From NCBI GenBank assembly GCA_001872605.1, contig MNXM01000153.1, forward strand, positions 5,100-69,099: 64,000 nucleotides of DNA. The letters are read 5' to 3'. This document shows positions 1 through 64,000 of the stretch, piece after piece; within the stretch, counting starts at the first letter, position 1; each line of letters begins with the position of its first letter. The translations under genes and the position numbers were made by a program. This stretch comes from Armatimonadetes bacterium CG2_30_59_28. GTDB lineage: Bacteria > Armatimonadota > Abditibacteriia > CG2-30-59-28. The notes beneath the pieces were generated by a model that saw only the letters and a program-made list of their open reading frames with translations, was not told where the DNA came from and ran no database searches.

Positions 1-100
1 ATGTCTGACTGCATCCATGTGAGAACGTTTTCCACCCAACCACGGCTTCTGTTCTACTCTCTGCTACCACCGTGGCGCGGAACAGCGCATTGGCGTTCCG

Positions 101-1702
101 TCAAATCAAGAAACGCAACGCCAGCGTCGCCAGTCCGAGAAAAAAAAGAAATCCACAGCAGTCGGTTACGGTGGTGACAAAAATGGCCGATGCCAACGCA
201 GGGTCGACTCCAATGGCGCGCAGTCCGAGGGGAACAACGACGCCAGCGCCCGCGGCGCAAGTGAGGTTCAAGAGCATTGCCACGGCGATGATTGCGCCGA
301 GCAGGATGCTGCCCTGCCACAGCCACATCACAGCCCCCACGAGGAATCCGATGGCAAGACCATTCAGCGCTCCCACCCCCAGTTCCTTCCAAAAGGCGCG
401 CCACGCGCCGCGACGGTCGATCTCTCCCAGCGCCAGACCGCGTACCATGATGGTCAACGTCTGGGATCCTGCATTGCCTCCCTGCCCCGCAACGATGGGC
501 ATCATCACGGCAAGCACGGATAGACGGGCGATGGTGTTCTCAAAGAGACTGACCACCCCCGCCGCCAGCAGCGCCGTCAGCAGGTTTACGGTCAACCACG
601 TAATGCGTCGACGCGCCGACTGGAAAACCGGAGCGAATATCTGCTCCTGGTGTGGCAGACCGACCATCACGTTGGCGTCTTCGGCAGCCTCCTCCTCGAT
701 CACTTCCACCACGTCATCCACCCGAACAACACCCTCCAGCACGTTGTTGTCGTCGACCACAGGGAGCGCGAGATAGTGATATTTTCTGAAAAGTCGGGCC
801 GCTTCTTCCTGATCTTCATCCACCTTCACTCGCACCACGTCATCAAGCATCAAGTCTGCAATTGAGATGGTGGGCGAGGCGGTTACGAGACGATGGAGAG
901 GCACAACGCCCAGCAATTCTCCCCGGTCTCCGGTCACATAGAGGTAGTGTGGACTTTCGCTGTCCTCCGCCCACTGCCGGATCGCCTCAATGGCTTCTGC
1001 AACTGTGCGGTCCATCGTGAGCGCGAGGAACTCGATGCTCATCTGCCCGCCGATGGAGTCGTCGGGGTGGGACATCAGCTCCGCGATATCAGTTCGTTCG
1101 TCGGGATCGACCCGCGCAAGCATATCTGCAGCGGTGTCCTCGTCCATCTCCTGAAGGAGGTCGGCGGCCTCCCGGGGATTTACGACTTCGAGAATGTCCG
1201 CGGCTTTCTCCGGCGCCAGCGCTTCGAGGATGTCGGAGGCTTCATCCTCCCCCATCTCCTCCAACACATCCGCGGCAACATCCAGCGAAAACTGCCCCAG
1301 CAGTTCGGCGGCCCTGCTCGTAGGAACGATCTCCAGCACGTCCGCGATATCTTCGGGCGCCATGCCCTCCAAGAGATCGGCTGCCGTGCCGGGTGACATC
1401 GCAAGGAGAACATCTGAAGCGTGGTCGTCCTCCATCTCATCGAGAACGTCTGCCGCCGTTTCGTGCGGCAGGTCTTCGAGCATGTCACGCGCATGTTCCG
1501 GATGGACCTCCTCCAGAGCATCAGCGGCGGATTCCGCTTGCATGCTCTGAAACAGAATCGACGTATGATCCTGGAATGCGTCCAGAACGGAAATAAGATC
1601 CTCAACGGAACGATGAGACAACAAACCGGCGAGCCGTTCCGAGTTCTTCTCTGCCAACGCGGCCCGCACGTCGCCCAGCCACAGTTCTTGATTATCCATC
1701 AT
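101..1702 (-). CDS. mgtE: Magnesium transporter MgtE with expanded N-terminal acidic repeat domain
   Basis: MgtE_N-like helical repeats, CBS pair (YLYVTG...GVVPLHRL; KYHYLALPVVD), TM motifs MPIVAGQGGNAGSQ and VDPALASAIFVTTVTDCCG; GGAGG RBS before ATG at 1702. Confidence 0.93.
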   Translation of the reverse strand: MMDNQELWLGDVRAALAEKNSERLAGLLSHRSVEDLISVLDAFQDHTSILFQSMQAESAADALEEVHPEHARDMLEDLPHETAADVLDEMEDDHASDVLLAMSPGTAADLLEGMAPEDIADVLEIVPTSRAAELLGQFSLDVAADVLEEMGEDEASDILEALAPEKAADILEVVNPREAADLLQEMDEDTAADMLARVDPDERTDIAELMSHPDDSIGGQMSIEFLALTMDRTVAEAIEAIRQWAEDSESPHYLYVTGDRGELLGVVPLHRLVTASPTISIADLMLDDVVRVKVDEDQEEAARLFRKYHYLALPVVDDNNVLEGVVRVDDVVEVIEEEAAEDANVMVGLPHQEQIFAPVFQSARRRITWLTVNLLTALLAAGVVSLFENTIARLSVLAVMMPIVAGQGGNAGSQTLTIMVRGLALGEIDRRGAWRAFWKELGVGALNGLAIGFLVGAVMWLWQGSILLGAIIAVAMLLNLTCAAGAGVVVPLGLRAIGVDPALASAIFVTTVTDCCGFLFFLGLATLALRFLI

Positions 1703-1722
1703 TCCACCTCCAGTTCCCCACG

Positions 1723-2490
1723 TCACCCACGGCGGTCAGCGCCATGTCTGATTCCCTCAATCAATTCTCGCCGATACACCGGCGAGCACGCTAACAGAGG
1801 TCCGCCCGCTTTCCCGTCCAGTGATATCCGCGGAATGCCGTGCAAGTCAGTCACTTCCGCACCCGATTCCTGCAATATGCACAGGCCCGCTGCCACGTCC
1901 CAGATACTCCATCCCTCCAGGAGCGCTCCGACACACGTCCCGCGGGCCACATAGCACAGGTGGGCGGCGGTGCTGCCAAAACTACGCACTTTCTGAGGGA
2001 AGCTGAATGAGTACTCGGAGATGTAGGACGGAACGATAAAAATCTCTTCATCGTGCGAGCGTCTGTTTGCCGTAACTTTACATCGCTTCCCGTTGAAGTG
2101 TGCCCCTCGACGCTCAACCGCCCAATAGGTTTCCCGTATCTCCGGGAGATGCACCACCCCAAGAACCGGGATATTGTTCCGCAGGAGCCCCGCCGATACC
2201 CCCCAGTGCGGCAGCCCGGAAGCGTAGTTCACCGTCCCGTCGATGGGGTCGATGGCCCAACAGTATTCTGCCGTTCCCTTGTTGCCGCGTCGTCCCATTT
2301 CCTCGCCAACGATGTGGTGGTCGGGGCATGCGTCACGGATCCGGGAACGCAGCAGCGCCTCGACGGCCTTATCGGCTTCTGTTACCAGTGAACCGTCCAA
2401 CTTGGTGGACACGGCCACTTTCCCGCGTTGCGCCATAGCCAATTCTCCAGCCTCAACGGCCCAATCAACGGCTTGTTTGACATCGATCAT
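1723..2490 (-). CDS. Inositol monophosphatase (SuhB-like) family protein
   Basis: Motifs VTEAD, GEE, WAIDPIDGTVNY, SFGS, WDVAAG; ATG at 2490 chosen. Confidence 0.88.
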   Translation of the reverse strand: MIDVKQAVDWAVEAGELAMAQRGKVAVSTKLDGSLVTEADKAVEALLRSRIRDACPDHHIVGEEMGRRGNKGTAEYCWAIDPIDGTVNYASGLPHWGVSAGLLRNNIPVLGVVHLPEIRETYWAVERRGAHFNGKRCKVTANRRSHDEEIFIVPSYISEYSFSFPQKVRSFGSTAAHLCYVARGTCVGALLEGWSIWDVAAGLCILQESGAEVTDLHGIPRISLDGKAGGPLLACSPVYRRELIEGIRHGADRRG

Positions 2491-2816
2491 ATCGGGGTAC
2501 TCCTTCTGTGCGCGACCACCCACGTCAATACCTAAAACTAACTCACCCCGACCGGGCAGGCTGCCACCGAATCCAGAATAAGGCGCATACGCACGCGCGC
2601 GACCAGCGACGGTTATGAAGGCGCAGGGGGGCGCCTGCCAACCCGAAAAAACGATGGCGGCGCGAACGGCACGTATCAGTTATTCTACTGAATCCGGGTG
2701 CGATTTGGCAAATAGGATCGTGTCTGCGGGATTGATGGATCGGTCCCCACCCATTCCCTATTGCCCTCGATGCCGCTGGCAAGGTAAAGTATGCGGGTTA
2801 CACAATCCAACACAGG

Positions 2817-3722
2817 ATGGACACTCAGATGACAAACTACATCTTCCATTACGATTTAGAGAACGCAGAGATTTGCCCGAAGGCCGCCGTCGTGTTGCGC
2901 GAACTGCATGAAAAATTTCAGATTCCAGCCACCTTCTTCTGCCTTGGAAAGGTCCTTGAGCAACGCGGACCCGATCTCCTCAAGATTCTTGGAGATACGG
3001 ATTTGTTTGACATCCAGTCACACACCTACTCACACCAACTGCTGCGCGACAGCAAGATGCATGGTCCCGGCGTGTCGCTGGATGAATTGCGGAAGGAGGT
3101 CTCACTCGGGAAACGACTGGTGGAGGATGTGTTTCAGCGGGAGTGTATCGGCATCCGTTCCGGGTGCGGCTTCTACCGGGGACTTCAAGGCGAACCGGAA
3201 CGTCTCGCCATCGTTGTGGAGGAAGGTGCGAAGTACATCAGCACCGATCTGCGGGGACCCGCGGACTCCATTCCATCAGGTCTGGTGCAGGCGTACTGGT
3301 ATGACGAAGATGCTTCTCCCGGGTTGTTGGAGATGCCCGGGCATGGCTGGCATGACAACGTGCTGAAAATGGAGGAGTTCTACTGCCTGCTTTCGCCCTG
3401 GCCACGCTACGTCGAATGGGGCATTCCGCGACGTCCGGTGAAGAACCCCGAGGAGGAGTTCGAAGTACAAAAAATGTGGATCGATCACGCAGTGCAATTG
3501 GGGCTGGATTACGTGTCGCTCGTCTACCATCCGTGCTCAATCTTTCGCATGAGTCCCGACTGCCGCATCATCGAGCACATGATGCGGTATGTCACCGATC
3601 AAAGCATCCCCGCGACCACGTACACCCAACTCTACCGGCAGTATGCTGACTCACCCGCGAGCGTACCCGGGAGAAACGCCTGGACATGGGAATCCGAAAA
3701 ACAAACAGGCGACCTGTGGTAG
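2817..3722 (+). CDS. Polysaccharide deacetylase (NodB/CE4-like) family protein
   Basis: HYDLE, PATFF, IQSHTYSH and YHP motifs. Confidence 0.75.
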   Translation: MDTQMTNYIFHYDLENAEICPKAAVVLRELHEKFQIPATFFCLGKVLEQRGPDLLKILGDTDLFDIQSHTYSHQLLRDSKMHGPGVSLDELRKEVSLGKRLVEDVFQRECIGIRSGCGFYRGLQGEPERLAIVVEEGAKYISTDLRGPADSIPSGLVQAYWYDEDASPGLLEMPGHGWHDNVLKMEEFYCLLSPWPRYVEWGIPRRPVKNPEEEFEVQKMWIDHAVQLGLDYVSLVYHPCSIFRMSPDCRIIEHMMRYVTDQSIPATTYTQLYRQYADSPASVPGRNAWTWESEKQTGDLW

Positions 3723-3737
3723 AAGGGGGGTTACGCA

Positions 3738-4109
3738 ATGGACAAATCTGAAATGCTGGACCACTTGCTGACTCTTGCCGAACGGCTGGGAGTTGCGGTT
3801 CGCACCGGCCGCTACGAGGGCAAAGGGGGAATGGGGCTTGTGCGCGGTGAATGGGTGTTGCTCATCGACCGTTCGATGCCGGGAGAGTCACGCGTCGATT
3901 TACTGATCGATGAGTTGTGCCGCCTCGACTACGGCGATCAATACCTGCCTCCCATCATTCGCGACCTCCTCGACAAGGCCGCGGAGAGCATTGCTGAAGC
4001 CGAGCCACAGACACGGGAGAGCGGCATCGAGAGTGATAGGAGTCTCGCAGATGACTTGGCAACAGCGGAAGGAGAGGCGTATGACGTGCGCGGTGCAGAC
4101 GGGGATTGA
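3738..4109 (+). CDS. Hypothetical protein, weak resemblance to the IrrE/ImmA N-terminal fold without HExxH
   Basis: GAAGGGGG RBS, compact ORF whose end overlaps the next gene; LAERLGVAVR...VLLIDRSM...RVDLLIDEL. Confidence 0.5.
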   Translation: MDKSEMLDHLLTLAERLGVAVRTGRYEGKGGMGLVRGEWVLLIDRSMPGESRVDLLIDELCRLDYGDQYLPPIIRDLLDKAAESIAEAEPQTRESGIESDRSLADDLATAEGEAYDVRGADGD

Positions 4110-5247
4110 CGTTCTGAGAGACAACCACTTCGCCGACCTGCGCGGACGACGGGTCGGACTCCTCACCCATCGGGCGGCGGTAAGCTCTGATGGTCACACC
4201 ACTCTCGATCTGCTCCTGAATGCGGATGGCGTTGAGGTGGTCGCCGTCTTCACGCCGGAACATGGATACGGCGCGCAAATGGATGCAGCGGTGCCATCGA
4301 TCATCGACTCTGAAACCGGACTGCCCTTCCACAGTCTCTATGGAGCATCGCGCCGCCCGACTGCCGAACAACTGGCCGGCATCGATCTGCTTCTATTCGA
4401 CTTGCAGGACGTGGGCGCACGATTCTACACATACATCACCACGATGGGCCACACGATGGAAGAAGCCGCCCGGCTCGGGATTCCGTGCATCGTGTTGGAC
4501 CGACCTAATGTCATCACCGGTACCAAGCTCGAAGGCCCGATCATGGACCCAACTCTCAAGTCCTTTGTCGGGTACTTCCAGTTTCCCATTCGACACGGGA
4601 TGACAGTGGGAGAGGTGGCGCGTTGGCACGCAATCCAGGAAAAGCTGGACGTCGACTTGCGCGTGGTCAGTATGGTGGGTTGGGTGCGGACCATGTGGTT
4701 CGACGATACGGGGTTGCCGTGGACGCCGCCATCACCGGCGATGCGCTCTCCGACAACCGCCACCCTTTATCCGGGAATATGCTGCCTGGAACGCAGCAAC
4801 GTGTCTGTCGGGCGCGGGACCGACCATCCGTTTGAGTGGGTCGGAGCACCATGGGTTGACGAAAATTCTCTCGCAGGCATCCTTGAGGAAAGGCAAATTC
4901 CCGGCGTCAGTTTTCGAGCGATTGACTTCTCTCCTGCTGCCTCCTTGTATGCCGACGAGCTTTGCCACGGCATCGCTATTGAAGTCACCGACCGCGAACT
5001 TCTGAACTCCGTGCAGCTTGGATTTCAGGTGCTGGACGCCATCCACCGACAGAACCCTGTGGAGCTTGATTTCGGCAACTGCATTCCGCTGCTCGGGGAC
5101 GCGGCGTCCGTCTCGGCGCTGCAATCCTTCATACCGGTCGATGAGATTTTCGACACGTGGGAAAATGACCTGGGTACATTTTCCGAGGCGCGGAAGGAAG
5201 CGCTGCTGTATGCCGACCGCGTCAGACTTGGGGCAGTGGAAGAATGA
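4081..5247 (+). CDS. namZ: Exo-beta-N-acetylmuramidase NamZ family (DUF1343)
   Basis: TGIDVL, FTPEHG, LFDLQDVGARFYTYITT, VLDRPN, RHGMTVGE, PPSPAM, SVGRGTDHPFE; ATG at 4081. Confidence 0.88.
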   Translation: MTCAVQTGIDVLRDNHFADLRGRRVGLLTHRAAVSSDGHTTLDLLLNADGVEVVAVFTPEHGYGAQMDAAVPSIIDSETGLPFHSLYGASRRPTAEQLAGIDLLLFDLQDVGARFYTYITTMGHTMEEAARLGIPCIVLDRPNVITGTKLEGPIMDPTLKSFVGYFQFPIRHGMTVGEVARWHAIQEKLDVDLRVVSMVGWVRTMWFDDTGLPWTPPSPAMRSPTTATLYPGICCLERSNVSVGRGTDHPFEWVGAPWVDENSLAGILEERQIPGVSFRAIDFSPAASLYADELCHGIAIEVTDRELLNSVQLGFQVLDAIHRQNPVELDFGNCIPLLGDAASVSALQSFIPVDEIFDTWENDLGTFSEARKEALLYADRVRLGAVEE

Positions 5248-5618
5248 AGCATTCCTCTTTAGGAACGATCTGCGGTTCACTCGCGGCAGTGACGCTGGTT
5301 TTGTCCGGCTGTTCTCAGGGCTTTGAGGGTGCTCGCAACAGCCCTCCTTCTCCTCCCGTAACGCAAGCTGAGTCGGCCCTCGGAGACTCGCCATCTCCTG
5401 ATAGCGAACCCGCAACGGCGCCTGTTGTTGATCCCAGGTTGCGGATCCTGATGTCGAAGATAAACCTCAGAGCAACCGTTCAGGTGTCGACAGGAACGCC
5501 CCCAGTTTCACACTGGGGGGCTCTGCACTCAACTGAACGATTACACCTCCGATACATCAACATGATAAAGAACCGGGACGAGACGGGTGTAAGTAAGATT
5601 TGTGATGCGTGGTGGTAA
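5244..5618 (+). pseudogene. Putative lipoprotein interrupted by a MITE at 5585
   Basis: Lipobox VLSGC and ATGA overlap with namZ; the last 11 codons and the stop lie inside the MITE. Confidence 0.55.
5540..5568 (-). promoter_or_regulatory. Sigma-70-like promoter (TTATCA-N17-TGTAAT), antisense, 16 bp from the MITE end
   Basis: Reverse complement of 5563-5568 is TTATCA and of 5540-5545 is TGTAAT; 17-nt spacer. Confidence 0.4.
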
Positions 5619-5881
5619 TCAGCCCCCTGGGGCCGGGCAGGCATAAACGAAAGGTTGGGGAAACCTACGCGAGTGAACGGGGACAGTAACAACCCCCATC
5701 CGGTCTTCGACCACCTTCCCCTGTGCGAACCGTTTTGGTTCGATAACGGGGGAAGGTGCGAACCCTTTGGGTTCGAGGATGGGGGTTGTTGCATGAGCTC
5801 ACTCAGGACCGACGAACCGCGAACTGCGTTACACAATCACTGTCGGCTTCCAGACTATAGGCGCCTATGGTTCCGGCTGGG
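5585..5881 (+). mobile_element. MITE family A, copy 1 (one TIR lost)
   Basis: Begins GGGTGTAAGTAAGATTTGTGA; collinear with the reverse complement of 50939-51225 up to ...CCGGCTGGG, then the distal TIR is missing. Confidence 0.85.
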
Positions 5882-6133
5882 AGAGATGCTTCGGAGGTGG
5901 CCCGACTGCTTTCCGACGCCAAACTGTTTTCGACACAAACCGACTATCGCGAGCTACTGAAAAAAGCGGGTGGAGAAAGCACAACAGCTTGTCCGGCAGG
6001 CGAAGAGGGGCGCCGTTGGCAATACGAGCGACAGCATAGAAGACCTGGTCCGCACCATGGCAGACTGCTCCCCATGTGACACGGACTTTCTCCGGACCCG
6101 GTCATCCGATCCTCAACTGCAAAGGTGAGTACC

Positions 6134-7474
6134 ATGTTAACCGAAATCCGCAAACCATACCTTCCGGCAACGCCGATAGACGAAGACGCTTTGCGCATCA
6201 CGAAGATGGAAACCGTGATCCCAGAGGACGTTTTCCCGGGGTTGCTGCTGCTCCGTGTCCACACCACCGAGGGAATTGTCGGGCACGGCGAGACTTACTA
6301 CTGCCCCCACGCCGTAGCGGCGATGGTGCACGATTGGATGGCGCGCCGGCTTCTCGGCGCGGACGCCCTGGCTATCGAGAGCCATTGGCGGTTCCTGTAT
6401 GAACGCGCAGCCAACTTCGGCGCGCGCGGTGCGGAGCTGCGCGCCATCTCCGCCATCGACCTCGCCCTCTGGGACATCCTTGGACAAGTCTGCAACCAAC
6501 CGATCTACCGGCTTCTGGGCGGGCCGGTGCGCGACAGGATTCCCGTCTACAACAGTTGTGGGAATCCGACCTACGGAATCAAGGCGAATGGCGATCAGGG
6601 GTGGCCTGGGTACGGCAGCCTCGGAGAGCCTGGCCCACTGTCCGACTCATTCAACTTCTTTCACGATCCTGCCGCGCTGGCGCAGGACCTGCTGGAATCC
6701 GGCTATTCAGCAATGAAAGTGTGGCCGTTCGACGCGGCGGCCCATCAGCACGGCGGGATGCGGATTTCGCGGGAAGACGTCGAGCGGGCTATCACTCCTT
6801 TGCGGAAGATTCGTGAGGCGTTCGGGACGCGCATGGAGTTCATGATAGACGGACACGCGTTCTTCCTGCTCCCCGCAGCGCTGCGGATTGCCGATGGCTT
6901 GCGTGACCTGAACCCGCTCTGGCTTGAGGACATTCTGAAGATGGACAACCTCGAAACTCTCGCAGACTTCCGCCGCCAATCACGCCTGCCCATCTCCGCC
7001 AGCGAGATGCTGTTGGCGCGCCCCGACTTCGCGGAACTGTTGCAGAAACACGCAGCCGACTACGTGATGATTGACCCAACGTGGGTGGGGGGAATTTCCG
7101 AGACAGCGCGGATCGCTCATCTCGCGCAAGCCCACAACATACCCGTCACCATGCACGATTGTACCGGCCCGCTCACTCTCTACGCCGGTCTGCACGTCAA
7201 CGCCGCCGTCGCAACCTGCTGCTACCAGGAGACCGTTCGAGCACACATCCACACCGTCTATCCCAGGCTAATCGACAAACAGATTGAGGTCAGGGACGGT
7301 TTCGTTGACATCCCCCGCGGCGCGGGATTGGGCGTCACGCTCAACCCGGATTTGTTCGACACGAGGTCCACGACATACCGCAGCAGTGAATGGGAGGTAC
7401 GTTCCCGTGACGATGCCGGAACCGACGAGAAAAGGCAATATGGCCGATCCGGCAGGGGCCGGGTTACACGTTGA
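6134..7474 (+). CDS. Mandelate racemase/muconate lactonizing enzyme (enolase superfamily) protein
   Basis: GIVGHGET, ISAIDLALWDILG, KVW, DGH, WLED, ASE, HDC motifs. Confidence 0.88.
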   Translation: MLTEIRKPYLPATPIDEDALRITKMETVIPEDVFPGLLLLRVHTTEGIVGHGETYYCPHAVAAMVHDWMARRLLGADALAIESHWRFLYERAANFGARGAELRAISAIDLALWDILGQVCNQPIYRLLGGPVRDRIPVYNSCGNPTYGIKANGDQGWPGYGSLGEPGPLSDSFNFFHDPAALAQDLLESGYSAMKVWPFDAAAHQHGGMRISREDVERAITPLRKIREAFGTRMEFMIDGHAFFLLPAALRIADGLRDLNPLWLEDILKMDNLETLADFRRQSRLPISASEMLLARPDFAELLQKHAADYVMIDPTWVGGISETARIAHLAQAHNIPVTMHDCTGPLTLYAGLHVNAAVATCCYQETVRAHIHTVYPRLIDKQIEVRDGFVDIPRGAGLGVTLNPDLFDTRSTTYRSSEWEVRSRDDAGTDEKRQYGRSGRGRVTR

Positions 7475-10400
7475 AGTACCTCGCGTCGGGGTGGTGGACG
7501 ACGAGGGCGGAGGTGGATTGTTCGGGTTCGAGTTGATAGCCGGTGGTCAGCCTGACGCCGATGGAGTTCTCTGCATCGAGAACCCGTACCAGCTTTTCCT
7601 GGTCTTCGAGATCAGGACACGCGCCGTAGCCAAAGCTGTAGCGCTTGCCGCGGTATTGCTGGTGGAAGATTTGCTCTACTTCGGGAGCGTCATCTCCCGC
7701 GATGCCGAGTTCCTCACGGATGCGCTTGTGGACAAGCTCTGCGAGACCTTCAGCAGCTTCCACGCTGAGTCCGTGGAAGTAGAGGTACTTGGTGTACTTA
7801 TCCTTCGCAAAATACTCCCGGCTGAGTTCGGTTGCCTTCGCCCCGATCGTGACAAGTTGGAGCGCTACCACGTCCATGACGCCGGAACCCACCGACATGA
7901 AGTAATCGGAGATGCAGGACTGGCTGCGGTCTTTCTGTCGGGGAAAAGTGAAGCGACACATTTCCCGACTCCCCTCGGGTTCGTAAAGGACGAGGTCGTC
8001 TTGTTCTGACTGGCACGGGAAGAAACCGTAGACAGCGCGCGGCGCGAGATGTCCATCACCAATGACCTCCTCCTGCAGTTCCTGCAACAAGTCCCGATAT
8101 TTTTCTGCGACGGCCGTCTCGAATCCCTTCCTGCTCAATCCGCGAATCTGCCATTGCCCTTTGAAGAGGGCAATGGGATTGACATAGCGGAAGACCTCGC
8201 GGAGATCGAGATCGTCGACGACTCGCGTCCCCCAGAAGGGCGCCACTGGAATGACAATGTCGCGACGAGTCTCAGTGCGTGCGCGATCTGAAGTCCGAGA
8301 CATTCTCCGGGCGGTTTTTTTCGCCTCGTTGCCTCCGACCGCGTCTGTGTGGGAATCACAGATGCGGCGCCCTTCATCCAGCTTCGCAGCTCTCCTGCTG
8401 GTGTCCATCAGCGCGTCCATTGTTTTCAGACCGGCAAAGGCGTCATCCCCATAGAATACCCCGTGGCGATAGGTCTGCCGCAGATCTTTCTCTACGTACC
8501 GCCGTGTCAGCGCCGCGCCGCCGCAGAGCACCGGGATGGTGAGTTCACGTCGCGCGAGATCCTCCAGGACATGCTTCATTTCAACCGTGGATTTGACGAG
8601 CAGCCCGCTGAGTCCGATGGCGTCCGCCTGCTGTTCCAAGGCCGCGGAGATGATGTTGTCCGACGGTTGCTTGATGCCAAGGTTGACGATCTGGTAGCCG
8701 TTGTTGGACAGGATAATATCGACCAGGTTCTTGCCGATGTCGTGCACGTCTCCCTTCACGGTGGCCAGCACCACCTTGCCCCGTGACATTCCCTCCAGCC
8801 TGTCCAAGTGAGGTTCCAGAAAAGTGACGGAAGCCTTCATCACCTGCGCCGCGTCGAGAACGGAAGGGAGCTGCATCTTCCCGTTGCCGAAGAGGTCGCC
8901 CACGGTTCGCATCCCGTCGAGGAGGATAGTGTTGATGATCTCCAGCGGCGCGCGCTCCTGCATCGCCTGTTCCAGCAGCTCTTGAATCCGCACCTGCCGA
9001 CCACCGATGCCAGCAACTCTCTCCCCGTTGATGAGCATGTGTTTGATGCGCTCCTCGAGAGTCATCACTCGGTCTGGCAAGCGCTCTGCTTGAGGCGCGG
9101 TCCCCTTGTGTGTATCGAAGTGGTTCATGTAGTTGGCCAGCGGGTTTCCATTGGAGGTGTCATGCTCAATCAGTCGACGGGCGAGATCAACTTCCTCATC
9201 CGGAATCTTGAAGAGAGGGAATATCTTCTCATAGTTGACGATGGCCATGTCGAGACCGCGCTCGACAGCCTTATGCAGAAAGACACTATTGAGAACTCGT
9301 CGCGAGTGCGGGGACAACCCGAAGGAGATGTTGCTGACACCCAGGTTGGTGAAACAGCCGGGCAACTTCTCCTTGATGAGAAACACGGCCTCCAGCGTTT
9401 CCATCCCCGCGGTGCGGTATTCCTCCTGTCCGGTGCTGATGGGCAACACCAGTGGGTCGAAGATCAGGTCCTGCGGGCGAAGTCCGTGTTTAACGGTGGC
9501 GATGGAATGGATGCGCTCAGCAATCTCCAACTTCTTCTGTGCGGTGAGAGCCATGCCGTCTTCGTCGATGGTCAGGGCAATGACGGCCGCGCCAAACTCC
9601 CGAGCGAGAGGACAAACACGATCCGTGCGCTTCTCGCCGTCTTCGAGGTTAATCGAGTTAATGATCGCCCTTCCGGGAATGTGCTTCAGCGCTTCCTCGA
9701 TGGCGTCGGCTTCCGTGGAGTCGATCACGAGGGGAGCCGAAACGCGTGTGGCAAGAGACGAAATTACCTTCCGCATATTCGCTTTCTCATCTTCACCGAC
9801 AATCGCAACACAAACGTCCAGAGCGTGTGAACCCTCATTCACGAGACCGCGGGCCAGGGACAGCATTTCGTCGAATCGCTCTTCCTGGACCATCTCCCGA
9901 AAAAGACCGGACTGCGTGGTGGCATTCATCTTCTCGGCGACGATGGTTGGCGCGGGTTCCTGTCGAATCGGCGCGCTCGTGTAGCAACTTGCGATGGAGG
10001 GAGCGTACTGCGCCTCGCGTCTCCGAGGAGTGCAGTTGCCGACAGCCTCGATCAGCGCTTTCAGGTGCTCCGGTGTCGTTCCGCAACACCCGCCCACGAT
10101 GCTCACTCCGTACTCCGTGACGAACTCTCTGAGCGACAACGCAAAGTCTTCAGGAGTCAGATGGTAAACGGCTTTCCCGTCGTCACTGGTGGGAAGACCC
10201 GCGTTGGGGACACAGGACACAGGCGCGGGACTGTACTCTCCCAGGTAACGGATGGCATCATTCATTTCCGCAGGTCCAGTGGCGCAGTTCATCCCGATGG
10301 CATCCAAACCGTAAGGCTCCAGCGTCGTTAGCGCCGCGTCGATTGCAGTGCCGACGAGCATGGCGCCCGTCGTCTCGATGGTCACCTGCACCATCATCGG

Positions 10401-10958
10401 CAGCCCGACTCCAGCAGAAACCTTAGCACGACGCGCTCCCGCGATGGCCGCCTTTGCCTGAAGGATGTCCTGGCAAGTTTCGATAAGAAGGACATCGCAT
10501 CCACCATCAATCAACCCCAGCGCCTGCTCCTCGTAGCTGACGGTGAGGTCGTCAAACGAGATGTGCCCCAACGAGGGGAGCTTCGTCCCCGGTCCCATGG
10601 AGCCGATCGTAAAGCGAGGGTTCGTCGAAGTGGAATAGCTCGCAACCACTTCGCGAGCGAGGCGCGACGCTGCGAGGTTGATTTCGTACGCGCGGTCTGC
10701 GATGCCATACTCCGCAAGCACCACGCGGTTGGCTCCGAAAGTGTTGGTCTCAACGGCATGACAGCCCACCTGCAAGAAAGAGGAGTGGATGTCGCGAATG
10801 ATGTCCGGACGGGACAGACACAATATCTCGTTGCATCCCTCCAGTCCGCGGAAGTCATCGAGGGAGAGATCGCACAACTGGATGGAAGTGCCCATCGCTC
10901 CGTCCAGGACAGCGACGCGCTCGCGCACGTGTCGGACGAATAGGTTGTCAATCAACAT
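7464..10958 (-). CDS. metH: Cobalamin-dependent methionine synthase
   Basis: LDGAMGT, GGCCGTTPEH, pterin domain DSTE/NSINLEDG, B12 motif GDVHDIGKNLV...GLSGLL, activation domain GKRYSFGYGACPDL; ATG at 10958. Confidence 0.96.
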   Translation of the reverse strand: MLIDNLFVRHVRERVAVLDGAMGTSIQLCDLSLDDFRGLEGCNEILCLSRPDIIRDIHSSFLQVGCHAVETNTFGANRVVLAEYGIADRAYEINLAASRLAREVVASYSTSTNPRFTIGSMGPGTKLPSLGHISFDDLTVSYEEQALGLIDGGCDVLLIETCQDILQAKAAIAGARRAKVSAGVGLPMMVQVTIETTGAMLVGTAIDAALTTLEPYGLDAIGMNCATGPAEMNDAIRYLGEYSPAPVSCVPNAGLPTSDDGKAVYHLTPEDFALSLREFVTEYGVSIVGGCCGTTPEHLKALIEAVGNCTPRRREAQYAPSIASCYTSAPIRQEPAPTIVAEKMNATTQSGLFREMVQEERFDEMLSLARGLVNEGSHALDVCVAIVGEDEKANMRKVISSLATRVSAPLVIDSTEADAIEEALKHIPGRAIINSINLEDGEKRTDRVCPLAREFGAAVIALTIDEDGMALTAQKKLEIAERIHSIATVKHGLRPQDLIFDPLVLPISTGQEEYRTAGMETLEAVFLIKEKLPGCFTNLGVSNISFGLSPHSRRVLNSVFLHKAVERGLDMAIVNYEKIFPLFKIPDEEVDLARRLIEHDTSNGNPLANYMNHFDTHKGTAPQAERLPDRVMTLEERIKHMLINGERVAGIGGRQVRIQELLEQAMQERAPLEIINTILLDGMRTVGDLFGNGKMQLPSVLDAAQVMKASVTFLEPHLDRLEGMSRGKVVLATVKGDVHDIGKNLVDIILSNNGYQIVNLGIKQPSDNIISAALEQQADAIGLSGLLVKSTVEMKHVLEDLARRELTIPVLCGGAALTRRYVEKDLRQTYRHGVFYGDDAFAGLKTMDALMDTSRRAAKLDEGRRICDSHTDAVGGNEAKKTARRMSRTSDRARTETRRDIVIPVAPFWGTRVVDDLDLREVFRYVNPIALFKGQWQIRGLSRKGFETAVAEKYRDLLQELQEEVIGDGHLAPRAVYGFFPCQSEQDDLVLYEPEGSREMCRFTFPRQKDRSQSCISDYFMSVGSGVMDVVALQLVTIGAKATELSREYFAKDKYTKYLYFHGLSVEAAEGLAELVHKRIREELGIAGDDAPEVEQIFHQQYRGKRYSFGYGACPDLEDQEKLVRVLDAENSIGVRLTTGYQLEPEQSTSALVVHHPDARYFNV

Positions 10959-11079
10959 AGTCAGGACTTTCAGATGTATCAGCGCGGACTCATGAGTCCA
11001 ACGAGGATGGCGTCGGAATGACATGATAGCAGGACATCGGGTGAACGCGGAAGAGGAGACGGATGTCCGGTCTGCGGCC

Positions 11080-11255
11080 GGGTGTCAGTCAGATTTGTGA
11101 GAATCCACCCCAGCCGGAACCATAGGCGCCTGTAGCCTGAAACCCGACAGTGATTGTGTAACGCAGTTCGCGGTTCGTCGGTCCTGAGTGAGTTCATGCC
11201 TGGCCGACCCCAGGGCGCTGATTACCTCCGCGCGTCACAAATCTGACTTGCACCC
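11080..11255 (+). mobile_element. MITE family A, copy 3 (176 bp, palindromic core deleted)
   Basis: TIRs GGGTGTCAGTCAGATTTGTGA and TCACAAATCTGACTTGCACCC; flanks TCTGCGGCC/TCTGCTGCT (degenerate 9-bp duplication, 7/9). Confidence 0.88.
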
Positions 11256-11271
11256 TCTGCTGCTGCCACGA

Positions 11272-11299
11272 TTGACAGCATTCGCCACAGGTCTATAAT
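11272..11299 (+). promoter_or_regulatory. Consensus sigma-70 promoter TTGACA-N16-TATAAT for the FIST-mqnA unit
   Basis: TTGACA at 11272-11277, TATAAT at 11294-11299. Confidence 0.8.
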
Positions 11300-11309
11300 C
11301 AACTGTGAT

Positions 11310-12560
11310 ATGCGTGAGACAAAGTGTAAACGCGGACTCACAGAGTCCGAGATGATACAGTCCGGCGTTGGTTTCTCAACCGCATCAACCGGTCGGACGG
11401 CTGCTGACCAAGCGGTGGCGCAAGCCATGGGCCATGCTGGTATTGACCGGGCCGATTTTGCCGTAATGTTCGCCACCCCGCATTATGCCTGTGAGTACAC
11501 ACGGATGCTCAATGCTGTCCACACGGCGACGGGCGCCCCGCACATCGTCGGCTGCAGCGGAATGGAGGTCCTCACTTCCATCGGCGAGGTTGAGCAAAGT
11601 CCGGGGGTGGCGGTATTAGTCGGCACCAGCGATGGCTTGCACCTGTCCAGCTTTATCCTTCCTGACGCAGATGCAGCCTCGCATCTGGCCTCCGAATTGG
11701 CGAGTTCACCCCCACACGATCACACCGGTTCTCCCCTTCTGATGCTGTTCTCCGATGTCATGCATATTCACCCAACATCCCTGCTGAACGCCTTCGGGGC
11801 CGCGCTGCCGGGCGTTCAGATCGTGGGCGCGGGCGCTTCGGGGTCTCTTGAAAAGATGGAAGCATACCAGTGGGCGTGGAGGAACGGCGTTGAGACTCTC
11901 AATGACTGCATTTCACATCGCGGCGTCTCCGGCTTGATGATCCGTGGTGACTTCTCGCCGCTCATTGCCGTCGCAAGGTCGTGCAGACCCCTTGGCGAAT
12001 CCTATGTAATCACCAGTGCCGATGGACATCTGATACGCGAGATAGCCAATCGGCCAGCGATGGAAATCCTGCAGGAGTCCGCAGCATCTCTGAAGGAAGC
12101 CGAGAAGCAGCACGTTGAGCGTGCGCTCGTGGCGGGGTTGGTGGTGGATGAAGAAAAGTACCCTCTCGAAATCGATGACTTTGTCTTCCGTAACATCGCT
12201 GGCGTCGAGCCGTCATCGGGTTCTTTAGTCATCTCCGAACGGGTCCGCGTCGGGCAGACCATCCAGTTCCATATCCGCGATAAGAATGCAGCGCGCCAAG
12301 ATATGGAGCGGGTTCTCCAGGACCTCTCGGAAAAGGCCGCGGGGAAGCGTATCGCCATGGGCTTCTACTTCAATTGCCTGGCGCGGGGTGCGGGTTTCTA
12401 CGGGGAGTTCAACCACGACACAAAAGTCATTCGTCGCTATTTCCCCGACGTGCCCATCGTCGGCTTCCTCGGCAACGCCGAATTCGCGCCCGTGGGTGGG
12501 AGCAGCGTGTTACACAATTACACGGGAGTTCTTGTGCTCGTAGCGGAGGAAGTCCGCTAG
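11310..12560 (+). CDS. FIST N/C domain sensory protein
   Basis: VGCSG, GAGASG, QTIQFHIRD, YFNCLARG, GFLGNAEFAP, HNYTGVLVL; start may be 11352. Confidence 0.85.
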   Translation: MRETKCKRGLTESEMIQSGVGFSTASTGRTAADQAVAQAMGHAGIDRADFAVMFATPHYACEYTRMLNAVHTATGAPHIVGCSGMEVLTSIGEVEQSPGVAVLVGTSDGLHLSSFILPDADAASHLASELASSPPHDHTGSPLLMLFSDVMHIHPTSLLNAFGAALPGVQIVGAGASGSLEKMEAYQWAWRNGVETLNDCISHRGVSGLMIRGDFSPLIAVARSCRPLGESYVITSADGHLIREIANRPAMEILQESAASLKEAEKQHVERALVAGLVVDEEKYPLEIDDFVFRNIAGVEPSSGSLVISERVRVGQTIQFHIRDKNAARQDMERVLQDLSEKAAGKRIAMGFYFNCLARGAGFYGEFNHDTKVIRRYFPDVPIVGFLGNAEFAPVGGSSVLHNYTGVLVLVAEEVR

Positions 12561-12569
12561 GATCACCAC

Positions 12570-13400
12570 ATGACGCATCAACACCTCAGAATTGGTTCTG
12601 TCCCTTACCTGAACGCGGCTCCGCTGGTGCATTTTCTCGACGGCGCTCTCGATGCAACGAATATCGATGCGTCCGTCAGCATACAACGATCTCCGCCGTC
12701 TCAACTCTCAGAGGCGCTGCAGCGGGGCGAATTGGACATCGCTTTGATGCCCGTCATCGACTACCTCCGCGGGTCCGGCGTGTACATCCTTCCCGATATC
12801 TCCATCTCGTGCGTGGGATCCGTGGGGAGTGTTCTCCTCTTCCACCAAAAACCGTTAGAGAGCCTCAGCCGGGTCGGTCTCACCACGGCTTCCAGGAGTT
12901 CCGTTGCGCTTCTGAAAGTTCTGCTGAAGGAACGCTGGCGCGTCGACGCGCGCTTCGAGCCGTTGCCTGTCGTCCCCGACGCCATCCCTGACGATTTGGA
13001 CGCCATGTTGCTCATTGGCGACGATGCACTGACGGCGCGCAAACGTGTTCCTGCTGACATCTGCGATCTCGGGAATGTGTGGCACGAGTGGACAGGTCTG
13101 CCATTCGTCTTTGCCGCTTGGATTGTCGGTGACACCGGAGACGCGGAATCGCTGTACTCTTTATTGATCGCTTCGAAAGAAGAGGGAGTCAACCGATTGC
13201 AGGAAGTCATCGACGCCCACGTGAACGTTGCGGGGATGACCGCAGATGAGGTAGCATACTACTTTACACACAACGTCAACTTCGATCTGGGCGAAGAACA
13301 CATCCGAGGCATCCTGCGGTTCCAGACACTTTGTCACAGATGCGGGATTCTACACGGATCCACTCGGGGTCTAACGTTCTGGGATCCATCGGCTATTTGA
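12570..13400 (+). CDS. mqnA: Chorismate dehydratase (futalosine menaquinone pathway)
   Basis: RIGSVPYLNAAPL, VGSVLLF, SRSSVALL, LLIGDDAL, DLGNVWHEWTGLPFVFAAW. Confidence 0.9.
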   Translation: MTHQHLRIGSVPYLNAAPLVHFLDGALDATNIDASVSIQRSPPSQLSEALQRGELDIALMPVIDYLRGSGVYILPDISISCVGSVGSVLLFHQKPLESLSRVGLTTASRSSVALLKVLLKERWRVDARFEPLPVVPDAIPDDLDAMLLIGDDALTARKRVPADICDLGNVWHEWTGLPFVFAAWIVGDTGDAESLYSLLIASKEEGVNRLQEVIDAHVNVAGMTADEVAYYFTHNVNFDLGEEHIRGILRFQTLCHRCGILHGSTRGLTFWDPSAI

Positions 13401-13439
13401 CGGGCGACGACGAATCACGTGAACGGAGGCAGTGTCAGT

Positions 13440-14633
13440 ATGAAGAAAGTGCGTATTGGGTTGGTGGGTACGGGTTTTGCCGCTAACTTCCACCTGAATT
13501 CCTATGCGACCGTTCCACACGCGGAGGTGGCAGCTGTGTCATCACGCGTTCGCGCGCGCGGACAGGAGTACGCGGCAAAGCACGGGATAGAGAGCGTTTA
13601 CTCAGACTATCGAGAAATGCTCGATCGCGACGACATACAGCTTGTGGACGTCACCACTCCAGTTCACGTGCACGCTCCGATTGTGATCGACGCAGCCAAC
13701 GCAGGCAAACATGTGATCTGCGAGAAGCCACTGACGGCTTACTGTGGTGAGGACCGGCCGGAGGATGAACTGATTGGCAACACCGTCCCTCGCCGTGAGA
13801 TGTACGAGAAAGCCTTGGCCAGCGCCGACTTGATGATTGATGCGGCGAAACAGAACCACGTTAAGCTGATGTACGCCGAGAACTGGATTTACGCCCCGGC
13901 CCTGACACGCGCGAAGGAATTGATCGACAGCGCAGGCGGGAGCATTATCGACATTCGCGCTGAGGAATCCCACAGCGGGTCTCACTCCCCCTTCGCGTTC
14001 CAGTGGAGGACTTCGGGAGGCGGCGCGCTTCTGCGCTTAGGCTCCCACCCGATCGGCGCGGCCCTTCACCTGAAGGCGTTTGAGGGCTACGTGAAGAACG
14101 GCAAACCCATCGTTCCCGAGTCCGTTGTCGCTGACGTGGCGAATCTGGCAAGCTCGAAAGCCTTCAAGTCCGGGGCCGGGCCGGAGGGGAAACAATGGCT
14201 GGTGGACAAGTGGGAAGACGTCGAGAACTGGGCCAGCCTGGCCATCCGTTTTTCCGACGGGTCCCGAGCCACCATCCTCGCATCGGACACAGTTCTCGGC
14301 GGCATCAAGAACTTCATCGAAATCTTCATGACCAATGCGCGTGTTCAGTGCAACATTGACCCCAACAATATGCTGGTTGCATACACACCGGATTCCGCGG
14401 CCTTTGCGGATGTTGAAGTCGCTGAGAAGATTGAGACCAAGACCGGCTTCACCTTTCCTTCCGTCGGAGGGATATGGTTTGACGGCAAAGCACAGGAGGT
14501 ACGCGACTTCGTAGACTGCGTCCTCGAACCCGATCGGCAACCTATCTCAAAGGGTGAGTTGGGGCGTGATGTGTTACGCGTCACCTACGCCGCCTACCTG
14601 TCCGCCGAAGAAGGAAGGCGCGTCGATCTCTGA
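13440..14633 (+). CDS. Gfo/Idh/MocA family oxidoreductase
   Basis: IGLVGTGFAA, HVICEKP, GGGALLRLGSHP. Confidence 0.88.
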   Translation: MKKVRIGLVGTGFAANFHLNSYATVPHAEVAAVSSRVRARGQEYAAKHGIESVYSDYREMLDRDDIQLVDVTTPVHVHAPIVIDAANAGKHVICEKPLTAYCGEDRPEDELIGNTVPRREMYEKALASADLMIDAAKQNHVKLMYAENWIYAPALTRAKELIDSAGGSIIDIRAEESHSGSHSPFAFQWRTSGGGALLRLGSHPIGAALHLKAFEGYVKNGKPIVPESVVADVANLASSKAFKSGAGPEGKQWLVDKWEDVENWASLAIRFSDGSRATILASDTVLGGIKNFIEIFMTNARVQCNIDPNNMLVAYTPDSAAFADVEVAEKIETKTGFTFPSVGGIWFDGKAQEVRDFVDCVLEPDRQPISKGELGRDVLRVTYAAYLSAEEGRRVDL

Positions 14634-14681
14634 TACCGGATGGCGCGTTCACGAGCGTGTGCAACGGAGGGATAATCAACG

Positions 14682-16238
14682 ATGGATAGAGACTGGCGCC
14701 AAGGCGTTGAACTTCTGAAATCCGGCAACCTGCCGGACGCGCTGCGCGTTTTGCGCGATGCGTCGCGGGCAAATCCGGAATCATTTGATTCCCACTTCTA
14801 TCTTGGCATTGCAGAAGCGAAGGCGGGGAAACTCTCCCAGTCCCGTGAGTCTTTCCAGAAAGCCCTCTCCCTGCAACGCGATCATGCTCCCACCTACTTC
14901 AATCTGGGACTGGCCTTTGAGAAAGAGGGACGTCTGCGGGAGGCCATGGCCCACTACCAGCAGGCGTTGCGGTATGCGCCCGGTCATGTGCCTGCGCGTG
15001 AGGCGGTTGCGAGGCTGACCCCGCGTTCCGCTGTAGAGATTGCCCCCCGACCGGGTTCGACGTCCACTCCCCCGGATGAAGCGGAGCGCGTTCTCTGCAA
15101 GCTTTGCGGAATGCAGACGCGCGAGGGCGATGCCTGTGAGTGGTGTCATCAGCCGCTGGAAGCTGTCCAGCCCCACCTTCTGCTGTCACCCGATTCCCGT
15201 CCAGGCGTTCCCCCCGCCGCGGCCAGCGAGCCACCGCGCGTTCCGGCCCACGCCAGTGTTCCTTCCGGAACGTCCGACCCCACCGCCACCATGGGATTGC
15301 CGGTTCTGCGCGGACAGGTGATGCCGCAGTACCATCGCTCTACCGGCTTCTTCGACAGTCTCAGTCGAGGATGGCTGTTCATCCAGAGCGCATACTCGCT
15401 GGCGTTCCAAAAAAAGGTTCTCCTCTTACCGGTATTGTATGGAGGGATTGCCAGCTTCATTTACAGCGCGGCAATCCTTGCCGTCGCATTACTGACGTGG
15501 CATGCTGCTGGTCGGCCAACCGGAGACGCGCTTAAGCAGTGGTCGGAGATGAACCGCGCACTGCTTTCAATCCTGTCCGTCGCGATACTGTTTGGCTCCA
15601 TGTCCATCGGGTACTTCTTCATGGGGATGACGGTCAACATGATCGATGCCTACCTGAAGGGTCGTGAACCGAACGTCCGCGTCGCGTGGCGCGACGCAAT
15701 GAAGAACATCGGCGCCATCTGCGCTCTGGCTGTGGTCGGCACCCTTGTTGAACTTGTTCTCTCCGCTATCAAACGACGATCACGCGAGGCTGGCGGTCTG
15801 GGAGGGATGGTCACCGCTGGCATCGCGTCCGCGATCGAGACGGCCTGGACGGTGCTTTCGTTTCTTCTCATGCCAGTCATCATCATCGAAGACACCACCC
15901 TCCGCAATGCGCTTGCGCGAGTTCGCGATATCCATCGCAGGAATCTCCTGCAGATCGGCGTTGGCGAGGTGGGTTTGAGGATTGTGGTGTCGGTGATCGG
16001 GATGCTCTTTGTATTGGCGCTTTTCGGTCTCGGAAGGTTGCTGCTTCCCGCCGGGGTTCCGGGTATCGCATTCTTCGCTGTCATCGGTGTGACGGGTCTC
16101 GCCATCATCAACTTGCTCAACGCCTTCGCCCGCGCCAGTTACTACACTTGCCTCTATCTTTGGGCCGTGGAAGTGGAGCATGCGCCCGTGGCGTCCCGCG
16201 CTCTCGTCCCTCAACCACTGGCCGCGGCGCTCGCATGA
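14682..16238 (+). CDS. TPR repeat + Cys4 zinc ribbon + Pro-rich linker + DUF6159-like membrane domain protein
   Basis: Three TPR-like repeats, CKLC...CEWC, C-terminal multi-TM region with WTVLSFLLMPVIIIE and YYTCLYLWA. Confidence 0.6.
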   Translation: MDRDWRQGVELLKSGNLPDALRVLRDASRANPESFDSHFYLGIAEAKAGKLSQSRESFQKALSLQRDHAPTYFNLGLAFEKEGRLREAMAHYQQALRYAPGHVPAREAVARLTPRSAVEIAPRPGSTSTPPDEAERVLCKLCGMQTREGDACEWCHQPLEAVQPHLLLSPDSRPGVPPAAASEPPRVPAHASVPSGTSDPTATMGLPVLRGQVMPQYHRSTGFFDSLSRGWLFIQSAYSLAFQKKVLLLPVLYGGIASFIYSAAILAVALLTWHAAGRPTGDALKQWSEMNRALLSILSVAILFGSMSIGYFFMGMTVNMIDAYLKGREPNVRVAWRDAMKNIGAICALAVVGTLVELVLSAIKRRSREAGGLGGMVTAGIASAIETAWTVLSFLLMPVIIIEDTTLRNALARVRDIHRRNLLQIGVGEVGLRIVVSVIGMLFVLALFGLGRLLLPAGVPGIAFFAVIGVTGLAIINLLNAFARASYYTCLYLWAVEVEHAPVASRALVPQPLAAALA

Positions 16239-17116
16239 ACAACAACCATGCAATGAGCGCCGCGTCGCCAGACCCGATCGCTTACCATCGATCCCGCGCA
16301 GGGGCGCTCGCCCTCTTCGGCATCTGCTCCCTCGTGGGTTGCGCGAGCCGCGAAAACATTCATGCTCCTATGGATCGAGGGGGTCCGCCGTCAATGCCCT
16401 CGCAGTCTGTGCCTCGACCCAACGAAGTCAAACCTGAACGCCGCGGCGCTCCGCCGAGGCAATCACCTCTGTCCGAAAGTAGCCTCACTGCTACCCGCTG
16501 CTTCCCCCTCGCCGAGGGCAACCACTGGCTGTACGAGGTCGAGGACTCCAAGGGCGCGAGATACTACTCCGAATACCAGATCGAAAGAATTGAGGAAATT
16601 GACGGGAAGAAGTTCTACGTTTCGCTCAATACCATGAGCAATCAGCCCAATTTGTTCACCCGACTCTACCTCACCCACACTCCAGCCGGGTTGAGCAACC
16701 ACCGAATCATCACTACGTCCGGGCACAAATCGGCTGTTGTGGACTATGGTTCCCGGTCAGACCTGCCTGTTCAACTCCCCACTCGCCTCACTTCTGACAC
16801 CGAGTGGCAGTCGCGAGTCGATGCGAAAGTATACGCGACGCATACCACGGAGACTTACCACCTCCGCGGAAGAGTCGAGGGCGAGGAAGTGATCTCAGTC
16901 CCGGCGGGGGAGTTCGCGGCGGCGCGAGTCGTTACGGTGACGCAGTGGCAAGGGAAGTCATCAACCACCACGGCGTGGTATGCGCCCGGGGTTGGTCAGA
17001 TCAAGTTTACGAACGTGACCGGCGATTGGAGGCATACCTACTCGCTGCGTGGCGCCCGTTTGGGCGACAGAAAGTACGGTTCCTTCTCGCAGAATGAGGT
17101 TGCCGACACGCGCTGA
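16235..17116 (+). CDS. Putative lipoprotein with beta-rich domain (DUF3108/TapB-like)
   Basis: Lipobox LVGC; FPLAEGNHWLY, EVISVPAGEF, WYAPGVGQIK; ATGA overlap with upstream gene. Confidence 0.6.
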   Translation: MNNNHAMSAASPDPIAYHRSRAGALALFGICSLVGCASRENIHAPMDRGGPPSMPSQSVPRPNEVKPERRGAPPRQSPLSESSLTATRCFPLAEGNHWLYEVEDSKGARYYSEYQIERIEEIDGKKFYVSLNTMSNQPNLFTRLYLTHTPAGLSNHRIITTSGHKSAVVDYGSRSDLPVQLPTRLTSDTEWQSRVDAKVYATHTTETYHLRGRVEGEEVISVPAGEFAAARVVTVTQWQGKSSTTTAWYAPGVGQIKFTNVTGDWRHTYSLRGARLGDRKYGSFSQNEVADTR

Positions 17117-17119
17117 AGA

Positions 17120-17148
17120 TTGCCCTTTCGCCGATCCTTTGGTAGAAT
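17120..17148 (+). promoter_or_regulatory. Sigma-70-like promoter TTGCCC-N17-TAGAAT
   Basis: Hexamers at 17120-17125 and 17143-17148, upstream of the M42 gene. Confidence 0.5.
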
Positions 17149-17204
17149 CCATTCGTTACTGAATTCTTGCAGAGGCAATTCCTCACTACATTTTGGAGTG
17201 CAAC

Positions 17205-18269
17205 ATGCGTCAAGAGTCATTGGATTTCTTACGAGAGATGATCGAGACCCCCAGCCCTTCGGGATACGAACAGCCTGTTCAGAAAGTGATCCGCAAGCGA
17301 GTTTCCTCGTTTGCCGATGAGGTGCGTACCGATGTTCACGGCAATGTCATCGCCGTAAAGAACCCCGAAGGATGGCCGCGCATTATGTTCGCCGGTCACT
17401 GCGATCAGCTCGGTTTGATGGTGCAGTACATCGACGATGAGGGGTTTCTGTTTGTCAACAGCATCGGAGGGCACGACCCCATCGTCCTCGTCGGACAAGA
17501 CGTTGTCGCCTGGGGACCCAAAGGCCCCATTCCGGGAGTGATGGCCCGCAAACCGGTCCACCTGCTGGCACACGACGATAACGAGTTGAAAAAGGCGCCG
17601 AAGGTCTCCGACCTATGGGTGGACCTGGGGGCGAAAGACAAGAAGGAGGCCGAGACACTCGTTAGTATCGGCGACCCCATCACTTGGGACCTGAGAATGA
17701 CGGAAATGCGCAATGAGCTGGCTGCAGCTCCTGGATTTGACGACAAGACGGGGGCGTGGGTTGTCATGGAGACCCTCCGCCTGCTCAGCCGACGCGAGTT
17801 GGACGCGGCGGTTTTTGCCGTGTCCACCGTGCAGGAAGAGATTGGGCTCCGCGGCGCCACCACCAGCGCCTTCGGTATTGACCCTCAGGTTGGCATCGCT
17901 GTTGACGTGACCTTCGCCACCGACCACCCGTCCATGGAAAAGAAGATCACCGGGGAGGTGAATCTCGGAAAGGGACCTGTCATCTATCGAGGTCCTAACA
18001 TCAACCCGCGCATCTTTGATTTGCTTCACGGTACGGCGAACAGCAAGAAGATTCCTCATCAACTCGCAGGGGTTGCCAAAGCAACGGGGACCGACGCCAA
18101 CGCCATGCAACTCAGCCGCGCGGGGGTGGCAACCGGACTCGTTTCAGTCCCGAATCGCTATATGCACAGTCCTGTGGAAGTCGTCTCCCTCAAGGACTTG
18201 ACGAATTGCGCCAGACTGCTCGCGGAGTTTGCGCTCTCCGTCACCAAGCACACTGACTTCACTCCCTGA
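17205..18269 (+). CDS. M42 family aminopeptidase
   Basis: PSPSGYE, AGHCDQLG, FDDKTG, VQEEIGLRGA, AVDVT, GTDA, PNRYMHSPVE. Confidence 0.92.
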   Translation: MRQESLDFLREMIETPSPSGYEQPVQKVIRKRVSSFADEVRTDVHGNVIAVKNPEGWPRIMFAGHCDQLGLMVQYIDDEGFLFVNSIGGHDPIVLVGQDVVAWGPKGPIPGVMARKPVHLLAHDDNELKKAPKVSDLWVDLGAKDKKEAETLVSIGDPITWDLRMTEMRNELAAAPGFDDKTGAWVVMETLRLLSRRELDAAVFAVSTVQEEIGLRGATTSAFGIDPQVGIAVDVTFATDHPSMEKKITGEVNLGKGPVIYRGPNINPRIFDLLHGTANSKKIPHQLAGVAKATGTDANAMQLSRAGVATGLVSVPNRYMHSPVEVVSLKDLTNCARLLAEFALSVTKHTDFTP

Positions 18270-18276
18270 GGTCAGT

Positions 18277-18352
18277 TCGGACTCGTGAGTCCGCGTCGGA
18301 CTCGTGAGTCCGCGTCGGACTCGTGAGTCCGCGTCGGACTCGTGAGTCCGCG
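18277..18352. repeat. Four perfect tandem copies of a 19-bp palindromic unit (TCGGACTCGTGAGTCCGCG)
   Basis: Units start at 18277, 18296, 18315 and 18334; internal hairpin GGACTC-GT-GAGTCC; no spacers. Confidence 0.95.
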
Positions 18353-18445
18353 GTCAACCAGAAACCGGAATCTGCCCACAACTCGCGGCAGGGCGTCAGC
18401 GGACGTGAAAAGTCCTACAGTGAGCTGCCTCGAAAATGGCTGAAT

Positions 18446-21400
18446 ATGGCATCAAGTACTCCCACGAGACTCGCATCGGTATTCCGCGCGGTCTTCTCCC
18501 GCCCGGCTTTGCCGGCGCACGCCGCGGTGGTTCTCGCTGGGCTTTCCGTGGGCTACTGTTTTTCGCACGGAAGCTACATATTCACGCTGCTACTCACCGG
18601 GATACCGACCGTCTACGGACTCTGGTTCATCACATCGCTCGTGCTCACTTCTCCCCACGACGACGGCGCAGAGCGTGTGGTCAGAGCTGACGGGTTGTCC
18701 TATGGCGTGCTGGCGCTCGCGCCGCTTCCATCCCTCCTCGGCATAGCGTGGTTCACCATCTCCAGCAACCTGATCGCCGCCCTCCTGTTCGCTCTGACGC
18801 TCCTTCTTCTGCTGAAGATGCCACTCCTTAGACAAGACATCTCACGGTTCACGACGTGGAGCGCCCGGCGGGGCAGTCCCTGGGCATGGGCTACCGGCAT
18901 CTTGGCCGCGACGTACGCGGTTGTGTTCTCCATCATGTCCTATCAGGAGTATGCGTCATTCACCTACAATACGTCGTATTACGACCTTGCACACTTCTCC
19001 CAGGCAGCATGGAACACGCTTCAGGGACGATTCCTCGAGTTCACATTCTCCGACGGACATGTTGGCTACCCGATGAGCCGGCTGGGTTTGCACGTAGACC
19101 CGATCATTGCTCTCTGGTCGATCTTCTACCTGATTAACGACAGCCCCGTGACGTTACTGGTGATCCAATCCGTGGTGATTGCCGCGGCGACGTGGCCTCT
19201 CTACCTCCTCTCCATGAGACTTCTGCGGAATCCATTTCTAAGTTTCTGCGTCTGTCTCGCGTACCTGCTGCATCCGGGCATTCAATACGGCAACCTCTCA
19301 CAGTTCCATGCCGTAAGCGCTGCCCCTTTGGGACTTGTGGCGCTGTTCTACGCGCTCGAGACCCGACGATGGAAGATTCTCCTGCCAGCTTTGCTATTCA
19401 CCTTCTTGTGCAAGGAACACTTGCCACTAACCGTCTTTGGCATAGGGCTGTGGTCCCTTGTGCGCAAAGGCGACAAACGGATGGGCTGGGCGCTTTGTGT
19501 CCTCTCCGTACTCTGGTTTGTGGCGTGCCAGAAGTGGATCATCCCCCACTACCTCGCCGGGAAACAAACTGTCTACCTGGAGATGTTTTATGAGAAAGCG
19601 GGGGGCAGTTTCCAGGGCATCGCTGCGCGGTTCATCAGCGACCCCGTGGACTCCGTCGCCCATCTTCTCACGAAGTCCAAACTTTTCTACCTCGACTCAC
19701 TGTTCTTCCAGGTGGGTTACCTGCCACTCATAGTTCCAAGCACACTCCTTTTTTCCGGTCCCGAATTGCTTGTGAACACCCTCAGCGACTTCCCCCACAT
19801 GCACGTGCTCACCGAACACTACAACTTTGTGACGGCCACGTGTCTCATCGTTGCCGCGGTCTACGCCCTGAGCGGAATTCTTCGGACTCGTGAGTCCGCG
19901 CTGAAGACTGCACAACGATACGGGGACGGCAGTGTACAAGTTGGCAACGTAGCCGTTGCTCTGGCATTTCTTGTCCTGCTTCCTACGCAGTTGTCCCACC
20001 GCGTGGGATTCGCCCCGTGGGCCAATACCTACAGGGAGATTCTGTCATGGAAACCCCCACAACACGCCCTCGCTTCCGAGCGAATTCTCAGGCAGATTCC
20101 TCCCGAGGCTTCTGTCACCGCCAGCTCAATTCTCATGGGGCACCTGGCACACCGGCGCACCCTCTATGTGACGCCGTACCTTGGGGACGCAGAATACGCG
20201 ATTGTGGACATCTCGGAAGTCGAACTGCCCCACGGGAAGGCGCGGCAGGACTACGAGTTGATGGCATGGTTGCGCGGGGAAGGCAACTACACGCTGAAAA
20301 GCGAAGCGGAGGGGATATTCCTCTGGCAGAGAAAGCCCTACGCTTCGCCGGTCGCGCCCAAGGTGAACTTTGATTTTCAGGATGGCTTCACCGTTGTTGC
20401 CCCGAAGGAAACCCAGTCGGATGCAGCAGTCAAGCTCGGTGTCAGCGCGCTCAGTGGCGCTGTCGGGAGAGCGCTTGATTTTGCATCCGCCGAAAAGGCA
20501 CTCGAGAATCCGTCAGCTTTACAGGGACCCGCCCTGGTGCTGCTCAAGGTGGGAAACCCGGAGTTCTCCACGGAAGCGATGGAGATAGTGCAGCTATGGG
20601 AAAGGACAAAGGCAGTCCCGGAATCCGCGGAGGGGTACCTTCTCCGCACAAGAGAACACCTTGGGCATCCATGCCTGTTTGTGGTGTCCAAGTCCGAGCT
20701 TGGACTTGCCTACGGGCTTTTCCACATTGCCGACGAACTGAAAGAAACCCTCACAGCGAAGGACCGTTCCTGGAATGCCACACGCGAACCTGCATTGAGT
20801 CTGCGGCTCATGTCGACTCCCTTTATGAAGGACAAGTTCTACGACAACCCCGAAACTGCGCTCAGGTACGGATTCAACGCTGTTATGATTGACCCCTGGC
20901 CGGCGCTGATCACTTATCACGATTTCGATCACCGAATCTACGGAGAAAAACGAAACCAGGCTGCCTTCGCATCCTTGCAGTATCGTCGTCAGGAAGTGAG
21001 AAAGACCATCCAGCGCACGAAGTCCCTGCACCTCAGAGTTGTTGCCATGGGCGACGTGTTCAGCTTCCCGAAATCACTTTATCAAATCTACGGTTCGCGG
21101 ATACGCCACGTCAACGTATCCCGGTTCTCCGACCAGGAGTTCACTGTCTGTGCCGGGCAGTCGCTTCCCTACAAAATACTTCAGCAGGGACTGGACGAAC
21201 TGCTCAGGGAGGTCCCGGGAATCGACTACGTCATGGTTCGTACCGGGGAGAACTATCCCACGGGACTCACGACAGGCAGCGGACCCTCTTCGGGGAGATG
21301 CCGACTGTGTCGCGGGGTCGACTATTCCGCTGCCCTCACGAAAACCATCAACACGATCCATGCCATTGTCGTTGGGAAACATCACCGCCAGTACATCCAC

Positions 21401-22498
21401 CGCGCATGGGATTTGGGGAGAGGTGGATTCCACGCCAACCCGAATATCTACGAGAAAATCACTCGGGGGATAGTCCCCTCCAACGACGTAACAGTCTCCC
21501 TGAAGATGACAGAAACGGACTTCTGGAGGTTCAATCCCCTCAACCCGAATATCGGTCGCGGTCCCCTCAAACAGATGGTGGAGTTCCAGTGTGCGCGGGA
21601 GTATGAAGGAAAGGGAGCGTTTCCCAATTACCTGGGCGAGCTTTTCTGCCGCGGCGCGCCCGAGACTCACCCCCAGCGCGGGCTTCTGTACGCAACATCC
21701 GTCGGCGTGGAGTCTGGTTGGGCGTGGGCCCGAGGCGGGGGATGGGGTGGCCCTTACCTCAAATCAAGAATATGGGTCGATGCAAATGTCCACGCTCTCA
21801 GCCGACTCATGTGGAATCCATTTCTGGATCCAGGAGAGCTTGCAAAACGATGGGCAACGCGCACCTTCGGTGCGAAAGCGGCCCCCACCGTCGCCAATAT
21901 CTTACTGAACTCGCCGGATGCCGTGGCTCTGTCCCGGTACTTCTCGGCAATCGCGGGTCAACCGGACGTATGGAAGCCGAGCCTCAACTGGACTCGTGAT
22001 GACCGGATCGAGGGATTCAGTCGGCTTTACCCACTTTACACGAAATGTGACGAGACGTGGCAATTTGATGCAACCCTCTACGATCAACAGAAAGCGAGTC
22101 GCATCGTAGCGTCGTCCATTGAGAAGTTCCAGAGGGTAATGCGCGATGTTCCCGACGCAGTGGTCGCACAGCAGGCAATGGATTCCCTCCGGTTCCAGTT
22201 GGCTCTGTACAGGGTGCGCCAGACTTACGTCACCGGCAGCTTCAACTATTTCGCTTGGCTGGATTCCCGTGGAACGTCCGACGACTCGCGGACAGCGGCC
22301 ATCTGCGCTTTTCAGCAGTGGCAGAGAGACTGGGACCACTTCAATACCAATATCCCGCGGCTCAAGTGGGGTCCCAGCCTGTATCGTAGTCACGGAATGG
22401 TGGAAGACGTACAGTATGCCATGTCTGTGCTTCTGAATCCTCCCGAGGGCGGGGTCCATCCGCAACACGCTCTCCGTGGTGGATCTCAACGACCATGA
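18446..22498 (+). CDS. DUF2079 membrane domain fused to a C-terminal glycoside-hydrolase-like (GH20/GH67-type domain + TIM barrel) module
   Basis: YDLAHFSQAAWNTLQG, LGLHVDPII, FHAVS, LCKEHL (DUF2079-like); GYLLR...LFVVSKSELGLAYGLFHIAD, HRAWD, VEFQCAREYEGKGAFPNY; ATG at 18446. Confidence 0.65.
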   Translation: MASSTPTRLASVFRAVFSRPALPAHAAVVLAGLSVGYCFSHGSYIFTLLLTGIPTVYGLWFITSLVLTSPHDDGAERVVRADGLSYGVLALAPLPSLLGIAWFTISSNLIAALLFALTLLLLLKMPLLRQDISRFTTWSARRGSPWAWATGILAATYAVVFSIMSYQEYASFTYNTSYYDLAHFSQAAWNTLQGRFLEFTFSDGHVGYPMSRLGLHVDPIIALWSIFYLINDSPVTLLVIQSVVIAAATWPLYLLSMRLLRNPFLSFCVCLAYLLHPGIQYGNLSQFHAVSAAPLGLVALFYALETRRWKILLPALLFTFLCKEHLPLTVFGIGLWSLVRKGDKRMGWALCVLSVLWFVACQKWIIPHYLAGKQTVYLEMFYEKAGGSFQGIAARFISDPVDSVAHLLTKSKLFYLDSLFFQVGYLPLIVPSTLLFSGPELLVNTLSDFPHMHVLTEHYNFVTATCLIVAAVYALSGILRTRESALKTAQRYGDGSVQVGNVAVALAFLVLLPTQLSHRVGFAPWANTYREILSWKPPQHALASERILRQIPPEASVTASSILMGHLAHRRTLYVTPYLGDAEYAIVDISEVELPHGKARQDYELMAWLRGEGNYTLKSEAEGIFLWQRKPYASPVAPKVNFDFQDGFTVVAPKETQSDAAVKLGVSALSGAVGRALDFASAEKALENPSALQGPALVLLKVGNPEFSTEAMEIVQLWERTKAVPESAEGYLLRTREHLGHPCLFVVSKSELGLAYGLFHIADELKETLTAKDRSWNATREPALSLRLMSTPFMKDKFYDNPETALRYGFNAVMIDPWPALITYHDFDHRIYGEKRNQAAFASLQYRRQEVRKTIQRTKSLHLRVVAMGDVFSFPKSLYQIYGSRIRHVNVSRFSDQEFTVCAGQSLPYKILQQGLDELLREVPGIDYVMVRTGENYPTGLTTGSGPSSGRCRLCRGVDYSAALTKTINTIHAIVVGKHHRQYIHRAWDLGRGGFHANPNIYEKITRGIVPSNDVTVSLKMTETDFWRFNPLNPNIGRGPLKQMVEFQCAREYEGKGAFPNYLGELFCRGAPETHPQRGLLYATSVGVESGWAWARGGGWGGPYLKSRIWVDANVHALSRLMWNPFLDPGELAKRWATRTFGAKAAPTVANILLNSPDAVALSRYFSAIAGQPDVWKPSLNWTRDDRIEGFSRLYPLYTKCDETWQFDATLYDQQKASRIVASSIEKFQRVMRDVPDAVVAQQAMDSLRFQLALYRVRQTYVTGSFNYFAWLDSRGTSDDSRTAAICAFQQWQRDWDHFNTNIPRLKWGPSLYRSHGMVEDVQYAMSVLLNPPEGGVHPQHALRGGSQRP
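19881..19900. repeat. Single intragenic copy of the 18277 palindrome
   Basis: TTCGGACTCGTGAGTCCGCG, identical to 18276-18295. Confidence 0.9.
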
Positions 22499-22538
22499 AG
22501 GGACTCGACCCGATATCGCTTTAAGCTGGAACCAGCAC

Positions 22539-23807
22539 ATGACACAGATGCGTCTCTCCAAGCTACCTCCCTTTCAGAGCTGGGACTGTCGCGCCTGTGG
22601 ACGCTGTTGCCGCGGCATTTACTCTGTTCCGGTTACCGAAGACGAGAGATCGGCTATCCTCGCTCGGGGATGGGCAGATGACGAGCGCTGCGCTCGACAA
22701 GGGCTTTTCACTACATGGAGAAATCACTCCTATCTCGCTCGCAACGACGACGGTGCGTGCGTTTTTCTTTCGGAGCAAGGCATGTGCCGCATTCACGAAA
22801 GACTGGGAGAATCCGCCAAACCCCTCGCCTGCCGACTCTACCCGTTCGTGTTGACCCCCGTAGGCAAACACGTGCACGTGGGACTTCGCTTCGATTGCCC
22901 TGCCGTGCTGGACAACCACGGGAGACCACTGCCCGAACATGTCACCGGAATCAAGCGCTTCATCCCGGAGGTACTGCCTTGCGCACGCATGTGTCTTCCC
23001 CGTCCCATGTTCGACCGGGGCCGATCCGTCACGCCCGAGCAACTCATGCGCATTACACAGGCATTTGATTCGCTCCTGTCCGAGACATCGTTGGGAATAA
23101 CGCGCCGATTGCTCGCGTGCGCGTCCGTGGCGCACCTGCTTCATGTCAGCATCATCGATGAACTTCAGAATCGGCTGGAGGAATTCCTCGCGGCAGCCAC
23201 TGCTGTGGCGCTCAAAGCAGCGGAAACCGATCCCTTGGAGCGAGTGCAACCCCGGAAAGGAGTCCTGGTCAACTTCCGCCAGATGGCCGGTCTCTTCAAT
23301 CGCTGGGACAGAGTGGAGGACGCAACGGGAACAGCCATCAACCGGTTGCGAGTCCTGCGAACACGCCTTCGTCACTCACTCATCCTCAGCCGTGGGAAAG
23401 GCGGTGTTCCTCCGCTGCGAACGGGCTTCCCGGAAGTCCCGTTCTCGACCATCGAGGAACCATTCCCCATTCCGACTGGACCGTGCGAAGAACTTCTCGC
23501 GCGTTACTACCGCATAAAACTCGCGGGCATGGATTTCTTTGGGCCCCCTTTCCACAACTATTCCTATGTGAACGGAATGAAGAGTCTGCTTCTTACCTTC
23601 CCGGTTATCATGTGGACCGCGCGGGCCTTCGCTATCGGTGCCGGCGATACGGAGATCAACTCAGAGTCACTCTGCCTCGCCCTGCAGGGAGTGGATGCCC
23701 AGTTGGGCAGGTCCCTGGCGTTTGGACTGGCCAACGAACGACGGCGCATCAGCGTGTTGAGCAGGGAGGAACATCTTCGCCCGCTGACCGTATGGTACGG
23801 AACGTGA
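22539..23807 (+). CDS. YkgJ/FliB-like cysteine-cluster protein with long C-terminal helical domain
   Basis: CRACGRCC...CVFL...CRIH...KPLACRLYPF...CP. Confidence 0.75.
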   Translation: MTQMRLSKLPPFQSWDCRACGRCCRGIYSVPVTEDERSAILARGWADDERCARQGLFTTWRNHSYLARNDDGACVFLSEQGMCRIHERLGESAKPLACRLYPFVLTPVGKHVHVGLRFDCPAVLDNHGRPLPEHVTGIKRFIPEVLPCARMCLPRPMFDRGRSVTPEQLMRITQAFDSLLSETSLGITRRLLACASVAHLLHVSIIDELQNRLEEFLAAATAVALKAAETDPLERVQPRKGVLVNFRQMAGLFNRWDRVEDATGTAINRLRVLRTRLRHSLILSRGKGGVPPLRTGFPEVPFSTIEEPFPIPTGPCEELLARYYRIKLAGMDFFGPPFHNYSYVNGMKSLLLTFPVIMWTARAFAIGAGDTEINSESLCLALQGVDAQLGRSLAFGLANERRRISVLSREEHLRPLTVWYGT

Positions 23808-23863
23808 GCACGCTCGTGCCGACCGCAGTCTGTCGGATGCCCGTCCTTTGTTGATCCCGTCAG

Positions 23864-23892
23864 TTGACACTGCAATTCCTTCCATGTAGAAT
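23864..23892 (+). promoter_or_regulatory. Sigma-70 promoter TTGACA-N17-TAGAAT
   Basis: Hexamers at 23864-23869 and 23887-23892. Confidence 0.7.
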
Positions 23893-23903
23893 GCCAGAAA
23901 CCA

Positions 23904-25094
23904 ATGAAAAGCTCACGACTGCTCAATCCACTGTTATCACTTTTCCTGCTGTGCGCCTGCGCGTCATTGGTGTACGGCACATCAGAGAGCAATGGTCCTT
24001 CGCCAGAGGTCCGGGATGAGAACCAGCCGGAGCAGGTTGAGATGTATCGACTGAGCGTTGAGAACAGCGTTGGGGGCGGTATCGCCCTGAGCCGCGACGG
24101 GGGGAAGACATGGATTCGCCTTGGGCAGGTCGCCACGCCCACGCGCAAGGTGAATACAAACGGCTTTACGGCGAGCCAGTGGGCTATCTCTGGCCGAGTG
24201 TGTGCGACGGCCGTCAACGCCATCCATGTCAAGGTGCGAAACGATCCGACTTCCGGTAGAGGCGTTGTATTCAGCATTGTTCCGGCGGAACAAGGGACGA
24301 GCTTCAAGGCGGGGGCCGCGAGCGCCAACCCAACGGCGGTCATCTATACGGACATTCCAGGTGGCACTGGTATCTTTGGGCGGTGGACGCCACTCGTCAA
24401 CGGCCGTGTGATCGTTGTGCGCAACGGCAGCGAGTCCCCATTGAGTGAGGACTATGCGCCGGAAGCAAATGATAGGCTTGTCTTTCCGGTGGAACGGGTC
24501 AAGCGGCTGCCGAAAGCGATTGAGTTTGAGAACCGCTTTGGCGGACTGATTCGCATACTCTACCCGGAAGAAACGCGCATCATCGGCGAGGTGCTCCGAC
24601 CGGTGTTGGGGGTGGGACGGTTTGACGGATCGCTCTTCGCAGATGTGGGACGCGTGCGGGCCAATCATCCCGGAGTCCTCGACATCTCCACTTCGCCCTA
24701 TGGTGAAGTGGGCGGATTCCAGATTGTTCCGGCAAACCACGCGATGAGCCAGGAAACAACATACGTCCGGCGACACACCCAGTGGATGGTTGTCGGACCG
24801 GTGAACGCCACGGATCCATCGTGGGAGGGCACCGCGCCACTGTTTGCGTACTTTATCCAGCCAAGATATGATCCCGGTGACTTGTATGCGGACGACTGGG
24901 CGGAGAGATTGCTCTCTCGGTTCCGGATAGAGGTTCGGCTAAACGGTGGCGACTGGCAGTCGATGCCCGCCGTTTCCGTCGATTCTGACCTGAAGAAGGC
25001 ACTGCCGGAGAGCGCTTTTATTGCCCTCAAGGATGTCACCCACATCCGTATATTGTTCCCGGATCCGTGGTACTACGGTGGGGAGGGGGCATGA
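23904..25094 (+). CDS. Secreted hypothetical protein with an internal two-fold repeat
   Basis: Signal peptide; VENSVGG...GQVATPT...GRVCATAVNAIHV parallels FENRFGG...GEVLRPV...GRVRANHPGVLDI. Confidence 0.6.
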   Translation: MKSSRLLNPLLSLFLLCACASLVYGTSESNGPSPEVRDENQPEQVEMYRLSVENSVGGGIALSRDGGKTWIRLGQVATPTRKVNTNGFTASQWAISGRVCATAVNAIHVKVRNDPTSGRGVVFSIVPAEQGTSFKAGAASANPTAVIYTDIPGGTGIFGRWTPLVNGRVIVVRNGSESPLSEDYAPEANDRLVFPVERVKRLPKAIEFENRFGGLIRILYPEETRIIGEVLRPVLGVGRFDGSLFADVGRVRANHPGVLDISTSPYGEVGGFQIVPANHAMSQETTYVRRHTQWMVVGPVNATDPSWEGTAPLFAYFIQPRYDPGDLYADDWAERLLSRFRIEVRLNGGDWQSMPAVSVDSDLKKALPESAFIALKDVTHIRILFPDPWYYGGEGA

Positions 25095-25816
25095 ACCAGT
25101 TCCTGAGAAAGTGCCGAACCGACAGGATCTCGCTGATCGTCAGCCTTCCAGCCAACTCGCCGGAACTGGCGATAGCGGCCATTGCCGGTGGCGCAGAGTG
25201 CCTGAAGGTACACATCCGTGTTCACCACGATGCCAGCGGAACTCACTTTGGCAGCCTGGAGGATGAACGGGGGAATCTCGAATCCATTCTTTCGGTTGCG
25301 GGGACTGTCCCCGTCGGGATCGTTGCCGGAGCAGAGGATGCAGCAACTCCGGAAGAAATGAGCAGCTTGGCAGAAATGGGTTTTGATTTCTTTGACCTGT
25401 ACGATTATTGTATGCCTGCATGGATGCTGAACGAGACATCCATGACTCGGGTCGTCGCCATCGGGCCGGAGTGGAATCCGGACCAATTGCGTTCGCTGCA
25501 GTCCATGGGAGGGGCGGACATCCTCGAAGCGGCCATCGTGCCCCATGATCGATACGGAGAGCCGCTGTCGGTAAGAGACATCACTCAGTATCGCGCCATT
25601 TCGGGATTCGCCGACGCGCCGGTCATCGTCCCAACCCAGAAGAAGGTGAGACCTGAGGAAGTCCCGGTGCTTGTTGATGCTGGAATTCGGGCGCTGATGA
25701 TTGGCGCCATTGTTACCGGAAAGCATCCCGAAGGCATCGAGAATGTGACATCCCATTTTCGGTCTCAGATCGACGAAGTACGCAGCCAGTTTTCCAACCA
25801 GGAGGCAATCAGATGA
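25091..25816 (+). CDS. Hypothetical TIM-barrel (aldolase/epimerase-like) protein
   Basis: LIVSLPAN, LKVHI, PVIVPTQK, MIGAIVTG phosphate-site-like motif; ATGA overlap. Confidence 0.5.
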   Translation: MNQFLRKCRTDRISLIVSLPANSPELAIAAIAGGAECLKVHIRVHHDASGTHFGSLEDERGNLESILSVAGTVPVGIVAGAEDAATPEEMSSLAEMGFDFFDLYDYCMPAWMLNETSMTRVVAIGPEWNPDQLRSLQSMGGADILEAAIVPHDRYGEPLSVRDITQYRAISGFADAPVIVPTQKKVRPEEVPVLVDAGIRALMIGAIVTGKHPEGIENVTSHFRSQIDEVRSQFSNQEAIR

Positions 25817-26790
25817 ACCTTTCCAGCTTCACCCACCGTGTTACCGCGATCTCCCTCGCCGCACTCGCCTCGTTTCTCCTTACGGGATGCGATCTCTCCG
25901 TGGAAACAAGCGTCAATAGCAGCGGGAAAGTGCAGCAGACCATCACCATTGCGGTGCCGGAAGACGATTTTACCGTCACTCAGAAGGCGGCGGAGAAGTA
26001 CCTCCGCGACATGTCGGAGAATTGGAGGGTCACCACGCGCAAGGAGCGTGAGATTGTGGCGATGCGCAAGTTCCACGCCGCCCATCCCGGCGACCGTGAC
26101 CTCTTGGAGAACGTAAGATTCACCAGAGACCGACGACCCTTCATGGGGTGGCTCATCCCCGTTGACAGGATTGCATACGAACAGGCCATCAACGCAAACG
26201 AGATCATCAACTCGGAACAAAAACGCGCCCTCGCCGAACAGGTCGAGGCGAAGTGCTTCCTGACATTACCGGGCAGAATCGACAGAGACAGCGCGGCGGG
26301 AGCATCCAAGGTGCAGGGCGGCACCGCGATGTGGAAGGCGCGCGCCGACCAGGGGATCGTCATCAAGGCCCGATCCACCGCTTTCCGTTGGTGGTGGTTC
26401 GTGATGGAGTTGATTCTGCTGGGTCTGCTGGTATGGGCCCTGATGCCGGTGATTGCATGGTTCAGCGACGCATCGGGGCGATACGGCGAGAAGCGAAAGA
26501 CAGCACGCGTGGATAAGATGCGCAAGAGAGAACAGATTGCCGCAGCAAAAGCGGAGAAGCGCGCGGCCAGGAACGCTGCCGCGAAAGCGCGCGACGTTGA
26601 ACGCCAGAAGAAGGCGGACGCGGCGGCTATAAAGCGCGCCGAGAAGGAGGAGGCTCGCAGGCTCAGGGAGGAACAGGCGCAGAAGAAAAAGACAGCGCAG
26701 GAAGCCAAACAGCGCGCCAAACAGGAACAGAAGCAGAAGTCCGCCAACGCCGATCCCGCGGGAACGGCAGAGAACGCAGACACCAAGTGA
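25813..26790 (+). CDS. Membrane-anchored lipoprotein-like protein with charged coiled-coil C-terminus
   Basis: Lipobox LTGC, TM segment WWWFVMELILLGLLVWALMPVIAW, K/E/A-rich tail. Confidence 0.55.
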   Translation: MNLSSFTHRVTAISLAALASFLLTGCDLSVETSVNSSGKVQQTITIAVPEDDFTVTQKAAEKYLRDMSENWRVTTRKEREIVAMRKFHAAHPGDRDLLENVRFTRDRRPFMGWLIPVDRIAYEQAINANEIINSEQKRALAEQVEAKCFLTLPGRIDRDSAAGASKVQGGTAMWKARADQGIVIKARSTAFRWWWFVMELILLGLLVWALMPVIAWFSDASGRYGEKRKTARVDKMRKREQIAAAKAEKRAARNAAAKARDVERQKKADAAAIKRAEKEEARRLREEQAQKKKTAQEAKQRAKQEQKQKSANADPAGTAENADTK

Positions 26791-28127
26791 GTACGTCCAT
26801 GAGAAGGAGGAATTCTAACGTGCAACGTTTTGTGACCACCGTAGCGCAGGTCGCTGCCCTGATGCTGGGATGCCTGGGCGCGCGCGCGGCAGACACCGCC
26901 GGCCCAAGCCTCCTATGGCACCGCCAGACAGGTTACTGCCGACAGCCCGGCCTCGTCGATGTGAACGGCGACAATATCCTCGACCTGATCATCGCGTCCG
27001 ATAAGGGAACTGTGCAGGCCGTTTCCGGCAGCACCGGAGAACCTTACTGGGAGTTCAGGGCCAGCGGAGGCTTCGTATCGTCTCCGGCAGTGGCAGATCT
27101 CAACGCCGACGGAGTGCTGGACGTTGTGCTTTCCTGCTTGAATGGTAGTGTCTATGCGATTTCCGCGCGAGACGGTTCCGTGTTGTGGAGTTTCAAGGGC
27201 ATTGCCCCGTTCGTGGCGTCACCGGTTTTGGGCAACCTCAACCGCAGCGGTCCACCAGAAGTCGTCGTTGCCAGCCAAAATGGCGACATCTACGCTCTCA
27301 CCGGCGCGCGCGGGAAGGTCTACTGGATGTTCCGGGTTCCCGGTGGGGTGACCGCTTCTGCCGCGATTGGCGATGTCGATGGCGATGGGAAACCTGATGT
27401 TGCCGTGGCAACTTCTTCCGGCGCGCTGCTCGTTCTCAACGGGAAAGACGGCAATAAGCTTGACGAACGCTCCGTGGAGTATGCTCCACTCACTGCGCCC
27501 GTGCTTGCTGACATCAATAACGACAGGCGCGAAGACATCATCGTGGCTGCATCCTATGTTCACGCGTTCGGGTATGACGGACGACACTGGAAGAGGTTGT
27601 GGAGCTACAACCCGGAAGGTCCACGGGTCTCCGCCGATCCCGCCATCGGCGATGTCAACGGTGATGGACTCCTGGAAGTTGTCGTCTCCCTCAGCGACGG
27701 GAGCGTCGCATCGCTACGCCTGAAAGACGGTACACCATTGTGGAAGACCCGCCCACTGGAAACGGTCGGCTCGCAGTCGTCTCCGGTGGTTGGGATGCTC
27801 TCGGCAGTTGAGGCGACCGATGTCGTCATTGGAAGTCAATCCGGTGGACTGACATCCATATCGGGTTCTGATGGCGCGATCCGTTGGCAGACGTACCTCG
27901 GCGCCAGAACGGACGGGTCACCGATTGTGGCCGACTTCCAGGGCGATGGCACCTGGGAAGTCGGAATCTCCACGGAATCCGGCGAATTTTTCGTTCGCTC
28001 AACAGGCATTTCGGGGACGCTCTACTGGGCAAAGCCGCGTGGCGACTTGTACAACTCGGGGAATGCTCTCCACGCCTCCGCCTTCGCCCGGTCGATCTGT
28101 CCGCCCACTCGGAGGTCCAGCCGTTAA
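26787..28127 (+). CDS. FG-GAP/PQQ-like beta-propeller secreted protein
   Basis: Repeated SPAVADLNADG / IGDVDGDGKPDV / IGDVNGDGLLEV Ca-binding blades. Confidence 0.8.
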   Translation: MSTSMRRRNSNVQRFVTTVAQVAALMLGCLGARAADTAGPSLLWHRQTGYCRQPGLVDVNGDNILDLIIASDKGTVQAVSGSTGEPYWEFRASGGFVSSPAVADLNADGVLDVVLSCLNGSVYAISARDGSVLWSFKGIAPFVASPVLGNLNRSGPPEVVVASQNGDIYALTGARGKVYWMFRVPGGVTASAAIGDVDGDGKPDVAVATSSGALLVLNGKDGNKLDERSVEYAPLTAPVLADINNDRREDIIVAASYVHAFGYDGRHWKRLWSYNPEGPRVSADPAIGDVNGDGLLEVVVSLSDGSVASLRLKDGTPLWKTRPLETVGSQSSPVVGMLSAVEATDVVIGSQSGGLTSISGSDGAIRWQTYLGARTDGSPIVADFQGDGTWEVGISTESGEFFVRSTGISGTLYWAKPRGDLYNSGNALHASAFARSICPPTRRSSR

Positions 28128-28190
28128 GGTCAGCACGCGGTTACGACATGGGAATGTACGCAACCTGCGACATGAAATCGATGGAGAACA

Positions 28191-29222
28191 GTGTCCTTGC
28201 GCAGAAAACAGACTGATTCACATAACCCACAAAAGTCGACGGAACTTCCAGCACTGGTGGACGGCCATGCGGGCGACCCCAACGGCAACGGTGGAGATGC
28301 AGGACGTAAGACCTGCGAATTTAGCCACACCGCGCCTGATCCCAATCCACATTTCGCGGATACACAAGGGACAAAGGACGTTCTCTTCCTGGACTCCGGC
28401 ACCGGCGTTTATGATCAGTGGTCCCGCGAGCTCAGCAAACGTCCCTTGTTGTCACGCGAGGATGAAGTTCGGCTCGCCAAACTGGTGGAAGCAGGCGATG
28501 ACGACGCCCGCGCGCGCTTCATCGAGTCCAACCTCAAGCTTGTCGTGAGCATCGCCAAACGCTACCGTGGCTGTGGAGTACCCATGGAAGACCTCATTCA
28601 GGAAGGCAACCTTGGGCTGATCAAGGCGGTTGACCGTTTTGACTACCGCAAAGGGTGCCGTTTCAGCACATGCGCGGTAACGTGGATTGAGGGGCAGATT
28701 CGTCGAAGTATCGCGAACCTGAAACACAATATCCACCTGCCCTTGCGAGTGGTGGCTGAGCTGAGAAAGATCAACCGAGTGGTTGACACGCTCTCCCATC
28801 GTCTGGGACGTCAACCAAGCGCGGAGGAAATTGCGTCTACCTTGGAGGCCCCGGCGGAACACGTCAAGGACATGCTCTCCCTGCCCGCCGACGCAGTTTC
28901 ACTCGATGCAGCGCTCGATGAGGACTTAGACAAGTTCCTCGGCGACGTCATCGAGGATGCTGAGGCCGTGTTCCCCGATGACGCCTTGCTGGTGGAGCAG
29001 AACCGTCGTGAAATCAACGAAGCCGTGGCCAAGCTTCCGCCTCGCCACCAAACGGTCGTCAGAATGCGATACGGGTTGGGAGGCGAGAAGGAGCACACAC
29101 TTGAGGAGATCGGACAGAAGCTGAACCTCACCCGACAACGTGTCTGGCAGATCGAGACCGCCGCTCTGAAGAAGATTGAGTGTCTCGATTGCGACCACCT
29201 GCGCCAGTATCCCAACAATTGA
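28191..29222 (+). CDS. Sigma-70 family RNA polymerase sigma factor (RpoD/RpoS-like regions 1.2-4) with atypical region 2.3-2.4
   Basis: PLLSREDE, ESNLKLVVSIAKRY, DLIQEGNLGLIKAVDRFD, TLEEIGQKLNLTRQRVWQIE; start uncertain. Confidence 0.9.
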   Translation: MSLRRKQTDSHNPQKSTELPALVDGHAGDPNGNGGDAGRKTCEFSHTAPDPNPHFADTQGTKDVLFLDSGTGVYDQWSRELSKRPLLSREDEVRLAKLVEAGDDDARARFIESNLKLVVSIAKRYRGCGVPMEDLIQEGNLGLIKAVDRFDYRKGCRFSTCAVTWIEGQIRRSIANLKHNIHLPLRVVAELRKINRVVDTLSHRLGRQPSAEEIASTLEAPAEHVKDMLSLPADAVSLDAALDEDLDKFLGDVIEDAEAVFPDDALLVEQNRREINEAVAKLPPRHQTVVRMRYGLGGEKEHTLEEIGQKLNLTRQRVWQIETAALKKIECLDCDHLRQYPNN

Positions 29223-29296
29223 GAGCTTCTTACACGCCTCGTCTCCCGCGCATGGCCAACCGGCAAAGGCCTTTAGGCCACCGCGCCCTCGCACAC

Positions 29297-29325
29297 TTGA
29301 CGCTGCACCGACAAGTAATCAGAAT
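29297..29325 (+). promoter_or_regulatory. Possible sigma-70 promoter TTGACG-N17-CAGAAT for the Fe-S cluster genes
   Basis: Hexamers at 29297-29302 and 29320-29325. Confidence 0.4.
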
Positions 29326-29518
29326 GCGAATGAGTACCCATGACTCTACAGAAAATTTGGGCTATCCCCGCAGAACACGCGGAACCTTCAATACAGGTTG
29401 TTGGCTCGAAAGTGCTCCTCTCCTTCCGCGATTTCTGCGTATTCTGCGGGAGCTTTGATTTTTTCAGTGGACTCACCAATCCGTAACCAGGCCAACAGCA
29501 GAAAGCGAGCATTCACAC

Positions 29519-30613
29519 ATGTCACTTGAAGGAGAAAATACAAAGGAAGCCGTACTTCAGGCGCTATCGGAGATCACCGATCCGGCCTTTGACCAGAATA
29601 TCGTCGAACTTGATTACGTCCGCCACGTCCGAGCCTGCGGCGGGGTCGTGGCCTTTGATCTCGTATTGCCGACTCCCGCACATCCTCATCGAGCCATCCT
29701 TCAGGAAGCCGCCCGACAGCGGGTATCTGCTCTGCCCAGTGTGACACAGGTCAACGTGACGGTCGACGCCGAAGTGAGGAGCGCCACCCCAGGCCGGTCC
29801 GTTCCTTCCTCCGTCAAGAATATCATTGCTGTCGCCAGCGGCAAGGGCGGCGTGGGAAAATCTACCGTTGCAGCCAATCTCGCCCTCGCGCTTTCCCAAA
29901 CAGGGGCGCGGACGGGACTCATGGACGCCGACGTGTATGGTCCAAGCATTCCCATTCTGATGGGAGTTTCCCAACAACCGCAGATCTCCGCCTCGGAGAA
30001 GCTGCTTCCGCTCGTCAGCCACGGCGTAAAGCTCATGTCTATCGGCTTCCTGGCCGGCGACGGGGCTCCGGTCATCTGGAGGGGTCCCATGGTCAGCAAA
30101 CTCCTCCAGCAGTTTCTGAGTGACGTTGACTGGGGGGACCTCGACTACCTCGTGATTGACCTGCCACCTGGCACCGGCGACGCGCAACTGACGCTCTGCC
30201 AGACGGCAACGCTTTCCGGCGCGGTGGTTGTCACTACGCCACAGGAGGTAGCCCTCGAGGATGTGAACCGCGCGATCAACATGTTCGCGAAGGTGAATGT
30301 CCCTATCATTGGCATTGTGGAAAACATGAGCTATTTCGTTTGCAGGCATTGCGGGGAGCGTGAAGATATCTTTCTGCACGGCGGAGGACGCCGCGCGGCG
30401 GAATCGTTAGGAGTTCCCTTTCTCGGAGAAATTCCCATCGACCCACAGATATGTTCGGGAGGAGACAACGGCACTCCCATCGTCGTGCAGTATCCGGATT
30501 CGCCACAGTCGGTTGCCTTTTGCGGCATCGCCGCACAGGTAGCGGTCTCTCTAAGCCGCATGGCATCCGAAACTCCTGCGGAACCCGAGGACCTCCTGAG
30601 AGTGATCTCCTGA
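29519..30613 (+). CDS. mrp: Mrp/ApbC (NBP35-like) Fe-S carrier ATPase
   Basis: N-terminal DUF59-like domain, SGKGGVGKST, DADVYGPS, WRGPM, DLPPGTGD, CRHC. Confidence 0.93.
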   Translation: MSLEGENTKEAVLQALSEITDPAFDQNIVELDYVRHVRACGGVVAFDLVLPTPAHPHRAILQEAARQRVSALPSVTQVNVTVDAEVRSATPGRSVPSSVKNIIAVASGKGGVGKSTVAANLALALSQTGARTGLMDADVYGPSIPILMGVSQQPQISASEKLLPLVSHGVKLMSIGFLAGDGAPVIWRGPMVSKLLQQFLSDVDWGDLDYLVIDLPPGTGDAQLTLCQTATLSGAVVVTTPQEVALEDVNRAINMFAKVNVPIIGIVENMSYFVCRHCGEREDIFLHGGGRRAAESLGVPFLGEIPIDPQICSGGDNGTPIVVQYPDSPQSVAFCGIAAQVAVSLSRMASETPAEPEDLLRVIS

Positions 30614-30649
30614 AGCCACACTGCCCGAGCCTGACACGTGCGTGCAACC

Positions 30650-31858
30650 ATGACCTCACCGCCCAATCATCCCATCAGTTACCTCGACCACGCCGCAACC
30701 ACACCGATCGATCCGGCGGTGTTGCAGGCGATGCTTCCGTATCTGTCCAAGCAGTATGGCAATCCCAGCAGCATTTACCAGCTCGGCCGCGCCGCGCGGC
30801 AGGCCATCGAGGACAGCCGTGAGAGCATCGCCAGCTCCATCGGGTGCCGGCCCACGGAGGTCGTGTTCACCGGCAGCGGAACGGAGGCAGACAACCTTGC
30901 CATCAAGGGGATGGCCTGGGCACGATCGGAGCGAGGGAAGCACATCATCACTTCGTCTATTGAGCATCACGCCGTCCTCCACGCCTGTCAATCACTGAAA
31001 AAACGCGGATTCGAGGTGACGTATCTGCCCGTGGATCAGTATGGCATGGTCGATGTTGCCTCCGTCCACGCGGCGATTCGCCGAGACACGATCCTGATAT
31101 CCGTTATGCACGCCAACAACGAAATTGGCACACTGCAGCCCATTGAGGAGATCGGCGCGATTGCGCGTGAACACGATGTTCCGTTCCACACCGATGCGGT
31201 TCAGACATTTGGTCAGATCCCAACAAAGGTGAACGATATGGGGTGTTCCCTGATGAGCCTATCCGCTCACAAGATCTATGGTCCTAAAGGTGTCGGCGCA
31301 CTCTACGTTCGAAGAGGATGCCGACTCAGCCCTCTGCTGGACGGAGGAGGGCAGGAGAAGAACCGTCGGTCGGGGACGGAGAATGTCGCCGGCATTGTCG
31401 GCTTTGGCACGGCGGCAACACTCGCCTGCGAACGAATGAACGCAAACGAAGCCCAACGCATCCTCCTTCTGCGAACGAAGCTCGCTCAAGGGCTGGAGGC
31501 AAACATCCCGGATCTGCGCTTGAACGGCCATCCGGAGAAACGACTCCCGAACAACCTGAATTATTCCGTCCGTTTTCTCGAAGGTGAAGCGATGCTGTTG
31601 GGGCTGGACCTCCGAGGCATCTGCGCTTCCAGCGGATCTGCCTGCACATCGGGAAGCTTGGAACCCTCACACGTGCTCGCTGCCACACGCGTTTCGCGAG
31701 AGTGGGCGCGCGGAACCGTGCGATTCTCACTGGGGAAGGATAACACGGAGGCCGACATAGCCAGCGTGGTGGAGGTCTTCCCACCGATCATCAGCGAACT
31801 GCGCTCGCTGCAGACGCGCGGCAGAAAGAGAGACGACAGAGAGATCGTCGCATGGTAG
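30650..31858 (+). CDS. iscS: Cysteine desulfurase (IscS/NifS group I)
   Basis: YLDHAATT, GNPSS, HTDAVQ, SAHKIYGPKG, RSGTENV, SSGSACTS. Confidence 0.93.
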   Translation: MTSPPNHPISYLDHAATTPIDPAVLQAMLPYLSKQYGNPSSIYQLGRAARQAIEDSRESIASSIGCRPTEVVFTGSGTEADNLAIKGMAWARSERGKHIITSSIEHHAVLHACQSLKKRGFEVTYLPVDQYGMVDVASVHAAIRRDTILISVMHANNEIGTLQPIEEIGAIAREHDVPFHTDAVQTFGQIPTKVNDMGCSLMSLSAHKIYGPKGVGALYVRRGCRLSPLLDGGGQEKNRRSGTENVAGIVGFGTAATLACERMNANEAQRILLLRTKLAQGLEANIPDLRLNGHPEKRLPNNLNYSVRFLEGEAMLLGLDLRGICASSGSACTSGSLEPSHVLAATRVSREWARGTVRFSLGKDNTEADIASVVEVFPPIISELRSLQTRGRKRDDREIVAW

Positions 31859-31860
31859 AC

Positions 31861-31948
31861 TATACTCGTCACGGGTGAAAATACGCCTTGCCCCGAGCGT
31901 TCCGTTGTAGGGGATACAAGAGGTGGATTTCCACGGGCGACGAGTATA
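31861..31948. mobile_element. Small TIR element (MITE-like, 88 bp)
   Basis: Perfect 10-bp IR TATACTCGTC/GACGAGTATA extending imperfectly to 22 bp (18/22). Confidence 0.5.
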
Positions 31949-31993
31949 TACAGGCGCGTTCGTGCCGCGCCATAGTAGATTCCAGGAGGAGTG

Positions 31994-32593
31994 ATGGAAG
32001 AGACAACCGCAACCACCGAATTGTCCGCCACGGAAGCCGGAATGACCCTTATTGAGGAGCTGCCCGACGGCGGTCTATTCCTCGGAACGCTCGACACTGT
32101 CTTCAATTGGGCCCGGAAGTCGTCACTCTGGTACATGACCTTTGGGCTGGCCTGCTGTGCCATCGAGATGATGGCCACCGCTGCCTCGGACTTTGACTTC
32201 GATCGTTTCGGGATGATCCCGCGAGCCTCTCCCCGTCAGTCCGACCTCATGATCGTCTCAGGAACCGTCACTCTGAAGATGGCGACCCGAGTGAAGAAGC
32301 TCTATGACCAGATGCCTGAGCCGCGGTACGTTATCGCGATGGGAGCGTGCGCCACCTCCGGCGGCCCGTTTCGCGAAGCCTACAGTGTCCTTAATGGAGT
32401 CGACCGGGTGATCCCGGTGGATGTGTACGTGGCAGGTTGCCCGCCGCGCCCCGAGCAACTCCTCGATGGAGTGCTGCTTCTGCAGAAGAAGATTATGAGT
32501 CAGACGATGACCGCTCAACGCGGAGCGTCCCCTCTTGCGAAGCTGCTTTCCCGCAAGACCCAATGCAAGGCGTCGCCGCAAACGCAAGCATAG
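31994..32593 (+). CDS. nuoB: NADH-quinone oxidoreductase subunit B-like protein (orphan)
   Basis: [53 protein letters not shown]. Confidence 0.9.
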
Positions 32594-32629
32594 CCGACGC
32601 CTGGTGAACGCAAGGAGTGAACAATAACA

Positions 32630-32992
32630 ATGCTGACACTAACAGAAAAAGCTGCCGAGCATGTAAAAGGAATATTGGACAAACAGGATGGACCAGGCGC
32701 TGCCCTTCGCCTGTTCGTGAAAGGCGGAGGTTGTTCGGGATTGCAGTACGGCATGGCGATTGACCAACCCGGAGACGATGACAACGTATACGAGTTCTCC
32801 GGCGCCCGCGTGATGACCGACCATGACACCCTCCCCCTCATCGACGGTTCCGAGATCGACTATGAGGAGAATTTGATGGGAGGCGGGTTCAAGATATCGA
32901 ACCCGCAGGCGGTGCGTTCGTGTGGCTGTGGAACCTCTTTCCGTACCGCAGACACGAAGTCGGAAGGCGCGCCCTGCGGGTCACAGAATTAG
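32630..32992 (+). CDS. iscA: A-type Fe-S carrier (IscA/ErpA/HesB family)
   Basis: GGGCSGLQY, NPQAVRSCGCGTSF. Confidence 0.9.
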   Translation: MLTLTEKAAEHVKGILDKQDGPGAALRLFVKGGGCSGLQYGMAIDQPGDDDNVYEFSGARVMTDHDTLPLIDGSEIDYEENLMGGGFKISNPQAVRSCGCGTSFRTADTKSEGAPCGSQN

Positions 32993-33094
32993 GCGCTTGC
33001 AGTCGCAGTTCATTCGCTCCTGTTGGTGAGATTGAGCTCCCGGCCACAAGCCGTCAATCCATGTATCCACGTCGGCAAATGTCACAGTTACCAG

Positions 33095-33664
33095 ATGGCT
33101 GAACTCCAAATACGCTACCTCGGCGCCCCTGTTCTCCGCCGCAAAGCCAGGACTGTCGGAAGAATGACCTCCGACGAACAGAAGCTACTCGACGATATGG
33201 TCGACACCATGGTCGCGCGTGAGGGCATCGGTCTCGCGGCTCCGCAGGTGGGGATCGCAAAGCGGGCCATCGTAGCTCGACCGCCCGAGTGCGAGGTCAT
33301 CCAGCTCATCAATCCGGAGATTGTCGAGCGAACCGCGGAGACCGTTATCGGCACGGAAGGCTGTCTGAGCGTTCCCGGATTTCAGGGCGATGTCGAAAGG
33401 CATTTCGCGATTCGAGTGAAAGGAAAGGGCGCCGACGGCAAGCCCGTCGAGTTGGAGCTGCTGGACTTCCCTGCCCGTGTCATCCAACACGAGATTGACC
33501 ACCTTGATGGGAAACTCTTCATCGATCGAGCCATTCCCGATTCCCTGCAGTCAGTGGATTACGAAGACGACCCCGAGACCGGCGAAGAAACTGCCGTCCT
33601 GACACCGGTCACTTTGGAGGAGATCCGCCGCTTCTTCGCTCAACAAATGCGCACCTCCTCTTAG
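33095..33664 (+). CDS. def: Peptide deformylase
   Basis: GIGLAAPQVG, EGCLS, QHEIDHLDG. Confidence 0.95.
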   Translation: MAELQIRYLGAPVLRRKARTVGRMTSDEQKLLDDMVDTMVAREGIGLAAPQVGIAKRAIVARPPECEVIQLINPEIVERTAETVIGTEGCLSVPGFQGDVERHFAIRVKGKGADGKPVELELLDFPARVIQHEIDHLDGKLFIDRAIPDSLQSVDYEDDPETGEETAVLTPVTLEEIRRFFAQQMRTSS

Positions 33665-33694
33665 AGTGCCTATCAGTCACCGACATCCCTTGCC

Positions 33695-34555
33695 ATGCCA
33701 CTACTTGGAGCACACATGCCAACAGCCGGAGGGCTCTACCGCGCCGTCGAGCGCGGTGAAGCTATCGGCTGCGATGCCATCCAGATATTTACCCGTAATC
33801 CCAACCAGTGGGAGTCCAAGCCCCTGACCGACGCGGACATTCAGCGGTTTGCCGACGCGCTCGCGAAGTCCCGTGTCCGGGCCGTTGTTGCCCATGACGC
33901 TTATCTCATCAACCTCGCCGCTCCCGACCGAACCGTTCTCAAGAAATCCCTCATTGCCTTCCAGGACGAGATCGAGCGTTGCCACCTGCTTGGAATTCCG
34001 CACCTTGTCACCCACATGGGTTCACATATGGAGGCAGGAGAAGACAAAGGACTGCGACGCCTTTCCGACAGCATCGCGAAAGTCATCGGCAAGACGGCGA
34101 AGTCCTCCGTCCGCGTGCTCATCGAGACCACTGCCGGGCAGGGAACCGGGCTTGGTTACCGGTTCGAGCATTTGCGTACCGTCATGGACAACGTCAACCA
34201 GCCTGAACGACTCGGCGTGTGCCTGGACACCTGCCACATCTTCGCCGCCGGATACAACCTGCGCACACAATACGCCTACCGGAAGACCATGCGGAAGTTC
34301 GGCGAGATTGTCGGGGTTAACAATCTCTTTTGCATTCACGCCAACGACGCAAAGAAACTTTTCGGCAGCCGCGTCGACCGACACGCTCACATCGGTGAGG
34401 GCGAGATCGGCGCCGACGCGTTCCGCTTCCTCGTCAACGACCGCCGTTTCCGCAACACCCCTATCCTCCTCGAAACCCCCGAAGCGGAGGCAATGCACCC
34501 AGTGAACCTCCGCAAGCTGCGCGGGATGATTCGACGAACCCGCGGAACTGTATAG
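33695..34555 (+). CDS. nfo: Endonuclease IV
   Basis: LGAHM, QIF, HDAYLINLA, IETTAGQG, CLDTCHIFAAG, HANDA, DRHAHIGEG, LETP. Confidence 0.95.
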   Translation: MPLLGAHMPTAGGLYRAVERGEAIGCDAIQIFTRNPNQWESKPLTDADIQRFADALAKSRVRAVVAHDAYLINLAAPDRTVLKKSLIAFQDEIERCHLLGIPHLVTHMGSHMEAGEDKGLRRLSDSIAKVIGKTAKSSVRVLIETTAGQGTGLGYRFEHLRTVMDNVNQPERLGVCLDTCHIFAAGYNLRTQYAYRKTMRKFGEIVGVNNLFCIHANDAKKLFGSRVDRHAHIGEGEIGADAFRFLVNDRRFRNTPILLETPEAEAMHPVNLRKLRGMIRRTRGTV

Positions 34556-34610
34556 CGGAATGAACGGGTGATGGCGTTGCGGATGCGCGGGGAGAAAGTT
34601 CCCTCTACCC

Positions 34611-34759
34611 GTAACTGCTCAGCTACGATCGATTCACCGTGGAAAGACGCGGAAAGTACGCCGTTTCGCGTGTCACGTAACACTTCCGGCGTTGTTTCAG
34701 CGGAAACCAGGGCTATACATCCATGGTGGAAGAATCACATCACTGACCTGAGCAGTTAC
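34611..34759. mobile_element. MITE with 12-bp perfect TIR (GTAACTGCTCAG), 149 bp
   Basis: GTAACTGCTCAG at 34611-34622, CTGAGCAGTTAC at 34748-34759, CCC on both flanks. Confidence 0.7.
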
Positions 34760-34944
34760 CCCTGCCAATACAGCACCGTGCCGTAGATGATGGGGCACAT
34801 GCGTTCCCACGGCTGATCGGATACAAGCACCGCGTCGGGATACTTCTTCGGCTGGTGCCACACGCGGGAAACAAAGGTGGCGTCTTCGATCCACCGTTCA
34901 TCGAGGAAGAGCTGCGGGCAGGACGTGCCGGGGTTTTCGGACAT
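34756..34944 (-). pseudogene. 5' fragment of a beta-propeller glycosidase-like gene truncated by the MITE
   Basis: QLFLDERWIED...RVWHQPKKYPDAVLVSDQPWE...GTVLYWQG; stop TAA comes from the MITE TIR; no continuation beyond the MITE. Confidence 0.6.
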
Positions 34945-34999
34945 TACATTCGTTGCTCCCTTCGCTGGAGGCAGTTGTCACGCCGCAATGATAGCACAT

Positions 35000-35016
35000 C
35001 AAATCTGACTTGCACC
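35000..35016. mobile_element. Isolated TIR stub of MITE family A
   Basis: CAAATCTGACTTGCACC, identical to 17 nt of the family A terminus. Confidence 0.55.
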
Positions 35017-35175
35017 AAGCCAGCAGACTTGCATCTCCGACGTGCCGTATGAGACAATCCACCAGTGCTTCGCCGGTAACTGGGTGTTGTTGCCGAACTC
35101 GCGAAATTCGGGCGGACAGGCGCAACGACAATCAGGTGGTGATGCTCGCTATCCCGGGACAAAAGGAATTACCGT

Positions 35176-35544
35176 TTATTGACTTAGCTCACACGGGATT
35201 TACCTGAAGCATCGGAGGCACACCTGATTCTTCAGAATCAGGTTCCTGACACAGCGGAGGCACACCTGATTCTTCAGAATCAGGTTCCTGACACAGCGGA
35301 CTACGAACCGCCCTACCGCTGACCTCGCGCACCCTGACTTTCAAGTCTCGAACTCTGCGAGTTCGCGGGTTCCTGACACAATGGGCTGAGGACCGCTGCA
35401 AGAGCCAATTGTGTGAGCTACCGCCGGCTGACGCTCGGCGGTGTCTATGGACGACGCGGCAGGCTTCCCGTGTAGCCATTTGCATGAGTCTCCGCTGGCT
35501 GAAGCACAGCGGTGTCATGATAACCGTGTGAGCTAAGTCAATAA
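35176..35544. mobile_element. MITE with 21-bp perfect TIR (TTATTGACTTAGCTCACACGG), 369 bp
   Basis: IR at 35176-35196 and 35524-35544; no coding capacity; contains REP-like hairpins. Confidence 0.8.
35213..35300. repeat. Tandem duplication of a 42-bp hairpin unit
   Basis: CGGAGGCACACCTGATTCTTCAGAATCAGGTTCCTGACACAG x2; 10-bp perfect stem ACCTGATTCT/AGAATCAGGT. Confidence 0.9.
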
Positions 35545-35610
35545 GCATTATGACAAATAGCGAGGATAGATGCAAAACAGAAGGCGATGGATAAGACGGT
35601 AGCGCGCGGC

Positions 35611-36048
35611 TTAGTCCGAACCGTCCCCGAGCGGCGGACCCTCGACGGGAACTTCCTCCACCTGCATCTCCAGGAATCGGTTACACTTGGGACACGCCGC
35701 TGGCTGGCCTTTCTCTATGTCGGGATGCGACGGGCAGAAGTAGATGTCCTCCGTGCCACTGGGGACATCGGCGACGAGGTACTTGCCGCATTCCGGGCAC
35801 TTTCCTGGATCGATGCTCAGTACCTGCGAATGCCTGAGACACCTTTACTTAATGCGATCCAATTCAGGATCGGGCTTGGCCTTACTGTTCGCAGGCTCAT
35901 CTTGCGCTATTGGCGTTGGATTCCGTTGGATGGAAGGTGGAGTGCGAGATGCGTCGCCGCCGGTCTCTCCAGGTCGCGACGCGCATCCGTTTATCAAGAG
36001 ACCTGCGCCGCACAGCGCGAGCGTCGCAAACAAATGCCCGTGGATCAT
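35611..36048 (-). pseudogene. Heavy-metal-binding-domain (HMBD x2) lipoprotein with one in-frame TAA
   Basis: Lipobox INGC; after TAA (35845-35847) the frame continues RCLRHSQVLSIDPGKCPECGKYL...YFCPSHPDIEKGQPAACPKCNRFLE to TAA at 35611. Confidence 0.8.
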
Positions 36049-36049
36049 C

Positions 36050-38380
36050 CTACAAGCGTGTCTCCTTCAGCCGCAGTGCGTTGGAGATGACGGAAACCGA
36101 GCTGAATGTCATCGCCGCCGCGGCGATCATCGGGCTCAGAAGCAGCCCTGATAAAGGATAGAGCACTCCGGCCGCAATGGGAATACCGAGACCATTATAC
36201 AGCAACGCGAAGAACAGGTTCTGCCGAATGTTCCGCATGGTGGCTTTGCTCAGCCGGCGCGCCCGAACAATCCCCCGCAAGTCGCCCTTGACGAGCGTCA
36301 CGCTTGCGCTCTCCACGGCCACATCGGTGCCGCTCCCCATCGCGATACCCACGTGTGCCTGGGCCAGGGCGGGAGCGTCATTGATACCGTCACCGGCCAT
36401 GGCCACGGTGTGCCCGTCGGACTGAAGTCGTTTGATAATACTGCCCTTGTCCTCCGGCAGAACCCCCGCCTCCACTTCGTCAATCCCCAATTGGCTGGCA
36501 ACCGCCTGCGCAGTGGCCAAGTTATCGCCAGTCACCATGATCAGCCTGATACCGTCGGCGCGCAGATCACGAATTGCTTCAAGCGTTGTCTCTTTGATGG
36601 GATCGGAGACGCCGAAAACTCCGGCAAGTTGTCCGTCCACAGCAACGAACATCACGGTCTGCGCCTGCGCTCGCAGTTCGGCGCTTTTCCGTGCTCCAAG
36701 TTCAGTGTCCACGGCGAATTCGTTCATCAATGCTTGGTTCCCGATCGCGACCTCTCGACCGTCCACCTTGCCGGTAACCCCCTTGCCGGTGGTCGAGGCA
36801 AATTCTTCCGCAGGAGTCACTGGGACGCCTCGATCGTGCGCTCCTGCGACCATCGAGGCCGCGAGGGGATGCTCGCTGTTTTGTTCGAGGCTTGCGGCAA
36901 CACGGAGCAGCTCCGATTCGTCCATACTGCCGCAAGTGTAGATTGAGGTGAGTCTCGGTCTGCCTTCCGTCAGAGTGCCCGTCTTATCGGCGACCAGAGT
37001 GTCAACCCGTTCCATCACTTCGAGAGCTTCTGCGTTTCGGATGAGCACTCCCACGCTCGCGCCGCGTCCGGTTCCCACCATGATGGACATCGGGGTCGCC
37101 AACCCCAGCGCGCACGGACAGGCGATGATGAGCACAGCTACCGCATTGACCAGCGCGTAGGCCAACCGAGGTTCGGGACCGAAGATACTCCAGAGAAGAA
37201 AAGTGGCGGCGGCAACACCCACCACGATGGGCACGAAGTAGCCTGCAACCACATCGGCGACGTGTTGAATGGGGGCGCGGCTGCGCTGCGCCTCGTTGAC
37301 CATCTTCACGATGCGCGCGAGCAGCGTGTCACTGCCGACACGTTCCGCCTGCATGATAAAGCTGCCGGTTCCGTTCACCGTCCCGCCCGTCACCTTGTCT
37401 CCGGCTGCCTTTCCAACGGGCAGTGGCTCTCCCGTAATCATCGACTCATCCACCGGACTCCTGCCGTCAACCACGCTCCCATCGACGGGCACTTTCTCTC
37501 CGGGGCGCACGCGGAGCCGGTCACCAACCTGCACCTCTTCCAGTGGCACATCCACTTCGGCCCCCGCTTGGGCGACGCGGCGCGCGGTGCTGGGCGCCAG
37601 TCCCAGCAGAGCCTTGATGGCGCTGCTGGTCCGGCTGCGGGCCCGCAACTCAAGTATCTGCCCGAGCAATACCAGAGTGACGATCACCGCGGCGGCCTCA
37701 AAGTAGACAGCGACCTGACCTCCGTGACCGCGGAAGGACGCGGGGAAGATGTCCGGCGCCAGCGTCGCGATGGTACTGTAGACATACGCCGTTCCGGTCC
37801 CGATCCCGATGAGGGTGAACATATTCAGGTTTCGCGTCTGAATGGATCTCCATGCCCGCTGAAAGAATGGGAATCCTCCCCACAGCACCACCGGGGTCAC
37901 GAGAAGCAACTGAATCCAGTTCTTCGCTGTGTGGGACAACACTCTCCCCACCGGATCTCCGGGAATCATCGCGGCCATCGCCAGTGCAAACACCGGCACG
38001 GTGAAGACAATGGAGACCCGGAAGCGGCGCGTCATGTCCTCGAGTTCCGGGTTCGCCTCCTCAAGCACCACGGCCTGTGGCTCCAGCGCCATGCCGCACT
38101 TGGGGCATGTGCCCGGCCCCACTTGACTGACCCCCGGACACATCGGGCAGATGTAAGTTGCACCTTCGGACGTTTGCTGCGTCTTCTTCTCTTGTGGGAG
38201 GTATTCCTGCGGGTTTTGATTGAATTTCTCCAGGCAATGTCTGCTGCAGAAGTAGTATGGAGTCCCCTGGTAATCAAAAGAGCCGGCCGCCGACTCCGGC
38301 TCAACCTTCATCCCGCAGACTGGGTCTATTCGGCCGCCATTGGTCTCTCCGCCCTTGTGATGACAACAACATTCCTCCAT
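36050..38380 (-). CDS. copA: Cu(I)-translocating P1B-1 ATPase with YHS and HMBD N-terminal domains
   Basis: DPVCGM...YYFCS..C (YHS), YICPMC...[42 protein letters not shown] and MTFSS. Confidence 0.95.
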
Positions 38381-38395
38381 TGTTAATCACCTCCT

Positions 38396-39274
38396 TCAAG
38401 TTGTACCGGTAGCGATTCGGCGCGCCCCCGCGTACTTTTGCACGTAGTATGGATCATCCAGATTGCCAATGGTTACGCGACCGCGGCCGCTGGAAGCGTG
38501 GAGGAACTCGTTGCCTCCAACATAGAGACCTACGTGAGAAATGCCCGGTTTGTAAGTATTCGTGAAGAAGACAAGGTCCCCTGGTTGCAGGGCGCCATCG
38601 ACCTGTTGTCCCAATTTGAACAACTCCGCTGCAGAGTGAGGCGCGACGATACCATGCCGCCGCAACGTTGCGAGAATCAAGCCGGAACAGTCCATCCCGC
38701 TGAAGCTTGCCCCGCCCCAAAGATACGGGACCCCCAGGAACTCGCGAGCGGTCTCCAAGAACGGATGCAACTTTGCTTTGGCGCCATGCGCTCGTCTCAA
38801 TTCCGTCTCCATCTCATGCAGACGGTTTGCGAGGTTCTGCAAGTTGTCCTCAGCGGAGACCACCTGCTCGCCCAATTTTCGCAGTTGATTTTCACTCTCC
38901 AGCAATTGCACCTGCCATTGCCTCAACTGCTCGTGAGATTCGCTCGTCGAGGTCGTCGGCATCAACGCCAACGGCTGCAAAGGCGCACGCGCCGCAACGG
39001 ACTTTGACGATTGAAGGTCCGCATCGGGTGTCGGGGTGCTCTCTCGCCGCGCGGCTTCCAGTCGTTTGGCCGACGCTTCCAGCTCTCCCCGCGAGATTGC
39101 TCCCTCGGCGAACAAACGCTCATCGAGGGCATACTCCTCCAAAGCTTTGTCGAGAGCGATTTTGGCAGAAACCGACAGAGTTGCAGGTTCGAGTTGCGCC
39201 TCGGTCCTTCCAGGACTGGTTGGGGCGACGAACACGGCGGCAATGGAGAGTAAAAGAATCGGGCGAGACGTCAC
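38396..39274 (-). CDS. Secreted coiled-coil + NlpC/P60 peptidoglycan endopeptidase
   Basis: Signal peptide, coiled coil, LGVPYLWGG, DCSG, PGDLVFF, SHVGLY, FLHAS; GTGA overlap with the TolC gene. Confidence 0.88.
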   Translation of the reverse strand: MTSRPILLLSIAAVFVAPTSPGRTEAQLEPATLSVSAKIALDKALEEYALDERLFAEGAISRGELEASAKRLEAARRESTPTPDADLQSSKSVAARAPLQPLALMPTTSTSESHEQLRQWQVQLLESENQLRKLGEQVVSAEDNLQNLANRLHEMETELRRAHGAKAKLHPFLETAREFLGVPYLWGGASFSGMDCSGLILATLRRHGIVAPHSAAELFKLGQQVDGALQPGDLVFFTNTYKPGISHVGLYVGGNEFLHASSGRGRVTIGNLDDPYYVQKYAGARRIATGTT

Positions 39275-40614
39275 TGCCTCTCCCCTCTGACCGGCGCGCC
39301 GACCGCCCGTTCCAGCATGTCAATCGCGACGTTCTGCTCAAACAGCGCCTGGACGAGGTTGGTCCTCGCCCGGGTCAAGGCAGACAGAGCATCCAGCGGC
39401 TCGAGGTTGATGCCTTTGCCTGACGAATAGCGCAGTTGCGCCAGTCGGTAATCTTCCTCGGCAGCCTTAACGGCGGCTTGCGCGGTGGTGATATTCTGCG
39501 TTGCGGCGGTGAGTTGCAGCAGCGAAGTATGCACCTGCTTCGTCACGATCAACTTGATTTGCTCCCCGTCCTGCCTAACCTTCTGCACGTCGGCTTTCGC
39601 TTCGGCAACCTGCGCCTTGCGCGATCCGCCGTCCAGCAATGGCAGACTGGCTATCACACCCACCGTTACACCGGCATCGTTTCCCGCTCCGCGCTGGGAT
39701 CGCCAGTCGGTTACCGCGGCGAAGTCGACCTGGGGCTTGAACGCGCTGTGAGCGACTTTGACCTCGGCCCCTGCAGCTTCGAGCCGTTTGGAGACGGCCT
39801 GTAACTCGGGCCGTGATTCCAGGGCGAGTTGTTGCACCGTGTCGCCTTCCGGGTTCAAGTTCTCTAACGCCAATTGTTCGGACGGTACAAAATCGGACTT
39901 CTGGTCGACACCCATCACGGTCTTCAGGTCTACCCGCGCGATGTTGAGGTCCCGCCGCGCGTCGGTCAACTTCTGTTGTGCGTCTGCCAGGTCGGCTTCG
40001 TTCCGCAAAACATTGACCAACGGCACTTTTCCCGCGTCGTACATCGCCCGATCGATTCTTAATCGCTCCTGGTCGGCGTCAACAAGGGCTTGGAAGATGT
40101 CCACAACCGCGCGGGTCCACAACACACGACGATAGGCGACCCGTGTGTCCAACTGAATGTCCTGGCGCACGGTCTCCTCGTCGGCCTGTATGGACTCATA
40201 CAGAGACCGGGCAGACGTGACACGGCTTTTCAGCCGTCCGCCGGTGTAGAGCGGAAAGAGAGCCGTCAGATTTTGGTTGAACGACGCGCTGGGCCCTATC
40301 ATTTCCATGTCACTCGGCATCACGGAAGACGGCCCGGACAGCATGTTGACACCATCACCCGCGGTGACGTGGCTGGTTGCCGAGCCAATCAGGCGCGTGT
40401 CGGCCACGGCTCGGCGCAACCGCGCGCGCGCGCCCTCAACCTCAGCACTCTGGCCTTTTACCATCGGACTTTCCCGAAGGGCCGTTGTGACGGCCTCGTT
40501 CAGCGACAGCGGCCCCGACAGGACAAAGCGTTCTCCCGGACTTTGCCCCCAACTTACAGCGGTCCAGCCCAGAAGAGCGAGACCTCCCCATAGACAGATT
40601 TGCATTCTTTGCAC
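39271..40614 (-). CDS. TolC family outer-membrane channel
   Basis: Signal peptide, LSLNEAVTTAL, PLYTGG, SRPELQA, PLLDGG, YSSGKG, duplicated helical halves. Confidence 0.88.
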   Translation of the reverse strand: MQRMQICLWGGLALLGWTAVSWGQSPGERFVLSGPLSLNEAVTTALRESPMVKGQSAEVEGARARLRRAVADTRLIGSATSHVTAGDGVNMLSGPSSVMPSDMEMIGPSASFNQNLTALFPLYTGGRLKSRVTSARSLYESIQADEETVRQDIQLDTRVAYRRVLWTRAVVDIFQALVDADQERLRIDRAMYDAGKVPLVNVLRNEADLADAQQKLTDARRDLNIARVDLKTVMGVDQKSDFVPSEQLALENLNPEGDTVQQLALESRPELQAVSKRLEAAGAEVKVAHSAFKPQVDFAAVTDWRSQRGAGNDAGVTVGVIASLPLLDGGSRKAQVAEAKADVQKVRQDGEQIKLIVTKQVHTSLLQLTAATQNITTAQAAVKAAEEDYRLAQLRYSSGKGINLEPLDALSALTRARTNLVQALFEQNVAIDMLERAVGAPVRGERQ

Positions 40615-40620
40615 TTCCTT

Positions 40621-41277
40621 TCATGATGATTCAACGGTGTTCGCAGGTTGGCTGCGACTTCCCTGCAATGGAGTTTGCGGTCGCAAAGCCCGCTGCCGAA
40701 GCTCTTCGGCCCGCTTGCGTTGTGAGGGAGTCAGGATTTGCATCGCGCGCTCCCAATACTCCAGTTTCAGATTCCCATACTCTCTCGAAAACTGAGACAC
40801 CGGTTCGGCCCGGCGCTGAAGCTCTACGAGATTCCCCTTGCCGGACTTGGCCTCCTCCTCGGCAAACTCACGGAACTTTGTGGCTTCATTGTCGAGTTCT
40901 CGTTTCAGAGGACCGGAGAAACGTCTCCAATCTTCCGTCAAAGCTCGCAGCTTGGACTGCTGTTGTGGGGTCAGGTTGAGAGCGCCTGCGCCCTCCAGCA
41001 AAACACCCATCTCAGGCGCGAAGCGAGTGGGCGCGGGACCTCCGGGGATCACGCGGCTCTGAACGACCGGAGGCGGCTGCGGCTTCATTGTCTCCTGCCA
41101 ACGAGAGTACACCACGTAGGCAGAGACCATCAGGGCGACAGCAATCCCCGGCCCGAAGTTGAGCCGGCGGTACCTGCTATTGTTGGTAGACTGCCCAACC
41201 ACCGTGGAGTCTGGGGAATGTTGCTGATTGCGCGATCTCTTGTTCAAGCTTTTTTCTCGATTTCTGTTGGTTGACAA
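40621..41277 (-). CDS. Membrane-anchored Spy/CpxP-like periplasmic helical protein
   Basis: TM anchor, then LNLTPQQQSKL ... ILTPSQRK (LTxxQ motifs); start uncertain. Confidence 0.55.
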   Translation of the reverse strand: MSTNRNREKSLNKRSRNQQHSPDSTVVGQSTNNSRYRRLNFGPGIAVALMVSAYVVYSRWQETMKPQPPPVVQSRVIPGGPAPTRFAPEMGVLLEGAGALNLTPQQQSKLRALTEDWRRFSGPLKRELDNEATKFREFAEEEAKSGKGNLVELQRRAEPVSQFSREYGNLKLEYWERAMQILTPSQRKRAEELRQRALRPQTPLQGSRSQPANTVESS

Positions 41278-41286
41278 GGCCTTCTA

Positions 41287-41533
41287 TTGCTGAGCACAAT
41301 TCGGCGCGTAAACCGGACGCAACTGCGCAATGCTATTCTGACTGAAACGGTTGAACTCGACATCAGCAGCCACGCTCATATCGAGGGTTACAAGGATGGA
41401 CTGACAGAGCAATATATGCAACGAGCGGTTTTGGAGGGCGCGGTAATCGCAGACTACCTCGACCGAGGGCGCAAACTGCTCTTGCGTTCCCGACGACACG
41501 GTTTGGCATCCAAACTATAAGATTCGAAAGTAA
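41287..41533 (+). pseudogene. DUF4258-like toxin remnant (internal deletion + frameshift)
   Basis: ISSHAH...RAVLEGAVIADYLDRGRKLL in one frame; C-terminal VPDDTVWHPNYKIRK* in the +1 frame. Confidence 0.65.
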
Positions 41534-41544
41534 CGGTGATCAAC

Positions 41545-41751
41545 ATGCGTCGATGCTCCAATTGCGACAAGCAAACCGAATTTTGTTTTACAACCAACAC
41601 CTATACCAGAAAAGATTCCGAGGTGGAAACAGCCAGTCAGATCACTGAATGCATCTCACCGGTATTTGATGCGGCCAAGGGGCTGCACAAATTACCCGCG
41701 CCCAGAGTCTCTGTCACCTTCCCCGAAACGGTCCAGGCCAAAGCGGCGTAG
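41545..41751 (+). pseudogene. YgiT/MqsA-type zinc-finger antitoxin remnant lacking the second CxxC
   Basis: MRRCSNC...TTNTYTRKDSEVE directly followed by TASQITE; only one CxxC; follows the DUF4258-like gene. Confidence 0.55.
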
Positions 41752-41785
41752 CCACTCCCATACACACCCACACCCCCATACTTCT

Positions 41786-44700
41786 TCACTCCTTCCCCTC
41801 CTGCTCCGCCAACTGCGCTGTCAGATCCTGGTCTGTTTCGGTGACCGGCCATTCCCAGTCGCGGTTGAGGAATGCCTTGTTGAGCCACTTAATGAAGTCG
41901 TCCACGTACGTGTGCATAATTGGGATATCGAAGAGACTCAGAATCGTTCCAATGATCAGTCCCCCGATGACGACGACCCCGACGGACGAATAGGCATCCA
42001 TTCCGGTCTTGGGGAAGAAGGCAACGGGTATCATCACGATAATGGTGATGATCGAGGTCATCACAATGGGGCGCATCCTTTGCGGGCAAGCCTCAGTCAC
42101 GGCCTGGTCGCGCGGGACACCGCGGTCCCGATAGCGCATGATCATATCGATCAGCAGGATGGCTGTCGTGATGTCCATGCCGGTCAATACAATGACCGCC
42201 ATGATCGACACCGTGGAAAATGCCTGGTGTGTCAGCCATAGAGCCACGAACACACCTGCCATCTCCAGAGGCAGGGAAAAGCCCATTTGCAGCGGTTGCA
42301 GGAACCCACGGAACTGGGCTACCAGAACGAGCAGCATGAATATGATCGCCAGCACCAGTCCGGTGAGGAGGCGCCGGAACGAGTCCATCATCTGCGTCAT
42401 GTCGCCGCGAACTTCCAGACCGTAGCCTGGGGGCCAGTTCAGTTCCGCCATGGACTTCATCTCTATCTCCATCGCGAGGTCCATCGAGGGGGGGCCATTG
42501 CGACGATAGTATCCGAGGATCGTGTTGACCCGTCGGATACCGTCGTGTTCGATGACCGTCGGTGCGCGTCGCGGCTCAAGATCTGCGACGCTTTTGAGCG
42601 GGACCTGCCTTCCACCGTCGCCGGTGATGTACAATTCCTCCAGATTCTTCGAGGTGGCTCGGCTATCGGGTTTATACCGGACCTGGATGACATTCTGGCG
42701 AATGTTGGGGATCCGATAGAATTCGTTCGTAAACCCGCCGCGCAGAGAGTAGTAGGCTTGCTCGGCGATTTCGTTCACGGTCAATCCCAACTCCTGTGCG
42801 CGGCTGGGATTCACTTTGACTTCCCAGTCCGGCAGCCCCATGGTCCAACTGGTAGCAACCTGGTGCATGCCGTAGGTATGCTCCGCAATCTCTGCGACTT
42901 GCTTTCCCATTTGATCGAGGGTATTGAGGTCAGGGCCGTAGACAATCAACGCGATGGGCGCCTGCGAAGAGGCCATGACATCCGACCCCATTTCCTTGAT
43001 CTGGAAGCGGCGGATTCCCGGGATGGTGTCCATCGCCTCTCTCTGTACGCCGTCTATTACCTTCCACATGTCGCGCGTCCGTTCGCTCCGGTCGGACAGC
43101 GTCAACATAAATGTGGCGGAATTCACGAGCGGCATTGCATAGCCGGTAAAGTAGGTTCCCGTGCTTTCCAGCATGTTCTCAAAGCCCATCTCGATGGAGG
43201 CTTTCTCAACCTCAGGATGTCTCAAGATTATGCGCTCAACCTGCTCCACCGCGCGCTCGGTCTGTTCGAAAGACGTGCCTGGCTGCATTTCCAGTATCCC
43301 ATAGGCTTGCCCTACATCCGCCAACGGCATCATCTCGCTGCCGATGAAGTAGTAGAAGCCGAATCCCACGATGACCGTTGCCAGGATGCGCGCCATGTTG
43401 GAAAAGCGATGTTTCAGCATCCAGGCGATGATTTTGGAATAACCCGTCTCAAGTCGGTTCAAGAAATGCTGGAAGGGCATCAACGCATAGTTGTAAAGAT
43501 ATGCGTAAGGTCTAAACCGCAGGTCCTTTTCGCGTTCATCTTCGTGCCGCAACAGATTGGCGCACAACAGAGCGGTCAGGGTGAAGGAGACCAGCATCGA
43601 GGCCATCAGACCGAAGATGAGCGGCCAGACCAGCTCGCGAAACATCAACTCCACAATACCGCCGCAGAAGAGCATTGGGGCAAGCGCCAGAACGATCATG
43701 AAAGTTGAGGCTATGACGGCCAGTCGCACCTCCGCAATGCCGTCGATGGTGGCTTCCTTTGGGCTCTTGCCCATCCGCAGGTGGCGTTCCACCGAGTGGA
43801 CATCAATGATGGTGTCATCCACCAGACGGCCAATGGACAAGAGAAGACCGATCAGCGTCCCGCTGTTGAGCGTCATCCCAGCCGCGTGAAGACACAGAAT
43901 GGCGATCGCCAGAGACATGGGAATGGTAATCAGGGAAATCAGGGTTCCCCGCCACTCCCCCAGGAAGAAGAAGACCACGATGCCGCACAGGAGGATCGCT
44001 ATCGCCAACTCATGCATCATGTTCTCAAACAGGATGTCCACAAAGTGGGCGTTGCTGTAGGACTCCTCGAATTTGACTCCCGGGTTATTGCTTTCTATCT
44101 GGCGCAGAACCTTGTTGACGCCCTGGATCGTCTTCCAGGAACTCGCCCAGGGGTTCTGGAGCACAGCGACCTCGATGGAAGGGATGACTTCCCCCATCGT
44201 CCCCGGCTCGTGTTTGAGAAAATGATAAGCGCTGCGTCGCTCCCAGTGGGTGTCGAGCACCCGGGCGACGTCTTTCACATAGACAATCCGCGGGCTTTGT
44301 GCCGGTCCCAGTAAAGTGGTTTGTGGTTGGGGGTTGGGGGTTGACGAGGACGCCTGTGAACTTCCTCCCATCGTCCCCATGCCGCTTCCACCGGCGCCGC
44401 CAGCGCCGCGCTGGGTGCGGCCGGTGGAAGGATTGACGGCGGCAACGGGATAGTTGAGCACCATGTCTGCGCTGATCGCGCGCGTGTCGAAGCGGACAAT
44501 AGCCTCGTTGTCTCCAGATGTCAGAGTTCCCCCAGGGCGGCTCACGTTGTATCGGTCGATGGCGTTGCGCACGTCCAGGATGGAAAGCCCGTAGGCTGCG
44601 GCTTTCTCCCGATCAACAACCACCTGCAACTGCCGGCGATATCCGCCGAACGGAACAACCGAGTAGACGTCCGGCACGACCTTGAGCCGGTTCACGACCT

Positions 44701-45241
44701 CGTTATCAGCGAATTCACGTAACCCGACCTTGTCCCAGCCCTTTCCTGTAAGGCTTAGAGTGACAATCGGGATATTAAGAGGATCAATGGGAAGCACCCA
44801 GGAAGGTTTCAGGTTGGCGCCGGTCGCGGGCAGGTTTGCCTGTACCACATTCATCAGAGCTTGAACGTCGAAGAGGGCCTTCTTCATGTCAACGCCATAC
44901 CAGAATTCCAGACTGACAATGGAGAACCCATCCTGTGACGTGGAGCGGATATAGTGGAGGTTCTGGATGTTGACCATCTGCTCTTCGATGGGTTTGCTGA
45001 TGTACAGCTCCATCTCCTCGGCAGACAGACCGGGCATCATCGACACGACGCCGATCATGGGGCTTTCGACATAGGGCATGAACCGGCGCGGCATGAACTT
45101 AAGAGCCAGAACTGATAGCACCACCATGGCGAAGTAGAAGGCGATGATTACATACGGGTGCTCAATCGACCACTTATGGATCAGATGCAGCGGGTTGACG
45201 CCGCGACTTTCCCAGCGAGGTTTGTGAACAGAATCAGCCAT
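41786..45241 (-). CDS. RND efflux permease (AcrB/CusA superfamily), Met-rich, atypical TM4/TM10
   Basis: GLSAEEME...IE, VVPFGGYRRQLQVVVD, IGRLVDD, RMRPIVMTS, VVIGGLIIGTILSL. Confidence 0.93.
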   Translation of the reverse strand: MADSVHKPRWESRGVNPLHLIHKWSIEHPYVIIAFYFAMVVLSVLALKFMPRRFMPYVESPMIGVVSMMPGLSAEEMELYISKPIEEQMVNIQNLHYIRSTSQDGFSIVSLEFWYGVDMKKALFDVQALMNVVQANLPATGANLKPSWVLPIDPLNIPIVTLSLTGKGWDKVGLREFADNEVVNRLKVVPDVYSVVPFGGYRRQLQVVVDREKAAAYGLSILDVRNAIDRYNVSRPGGTLTSGDNEAIVRFDTRAISADMVLNYPVAAVNPSTGRTQRGAGGAGGSGMGTMGGSSQASSSTPNPQPQTTLLGPAQSPRIVYVKDVARVLDTHWERRSAYHFLKHEPGTMGEVIPSIEVAVLQNPWASSWKTIQGVNKVLRQIESNNPGVKFEESYSNAHFVDILFENMMHELAIAILLCGIVVFFFLGEWRGTLISLITIPMSLAIAILCLHAAGMTLNSGTLIGLLLSIGRLVDDTIIDVHSVERHLRMGKSPKEATIDGIAEVRLAVIASTFMIVLALAPMLFCGGIVELMFRELVWPLIFGLMASMLVSFTLTALLCANLLRHEDEREKDLRFRPYAYLYNYALMPFQHFLNRLETGYSKIIAWMLKHRFSNMARILATVIVGFGFYYFIGSEMMPLADVGQAYGILEMQPGTSFEQTERAVEQVERIILRHPEVEKASIEMGFENMLESTGTYFTGYAMPLVNSATFMLTLSDRSERTRDMWKVIDGVQREAMDTIPGIRRFQIKEMGSDVMASSQAPIALIVYGPDLNTLDQMGKQVAEIAEHTYGMHQVATSWTMGLPDWEVKVNPSRAQELGLTVNEIAEQAYYSLRGGFTNEFYRIPNIRQNVIQVRYKPDSRATSKNLEELYITGDGGRQVPLKSVADLEPRRAPTVIEHDGIRRVNTILGYYRRNGPPSMDLAMEIEMKSMAELNWPPGYGLEVRGDMTQMMDSFRRLLTGLVLAIIFMLLVLVAQFRGFLQPLQMGFSLPLEMAGVFVALWLTHQAFSTVSIMAVIVLTGMDITTAILLIDMIMRYRDRGVPRDQAVTEACPQRMRPIVMTSIITIIVMIPVAFFPKTGMDAYSSVGVVVIGGLIIGTILSLFDIPIMHTYVDDFIKWLNKAFLNRDWEWPVTETDQDLTAQLAEQEGKE

Positions 45242-45272
45242 GTTTCTCTCCAGTAGACAAATCCATCTCTCT

Positions 45273-45339
45273 TCCGCAGATTTCGCGGATGGACGCTGAT
45301 CAAGGTTCCTGAATCTGCGCCATCCGCGTCATCTGCGGA
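45273..45339. repeat. Imperfect palindrome of the CGCAGAT/ATCTGCG type (REP-like)
   Basis: TCCGCAGATTTCGCGGATGGACGCTGAT ... ATCTGCGCCATCCGCGTCATCTGCGGA. Confidence 0.6.
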
Positions 45340-45375
45340 CAGGGCTGTTTGTAGGAGTCGAATCCTTGCGAAGAT

Positions 45376-45978
45376 TCAGCAGCCTCCACCTCGCGAACCG
45401 CAGCAGGAGCCGCCCCCGCTGTGGTCGTGACCCTGAGTCCCGGCCTTCCCTTCCTGCCGGGAAGTCGCCCCGACAGTCTCCGGCACGACCTGGTAACCGC
45501 CAGACTCCAGTGCGGCGATCAACTGGGTCAGCGTCGCGTTCCCCTGGGGACCGAATTGCACGAGGACCGTTCCTTCCTTCTCCTGCACTCGGGCGCTTTT
45601 GACCCCGGGGGTGGCTTCCAGGGCCTTTACCGCACTCTCCGACGAGGATTCGCTTGAGTTGGGCTTGATCTTCAAGACCAAAGACAGGACGTAGGGTTCC
45701 CCGTGCGCATTACGGGCCTTGCCGGCTGCGATCGACATGAACTGGACGTCCGTCTTTTCGGGAGCAAATTGGACAACGGTTCTTTTCTGTTTGAGATCAG
45801 TCGAGACCGCCGCAACGCCGGTAACTTTCTTCAGACCGGATTCCAGGTTCGGCACGCACGCGGCGCATCGGAAACCCTCCACCTCGTATGTCGCCTGCTG
45901 CGGCTTGGATAAAGCAGACAACACAGCGGTACACATTCCTGTAACTAACACTCCCATCAATGCTAACCTGATATTCAT
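45376..45978 (-). CDS. Secreted tandem HMA-domain metal chaperone
   Basis: Signal peptide; first domain YEVEGFRCAACV...LKKVTGV; second HMA-like fold lacks CxxC; His/Cys tail HDHSGGGSCCGSRGGGC. Confidence 0.8.
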   Translation of the reverse strand: MNIRLALMGVLVTGMCTAVLSALSKPQQATYEVEGFRCAACVPNLESGLKKVTGVAAVSTDLKQKRTVVQFAPEKTDVQFMSIAAGKARNAHGEPYVLSLVLKIKPNSSESSSESAVKALEATPGVKSARVQEKEGTVLVQFGPQGNATLTQLIAALESGGYQVVPETVGATSRQEGKAGTQGHDHSGGGSCCGSRGGGC

Positions 45979-46043
45979 TTCTTCCTCCTTAAGAACACTT
46001 CCTACTGACTAACTCCGAGCAACGCCCCACCCTTCGAGTGGCG

Positions 46044-48788
46044 TTAACCCGTCTTTTCCAGCTTCATGCCGCACTTCGGACAATCCCCTGGCTTGTCTGA
46101 CTTCACTTCCGGGTGCATCGGACAGGTATACATCGCTTCGGCTTCAACACCTCCTTTACTTACCGGCTCCAAACGCATCCCGCACTTGGGACAGTCGCCC
46201 GGTTTGTTCGACTTGACCTCCGCGTGCATCGGGCAGGTGTAAGTCACCTTGGATTTCACTTCCACCCGGACCTTGGGCTTGGGAGGCGCACCGTAGGACT
46301 TGTGCGATACAACGGTCGGCTCAAGGCGCATGCCGCATTTTGGGCAGTCGCCCGGCTTGTTCGATTTGATCTCCGGGTGCATCGGGCAACTGTAGACTTT
46401 CCCGGGAGCGGTTCTTGACCCCTGAGCGGGTGACTTCATCGCGTGGTCTCCATGGCCGGTTCCCGCTGGCTCTTCCACCGGGGTGACTTGAGGCGGCGCT
46501 TCTTCCGAGGGTTTCAGCGTTGCGGGACCCTCTTTCCCCCATGCTGTCGGGAACACGGAATCCCCTTCCTTCAGCTTCTCGTGCCCGGCCCAGATGACCG
46601 AGTCGCCTTCGTTGAGCCCCGACAGGACGACCGTCCGCTTGCCATCGGTGGGCCCCAGCGTCACCATCACTCGATGCGCCCGGAACTGGCCGCCCTTGGT
46701 CATCGGCTCCAGCTTCATGCTACACTTTGGGCATTTGCCCGGCTTGTCCCGCACAATCTCCGGGTGCATGGTGCAGTAGTACTGCATCTTGCCGGTCTCC
46801 TTGCGCCCGATAGCCACCCAGACTGCCGGCTGCTTTTCGGTATAGAAGACACCGGTCGCTTGTGGTGTAACGTGCATAATTGCCTGGTTGGGAACAGTGA
46901 TAGCCTCCGGAATTCCTCCCGTGGCAATTCTCATCGTGATAAATTCGCCGGGGAGAAAGCGCTTATCCGGGTTGGGTGTGAGCGCCTCAACCACGGCGGT
47001 GCGCGCGGTTGGGTCGACAGCGGGGAAGACCGACGTAACCTTTGCGACAATGGGTCTATCGGGGTGTTTTGCGCTGGTCACCATTATACGGTTACCCACC
47101 TGAATGTTGTTAAGGTCCTGCTCCGCGACATTGGCTTGCAGTCGGATGGGATCGATCTCAGCAATTCGCAGGATCGGGGTGCCCGGACTGACAAGGACCC
47201 CGGGGCTGACGAGCCGCTGAATGACGACGCCCGGCCGAGTCGCGCGGATTTCGGTGTAGCCTCGCACGGTGGTGGCGGCGGTGAAGCCTGCCGCAGTTTG
47301 TCCCACCATGGCCGACATCTGCGCCACCTTCGACGATGCGCCCTTCACCTCTGACTCGGCGGAGCGAACCATCGACTTCGTCGCAGTGATGCCCGCCCGC
47401 GCCTGATCGACTTTTGCCTGGGTAGCAGAGACTACGGCGCGGTTCTGCTCGATACGAGCCTTCACGCGATCTACCTCCGCCTCGGCTGTTGCGATCATTG
47501 TTCGGGTCACATCCACATTGGCCCGATAGTGATGCACGTGAGAGTCCGCGGTTTTGATCATCGCCTGCGCCTTGCGAACCCTTGCCTGAACCTGGTCCAC
47601 TTTGGCCCTGGCGCTGTCGTGCTGAGCCTTTTCCCGCTGAAACTCCTCCGCCGAAATGGCGCCCTGCTTAACCAATTGCTGTTCCCTCTTAAGTTCTTCG
47701 ACCCAGTAGGCATAGTCCGCCTGTGCGGCTACGAGGTCGGCCTGGGCGTCGCCTAAATCCGCGCGGGCCGCCTCTGACTCCGCCTCCATCGCGTCAGACT
47801 CGTGCTCCATCGCCACGAGTTCTTGACGACTCGCGAGCAGCTTCTTTTCGGCGACAGTCAGTTCCTTCTGCGACTCAACCACCATTGCTCTCGCGCTCTC
47901 GACGTCCCGCTGGGCCTCCGATAACATCGCCTGACTTCGGTTGACCTCCGCTTCAGCCTGAGACCGCGCGGCACTGGCTTTTCCTACCTGAGCGGAGGCT
48001 TCACGCTGGCCGTGGGCGGCAGCTTCGCGACTGTACGCAGCCTCCCGTTCCCGCGCTCCCAGCTCCACGCTGTCCAGGCGCGCGATCAGTTGTCCGGGCT
48101 GCACGCGGTCGCCGGGATAGACCGGCAGCGACACGATCTTGCCGACGACGCGTGGATAGATATCCTCATCGTTCTTTGCGACAACCTGTCCGGTATAGGT
48201 GACCGCTGCCTCGAAATCACGACGCGCAATCTTCTCGATGGCGACCGGCGCCGCACCGACAGGAGGTTTCATCGCACTCATATCCATCGCCTGCGCCTCA
48301 ATCACCGTCATGGAGCCTGGCTTGCGGTACTTCTTGACGACGTGACGTACACCGATCAGAATGACCACCAAAGTCAACGTCCCGACCACAAATTGCCGGT
48401 TGAGCAGTTTCCGGGGAGACAGCTTCATCCCTCTCCGGGCGGACATGACAACCCCCAGGAGAACAAGTACGCCTATTCCGAGAAACAAGAAGAGCCGGGA
48501 TCGCGGGTTTGCTTGCTTCATCCCCGGCATCGCCCTATCTCCTCCGGCGTTCTGCTCCTGCTTGCCCATGTCACTCATGCCTTCGTGGCTGTCCATGTCG
48601 CTGCCCGACTGAGCGTGCACGGGAGCCAGCCACACCGTCCCGCCGGGGTGCGGAGCCCACGCTGTCAGGAGCGTCAGGCACAGACTCATCAGAGCAACCG
48701 TTATCCTGTCGGATTGACGCGCCGCCTCAAGGAATCTCTCACCTCCGCGGAGAGACTTGGTCGTTTTCTTACATTGATGCTTCAACAT
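46044..48788 (-). CDS. RND periplasmic adaptor (MFP) with very long hairpin and four HMBD repeats
   Basis: IYPRVVGKIVSLPVYPGDRVQPGQLIARLD, IRATRPGVV, VDPTART, four YxCxMH-x-CPKCxMxL repeats; RBS AGGGAGG before ATG 48788. Confidence 0.9.
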   Translation of the reverse strand: MLKHQCKKTTKSLRGGERFLEAARQSDRITVALMSLCLTLLTAWAPHPGGTVWLAPVHAQSGSDMDSHEGMSDMGKQEQNAGGDRAMPGMKQANPRSRLFLFLGIGVLVLLGVVMSARRGMKLSPRKLLNRQFVVGTLTLVVILIGVRHVVKKYRKPGSMTVIEAQAMDMSAMKPPVGAAPVAIEKIARRDFEAAVTYTGQVVAKNDEDIYPRVVGKIVSLPVYPGDRVQPGQLIARLDSVELGAREREAAYSREAAAHGQREASAQVGKASAARSQAEAEVNRSQAMLSEAQRDVESARAMVVESQKELTVAEKKLLASRQELVAMEHESDAMEAESEAARADLGDAQADLVAAQADYAYWVEELKREQQLVKQGAISAEEFQREKAQHDSARAKVDQVQARVRKAQAMIKTADSHVHHYRANVDVTRTMIATAEAEVDRVKARIEQNRAVVSATQAKVDQARAGITATKSMVRSAESEVKGASSKVAQMSAMVGQTAAGFTAATTVRGYTEIRATRPGVVIQRLVSPGVLVSPGTPILRIAEIDPIRLQANVAEQDLNNIQVGNRIMVTSAKHPDRPIVAKVTSVFPAVDPTARTAVVEALTPNPDKRFLPGEFITMRIATGGIPEAITVPNQAIMHVTPQATGVFYTEKQPAVWVAIGRKETGKMQYYCTMHPEIVRDKPGKCPKCSMKLEPMTKGGQFRAHRVMVTLGPTDGKRTVVLSGLNEGDSVIWAGHEKLKEGDSVFPTAWGKEGPATLKPSEEAPPQVTPVEEPAGTGHGDHAMKSPAQGSRTAPGKVYSCPMHPEIKSNKPGDCPKCGMRLEPTVVSHKSYGAPPKPKVRVEVKSKVTYTCPMHAEVKSNKPGDCPKCGMRLEPVSKGGVEAEAMYTCPMHPEVKSDKPGDCPKCGMKLEKTG

Positions 48789-48904
48789 CGTTCTTTCCTC
48801 CCTGCGTACAATCAAAGGGCAGTGGGTTGAGTCTACTCCTCATGCAGGTGCAATGAGAAAAGAGCACTCGATCCGAGAGGAGAGGTGTCCCCTCCCCAGC
48901 ACTG

Positions 48905-49330
48905 CTAATGGTCCTCGTCGTGTCCATGGCCCTCGTGGGCATGGCCAATCTTAGCTTCCAAGAACATCCCGCATTCCGAGCATTTTCCTGGTTTGTCCCG
49001 TTTCACTTCAGGATGCATGGGGCAGATGTAAGTGACCTTGGTTCCTTCCGGCGCTTTTGCCTGGAGGAACATTCCGCACTTTGGGCATTTCCCCGGCTTG
49101 TCCTGCTGGACGTCGGGATGCATCGGACACGTGTACGTGATATTCGCGGCGTCCGTGCCACTTTCACTGCCGGATTCCGGCGTCGCTGCCGGCGCTTCCG
49201 GCGGAGTCGCCATCGGAGGGGGAGCCACTCCCCCTTCTGACGACAAGTTGCTGCTGTTCTTGCTGCACCCCCACAGGGCGAAAGCTGCGATTCCGAGCAG
49301 CAGTCCCAGGATTGTTACGCGTTTCAACAT
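48905..49330 (-). CDS. Lipoprotein with two HMBD repeats and His-rich tail
   Basis: Lipobox LWGC; YTCPMHP...CPKCGMFL, YICPMHP...CSECGMFL; HAHEGHGHDEDH. Confidence 0.88.
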   Translation of the reverse strand: MLKRVTILGLLLGIAAFALWGCSKNSSNLSSEGGVAPPPMATPPEAPAATPESGSESGTDAANITYTCPMHPDVQQDKPGKCPKCGMFLQAKAPEGTKVTYICPMHPEVKRDKPGKCSECGMFLEAKIGHAHEGHGHDEDH

Positions 49331-49411
49331 CTAACCTTACCTCCAATCAAGTGTTTCCCTCGGCGGGATTCATCCATTCACATCGCGGGCGGCGGTCTCT
49401 TCGTTACCTTC

Positions 49412-49574
49412 GGGTGCATCCCGGAATTACGGAAAAGCGGATACATCGATTTTGTCGCCGTAGGATAAAGCTCCAGCTTTGTCAGTGGCAGACCTCTTTC
49501 CCGCAATTCCAATGTGTATCTGACAAAGCTGGAGCTTTATCCTACGGCAATCTCCGTAATTCCGGGATGCACCC
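49412..49574. mobile_element. MITE family B (GGGTG...CACCC ends, 163 bp) enclosing a REP doublet
   Basis: Perfect 22-bp TIR GGGTGCATCCCGGAATTACGGA; flanks TTACCTTC/TTACCTTT. Confidence 0.88.
49457..49548. repeat. GTAG-type REP doublet (REPIN-like), 29-bp perfect inverted arms
   Basis: GCCGTAGGATAAAGCTCCAGCTTTGTCAG and its exact inverse; GTAG followed by hairpin GATAAAGCT-CC-AGCTTTGTC. Confidence 0.8.
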
Positions 49575-49588
49575 TTACCTTTTGCGTA

Positions 49589-50242
49589 TCAGTGAGTATG
49601 TCGATGGCCACCTCCTTCATCGCCCTCGTGATGGTCGGGAGAGGGAGTGGCGGTTTGGTGATGTTCCTCCGCCTCGGCAGGCATTTCAGTTTCCGCAGGG
49701 GTTTGCATGTTCTCGTGGTGACCGCCGGGAGACGCGCCACCGTGGTGATGAAACACTTCTTCAGCAGGCGCCACGAGGGGCACGGCGATTCTAACGGCCG
49801 CCCCCTCAACGAACACCATGCGGCTCCCAATATCCGCCGTTTGCAGGATCAGCAGCACGGTGACGGCCAACACGGCCACGAACGCCCACATACCTTTGGG
49901 TTGCGACTGACTCTGCCAAAAGCTCCAGAGGGTGAGGGCCCCCGCAAGCCCGAGGGTCATCCATCCTACTGCCTTGTGCGTTTGCATCATGGCATGTATC
50001 GTCGCATTGTGAGGGAAGGACTCCTGCGCCCCCAGACCAGTCAGAAAAGCAAGCAAAACGCCCGCAGTGCCCAGATAAAGGCACGTTCTGCCAGCGCCCG
50101 AGAAGAACGGTTTCTTCAGAACCGCTCCGAGAAAGTATAGCAACAGTGCGCTGGGGAACAGCGCGATAGGGAAATGAACGAACATGGGGTGGACATTGTA
50201 GACCTCCCGAATTCCCTGAAAACCCAAGTGACTGAAATTCAT
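49589..50242 (-). CDS. DUF2231-like membrane protein with His-rich C-terminal tail
   Basis: NVHPMFVHFPIAL, LTGL, THK, TADIGSRMVF; 4 TM; HHH-rich tail. Confidence 0.82.
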   Translation of the reverse strand: MNFSHLGFQGIREVYNVHPMFVHFPIALFPSALLLYFLGAVLKKPFFSGAGRTCLYLGTAGVLLAFLTGLGAQESFPHNATIHAMMQTHKAVGWMTLGLAGALTLWSFWQSQSQPKGMWAFVAVLAVTVLLILQTADIGSRMVFVEGAAVRIAVPLVAPAEEVFHHHGGASPGGHHENMQTPAETEMPAEAEEHHQTATPSPDHHEGDEGGGHRHTH

Positions 50243-50421
50243 GGCGTCGCTCCTTCGTTCTCAATGCATCATACGGGGGATTCGAATTGCCAGACCATCC
50301 CCTCAGGGACATATCCTGAAGGAAAGCTGCGTGGGCCGCCGCCTGCGGTATGCGCACGAAGTGCGGTGGGATAGTGTCTATTTATCGTTCATCCCCTGCG
50401 CAAATCGTTGCAGGTTCTGGA

Positions 50422-50862
50422 TTAGACGGTTTGAGGAGGGGCGCGAAGGCGCCTGGGTTGTTTAGTGTTGGATTGCAGGAGTAAATTGGGATGTTGAGCA
50501 AGTGCGAGCGCGGGCCCTATTTGGGGGACGATGAGAATGGGCCCGGGGACGTGTGCGCCGACGCTATCGTTCGTCCGTTCACATACGCGCTTCTCGGGAA
50601 GGGGATAGCACTCGTCGAGAGGGGCCCGGGGGGAAGCCTTCAGGGCGCAACCGCAATCTTTCCCTGGGGAGGCGGCGGAGTCGCAACAGCAAGAGCCACC
50701 GGATCCCGAACTCGGGCAACGCACTGAGACGGCGCGTAATTGCCCATTTTCCCTTGGGCAGCAGAGGCGCATCGGCGCAATTACTGCCACCGATGCCACC
50801 CACACCAGCAGCAGAAGCAACGCCGTTTGCGCCCTGATTCTACAATTGCCTTGCAGGTTCAT
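50422..50862 (-). CDS. Cys-rich exported leader protein ending in RAPP (DUF2946/CutF/CruR-like arrest peptide candidate)
   Basis: Hydrophobic signal-like segment, 11 Cys (CC, CCC, CGC), C-terminus RRLRAPPQTV*; GGAG RBS; first ORF after the promoter. Confidence 0.72.
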   Translation of the reverse strand: MNLQGNCRIRAQTALLLLLVWVASVAVIAPMRLCCPRENGQLRAVSVRCPSSGSGGSCCCDSAASPGKDCGCALKASPRAPLDECYPLPEKRVCERTNDSVGAHVPGPILIVPQIGPALALAQHPNLLLQSNTKQPRRLRAPPQTV

Positions 50863-50893
50863 TCTGTTTTCTCTCCGAGTGACTTCCGACCAT

Positions 50894-50922
50894 AGTATGC
50901 GCTATGAATGCTCAACTGTCAA
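50894..50922 (-). promoter_or_regulatory. Sigma-70 promoter of the metal island (TTGACA-N17-CATACT)
   Basis: TGTCAA at 50917-50922, AGTATG at 50894-50899; alternative -10 TACTAT at 19-nt spacing. Confidence 0.7.
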
Positions 50923-50938
50923 GCGCCACAAAACATCC

Positions 50939-51225
50939 GGGTGCAAGTCAGATTTGTGAGAATCCACCCCAGCCGGAACCATAGGCGCCTATAATTTCGA
51001 AACCGACAGTGATTGTGTAACGGAGTTCGCGGTTTGTCGGTCCTGAGTGAGTTCATGCAACAACCCCCATCCTCGAACCCTTTGGGTTCGCGAACCCTTT
51101 GGGTTCGAGGATGGGGGTTGTTACTGTCCCCTTTCACTCGCGTAAGTCTTTCCAACCTCTCGTTTACGCCTGCCCGGCCCCAGGGAGCTGATTGCCACCA
51201 CGCATCACAAATCTTACTTACACCC
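50939..51225 (-). mobile_element. MITE family A, copy 2 (complete, 287 bp)
   Basis: TIRs GGGTGCAAGTCAGATTTGTGA / TCACAAATCTTACTTACACCC; flanks AAAACATCC/GAAACATCC; central nested palindrome. Confidence 0.92.
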
Positions 51226-51234
51226 GAAACATCC

Positions 51235-51315
51235 GGGTGCAAGTCAGACTGGTGGCAGCCGACATTCCCGTAAGGGCGTTTCGCGGTGGGCGCGTCGGCC
51301 TGCCCGGCCAGGGAG
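51235..51315. mobile_element. Older diverged family A-related MITE remnant abutting copy 2
   Basis: Starts GGGTGCAAGTCAGA right after the duplicated target; contains CCTGCCCGGCCAGGGAG similar to the family A internal motif. Confidence 0.6.
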
Positions 51316-51339
51316 ACCGTCCCCCATACAAGGCATCTT

Positions 51340-54300
51340 TCACTCCACTGCCGCCATATCATTGGTGACGACGATACGACCCAGCCGGGCGTCCTTCGAC
51401 AACTCGTCCAATGTCAGTTCATGGCGGCCTGCGGTGAGTTTGAGGACGGCTACCCGAACCCACGCCCATGTGCCGGCGGATCCCTCCAAGTCGCCGACCG
51501 ACTTGCCATCAACCTTAAGGATGGCGAGTTGCCCTTTTCCTGCGGCGCGAACCCAGATCGCGAAGCCACCTTCGTGGGGAATGTCTATTGTCCACGTCGC
51601 GCTTCCAGGTCCGCGGAGATATTCGCGCTGAGGGGGGCGTCCGTTCGAAGCAAGTGACGCGCCGGCGGCCAGCGTTGCCTGCTGCACATCCCCGCGGAGA
51701 TACGCGCCACTGTCTTCCGTGGATTCTGTTACGCGAGACAGAGACACATCATCGAGGTACAGTTCCGCCTCCACCGCCTCGCGTGAGTTCGTGTTGAGTG
51801 CGAGGTAGTTCCCTGTATTCCATTCGGGGATAGTCCCGTCCGCAGACAGTTTCTGCCAGGCGCCCATGCGATTCAGGTCGTAGGCATTGGTAATCTGTCC
51901 GCCGCGTGAGCCGTGAACGTCTCGGTAGGTGACACGCAGCGATGGCGCTGGGGTGCCGGGGCTGAGCTTGTCAACTCGCAGCCAACAGGTGAGACGGTAG
52001 TTCACTTCGGGTTTCAGCCACGTGATCTCCGTCGGGTCCCCGCCAGTATCGTAGCGTGTGTTGAAGTATTCGTTTTGTCCCCTCAACCGGCCGCGCCACA
52101 TGAGGGATGCCGCGCCGGAATGCTTCACATTCGTCGTGCGAACCATCTCCCCGCCGCGCGGCGTCCATCCGGCGATATCTTCTTCAAAGTCCGGGTTGGG
52201 GACATTGGTGGGCAGCAAGCGACGCGCGGGGTTCTTTAACTCAGCCTGAATTTTCGCGAGGTACGTGGCGAAAGGACTGCCGGGCAGTCTTGCGAATTGA
52301 TCCAGTCCCTGCACCAGCGAGCAGAGAGAATAGGCGCTGTGTTTTCCCACACCGCCGATCGTTTGCCAGGAAGCCGCGAGGGACTGCCGGAGAATCTGGT
52401 TGATTTCTTCGTTCTTCATCCGTTGAGCGCCGAAGGCAAGCCCTTCCAGCATGATGGCGATGGAAGCCGGCCCCGCTCCCGATTCCGGGCAAGAGGTGTA
52501 GTGGAAACCCATTACGTCCGGTTCCCACATAGTATCGATGATGAACTTTGCGATGCCGGTGATGGCTTCCGCGGCTTGCGGGTCGCGGGTGGCATCGTAG
52601 TACATCTTCAGCCCCGTCATCAGAACGCCCAGCATAAAACCCGCTTCGCCGAAGTGTTTCTTTTCACAGTTGCAGTGGCCGGTTGGCAGTTCATGATAGT
52701 AGAAACCGCGACCTCCGGTGGCCGCTGACTTCTCCTGCACCTTCCGCATCATCAGACGCGCTGCGTTAAGGTAGTACGGATCCCGCGTCGCGTTGTAGGC
52801 GCCCATGACGAGAATGGTCATCCAGCCTGGCTCGCGGGCGTTGCCGAAGTCGAAGTTGGTCGTCTGCGGTCCGGCAGCCCAGTCGGAAATCAGCTTCGCC
52901 GTCTCCCAGGATCGTCGGTCGCCTCCGAAGAGGAAGTGCTCGCAAAGTCCCTGTGCCCAGATGTGTCCTCGATTATCCGACCACCCGGTACCGGCGTATC
53001 CTTTCATGTCCTTATACTTGTTGTCGTAGTAGCCCGCGGTGTGACCGATGGAGTGAATCCACTGCTGGCCGACGCGACGATCGTCGGTGGCGTGGTGACG
53101 CGTGTCCACGTCGCCTTCGTGGAGGGCCGCCTCTGCGGCGCGGTGGAAGAACACCGCGTCTCCCGTTCGAGCGAACTGGGTCAGCATGGCGTGGGCCATG
53201 TCGTATTCCAGATTGCCCCAGTTCCATGCGCGTTCGCCGTACCAGTCGCCGAAGTTCATTATTCCGTATTCACGCTGAGCGGCGCGTCTCCCGAGCACGT
53301 TCTCGGCTGTCGCTTTCAGCGCCTCGTCATAGCCGGGGAATTGATCCCGCGCGGCCACCGCCAACCCACGCAATGCGCCGGTCTTCTCGATGTAGTCCGG
53401 CGGACAGGAAGCCACCGGCGGGTCGCCAACAAGTGAGTCTGCCTCTGGCAATGAGGCTGGTGCCAACCACAGCGTGTGCGTCTTGCTGAATCCCTGCCGG
53501 AAAGCGTAGTTGCCGTCGCGCAGATGGAAGTAGAGCTTGTCTTCATCGAGCCGACCTGCGTAGAAACCCGCGGGCAATGCCGGACAAATCCCAAGCGCCA
53601 ATCCTTCCCCGGTGGCGCCCACGGACTTCGGATACTGCTCCCAGCAGTGGCGCACAAGCAGCCGCGCCCCGCCGCACTTGACCCCGCCGGCGAGACGCTT
53701 TCCCTTCCCAGTGCCCGGTTCCACCACCCATTCGCTGTCTTCCCTCTGGATGACCCGCTGCCCCGTGGTCAGTGTCAGCGGCGCTCCGTCGGTGAAGACT
53801 GTTGGTTGACCGATCAGTCCATCGAAGCGCAGATCAAGCTGACGGAAGGAGGTCATCTCCTGCGTCGTGATGTCATTGGCAAACGTGTAGTCGCAACGAA
53901 GGTAGGGCTTCCCCGCAAACGCGTACCACCGCATCACGTATCCGAAGTGGGACTTGCCATCCGTTGACCGGTGGTGCCCGTCGATGCGAACAACGGTCCG
54001 GATTGGGCCCTGCTCCTCCACGACCACAGATTCTGGTGTGGCGGAATAAGTGACGCCGTCTCCGGCAATGAGCGCGGCGCGCGGCAGTGGCATGTCCTGT
54101 GTTCCGAGTCGAACGATTCCTGTCCCGTCCGTCCGCCCTTCGATGGAAGCCGATGCGCCAATAACCCGAAACGACTTACCTTCAACCTTCACCGTCGCGT
54201 GAGGCGTGGGTGATGTTGGGCGGACTTGCCGCCCGTACTCAAGGGTAACCTTGCTGTCTAACTTGGGGGCAAGGAAGGAGACCCGCAACCAACAGATGCT

Positions 54301-54894
54301 GCCATCATCGTAGCGGGAAACCACTTCCGGCTGGAACGACAATGCCCCCCCATCGCTCACCAACCGGAGCGCCTGCGCAGAGAAGACAACACCACGAGCG
54401 AAGGGAACACCGACGACCACGGGAGGAGAATCCAGCTTCCATTCGCAACGATCGATCTGGAGCGGAATTCTGCCCGAGGCAGTCGCAGCGAGGAGAGTCG
54501 TTCGCGGCAGTGAAACGCTGCCCGTCTCCGTGGTCACTTCTTTCCCGGCCGCGTCGGTGGCGTGGACGCGGTAGTAAAACGGTTTGCCTGCCTGCCAGGG
54601 AACGTCAGCCCGATGGTTATTGGCAAAGCCGCGGCCTGATTCGCGCGCATTAGTTGAGCCGCGCAGCGAGGAGGAGTCTTCCTCAACGCGTTCGCCCAGC
54701 GTCGGCGCGGCGCCATATTCCACCCACCCCTTGCTGGGCACGCGGGTGGTCCACCGTACCTGCGCAATGGGGCCGGTTCCTGTCTCGATGGCCCTTGTTG
54801 CAAGATCATCGACAGTCCAGTCCTGGGCTTCGCAGATCGGCGAACCGCCGGACAAAAGCAGCAAAACTACCAACACTCCTGATCGGGTATGCAT
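51340..54894 (-). CDS. Large secreted multidomain protein: Fn3-like + PcRGLX/YetA-like lyase/hydrolase core + CBM-like domains
   Basis: Signal peptide; VRWTT...WVEYG; VVVGVPFARG; EEQGPIRTVVRIDG; YGIMNFGDW...WGNLEYD; NPDFEEDIAGW; C-terminal GRHELTL. Confidence 0.65.
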   Translation of the reverse strand: MHTRSGVLVVLLLLSGGSPICEAQDWTVDDLATRAIETGTGPIAQVRWTTRVPSKGWVEYGAAPTLGERVEEDSSSLRGSTNARESGRGFANNHRADVPWQAGKPFYYRVHATDAAGKEVTTETGSVSLPRTTLLAATASGRIPLQIDRCEWKLDSPPVVVGVPFARGVVFSAQALRLVSDGGALSFQPEVVSRYDDGSICWLRVSFLAPKLDSKVTLEYGRQVRPTSPTPHATVKVEGKSFRVIGASASIEGRTDGTGIVRLGTQDMPLPRAALIAGDGVTYSATPESVVVEEQGPIRTVVRIDGHHRSTDGKSHFGYVMRWYAFAGKPYLRCDYTFANDITTQEMTSFRQLDLRFDGLIGQPTVFTDGAPLTLTTGQRVIQREDSEWVVEPGTGKGKRLAGGVKCGGARLLVRHCWEQYPKSVGATGEGLALGICPALPAGFYAGRLDEDKLYFHLRDGNYAFRQGFSKTHTLWLAPASLPEADSLVGDPPVASCPPDYIEKTGALRGLAVAARDQFPGYDEALKATAENVLGRRAAQREYGIMNFGDWYGERAWNWGNLEYDMAHAMLTQFARTGDAVFFHRAAEAALHEGDVDTRHHATDDRRVGQQWIHSIGHTAGYYDNKYKDMKGYAGTGWSDNRGHIWAQGLCEHFLFGGDRRSWETAKLISDWAAGPQTTNFDFGNAREPGWMTILVMGAYNATRDPYYLNAARLMMRKVQEKSAATGGRGFYYHELPTGHCNCEKKHFGEAGFMLGVLMTGLKMYYDATRDPQAAEAITGIAKFIIDTMWEPDVMGFHYTSCPESGAGPASIAIMLEGLAFGAQRMKNEEINQILRQSLAASWQTIGGVGKHSAYSLCSLVQGLDQFARLPGSPFATYLAKIQAELKNPARRLLPTNVPNPDFEEDIAGWTPRGGEMVRTTNVKHSGAASLMWRGRLRGQNEYFNTRYDTGGDPTEITWLKPEVNYRLTCWLRVDKLSPGTPAPSLRVTYRDVHGSRGGQITNAYDLNRMGAWQKLSADGTIPEWNTGNYLALNTNSREAVEAELYLDDVSLSRVTESTEDSGAYLRGDVQQATLAAGASLASNGRPPQREYLRGPGSATWTIDIPHEGGFAIWVRAAGKGQLAILKVDGKSVGDLEGSAGTWAWVRVAVLKLTAGRHELTLDELSKDARLGRIVVTNDMAAVE

Positions 54895-54973
54895 CGCCCG
54901 CAAGCCTCCCGTTTTTTTCTCAAGTTCATGGAGTTGCTTGTTCGTTACACTCTCCGGTGGGAAACTCGGCTGT

Positions 54974-55190
54974 TTAGAGTAGTTGCCTGAACCGGTCGAT
55001 GGTTAGACCGGCAGGCATCCTGCACTATCCCAGCCATGGTGAGAGCGTCCACCGGGTTGGCTCGAGGGATCGTAATAATGCGGTCCCCATCGGTCATGAC
55101 GATATGCTTGCCTTGCCTGGCAATCCAAAATCCAGCTTTCTGGAAAGCGCCCACGGCGCAGAGGTGATTGACTCCTGGCAGCTTGGGCAC
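54974..55190 (-). pseudogene. hicA: HicA toxin frameshifted by a 4-bp duplication
   Basis: MPKLPGVNH...AGFWIARQGKHIVM...TIPRANPVDALTMAGIVQDA; TGCC duplicated (55010-55017); removal restores AGLTIDRFRQLL*. Confidence 0.8.
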
Positions 55191-55193
55191 TGC

Positions 55194-55379
55194 TCACACC
55201 GCGACTTCCACATAACGGAATTCTTGGTTCTCCGCCAACTCCTCGACGACCTCGAGATATTCAGCAATGGCCGCACGCATGTTCTCCAAGGCTTCATCTT
55301 CGGTATTCTCCTGAGACCAGCAACCGGGAAGCCCGGGACATCGCACAGCATATCCCTCGTCCGTATTGAAGATGTTCAC
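55194..55379 (-). CDS. hicB: HicB-like antitoxin (N-terminal domain only, start degraded)
   Basis: VNIFNTDEGYAVRCPGLPGCWSQENTEDEALENMRAAIAEYL; only a GTG start, overlapping the upstream stop. Confidence 0.65.
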   Translation of the reverse strand: MNIFNTDEGYAVRCPGLPGCWSQENTEDEALENMRAAIAEYLEVVEELAENQEFRYVEVAV

Positions 55380-56623
55380 CTGTCCATCAACCTCCTCACG
55401 ATCCTGCACGCTTCTGCGACGCGGTCTTTCATGGAACCGTTGAGGGGGTTGGTGTCGCGAAAGATCAGTTCCACGAAATTATCCTTGGCGATGTCGAGTG
55501 TCTCCCGGATATGCGCCTCGAATGCGGCGGCGTCGAAAGTTGGACTGCAGAGCTTCAGCGGGTGAGGTTTGCGGGAGAGCACGACGTTCCTGCCGACGGA
55601 CGCGGCGATGGACTCCTGATCGCACCACGGCGACACGGTCACTTTGCGGAGGTTTTGGAACTGCTTCAACACCGGCCACTGAGCGTGGACTGGCTCGCAG
55701 CACCCGTAGTAGACCAGTCCGTACCGGTCGGCGGTGCGTCGCTGGTAGGGGTGGATGAACTCGCCGTACTGCTCCGCGGAAAGCCCAACCGATTCCTGCG
55801 CCTCGTGGAATCCCCAGCAATCTTCGGGAGAGAAACGATCACCCCCGACGACTGACCGTCGGGGCAGCTCATCGGTGTAACCGCAACTGCCGGACCCGAC
55901 ATAGAATTCGCCGTGGTTGGGTGTGATGAGCTTCTCGGCTTCCAGCCAGTTAAGGAACTCAATTGATTCCGTGGCGATGAAATCGAAGAATTGGTGGACG
56001 TTCTCCGGCTGCTCGATCATCGCCACATAGAAGTTGTCCATGCCCATCCATGTCACGGCCTTGTGGGCGAGGCCGGTTCCTGCACTGAGCGTGTGGGGAC
56101 CGATGATTTTCACCGGCAGGAGATCGCCAAACGCTTTCTCCGCCATTTCGACCCGTCGGTAGGTTTCCTCGCGGTTCACCGAAAACTCGTCACGCCGCAA
56201 TTGCTTCAGCCCATTCGCCAAGTCGGCCAATGGTTCGTTGGTTGCGTAGCCGAGAGGCCGCCCGGTGGAGTCGGGCACTTTTTTGATTTTGAGGTCGGGG
56301 CACATGCTCGGACGCGAAACCTGCCAACTCACGCCGCAGTATGGTGGGAACACCCGGTCGTCATCGATGAGCCGGTGGTTGGTGATGGCGTGCAGCAATT
56401 CCAGTTCCATGTCGCGTTCCACCTCGCCCTCGCACCGAGTAGGAGGTGTCAGGTCCGCAAAAAACGACCCGTTGTCCTCGATCTGAAACGGCACGGTTCG
56501 TTCTTGCAGGCGGTTGCTCAGCCGCCAGATTTCACGCCGGGCGTTCATGGTGTCGCTGTTGACAATCGCGGCATACTCCGCGGCGAGAGAGCGGAGACGG
56601 TTGCGGTCTTGGTATGAGGTCAT
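55376..56623 (-). CDS. Uroporphyrinogen decarboxylase-like (URO-D/MtaA-like TIM barrel) protein
   Basis: WMGMDNFYVAM..QPE.VH, QESVGLS..QYGEF, YYGCCEP, SVSP-like VTVSPW, LSRKP. Confidence 0.65.
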   Translation of the reverse strand: MTSYQDRNRLRSLAAEYAAIVNSDTMNARREIWRLSNRLQERTVPFQIEDNGSFFADLTPPTRCEGEVERDMELELLHAITNHRLIDDDRVFPPYCGVSWQVSRPSMCPDLKIKKVPDSTGRPLGYATNEPLADLANGLKQLRRDEFSVNREETYRRVEMAEKAFGDLLPVKIIGPHTLSAGTGLAHKAVTWMGMDNFYVAMIEQPENVHQFFDFIATESIEFLNWLEAEKLITPNHGEFYVGSGSCGYTDELPRRSVVGGDRFSPEDCWGFHEAQESVGLSAEQYGEFIHPYQRRTADRYGLVYYGCCEPVHAQWPVLKQFQNLRKVTVSPWCDQESIAASVGRNVVLSRKPHPLKLCSPTFDAAAFEAHIRETLDIAKDNFVELIFRDTNPLNGSMKDRVAEACRIVRRLMDR

Positions 56624-56684
56624 GGTGTTCCTTCTCTATGTGATGGATGGAGGGGCGAGCGGGGGGGCAGAAAATGGGATTCTC

Positions 56685-57779
56685 TTACCTCACCCTCATG
56701 AACATGTTCCCCGGCAGTCTGCGCGCGTAGCCTTTCATCTCGAGCATCATGAGGGAGGCGTTGACTTCGGCAGGTGTAAGTTTAACTGCGCGGGTGATAT
56801 CGTCGACATGCTTTTCTTCCCGGCCCAGTCCTCGCAGAACGGCAGTCTCGTTGGGTGAGAGGTTGGCGGCCTCCTGCGGTTCCTTTTCTTCGCCGAAGTT
56901 GAGGGACGTCTGTTCTTCCTCCAGTCCAAGGGCGCGAAGAATATCATTCGCATCTTCAACGAGGGTGGCGCCTTCTTTGAGAAGCCGATGCCCGCCACGG
57001 TTATTGTTGAGCGTCACGTTGCCGGGGACGGCGAAGACTTCCCGCCCCTGCTCCAACGCGCAGTCGGCAGTGATGAGCGCCCCGCTGGCGTCGGGCGCCT
57101 CGACGACGACCACGCCCAACGACAGGCCGCTGATGATTCGATTCCGGGCGGGGAAGTGCCATTTCTCCGGCGTCGTTCCGAAGGGAAGTTCGCTGAGCAG
57201 CGCTCCTCGTGTCACGATCTCTTCTCGCAGCTTTGAGTTGGCTGCGGGGTAATTAGCCTCCAGCCCGCAACCGCAGACTGCGATGGTTCTTCCCCCGGCG
57301 CGTAAGGCGCCGCGATGGGCTTCCGTGTCCACGCCCAACGCCAGACCAGAGACTACCGTAACGCCGTAGCGCGATAGGTCGGCCGCGAGTCGCTCGGAAA
57401 TGATTCGCGCGTAGGTGGACGCGCGGCGTGTTCCCACGATGGCGACGGAGCGGAACTCGTCTGACTTCAGTTCTCCCCTAACGAAGAGCAGCGGAGGAGG
57501 GTCGTGGATTTCCTTGAGTTGCTGGGGATAGGAGGAATCATCCCATGTCACCATCCGGATGCCCAGCTTTTCCATGAGGCTGAGTTCATTGTTCCAGTCG
57601 GTCTTTGCTGCCACTTCACGGATGGCGTCAACATTCTCCCGGGTCACGCCCTCAACACGGAGGAGGTCGGACTGTGGAGCTCGAAGAACTTCTGCGGGAG
57701 AACCGAAGCGGAGGAGCAGCGCGCGTTGCTTTCGCGGAGAGAGGTTGAGCTTGTTGAATTGAAGCCAGGAGTTGCCCAT
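56685..57779 (-). CDS. dprA: DNA-processing protein DprA
   Basis: YPQQLKEIHDPP, VAIVGTR, VVSGLALGVD, HFPARNRIISG, SGALITA, GREVFAVPG, winged-helix tail. Confidence 0.95.
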   Translation of the reverse strand: MGNSWLQFNKLNLSPRKQRALLLRFGSPAEVLRAPQSDLLRVEGVTRENVDAIREVAAKTDWNNELSLMEKLGIRMVTWDDSSYPQQLKEIHDPPPLLFVRGELKSDEFRSVAIVGTRRASTYARIISERLAADLSRYGVTVVSGLALGVDTEAHRGALRAGGRTIAVCGCGLEANYPAANSKLREEIVTRGALLSELPFGTTPEKWHFPARNRIISGLSLGVVVVEAPDASGALITADCALEQGREVFAVPGNVTLNNNRGGHRLLKEGATLVEDANDILRALGLEEEQTSLNFGEEKEPQEAANLSPNETAVLRGLGREEKHVDDITRAVKLTPAEVNASLMMLEMKGYARRLPGNMFMRVR

Positions 57780-57860
57780 GGGTCGATGCGGACTCTCCGT
57801 GTCCGGTAGACTTTCGCGACCGCCGCCATTGTCCGCGTTGCCTCCGGGATTAGGGGAGAG

Positions 57861-58310
57861 TTACTCTGTGGACTTCTCGCCTTCCGAGAGCGCCTGCGGC
57901 GTAGCGACCGAAATCTCGCCCTCAAGCGCGCTCGCGGCCTCCGGGGCACGGGAGAGTTCGAGAACTTTCAACGTAAATTCGTGAATGCGCCCCTCGTAAT
58001 CCTGGAGGCTCTTCTCGACGTGGCGAAGCCGGTCTCGCGTCTCACCAATCTCAAGTTCCTTTGCCCGCAGTTGCTTCCTGAGAAACCGGCTGCCTTTCAG
58101 CGAACAAAGCCACGAGATCACAGCCGAGGCCACGGCGCTCCCCAATATCAGCGCCCAGACGGGAACGGCCACAGCCTTGTAGCCGTCCCCGTAAAATAGC
58201 CAGTCGAAAAAACCAGCGGGGACAATCTGGAAGTCGATGCTGTTGCCCAGATTCGCCCATGCAAAGAAAGCAAACACAATCGCCAGTAGCAGCGCAAGAA
58301 CAAATCCCAT
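57861..58310 (-). CDS. LapA-like small membrane protein with coiled-coil tail
   Basis: FAFFAWAN, VPVWALILGSAV, coiled coil; ATG at 58310 with GGAG RBS. Confidence 0.6.
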   Translation of the reverse strand: MGFVLALLLAIVFAFFAWANLGNSIDFQIVPAGFFDWLFYGDGYKAVAVPVWALILGSAVASAVISWLCSLKGSRFLRKQLRAKELEIGETRDRLRHVEKSLQDYEGRIHEFTLKVLELSRAPEAASALEGEISVATPQALSEGEKSTE

Positions 58311-58372
58311 CTTGTTTTCCTCCCTGTGGAAGTGATCGTTGGGTTTCCGTTTTTCCTGTATTGGGTGCGTTC

Positions 58373-60040
58373 CTAAAAGGGCATCCCTATGCCCGGCCCT
58401 GTATCCGTCGTTGTGGAGGTCTTTCCCACGGCGTCCGGTGGCGGCAGTTGATTGTTGATGATGAGCTTGTACTGGCGCAACAGTTCGTTGCCACGCCAAT
58501 CCTTCGCTGAAAGTCCGATGGTGTATCCTCCGTCTGCGATGGCCCGCATGGCAACACCGGGAACGACCTGGGGACCAAGGCTCGACTCAACGATTCCCTC
58601 AACGGAGTTGTAGACCAATTCCTTTGGTTCGTCGTTCATGGTCAGCCCGATGGACGACGGATCGACGCCGCTGCCCAAGTCCGTCAGTGTAACCGAGAAG
58701 AGAATGGGCGGGACACCACGGAGTTGCGGAATCGGGTCCGGGTCGGAAGGCGTTGCTGGATCGAACGAATAGTAGACCATGGCTCCGTCGCGGGCTTTCA
58801 GTTTGACACGCGCATCTGTTGTCTCCGGGGCCGCGAGGTCCATTCCCCAAGGCTTGAAGCCGTAGAGAGCGCCATTGTCGCCAACGATGTAGAGAGACCC
58901 CCTCGATACCGTGGGCGACGCCGCCACGTGATTCCCGCCCTTGGAGAGCCACTCAATGCGGTATTGCCAGAGGGTCTTTCCGTCGTCAGCACTGAGCGCC
59001 AATACAAGTCCCTTCGTTGTACCCACCAGAATCGTGTTCTGCACAATCGTCGGAGTGGACAGCACCGGCAATCCAAGGTTGACTTTCCATGTTGTTCGTC
59101 CCGATCGCGCGTCGATCGCGTAGAAGTCTCCGTCCTTGGTTCCCACATACACGTTGCGGTCATCCATGGCCGGAGACGAAAGAATCTCCCCGTCGGTTGA
59201 GATTCTGTGCTGGACCCTTCCGGTTCGCCGCCGCAGGCCAAACAACAGCTTGCCGTTCGTCAGCCAGATGTAGTCTTCCCCGATTGCAGGCGACGACGAC
59301 TTCTGTCCACCTCCGGGGATAGGCGTTCTCCAATAGGGCTTGCCGTCTGCTTCAGCGCAATAAAGATTGCCGTCGCTGGAGAGAAAGTAATAGTAGCCGT
59401 CACGGGCGGCCGGCCCTGAGATGACATCTCCGCCTGTAGAGAACTTCCATTCCAGCGCGCCGTTGGCCGCCGTGAGGCAATAGACGTTGTTGTCATCCGA
59501 ACCGAAGACGACCTTGCCGTCATGGAACAGGACATGACTTCTCAAGAGACCACTCGTGGGGAACATCCATACCACCGCGCCTGAATCCGCCTGAAATGCG
59601 TACAGCATAGAGTCGGTGGACGGCACAAAGAGCAGCCCGTCTCCCAGGGCCGGTGTGGCGCGGATAGGTCCCTCCACTTGCTGCCACCACACGATGGACC
59701 CGGCTTCGCCGTCCAGACAATAGACGTATCGCTCGGAGAAAAAGTACGTCCGGTCGCCCTGAGTGAGAGCCGAGACGGGATTCTCAAAAAAAGGCTTGGA
59801 GGAGTGTTTCCACATGAGCGCGGGGGGAAGAGAGAGGGAATCTTTCGCTTCACCGGTCTTGGGAGAATCGCCCTTGAACTGAATCCAGTCCGACCCAGTT
59901 GACTCGACGGCGACGCTCTCCTGGGCCCGGCCTACCGGCCCAAACAGAATGAGTTCCGGGATAGCCATGCTCAGCGTCAGAGCCAGCGCCCCACATGTGG
60001 GCCATCGTGATTGCGTTTGAGTCAATTTGTGAAATGACAT
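58373..60040 (-). CDS. Secreted PQQ-like (BamB-type) beta-propeller protein
   Basis: Eight YxLDxxxGxxxW repeats; DWIQFKGD; signal peptide. Confidence 0.82.
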   Translation of the reverse strand: MSFHKLTQTQSRWPTCGALALTLSMAIPELILFGPVGRAQESVAVESTGSDWIQFKGDSPKTGEAKDSLSLPPALMWKHSSKPFFENPVSALTQGDRTYFFSERYVYCLDGEAGSIVWWQQVEGPIRATPALGDGLLFVPSTDSMLYAFQADSGAVVWMFPTSGLLRSHVLFHDGKVVFGSDDNNVYCLTAANGALEWKFSTGGDVISGPAARDGYYYFLSSDGNLYCAEADGKPYWRTPIPGGGQKSSSPAIGEDYIWLTNGKLLFGLRRRTGRVQHRISTDGEILSSPAMDDRNVYVGTKDGDFYAIDARSGRTTWKVNLGLPVLSTPTIVQNTILVGTTKGLVLALSADDGKTLWQYRIEWLSKGGNHVAASPTVSRGSLYIVGDNGALYGFKPWGMDLAAPETTDARVKLKARDGAMVYYSFDPATPSDPDPIPQLRGVPPILFSVTLTDLGSGVDPSSIGLTMNDEPKELVYNSVEGIVESSLGPQVVPGVAMRAIADGGYTIGLSAKDWRGNELLRQYKLIINNQLPPPDAVGKTSTTTDTGPGIGMPF

Positions 60041-60092
60041 CAGGTAACCTTTTCAGAGACAGGAGTCACTGTCGCGTCCATGCGTGCAGCGC

Positions 60093-60122
60093 ATTCTATG
60101 CTCAACGGGAGCCTTATGTCAA
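60093..60122 (-). promoter_or_regulatory. Sigma-70 promoter TTGACA-N18-TAGAAT
   Basis: TGTCAA at 60117-60122, ATTCTA at 60093-60098. Confidence 0.55.
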
Positions 60123-60238
60123 TCCCAAAGCTCCGGAATTGAGATTCCAGCATCGCGGTGGATGCTCCCAATTTCATATCGGAGCATCCGAAACCGAGGT
60201 CGTTCTTATGCCGGAATTTCAGTTGCCGAAGAGACGCC

Positions 60239-60520
60239 TTAATCGTCGTCAATTTCGACTTGGAGCCGAATCTCCCGAAGAACGGACGCCACTTCCTGGC
60301 ACTTCTCCTTATCTCCACAGTAGGCTATCGCGCGACCGCGGGTATGCGCTTCGTATGTGATCTGCTCGGCTCTCTCCAGCGCACAGCCTGTGGCTCTCTG
60401 CACCTGACGGACGACATCATCGAAGGAGTGCCAGTCGTCGTTGTAGATGACGACACTCCAAGGATGTCCGACGCCGGTGCCGGTATCTACGTCTGCACGC
60501 TCAATGGTCTGAACTGGCAT
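60239..60520 (-). CDS. clpS: ATP-dependent Clp protease adaptor ClpS
   Basis: VVIYNDDWHSFDDVV, AHTRGRA. Confidence 0.85.
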   Translation of the reverse strand: MPVQTIERADVDTGTGVGHPWSVVIYNDDWHSFDDVVRQVQRATGCALERAEQITYEAHTRGRAIAYCGDKEKCQEVASVLREIRLQVEIDDD

Positions 60521-60763
60521 CTATTCCATTCTCCCCTGGCGCGATGCTGACATTGGCCACGGTCCTGATCCGGTATCGTTCTCATCTTCCCCGGGGGGTG
60601 TCTCGCCCGAGGCGCATTTGTCGTGCGCGGCCTCAAGTTTGTCGATGAGCCTGCTTTCGGCCAGAGTCACAAAAGATGATCCAATGCCGACATACCCTCC
60701 CGTGGCGTCCTCCGCCCACGTCAGCAGTATCTTCAATTCCTGAACACCCAGATCGACTTTCAT
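60521..60763 (-). CDS. Small hypothetical protein
   Basis: GAGGGG RBS, abuts the clpS start. Confidence 0.45.
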   Translation of the reverse strand: MKVDLGVQELKILLTWAEDATGGYVGIGSSFVTLAESRLIDKLEAAHDKCASGETPPGEDENDTGSGPWPMSASRQGRME

Positions 60764-60924
60764 CCACGTAACCCCTCACACAGACCCCAACCCCGGAAAC
60801 CTCCTGCCGCGCCGTCAGGCAATTTGACCAACATGAGTATACCCGATCCTGTGAGACCGTCAATATTCTACCCGCGCGCCTATCAATGGTCTTGGACAAG
60901 AGCGCGTGAAATCCTCTTTCCCGG

Positions 60925-60953
60925 TTGACATTCTTGCCCGGAATGACTATGAT
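60925..60953 (+). promoter_or_regulatory. Sigma-70 promoter TTGACA-N17-TATGAT
   Basis: Hexamers at 60925-60930 and 60948-60953. Confidence 0.7.
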
Positions 60954-60983
60954 TCGTGCACTCTCAGCACAGGGGGAATAGCG

Positions 60984-61502
60984 ATGCCCGAAAACGACTC
61001 TTCAGTGAACGAGTTGAAGACGGAACGCAGGATTTCCGCGAAAGACTTCATGCGACTTTACGTCGTGTGCGGGTTCGTCACTCTCGCCGCGTGGATTCTT
61101 GCCTTCAGCACTTCATCCACCTCTTGGAGGTGGATTGGTTTACTCATCGGCATTCTCGCGGTGCTCTTCGCGGTCGTGTATGTGAAGCTGCAAGTATTGA
61201 ACACTCTCTACCGGGTGTACGGAGATCGCGTTGAGATCGAGTCGGGAATCCTCACCAAGAAAATCGAGAACGTTGCGCTCTTCCGCATTCGGGACATCGG
61301 CTTGAAGCAAGGTTTTCTCGGGCGGATACTGAACTTTGGGGATATCAGTCTCGCGTCCACCGACGCCAGCGCGCCTCAGATGGTGATTCGAGGAGTGGAT
61401 CAGCCGCGAGAGCTCTACGAATCGCTGCGGGAGCTGATTTCTCAATCCAAGGCTGAGCACAAGACGATGATCATTGAGGGCGACGCCGACCAATTGAACT
61501 GA
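60984..61502 (+). CDS. Bacterial PH-domain (bPH_2, YdbS-like) membrane protein
   Basis: Two TM, then YRVYGDRVEIESGIL...IRDIGLKQGFLGRILNFGDI. Confidence 0.8.
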   Translation: MPENDSSVNELKTERRISAKDFMRLYVVCGFVTLAAWILAFSTSSTSWRWIGLLIGILAVLFAVVYVKLQVLNTLYRVYGDRVEIESGILTKKIENVALFRIRDIGLKQGFLGRILNFGDISLASTDASAPQMVIRGVDQPRELYESLRELISQSKAEHKTMIIEGDADQLN

Positions 61503-61537
61503 GAGTGCGCAAACCTCTCCCGCGCGGTTGCTCATGG

Positions 61538-61568
61538 AAACGCCCTCCTGTCTGACAGGAGGGCGTTT
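61538..61568. terminator. Bidirectional intrinsic terminator between convergent genes
   Basis: Perfect 15-bp stem AAACGCCCTCCTGTC-T-GACAGGAGGGCGTTT. Confidence 0.8.
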
Positions 61569-61602
61569 CAACATGAGCAGCGCTGCATAACCGGCTCGAG
61601 CA

Positions 61603-63018
61603 TCAGATGTCGAAGTACAGCGCGAATTCGTGCGGATGGGGCCGTAGTCGCACCGCGTCTACCTCGTGCTCCCGCTTGTAGGCGATCCAGACGTCGATGA
61701 GGTCCTTGGTGAACACGTCGCCCTTCATCAAAAAGTCATGATCCTTCTCAAGGGCGTCGAGCGATTCCTCGAGACTCCCCGGCGTCTTCTTGATGTTCTT
61801 GGCTTCCTCGGGTGGAAGGTCGTAGAGGTCCTTGTCGATGGGCGGACCCGGATCGATCTTGTTCTGAATCCCGTCGATCCCGGCCATCAGCATGGCCGCA
61901 AAGGCAAGGTAGCCATTACACGATGGATCTGGGCAGCGGAACTCCACTCGTTTCGCCTTGGGCGACTGAAAGTACATCGGAATCCGGACACACGCCGAAC
62001 GGTTACGCTGCGAATAGACGAGATTGACCGGTGCTTCGTATCCGGGGACCAGGCGTCGATACGCGTTCGTTGTCGGCGCGGCAAAGGCAAGCACGGCGGC
62101 CGTGTGTTTGAGCAGACCCCCGATGTAATACCTCGCCATGTCGCTGAGTCCGGCGTATCCCTTTTCGTCGTAAAACAGATTTTCGTTGCCCTTCCAGATG
62201 CTCTGGTGACAGTGCATTCCGGAGCCGTTGTCCTGGAAGATTGGTTTGGGCATGAATGTCGCCGTCATGCCGTGTTTGCGGGAGATGTTCTTGATGATGT
62301 ACTTGAAGATCATCAGCCGGTCGCCCATGGTAACCAACTTGTCATACTTCATGTCGATCTCGCACTGCCCGGCGCTGGCGACCTCATGGTGGTGGACCTC
62401 CACTTCAACGCCCACCTTCTTAAGTGTCAACATCATCTCGGAGCGGATATCCTGGAGAGTGTCCATCGGTGGGACGGGGAAGTAGCCTTCCTTGTGGCGA
62501 ACTTTGTAGCCGAGGTTGGGCCCCTCATCCCTTCCGCTGTTCCAGATTCCCTCCCGGGAATCCACCTCGAAAAACGCGAAATTTGGGCCGCTGTCAAACC
62601 GGACGTCGTTCAGGATAAAGAACTCCGGTTCCGGACCCCAGTATGACTCCTCGCCAATCCCGGCTTGCTTGAGGTAGTTTGCGGCTTTCTGCGCGACGAA
62701 CCGTGGGTCCCGACTGTATGGCTCCAGCGTCATGGGGTCCTTCACGTTACAGATGATCGCGAGAGTCGGGTACTCCAGACAGGGATCAATGAACGCTGTC
62801 TCCGGGTCTGGCGCCAGAAGCATGTCGCTCTCCTGAATATGCTGGAACCCACGGATGCTCGACCCATCAAACCCCGCTCCTTCCTCGATGAACTCCTCGG
62901 TGAACGCCTCCACCGGAATGGAGAAGTGCTGCCAAATCCCCGGAAGATCTGTGAATCGTAGATCCACTATCTGTGCCGCCGCCGCCAGGGCAACTGCATC
63001 TTTGGCCGTCTTGGGCAT
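61603..63018 (-). CDS. glnA: Glutamine synthetase type I
   Basis: [63 protein letters not shown]. Confidence 0.97.
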
Positions 63019-63124
63019 TTCCTACTGACTCCTTTCAGAAATATAAATGGTTAACCGTTGATGGACAAGGAGGCGGAGCGACGAAAGGGAGGTCCATCGA
63101 CCATTCGCCCTCAAGCATTCCAAC

Positions 63125-63463
63125 TCACAGAGCGTCCGCCCCGCGATCACCGGTCCTGACGCGAACGGCGTCCTCCAGCGGAAGCACGAAAATCTTGCCG
63201 TCCCCGATCTCTCCCGTTCGGGCGGCCTTTGCGACACAATCCGCGGCCGCCTCCAACTGGTCATCGTCAACAACAATCTCCAGTCGGACTTTCGCAAGCA
63301 GGTCGATGGTGTATTCCGAACCACGATACCGCTCGACGTGCCCCTTCTGCCTTCCGCAGCCGCGCACATCACTGACCGTCATTCCGGAGATGCCAATCTC
63401 TGACAGCGCGCTCTTTACGTCTTGAAGCTTGTGGGGACGGATCACCGCAATCAGCATCTTCAT
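63125..63463 (-). CDS. glnB: P-II nitrogen regulator
   Basis: AVIRPHKL, GCGRQKG, YRGSEY T-loop, ARTGEIGDGKIFV; ATG at 63463. Confidence 0.93.
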   Translation of the reverse strand: MKMLIAVIRPHKLQDVKSALSEIGISGMTVSDVRGCGRQKGHVERYRGSEYTIDLLAKVRLEIVVDDDQLEAAADCVAKAARTGEIGDGKIFVLPLEDAVRVRTGDRGADAL

Positions 63464-63567
63464 CTCTCTGAACTCCTCGCAGGATGGCCGGTCTCCGAAC
63501 TTCCGCATGTCTGCGTTTCAGGATTTCGCAAGCGGTTCGCGCCAGAACCACCCAATAAATTACTCTC

Positions 63568-63595
63568 AGTGTGTTTCCTGTAGATTTCGTGTCAA
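63568..63595 (-). promoter_or_regulatory. Possible sigma-70 promoter TTGACA-N16-CACACT for glnB-glnA
   Basis: TGTCAA at 63590-63595; weak -10. Confidence 0.35.
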
Positions 63596-63622
63596 TTAAG
63601 TCGGCGTAAATTTTCAGAAGCA

Positions 63623-63958
63623 TCAATTTTCTTTTCTCCGCTGCTTCTCAATGGTCTCATTGATCCAACAGATCGCGGCGAAGGCGCTGGGCCAGCCGTT
63701 AGTGGTCACTGCGAGTATCCCTACGTGAACCAGTTCTTCCGGGGCGAGGCCCGCTTTGAGCGCTCTCCGGGTATGGGCGTTCACCGCTCCTTGTCGTCCC
63801 GAGCCGATGGCAATTGCCAGTTTGACCAACCGCTGAGTCTTCTCATCCAGGGGACCTGCGCACGCGATCGCTGCGCCGAGATTATTGTATGCTTCCCACA
63901 CGTCCGGATAGGCTTCGGCAAACTTCGCCAACACGCCCGGCAATTCCTGCTTTTCCAT
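63623..63958 (-). CDS. Carboxymuconolactone decarboxylase (AhpD-like) family protein
   Basis: GPLDEKTQRLVKLAIA, HTRRALKAG...EEL. Confidence 0.85.
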   Translation of the reverse strand: MEKQELPGVLAKFAEAYPDVWEAYNNLGAAIACAGPLDEKTQRLVKLAIAIGSGRQGAVNAHTRRALKAGLAPEELVHVGILAVTTNGWPSAFAAICWINETIEKQRRKEN

Positions 63959-64000
63959 GCTGCACCTCCTGTAATCTTGGACTGACATTGTAGCAAGTTC

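Follow-up and report, generated by a model that had tools for sequence, protein, structure and literature searches.

The window, i.e., the whole stretch of 64,000 nucleotides analysed here, carries a copper-efflux island headed by a small leader ORF, and comparison with its homologues supports the view that the product of this ORF is conserved, exported, and rich in cysteine and that its LRAPP tail is invariant. The leader probably acts in cis as a nascent-peptide metal sensor that controls the efflux island, and it is most likely an unannotated variant of the CruR and CutF sensors rather than a new kind of regulator. The features that are new here are (i) the family itself, which is unannotated, very narrowly distributed, and has a CC/CCC/CxC sensor, (ii) the long conserved spacing of 65–67 residues between sensor and arrest motif, and (iii) a gene that is overlooked by gene callers and has a DUF2231 gene immediately downstream. 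The original prediction for this DNA stands in its core, that an exported, Cys-rich RAPP leader heads the island; its link to the DUF2946 family and its claim of a new regulatory context do not.

Anatomy of the leader and the island

The translation of the leader ORF runs MNLQGNCRIRAQTALLLLLVWVASVAVIAPMRLCC...GGSCCCDSAASPGKDCGC...RRLRAPPQTV, with only the three residues Q-T-V between RAPP and the stop codon. Its 11 cysteines (residues 7, 34, 35, 49, 58, 59, 60, 70, 72, 85, and 94) form CC, CCC, and CGC clusters. The N-terminus contains a strongly hydrophobic segment, LLLLLVWVASVAVIA, whose best 15-mer has a mean KD of 2.9. In the AF2 model, the sole confident element is a helix spanning residues 5–27; the remainder has pLDDT values below 50, and no fold is predicted past this N-terminal helix. 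The length of the ORF, its signal-like N-terminus, its 11 cysteines, and its RRLRAPPQTV end had all been described in the original prediction and are confirmed in the sequence, as is the position of the ORF as the first after the island promoter, with a sigma-70-like site directly upstream and the metal-efflux island downstream (Table 1). The same promoter can alternatively be read as TTGACA-19-TACTAT.

The promoter is abutted by a MITE-like repeat that provides context and is not part of the switch. The repeats beside the −35 element were considered as an operator and rejected, as they are MITE ends, of which about 150 copies occur genome-wide. Rfam hairpin matches in the region are likewise spurious and fall on the MITE palindromes. 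On the sense strand, the spacer between the leader and the DUF2231 gene contains no promoter-like site, intrinsic terminator, or Rfam family.

Table 1. Features of the leader locus and the downstream island (positions in the window)
Feature	Position	Strand	Basis
MITE-like repeat, 289 bp, 22-nt inverted ends, internal palindrome	50938..51226	.	
Sigma-70-like promoter, TTGACA-17-CATACT, 10/12 matches	50894..50922	-	promoter scan
5′ leader, Shine-Dalgarno-like GGAGAG 8 nt before ATG	50863..50893	-	sequence
Leader ORF, 146 aa, exported Cys-rich protein, tail RRLRAPPQTV	50422..50862	-	ORF list, homologues, and five-way alignment
Hydrophobic export signal or signal anchor, codons 13–30; LL.VW invariant in family	50773..50826	-	
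Conserved Cys core, codons 34–72, GGSCCC + CxC, presumed periplasmic thiolate sensor	50647..50763	-	family alignment
RAPP codons CGC GCC CCT CCT (residues 140–143), presumed arrest site	50434..50445	-	position by CruR toeprint analogy
C>G bubble (C 40–47%, G 10–15%), 3′ ORF end into spacer start, candidate Rho-utilisation region	50400..50560	-	
Intergenic spacer, 179 nt, leader stop to DUF2231	50243..50421	-	promoter and Rfam scans
AAGGAG ribosome-binding site of DUF2231 gene	50250..50255	-	sequence
DUF2231 membrane protein, His-rich tail, first gene after leader	49589..50242	-	PF09990, 2e-18
Exported protein, two HMBD heavy-metal-binding domains	48905..49330	-	Pfam
Membrane-fusion adaptor (HlyD_D23), four HMBD domains	46044..48815	-	Pfam
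Protein with two HMA (CopZ/MerP-like) domains	45376..45978	-	domain scan
RND transporter (ACR_tran)	41786..45241	-	domain scan
LTXXQ (CpxP/Spy-like) periplasmic protein	40621..41277	-	domain scan
Outer-membrane efflux protein (OEP/TolC family)	39271..40614	-	domain scan
NlpC/P60 peptidoglycan hydrolase	38396..39274	-	domain scan
CopA-type P1B ATPase, YHS + HMBD N-terminal domains	36050..38380	-	domain scan

A narrowly distributed family with an LRAPP tail

Searches of protein databases, both word-indexed and by exhaustive phmmer (1.8 billion representatives), returned only a 99%-identical strain copy. This copy (L027) is silent on selection because it differs by a single base over 851 nt. A six-frame search of related genomes revealed two paralogous leader copies in a sister genus (G001), with the C-terminal tails ...PSLRAPPSSIL and ...PPLRAPPVPASI, and a profile search added a further member (P0003) that ends in ...PPLRAPPISIL. 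Across 31 genomes of the class and 401 of the phylum, the profile search found members only within the window's own bacterial family. No further members emerged when genome and metagenome contigs were searched with the family alignment, and no related loci when genome contigs were searched with the DUF2231 protein.

Tracing homologues of the DUF2231 gene led to a syntenic relative. The closest homologue (58% identity) lies on a 123-kb JGI contig (L036), an unrelated metagenome contig whose DUF2231-HMBD-adaptor(HMBD)-HMA-RND operon is syntenic with that of the window. The 826-nt stretch upstream of this operon is without a called gene, yet it holds a 143-codon leader ORF (L036:4435-4866), 134 nt ahead of the DUF2231 gene. 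The encoded protein is 45% identical to the window leader over a gapless alignment (BLASTP E-value 1e-35) and terminates in ...PRHLRAPPSSLA. RAPP is thus kept in a leader upstream of a matching operon, the kind of locus in which the original prediction proposed to look for its conservation.

The family alignment comprises the window leader and four homologues at 26–45% identity, two of the five sequences being close relatives. Invariant in all five are LL.VW, C35, G55, C58, C60, C70, C72, and L139-R-A-P-P143. Members are 140–146 aa long, contain 9–11 cysteines, and carry LRAPP 3–5 residues from the stop. The distance between CxC and RAPP is 67, 66, 65, and 65 residues in four members, with the window and L036 leaders equal in their gapless alignment; this spacing is steady despite poor conservation of the linker itself.

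The remaining members precede different genes, encoding an STN-domain protein and an unknown product, and one of the G001 copies adjoins a weak MerB-like gene. Of the gene that follows the G001/L029 leader, 27–30 codons are visible, and a tblastn search in G000 gave it no identity. Three family members have no visible link to copper genes. The presence of members before differing genes fits a portable regulatory module.

A C-terminal RAPP is by itself not rare in the source genome (58% GC), where six-frame translation gives 31,467 ORFs of 60 aa or more and 14 of them carry the motif within their last 12 residues. Of these 14, the leader ORF is the only one that also has a credible export signal. 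Contig C307 holds another ORF with a RAPP tail and a hydrophobic start, which was judged spurious because it runs antisense to a HicB-like gene. What sets the leader above chance is the invariance of LRAPP, at the same place, in four homologues that share as little as 26% and at most 45% identity.

Control of the island

Within the unit, Pfam scans of large and small ORFs detect no MerR, CsoR, ArsR, TetR, sigma factor, or two-component protein, and Rfam detects no riboswitch. The original observation that the unit is free of MerR, CsoR, and two-component genes therefore holds as far as Pfam detects. A genome-wide look-up, which covered the MerR and CsoR families, identified two MerR-family genes in the genome (~90% complete), one apparently HspR-like and one fused to DUF433; neither of the two has a CueR-type Cys motif. 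It also returned a borderline CsoR-like match in a 300-codon frame on another contig. A MerR-type promoter with a 19-nt spacer is not supported, given that the 17-nt reading scores 10/12, that there is no clear dyad, and that the genome has no CueR-like MerR. Classical regulators do accompany related DUF2231-RND islands from other lineages, namely an ECF sigma factor and a zf-HC2 anti-sigma factor (L037-L039), TetR (L040), or CsoR (L043), whereas both leader-bearing islands, that of the window and that of L036, carry none of these regulators.

An arrested ribosome could act on the downstream genes by unmasking a ribosome-binding site or by protecting the transcript from Rho. In most of the predicted ensemble, the ribosome-binding site of the DUF2231 gene is paired, with GGCGCCUUCGCGCCCCUC pairing with the AAGGAGCGACGCC region in the minimum-free-energy fold, and the fold of the whole region is no better than that of shuffled sequences (z-score −0.5). 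Among 609 upstream windows, the stall site comes only 171st for its duplex with the ribosome-binding site, 30% of shuffled footprints do equally well, and masking the footprint of the stalled ribosome raises the accessibility of the site only from 0.33 to 0.42. In homologues (L010, L029), the pairing partners differ from those of the window. The CCUCC anti-Shine-Dalgarno look-alike is also not conserved, because L036 codes Pro-Pro as CCG CCA. The proposal that the RAPP codons act as an anti-Shine-Dalgarno sequence for the next gene is thus unsupported, its pairing being not above chance and its partners not conserved. The masking model is therefore not relied on, and unmasking of the DUF2231 site is kept as the weaker alternative.

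Protection from Rho appears more likely as the output than melting of a stem-loop. The C>G bubble takes in the final ~100–110 nt of the leader ORF and runs on into the start of the spacer, and its peak C−G value of +0.33 compares with a mean of −0.03 (sd 0.10, maximum 0.28) for 60-nt windows of the 14-kb island. All four homologues share the bubble (C 42–50%, G 10–17% over the last 74–90 nt), and a Rho gene is present in the source genome. Part of the C-richness of the ORF end is due to its Pro/Leu/Ser-rich composition, and the bubble is suggestive of a Rho-utilisation region.

The analysis shows the anatomy, conservation, and synteny of the leader, its C>G bubble, a Rho gene in the same genome, and a unit with no regulator of its own. 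From these features we infer a course of events that begins with export and arrest. The N-terminal signal would send the nascent chain co-translationally to the Sec translocon, and the ribosome would arrest at R140-A141-P142, with the Pro142 codon in the P site and the Pro143 codon in the A site. At arrest, the Cys core (residues 34–72) would sit 65–105 residues from the peptidyl-transferase centre and, at this distance, should already be periplasmic. The CC/CCC/CxC thiolates may then bind a thiophilic metal, with Cu(I) and Ag(I) as the likeliest ligands. Once bound, the metal would block the folding or disulfide bonding by which the chain is otherwise pulled out, so that arrest would last longer, with the polarity of CutF. 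Since the output is efflux and not uptake, metal must in this scheme prolong arrest and not relieve it. The ribosome parked on the RAPP codons, together with the queue behind it, would cover the C-rich, G-poor end of the ORF. Rho would be held off the transcript, a role modelled on CruR, and RNA polymerase could cross the 179-nt spacer, allowing expression of DUF2231, the HMBD proteins, the RND pump, the OEP, and CopA. Because homology to DUF2946 is not detectable, the mechanism is transferred by analogy.

Other explanations of the locus differ in how much of this evidence they accommodate. A chance open frame in GC-rich DNA would fit with the lack of a protein-family match, the uncalled state of the homologous gene in L036, and the overlapping ORFs on the opposite strand, but it is effectively refuted by conservation, i.e., by frame, length (140–146 aa), motifs, and tail that are kept in five homologues and by the BLASTP E-value against the L036 ORF. 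It is very unlikely that the island is run mainly by a trans-acting regulator encoded elsewhere, such as an ECF sigma factor, a two-component system, or CsoR, which would leave the leader dispensable for regulation. No such regulator is found in or beside the window island or L036, the genome contains no CueR-type MerR, and the leader occurs on exactly those islands that are without a regulator. In favour of this reading are the regulators of the related DUF2231-RND islands, the borderline CsoR-like match elsewhere in the genome, and the 19-nt reading of the promoter.

The leader may instead be a secreted or membrane-anchored Cys-rich metal-binding protein, a periplasmic metallothionein- or chaperone-like part of the efflux relay, in which RAPP only slows translation, perhaps to help targeting, and exerts no downstream control. 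This reading is unlikely: although the invariant core among the 9–11 cysteines and the neighbouring HMBD and HMA metal-relay proteins would suit it, family members precede unrelated genes, AF2 predicts no fold, and the locus bears the hallmarks of regulation in its long spacer, its C>G bubble, and the fixed position and spacing of RAPP. The CruR and CutF proteins, moreover, are undetectable or short-lived (PMC9426467, PMC9973294). We also give little credence to an arrest leader that reports periplasmic thiol-redox/Dsb status or general Sec export capacity rather than metal. Two members, the syntenic one included, head dedicated Cu/Ag-type efflux islands, clusters such as CCC and CxC are well suited to holding Cu(I) through their thiolates, and the MerB-like neighbour of one G001 copy, albeit a weak match, is another thiophilic-metal context; on the other side stand a sensor made up entirely of cysteine, the enrichment of RAPP/RGPP small ORFs upstream of DsbA, thioredoxin, and sec genes (PMC12992588), and the three family members that are not beside recognisable copper genes. 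The metal and redox readings overlap because copper itself blocks disulfide formation. The preferred reading remains that of a cis-acting metal sensor.

If confirmed, this sensor would provide the first tested case in which an arrest peptide switches an entire copper/silver export island, RND pump and CopA included. It would also demonstrate that RAPP arrest can be coupled to a sensor that is not CxxC, i.e., a CCC/CxC thiolate cluster, and to a sensor 65–67 residues away, far enough for a fully periplasmic position. Since leaders of this kind are missed (no Pfam model, absence from 1.8 billion representatives, no gene call in L036), “regulator-less” metal islands may often carry one.

The association of such leaders with DUF2231 recurs outside the family. 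Two further DUF2231 loci follow unrelated Cys-bearing exported ORFs with a TM segment, whose tails are SASRAPPAVV (L042) and FAPHAPPLSLA (L044). In total, xAPP-tailed Cys leaders precede DUF2231 at 4 of the 11 inspected loci and represent three unrelated leader families. A speculative extension, which we regard as doubtful, is that the poly-Cys/LRAPP leader is a portable sensor cassette which, inside a single bacterial family, has been wired to a copper-efflux island, an STN-domain protein, and an unknown gene. Across phyla, DUF2231 would be the preferred first output of xAPP-tailed Cys leaders and a functional partner whose product feeds back on the nascent chain. If true, this arrangement would amount to SecM-SecA-like feedback through a monitoring substrate and would place DUF2231 in the handling of periplasmic copper or thiols. 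The recurrent link offers a testable handle on the uncharacterised DUF2231 family.

Comparison with known arrest leaders

The original prediction likened the leader to the DUF2946 proteins, which include CruR, but membership of that family is not supported. PF11162 (DUF2946) does not match the window leader, the two G001 homologues, or the L036 leader even at E≤10, the genome-wide PF11162 scan passes over the leader locus, and the leader has no Pfam or NCBIfam match. The positive control, an ORF from a sister-family genome (L017 in G006), scores 24.0 bits against a gathering score of 23.7 bits; it has a TM segment and a CFLC motif that is followed, after 43 residues, by a terminal RGPPRSS. When the leader family is aligned to this DUF2946 protein with hhalign, only the four RAPP/RGPP residues align. 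The leader also has no CxxC, and its spacing is 65–67 and not 45 residues.

CruR (Bp2923) of Bordetella pertussis nevertheless resembles the leader in several respects. The two proteins are of nearly equal length (145 and 146 aa), have an N-terminal export signal, are poorly structured, carry RAPP exactly three residues before the stop, and are encoded by the first gene of an operon. The spacer that follows is 162 nt in cruR, 179 nt in the window, and 134 nt in L036. Both systems have a C>G bubble that covers the end of the ORF and continues into the spacer, and in cruR it has been mapped as a rut site (PMC9426467). Arrest of CruR was shown by toeprinting (PMC12992588), its regulation is RAPP-dependent (PMC9426467, PMC12992588), and the ribosome arrested on its RAPP shields the RNA from Rho (PMC9426467). 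The systems differ in their sensor motif, which is CxxC in CruR and CC/CCC/CxC without a conserved CxxC in the leader family, and in the distance of this motif from RAPP, which is 45 ± 2 residues in CruR and 65–67 residues for the conserved CxC of the family. In the window leader, only C94, which is not conserved, lies 45 residues from RAPP. The output of CruR is uptake, while that of the leader is efflux, and regulation by CruR did not need its signal peptide (PMC9426467; PMC12992588).

CutF of Rhodobacter capsulatus and SilD/CusD of Cupriavidus metallidurans share with the leader a size class, a Sec signal, cysteines exposed to the periplasm, a proline motif, and a position upstream of copper-detoxification genes. 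CutF-like proteins have been delimited as shorter than 150 aa, with a Sec signal, a Cys motif, and a PP among the final 15 residues (PMC9973294), and the leader falls within these bounds with 146 aa, a signal, 11 cysteines, PP at 142–143, and a copper-efflux island downstream. The polarity expected of the leader is that of CutF, in which metal lengthens the stall and turns the operon on (PMC9973294; bioRxiv 10.1101/2025.02.05.636593). CutF, on the other hand, stalls at PPP in an EF-P-dependent manner, whereas the motif of the leader is RAPP, and the spacer of CutF is short and folds into a stem-loop by which the ribosome-binding site is concealed, in contrast to the 179-nt spacer of the leader, for which no significant masking helix was found.

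RAPP is a proven arrest motif (PMC10951233; PMC7897499). ApdA and ApdP resemble the leader in being small exported proteins with RAPP close to the C-terminus, encoded upstream of a regulated gene (PMC7897499; PMC10951233). They monitor Sec/YidC components and lack a metal-binding motif, whereas the leader precedes DUF2231 and metal-efflux genes.

The regulatory context that the original prediction took to be new had already appeared in surveys, in which RAPP and CutF-like leaders are recorded ahead of RND efflux genes (PMC9973294, PMC12992588). According to Ozturk et al. (2023), Cys-type CutF-like leaders, for which SilD and CusD are named, most often precede genes for OEP, ACR_tran, and HlyD_D23 (PMC9973294). 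In the supplementary tables of PMC12992588, 620 RAPP small ORFs lie upstream of RND adaptor genes, compared with 148 that bear AAPP. The same source describes RAPP small ORFs as also enriched before TolC and CusA/CzcA genes and as nearly all having signal peptides. Experimentally characterised cases are limited to an uptake receptor and an oxidase, and the efflux-linked catalogue entries are sequence predictions (PMC12992588, PMC9973294). DUF2231 does not figure as a downstream class in the accessible supplementary text of PMC12992588, and the leader family was probably missed by that catalogue because its genes are partly uncalled. The RAPP/RGPP ORFs catalogued in PMC12992588 ahead of RND adaptor, TolC, and CusA/CzcA genes belong to the same class as the leader, a class that combines a signal peptide with RAPP at the C-terminus and precedes operons for heavy-metal efflux.

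Origin of the island and the adjoining repeat

In several phyla, metal islands of the HMBD-adaptor/RND/OEP type contain DUF2231-family genes (50–57% identity), either as the first gene or at an internal position (loci L037, L038, L039, L040, and L043). Classical regulators are present in these islands, being (i) an ECF sigma factor with a zf-HC2 anti-sigma factor and Rrf2, (ii) TetR, or (iii) CsoR with a multicopper oxidase. Among 60 related genomes, no orthologue of the window DUF2231 gene (49589–50242) was found except for one interrupted copy, and other phyla are rich in homologues with 50–60% identity. This near-absence from relatives, the abundance of homologues elsewhere, and the flanking MITEs suggest that the copper-efflux island was gained by horizontal acquisition. 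A toxin–antitoxin pair with HicA-like and HicB-like members lies 5′ of the PcRGLX-like gene, which itself precedes the island.

The leader promoter is adjoined by a MITE-like element, with a gap of 15 nt to the −35 hexamer. Genome-wide, copies of this element amount to approximately 150 ends and 52 palindrome arms. Many copies are located at contig ends, and this probably explains the fragmented assembly.

Features and their coordinates

Feature	Position	Remarks
MITE-like element, 289 bp	window 50938–51226 (also 51234–51254)	22-nt inverted ends CGGGTGYAAGTMAGATTTGTGA
Internal palindrome of the element	window 51059–51122	
HicA-like/HicB-like pair	window 54945–55409 (-)	
Leader paralogue loci, sister-genus genome G001	L009:1492–3536; L010:1–1990; L029 grouped with them	downstream genes non-copper
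Syntenic leader homologue, 143 aa	L036:4435–4866 (JGI 3300010938, Ga0137716_10000341)	45% identical to window leader; C-terminus LRAPPSSLA
Leader, sister-family genome G006	L017:1375–1806	C-terminus RGPPRSS; true DUF2946 member, 24.0 bits
Leader, sister-family genome G004	L022:1492–1905 (-)	C-terminus ARGPPLS; 18.8 bits, under Pfam cut-off for DUF2946
Exported Cys/His ORF	L042:2356–2904	97 nt 5′ of DUF2231 gene
Exported Cys/His ORF	L044:2543–2920	81 nt 5′ of DUF2231 gene

Leaders associated with DUF2231 and syntenic operons

Two unrelated ORFs upstream of DUF2231 genes point to a recurrent association between xAPP-tailed leaders and this family. The L042 ORF has SCC...DCC motifs and ends in SASRAPPAVV, and that of L044 has a DPCC motif and ends in FAPHAPPLSLA. 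The homologue in the syntenic operon L036 has no gene call in the source annotation and is therefore missing from protein databases; protein-based surveys probably under-count such leaders.

Leaders beside other genes

One G001 paralogue is flanked 5′ by a weak MerB-like exported protein and 3′ by a glycine-rich, STN-domain protein. The other lies downstream of two genes, one for a histidine kinase and one for an M48 peptidase; just 27–30 codons of its 3′ gene are on the contig. The G004 leader, which is RGPP-tailed, is directly followed by a DUF1559 prepilin-like gene, a class that the supplementary tables of PMC12992588 list as enriched downstream of RGPP small ORFs.

Follow-up and report, generated by a model that had tools for sequence, protein, structure and literature searches.

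This locus raises the question of whether a copper-island promoter was hit twice at the same nucleotide by copies of one MITE superfamily, as an earlier note on this DNA had claimed. In the window, the whole 64,000-nucleotide stretch that we analysed, a sigma-70-type promoter (TTGACA-17-CATACT; 50894..50922, minus strand; 10/12 matches, with 0.3 expected in shuffles) reads towards the copper island and a 146-aa ORF without a Pfam match (50422..50862, minus strand), which is the first ORF downstream of it. On the other side of the -35 hexamer, the sequence shows a 7-bp spacer (50923..50929), which is followed by the promoter-proximal copy of a duplicated 9-bp target site (AAAACATCC; 50930..50938), found both by reading the sequence and by a repeat scan. 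The repeat scan also delimited a complete 287-bp MITE of type A with ISKra4-like ends GGGTGC...CACCC (50939..51225, plus strand). Behind it lies the distal copy of the target (GAAACATCC; 51226..51234), which is identical to the proximal copy at 8/9 bases, and directly abutting this distal copy is a second, solo family terminus (51235..51255, plus strand), hereafter the stub, that begins with an exact GGGTGCAAGTCAGA and continues with CTGGTGG. A unique non-coding stretch with no demonstrable family homology (51256..51339) separates the stub from the upstream gene (51340..54903, minus strand; 1187 aa, with a PcRGLX-like beta-sandwich and CBM_4_9), the stop codon of which bounds the intergenic region.

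The complete MITE has inverted ends of 21-22 nt that are 91% complementary (GGGTGCAAGTCAGATTTGTGA and, on the opposite strand, GGGTGTAAGTAAGATTTGTGA). It contains a branched palindromic core (51059-51122) and no ORF of note, and an Rfam search with the core gave only sub-threshold hairpin look-alikes. Full-length copies on contigs C320 and C185 are 87-88% identical to it, and partial copies on contigs C302, C219 and C280 are 92-94% identical. From the -35 hexamer of the promoter (read from 50922 to 50894) to the end of the MITE is exactly 16 bp, and when we deleted the MITE and one copy of the duplication in silico, the older terminus came to lie 16 bp from the same -35 hexamer. The geometry described in the earlier note was thereby confirmed, as were the duplicated target on either side of the copy (9 bp, 8/9 identical) and the second family end at 51235, with its 14 exact bases and 18/21 agreement with the TIR consensus. 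We note that the 16-bp position of the older terminus after removal of the MITE follows from the fact that this terminus abuts the duplication, and is not an independent fact.

Together, the target copies and the termini beside them form an exact 22-bp direct repeat, AAACATCCGGGTGCAAGTCAGA, which we found at 50931-50952 and 51227-51248 by reading the region 50400-51900 and by the repeat scan. A repeat of this kind could be an assembly artefact, produced when reads are joined across repeated MITE ends; the source is a fragmented short-read Armatimonadota MAG (344 contigs, 5.5-Mb assembly), and 47 family ends lie at contig edges. An exact-flank scan, however, identified an independently assembled 4.2-kb metagenome contig, L009 (Ga0100390_10027361), in which all junctions are the same as in the window, and in which two SNPs relative to the window occur over ~2.7 kb, both in the flanks outside the stacked structure. 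Furthermore, assembly k-mers are usually longer than the 22 bp of this repeat, and the context of each junction is unique. We therefore regard an artefact, which the earlier note had named as a possible refutation, as extremely unlikely. L009 also diverges completely from the window inside the 1187-aa gene (L009:4110-4223, compared with the window from ~52695 onward), which would be explained either by strain variation or by chimerism at the end of the contig.

The earlier note had proposed that empty or single-insert alleles be sought in related genomes, and none came to light. A DNA search of 40 relatives identified no orthologous locus, the nearest genome being in another genus, and exact-flank scans returned the same structure in L009 as the one match among metagenome contigs and nothing among genome contigs. 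Among the 40 relatives and the scanned contigs we found no stub-only allele (the promoter followed after 16 bp by GGGTGCAAGTCAGACTGG...), no MITE-only allele (GAAACATCC running straight into CTGGTGGCAG, without GGGTGCAAGTCAGA) and no empty allele.

Comparison of the stub with the family TIR consensus placed all three mismatches in its inner seven bases. When we searched both strands of 51227-51450 with profile HMMs made from five family end types, only 51235-51255 matched. Neither a right end nor an interior of an older element was recovered by local alignment, by the five profile HMMs or by blastn against the genome; 51249-51339 had no homologue in the 5.5-Mb assembly (blastn, best E-value 0.32), and there was no third copy of the 9-bp target at the locus. 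The earlier note had also seen a diverged family motif at 51299-51315. The corresponding sequence, GCCTGCCCGGCCAGGGAG (51298-51315), aligned to the family with a local score of 29 and a 2-nt gap, and 30 shuffles reached 27; the match is thus not above chance, and we do not retain the motif. A lack of other family homologues for 51235-51315, which that note considered damaging to its own reading, was accordingly found beyond the terminus, but the terminus itself has homologues. Judged by these searches, the "older element" is a solo terminus of 14-21 nt, not recognisable as an element. Partnerless ends are common in this genome, making up 31 of the 111 ends whose partner could be sought, and approximately nine of them retain 32 nt or less; several partnerless stubs still lie 16 bp from a -35 (on contigs C163, C174 and C231). 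We also considered the MITE and the stub as one composite mobile unit and rejected this, as the pair lacks both a right end and a duplication around it, and its junction occurs only once.

Across the MAG we counted 158 ends and 43 complete elements of 71-436 bp, with several interior types. The elements are short, non-coding and multicopy, and they have inverted ends and target duplications, by which the family is one of bacterial MITEs. The 9-bp target duplication is perfect at 18 or more complete elements, as compared with 8/9 at the stack. Allowing at most one mismatch to TTGACA in the 153 unique outward flanks of the ends, we found the hexamer at an offset of exactly 16 in 35 flanks, with ~1 at any other offset and 0.6 expected by chance. 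A -10 with up to two mismatches at 16-18 bp spacing accompanied 18 of these 35, versus 5.3% of TTGACA-like sites genome-wide (P = 2e-14), and even flanks with a poor -35 were enriched for a -10 at the correct place (20/104; P = 5e-7). Fourteen empty sites that we reconstructed have the order -35, 7 bp, 9-bp target (7 + 9 = 16 bp), and two other MAGs had a -35 at +16 in 4/5 sites. Both end types of type A adjoin promoters (21/54 and 8/23). Type B has an orientation bias, with B-left adjoining a -35 in 8/13 cases and B-right in 1/15, in agreement with the published proposal that orientation is determined by how the two ends differ.

Promoter-directed targeting by this family is therefore true by virtue of the genome-wide counts and published work, and not by virtue of the stack. 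The earlier note had taken the stack as independent support for such targeting; it does contribute one data point, but the real support comes from the 35 flanks and from what has been published on ISKra4, ISLre2 and TnGBS, for which promoter targeting as such is already known (PMC3942029). By analogy with TnGBS, we infer that the transposase would read the promoter itself.

Within the window, elements with GGGTGYAAGTMAGATTTGTGA ends include those at 11080-11255, 5585-5878 and 50939-51225. On the far side of the copper island there is a further family end stub, TGGTGCAAGTCAGATTTGATG (34996-35017), whose outer end is directed towards the island and which lacks a -35 at 16 bp. Elsewhere in the MAG, five ends representing at least three independent sites (C2:134, C17:7158, C168:16132, C120:49277 and C279:75998) lie 16 bp from a TTGACA that is inside a REP-like repeat, GCCGTAGGATAAAGCTCCAGCTTTGTCAA. 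Since this repeat has no -10, the -35 hexamer by itself may be sufficient for targeting, without a functional promoter. At four short stubs (C174:12341, C27:6918, C247:5674 and C222:28480), the inner side meets an outward-reading promoter-like TTGACR within 0-20 bp, and the C174 stub lies between two divergent promoters, ~16 bp from each.

At C313:17775-18147 the left 138 nt of a type A element run straight into a complete type B element of 235 bp, with one perfect 9-bp duplication around both and a TTGACA-N18-TATACT promoter 16 bp away; the pair appears to be a composite that moved as one unit, and its junction is unique in the genome. The element at C249:2645-2869 lacks a target duplication and is bordered on each side by a -35-like hexamer at 16 bp; it is probably a recombinant of two copies at different promoters. 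The two flanks of C82:23242-23550 are perfect reverse complements over at least 45 nt, which reflects either an inverted duplication or a palindrome introduced in assembly. An exception to the 16-bp rule is C12:4738-4941, which has a perfect 9-bp duplication and lies 11 bp from a TTGACA-N17-TATAAT promoter.

For the stack itself, the most economical reading, although unproven, is that the promoter was hit twice, and we favor with moderate confidence the view that members of one MITE superfamily transposed into the same target position on two occasions. In such a history the transposase would set the end of the element 16 bp upstream of the -35, with a 9-bp staggered cut beginning 7 bp from the hexamer. 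A first copy would have landed at RAAACATCC upstream of the copper-island promoter, and would then have been reduced to its promoter-proximal terminus of 14-21 nt, as has happened to other copies in the genome. Neither the -35 hexamer nor the 7-bp spacer would have been altered, and with one 9-bp target copy also preserved the site would still be a valid target; the second, 287-bp copy could have entered the same 9 bp and duplicated them again, which would give the order promoter, 7 bp, X, MITE, X, stub. Because insertion spares the -35 and the adjacent 16 bp, a site of this kind can be struck again. The full MITE lies between promoter and stub, which is where it would be expected when the distance is measured from the promoter. 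We infer that the stub would descend from an independent earlier insertion, and that its truncation would have preceded the second insertion.

Two insertions need not both have been measured from the promoter, as the second could have been drawn by the resident terminus, i.e., by self-end targeting of the IS30 type. Exactly one duplication length does separate the new copy from the old terminus; this, however, is what the promoter-measured model predicts as well. Self-end targeting should also have left stacks at many of the 158 ends, including those not at promoters, but when we scanned the 80 nt outside every family end, allowing up to seven mismatches, no other end had one. The search for further head-to-tail stacks that the earlier note had suggested thus returned only the stack at 51235. 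As the 16-bp rule also holds at sites without a resident element, we consider attraction by the resident terminus very improbable.

A different history would involve a single insertion, with the stub being a local copy of the MITE's own left junction (the 9-bp target and the first 14 nt) that was mostly lost later. Such a copy could have come about by tandem duplication across the 9-bp repeats, through a tandem dimer or end-to-end junction of copy-out-paste-in transposition, as in Mutator-like elements, or by template switching during gap repair. The 14 nt of the stub are indeed the left-end variant of the adjacent MITE, which occurs in 20/156 other ends (12.8%), the repeat is exact over 22 bp, and homology ends abruptly past nt 14. 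The 9-bp spacer, moreover, has the form of a p-MULT circle junction, in which there are 6-10 bp of flank (PMC3942029). Short-read assembly would merge identical tandem copies into one, which makes the lack of other cases uninformative, and since tandem copies are invisible in this assembly, the prior for local duplication is hard to fix. A local copy, on the other hand, calls for a duplication followed by a deletion with its endpoint within the TIR. Both steps are rare, in contrast to insertion and truncation, which are frequent here. Past nt 14 the stub still matches the TIR at 4/7 positions (chance P = 0.07), and these include a T-to-G variant also present in other family copies, which suits an independently diverged end better than an unrelated flank; in addition, the two 9-bp target copies differ at one base. 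We therefore view a single insertion with a local junction copy as possible but rather doubtful.

Two hits at the same nucleotide, as the earlier note had proposed, hence stands as the best reading and fits the behavior of the family, with local duplication of the junction as the competing possibility. The rare 14-nt variant shared by the stub and the adjacent copy counts mildly against two hits and in favor of a local junction copy. The stack is also the only one in the genome, so that recurrence of the process cannot be shown. From ~49 promoter-side ends and ~2,363 promoter-like sites, the number of double hits expected by chance (n²/2N) is ~0.5; a single stack is therefore unremarkable and uninformative on promoter strength. 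We accordingly dropped the suggestion in the earlier note that the promoter is a strong one, and the stack says nothing on the strength or regulation of the copper-island promoter.

If the promoter was hit twice, the distal flank is dispensable, the target regenerates with each hit, and a resident end gives no protection. We raise as a tentative idea that occupied promoters remain full targets, with no target immunity, and that MITEs could pile up at them as head-to-tail arrays. If so, short-read assemblies would collapse or break the arrays (47/158 ends are at contig edges), and this locus would be visible as one case only because its older copy had been reduced to a stub; all target determinants would be on the promoter side of the cut, since the distal side at the second hit would have been transposon DNA. 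The locus is in this sense a natural experiment on a promoter-seeking transposon family, and a real but modest finding. The MITEs mark dozens of likely promoters and could aid promoter mapping in this genome.

The family has features in common with the ISKra4 group of the prokaryotic Mutator-like transposons, which have ends of 18-39 bp with a terminal C and 8-9-bp repeats (Guerillot et al. 2014; PMC3942029). Elements of TnGBS/ISLre2 and of the ISKra4 group insert such that their end is 13-17 bp (peak 16) away from a -35 box, and do so in either orientation where the two ends are near-perfect repeats. In the circular intermediates of p-MULT elements, 6-10 bp of flanking sequence lie between the ends, and the ISKra4-group ends tabulated in the supplement include some with GCACCC as their last bases and a DR of 9 (ISAcce1, ISCasp2). 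The family ends here are 5'-GGGTGC...GCACCC-3' (21-22-nt ends, GGGTGYAAGTMAGATTTGTGA ... CACCC), and the 9-bp repeats, terminal C, -35 at 16 bp and insertion in both orientations all agree with the group. We identified ISKra4-type transposase fragments on contigs C20, C296 and C236, none of which reached the model cut-off (E-values of 1e-12 to 3e-16), and on C318 a 457-aa ORF that matched transposase models weakly. The C236 fragment is part of a 502-bp ISKra4 remnant, the bounding ends of which match the MITE TIR at 17/21 positions and have a similar subterminal stretch. Neither this MAG nor the sister MAG G001 nor an Acidobacteria-labelled contig yielded an intact parent IS.

We also saw C-termini of IS1595-type transposases (C88:41-300, C158:31-300 and C343:7549-7884), two of them at contig starts, and the 20 nt around the stop codon of these IS1595 fragments, AGCTAAGTCAATAAGCATTT, are also present just inside some ISKra4-type ends (C228:13367 and C291:3777). 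The case for IS1595 as the parent is the weaker one, ISKra4 being favored by its known promoter targeting, the 9-bp repeat and the GCACCC termini. IS1 was rejected as a parent since it is absent from the genome, and the sole ISLre2-model match in the genome was weak (E-value 1.4e-5). On these sequence similarities we file the family as putative non-autonomous MITEs derived from an ISKra4-group (p-MULT 4) element, the direct parent of which we did not find in the MAGs and contig searched.

Compared with the ISKra4 group, the family has the same 9-bp repeats, ...GCACCC-3' ends, a -35 within the same 13-17 bp (here 16) and both orientations, but consists of non-coding derivatives of 71-436 bp with several interchangeable interiors. 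Its host phylum, Armatimonadota, is absent from the published list, and stacked copies at one promoter are not described in the main text of PMC3942029. TnGBS/ISLre2 elements likewise insert 15-17 bp (peak 16) upstream of a sigma-A -35, with 8-9-bp repeats, and form a circular intermediate whose ends are separated by flank-derived bases; unlike the family here, they have a single insertion orientation, in which the right end adjoins the promoter, are mostly from Firmicutes, and are autonomous, some of 1.1-52 kb. The tandem dimers and end-to-end junctions of IS256, IS30, IS911 and IS21 resemble the stack in having a right end, a short flank-derived spacer and a left end head to tail, but here no more than a 14-21-nt stub represents the second copy, and the spacer equals the target duplication, so that an ordinary second insertion explains the arrangement equally well. 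Ty3 and the Dictyostelium element TRE5-A integrate at specific positions upstream of Pol III genes, by way of TFIIIB/TFIIIC. They are like the family here in keeping a fixed distance from the transcription start apparatus, with a target that survives and can be hit repeatedly, and unlike it in being retroelements, with no shared homology or chemistry; an analogy to Ty3/TRE5-A-type targeting is drawn in PMC3942029 as well. Promoter targeting of the ISKra4 type has been published for autonomous elements of other phyla, and our results add an uncultured member of the Armatimonadota, in which it is a property of an abundant MITE superfamily.
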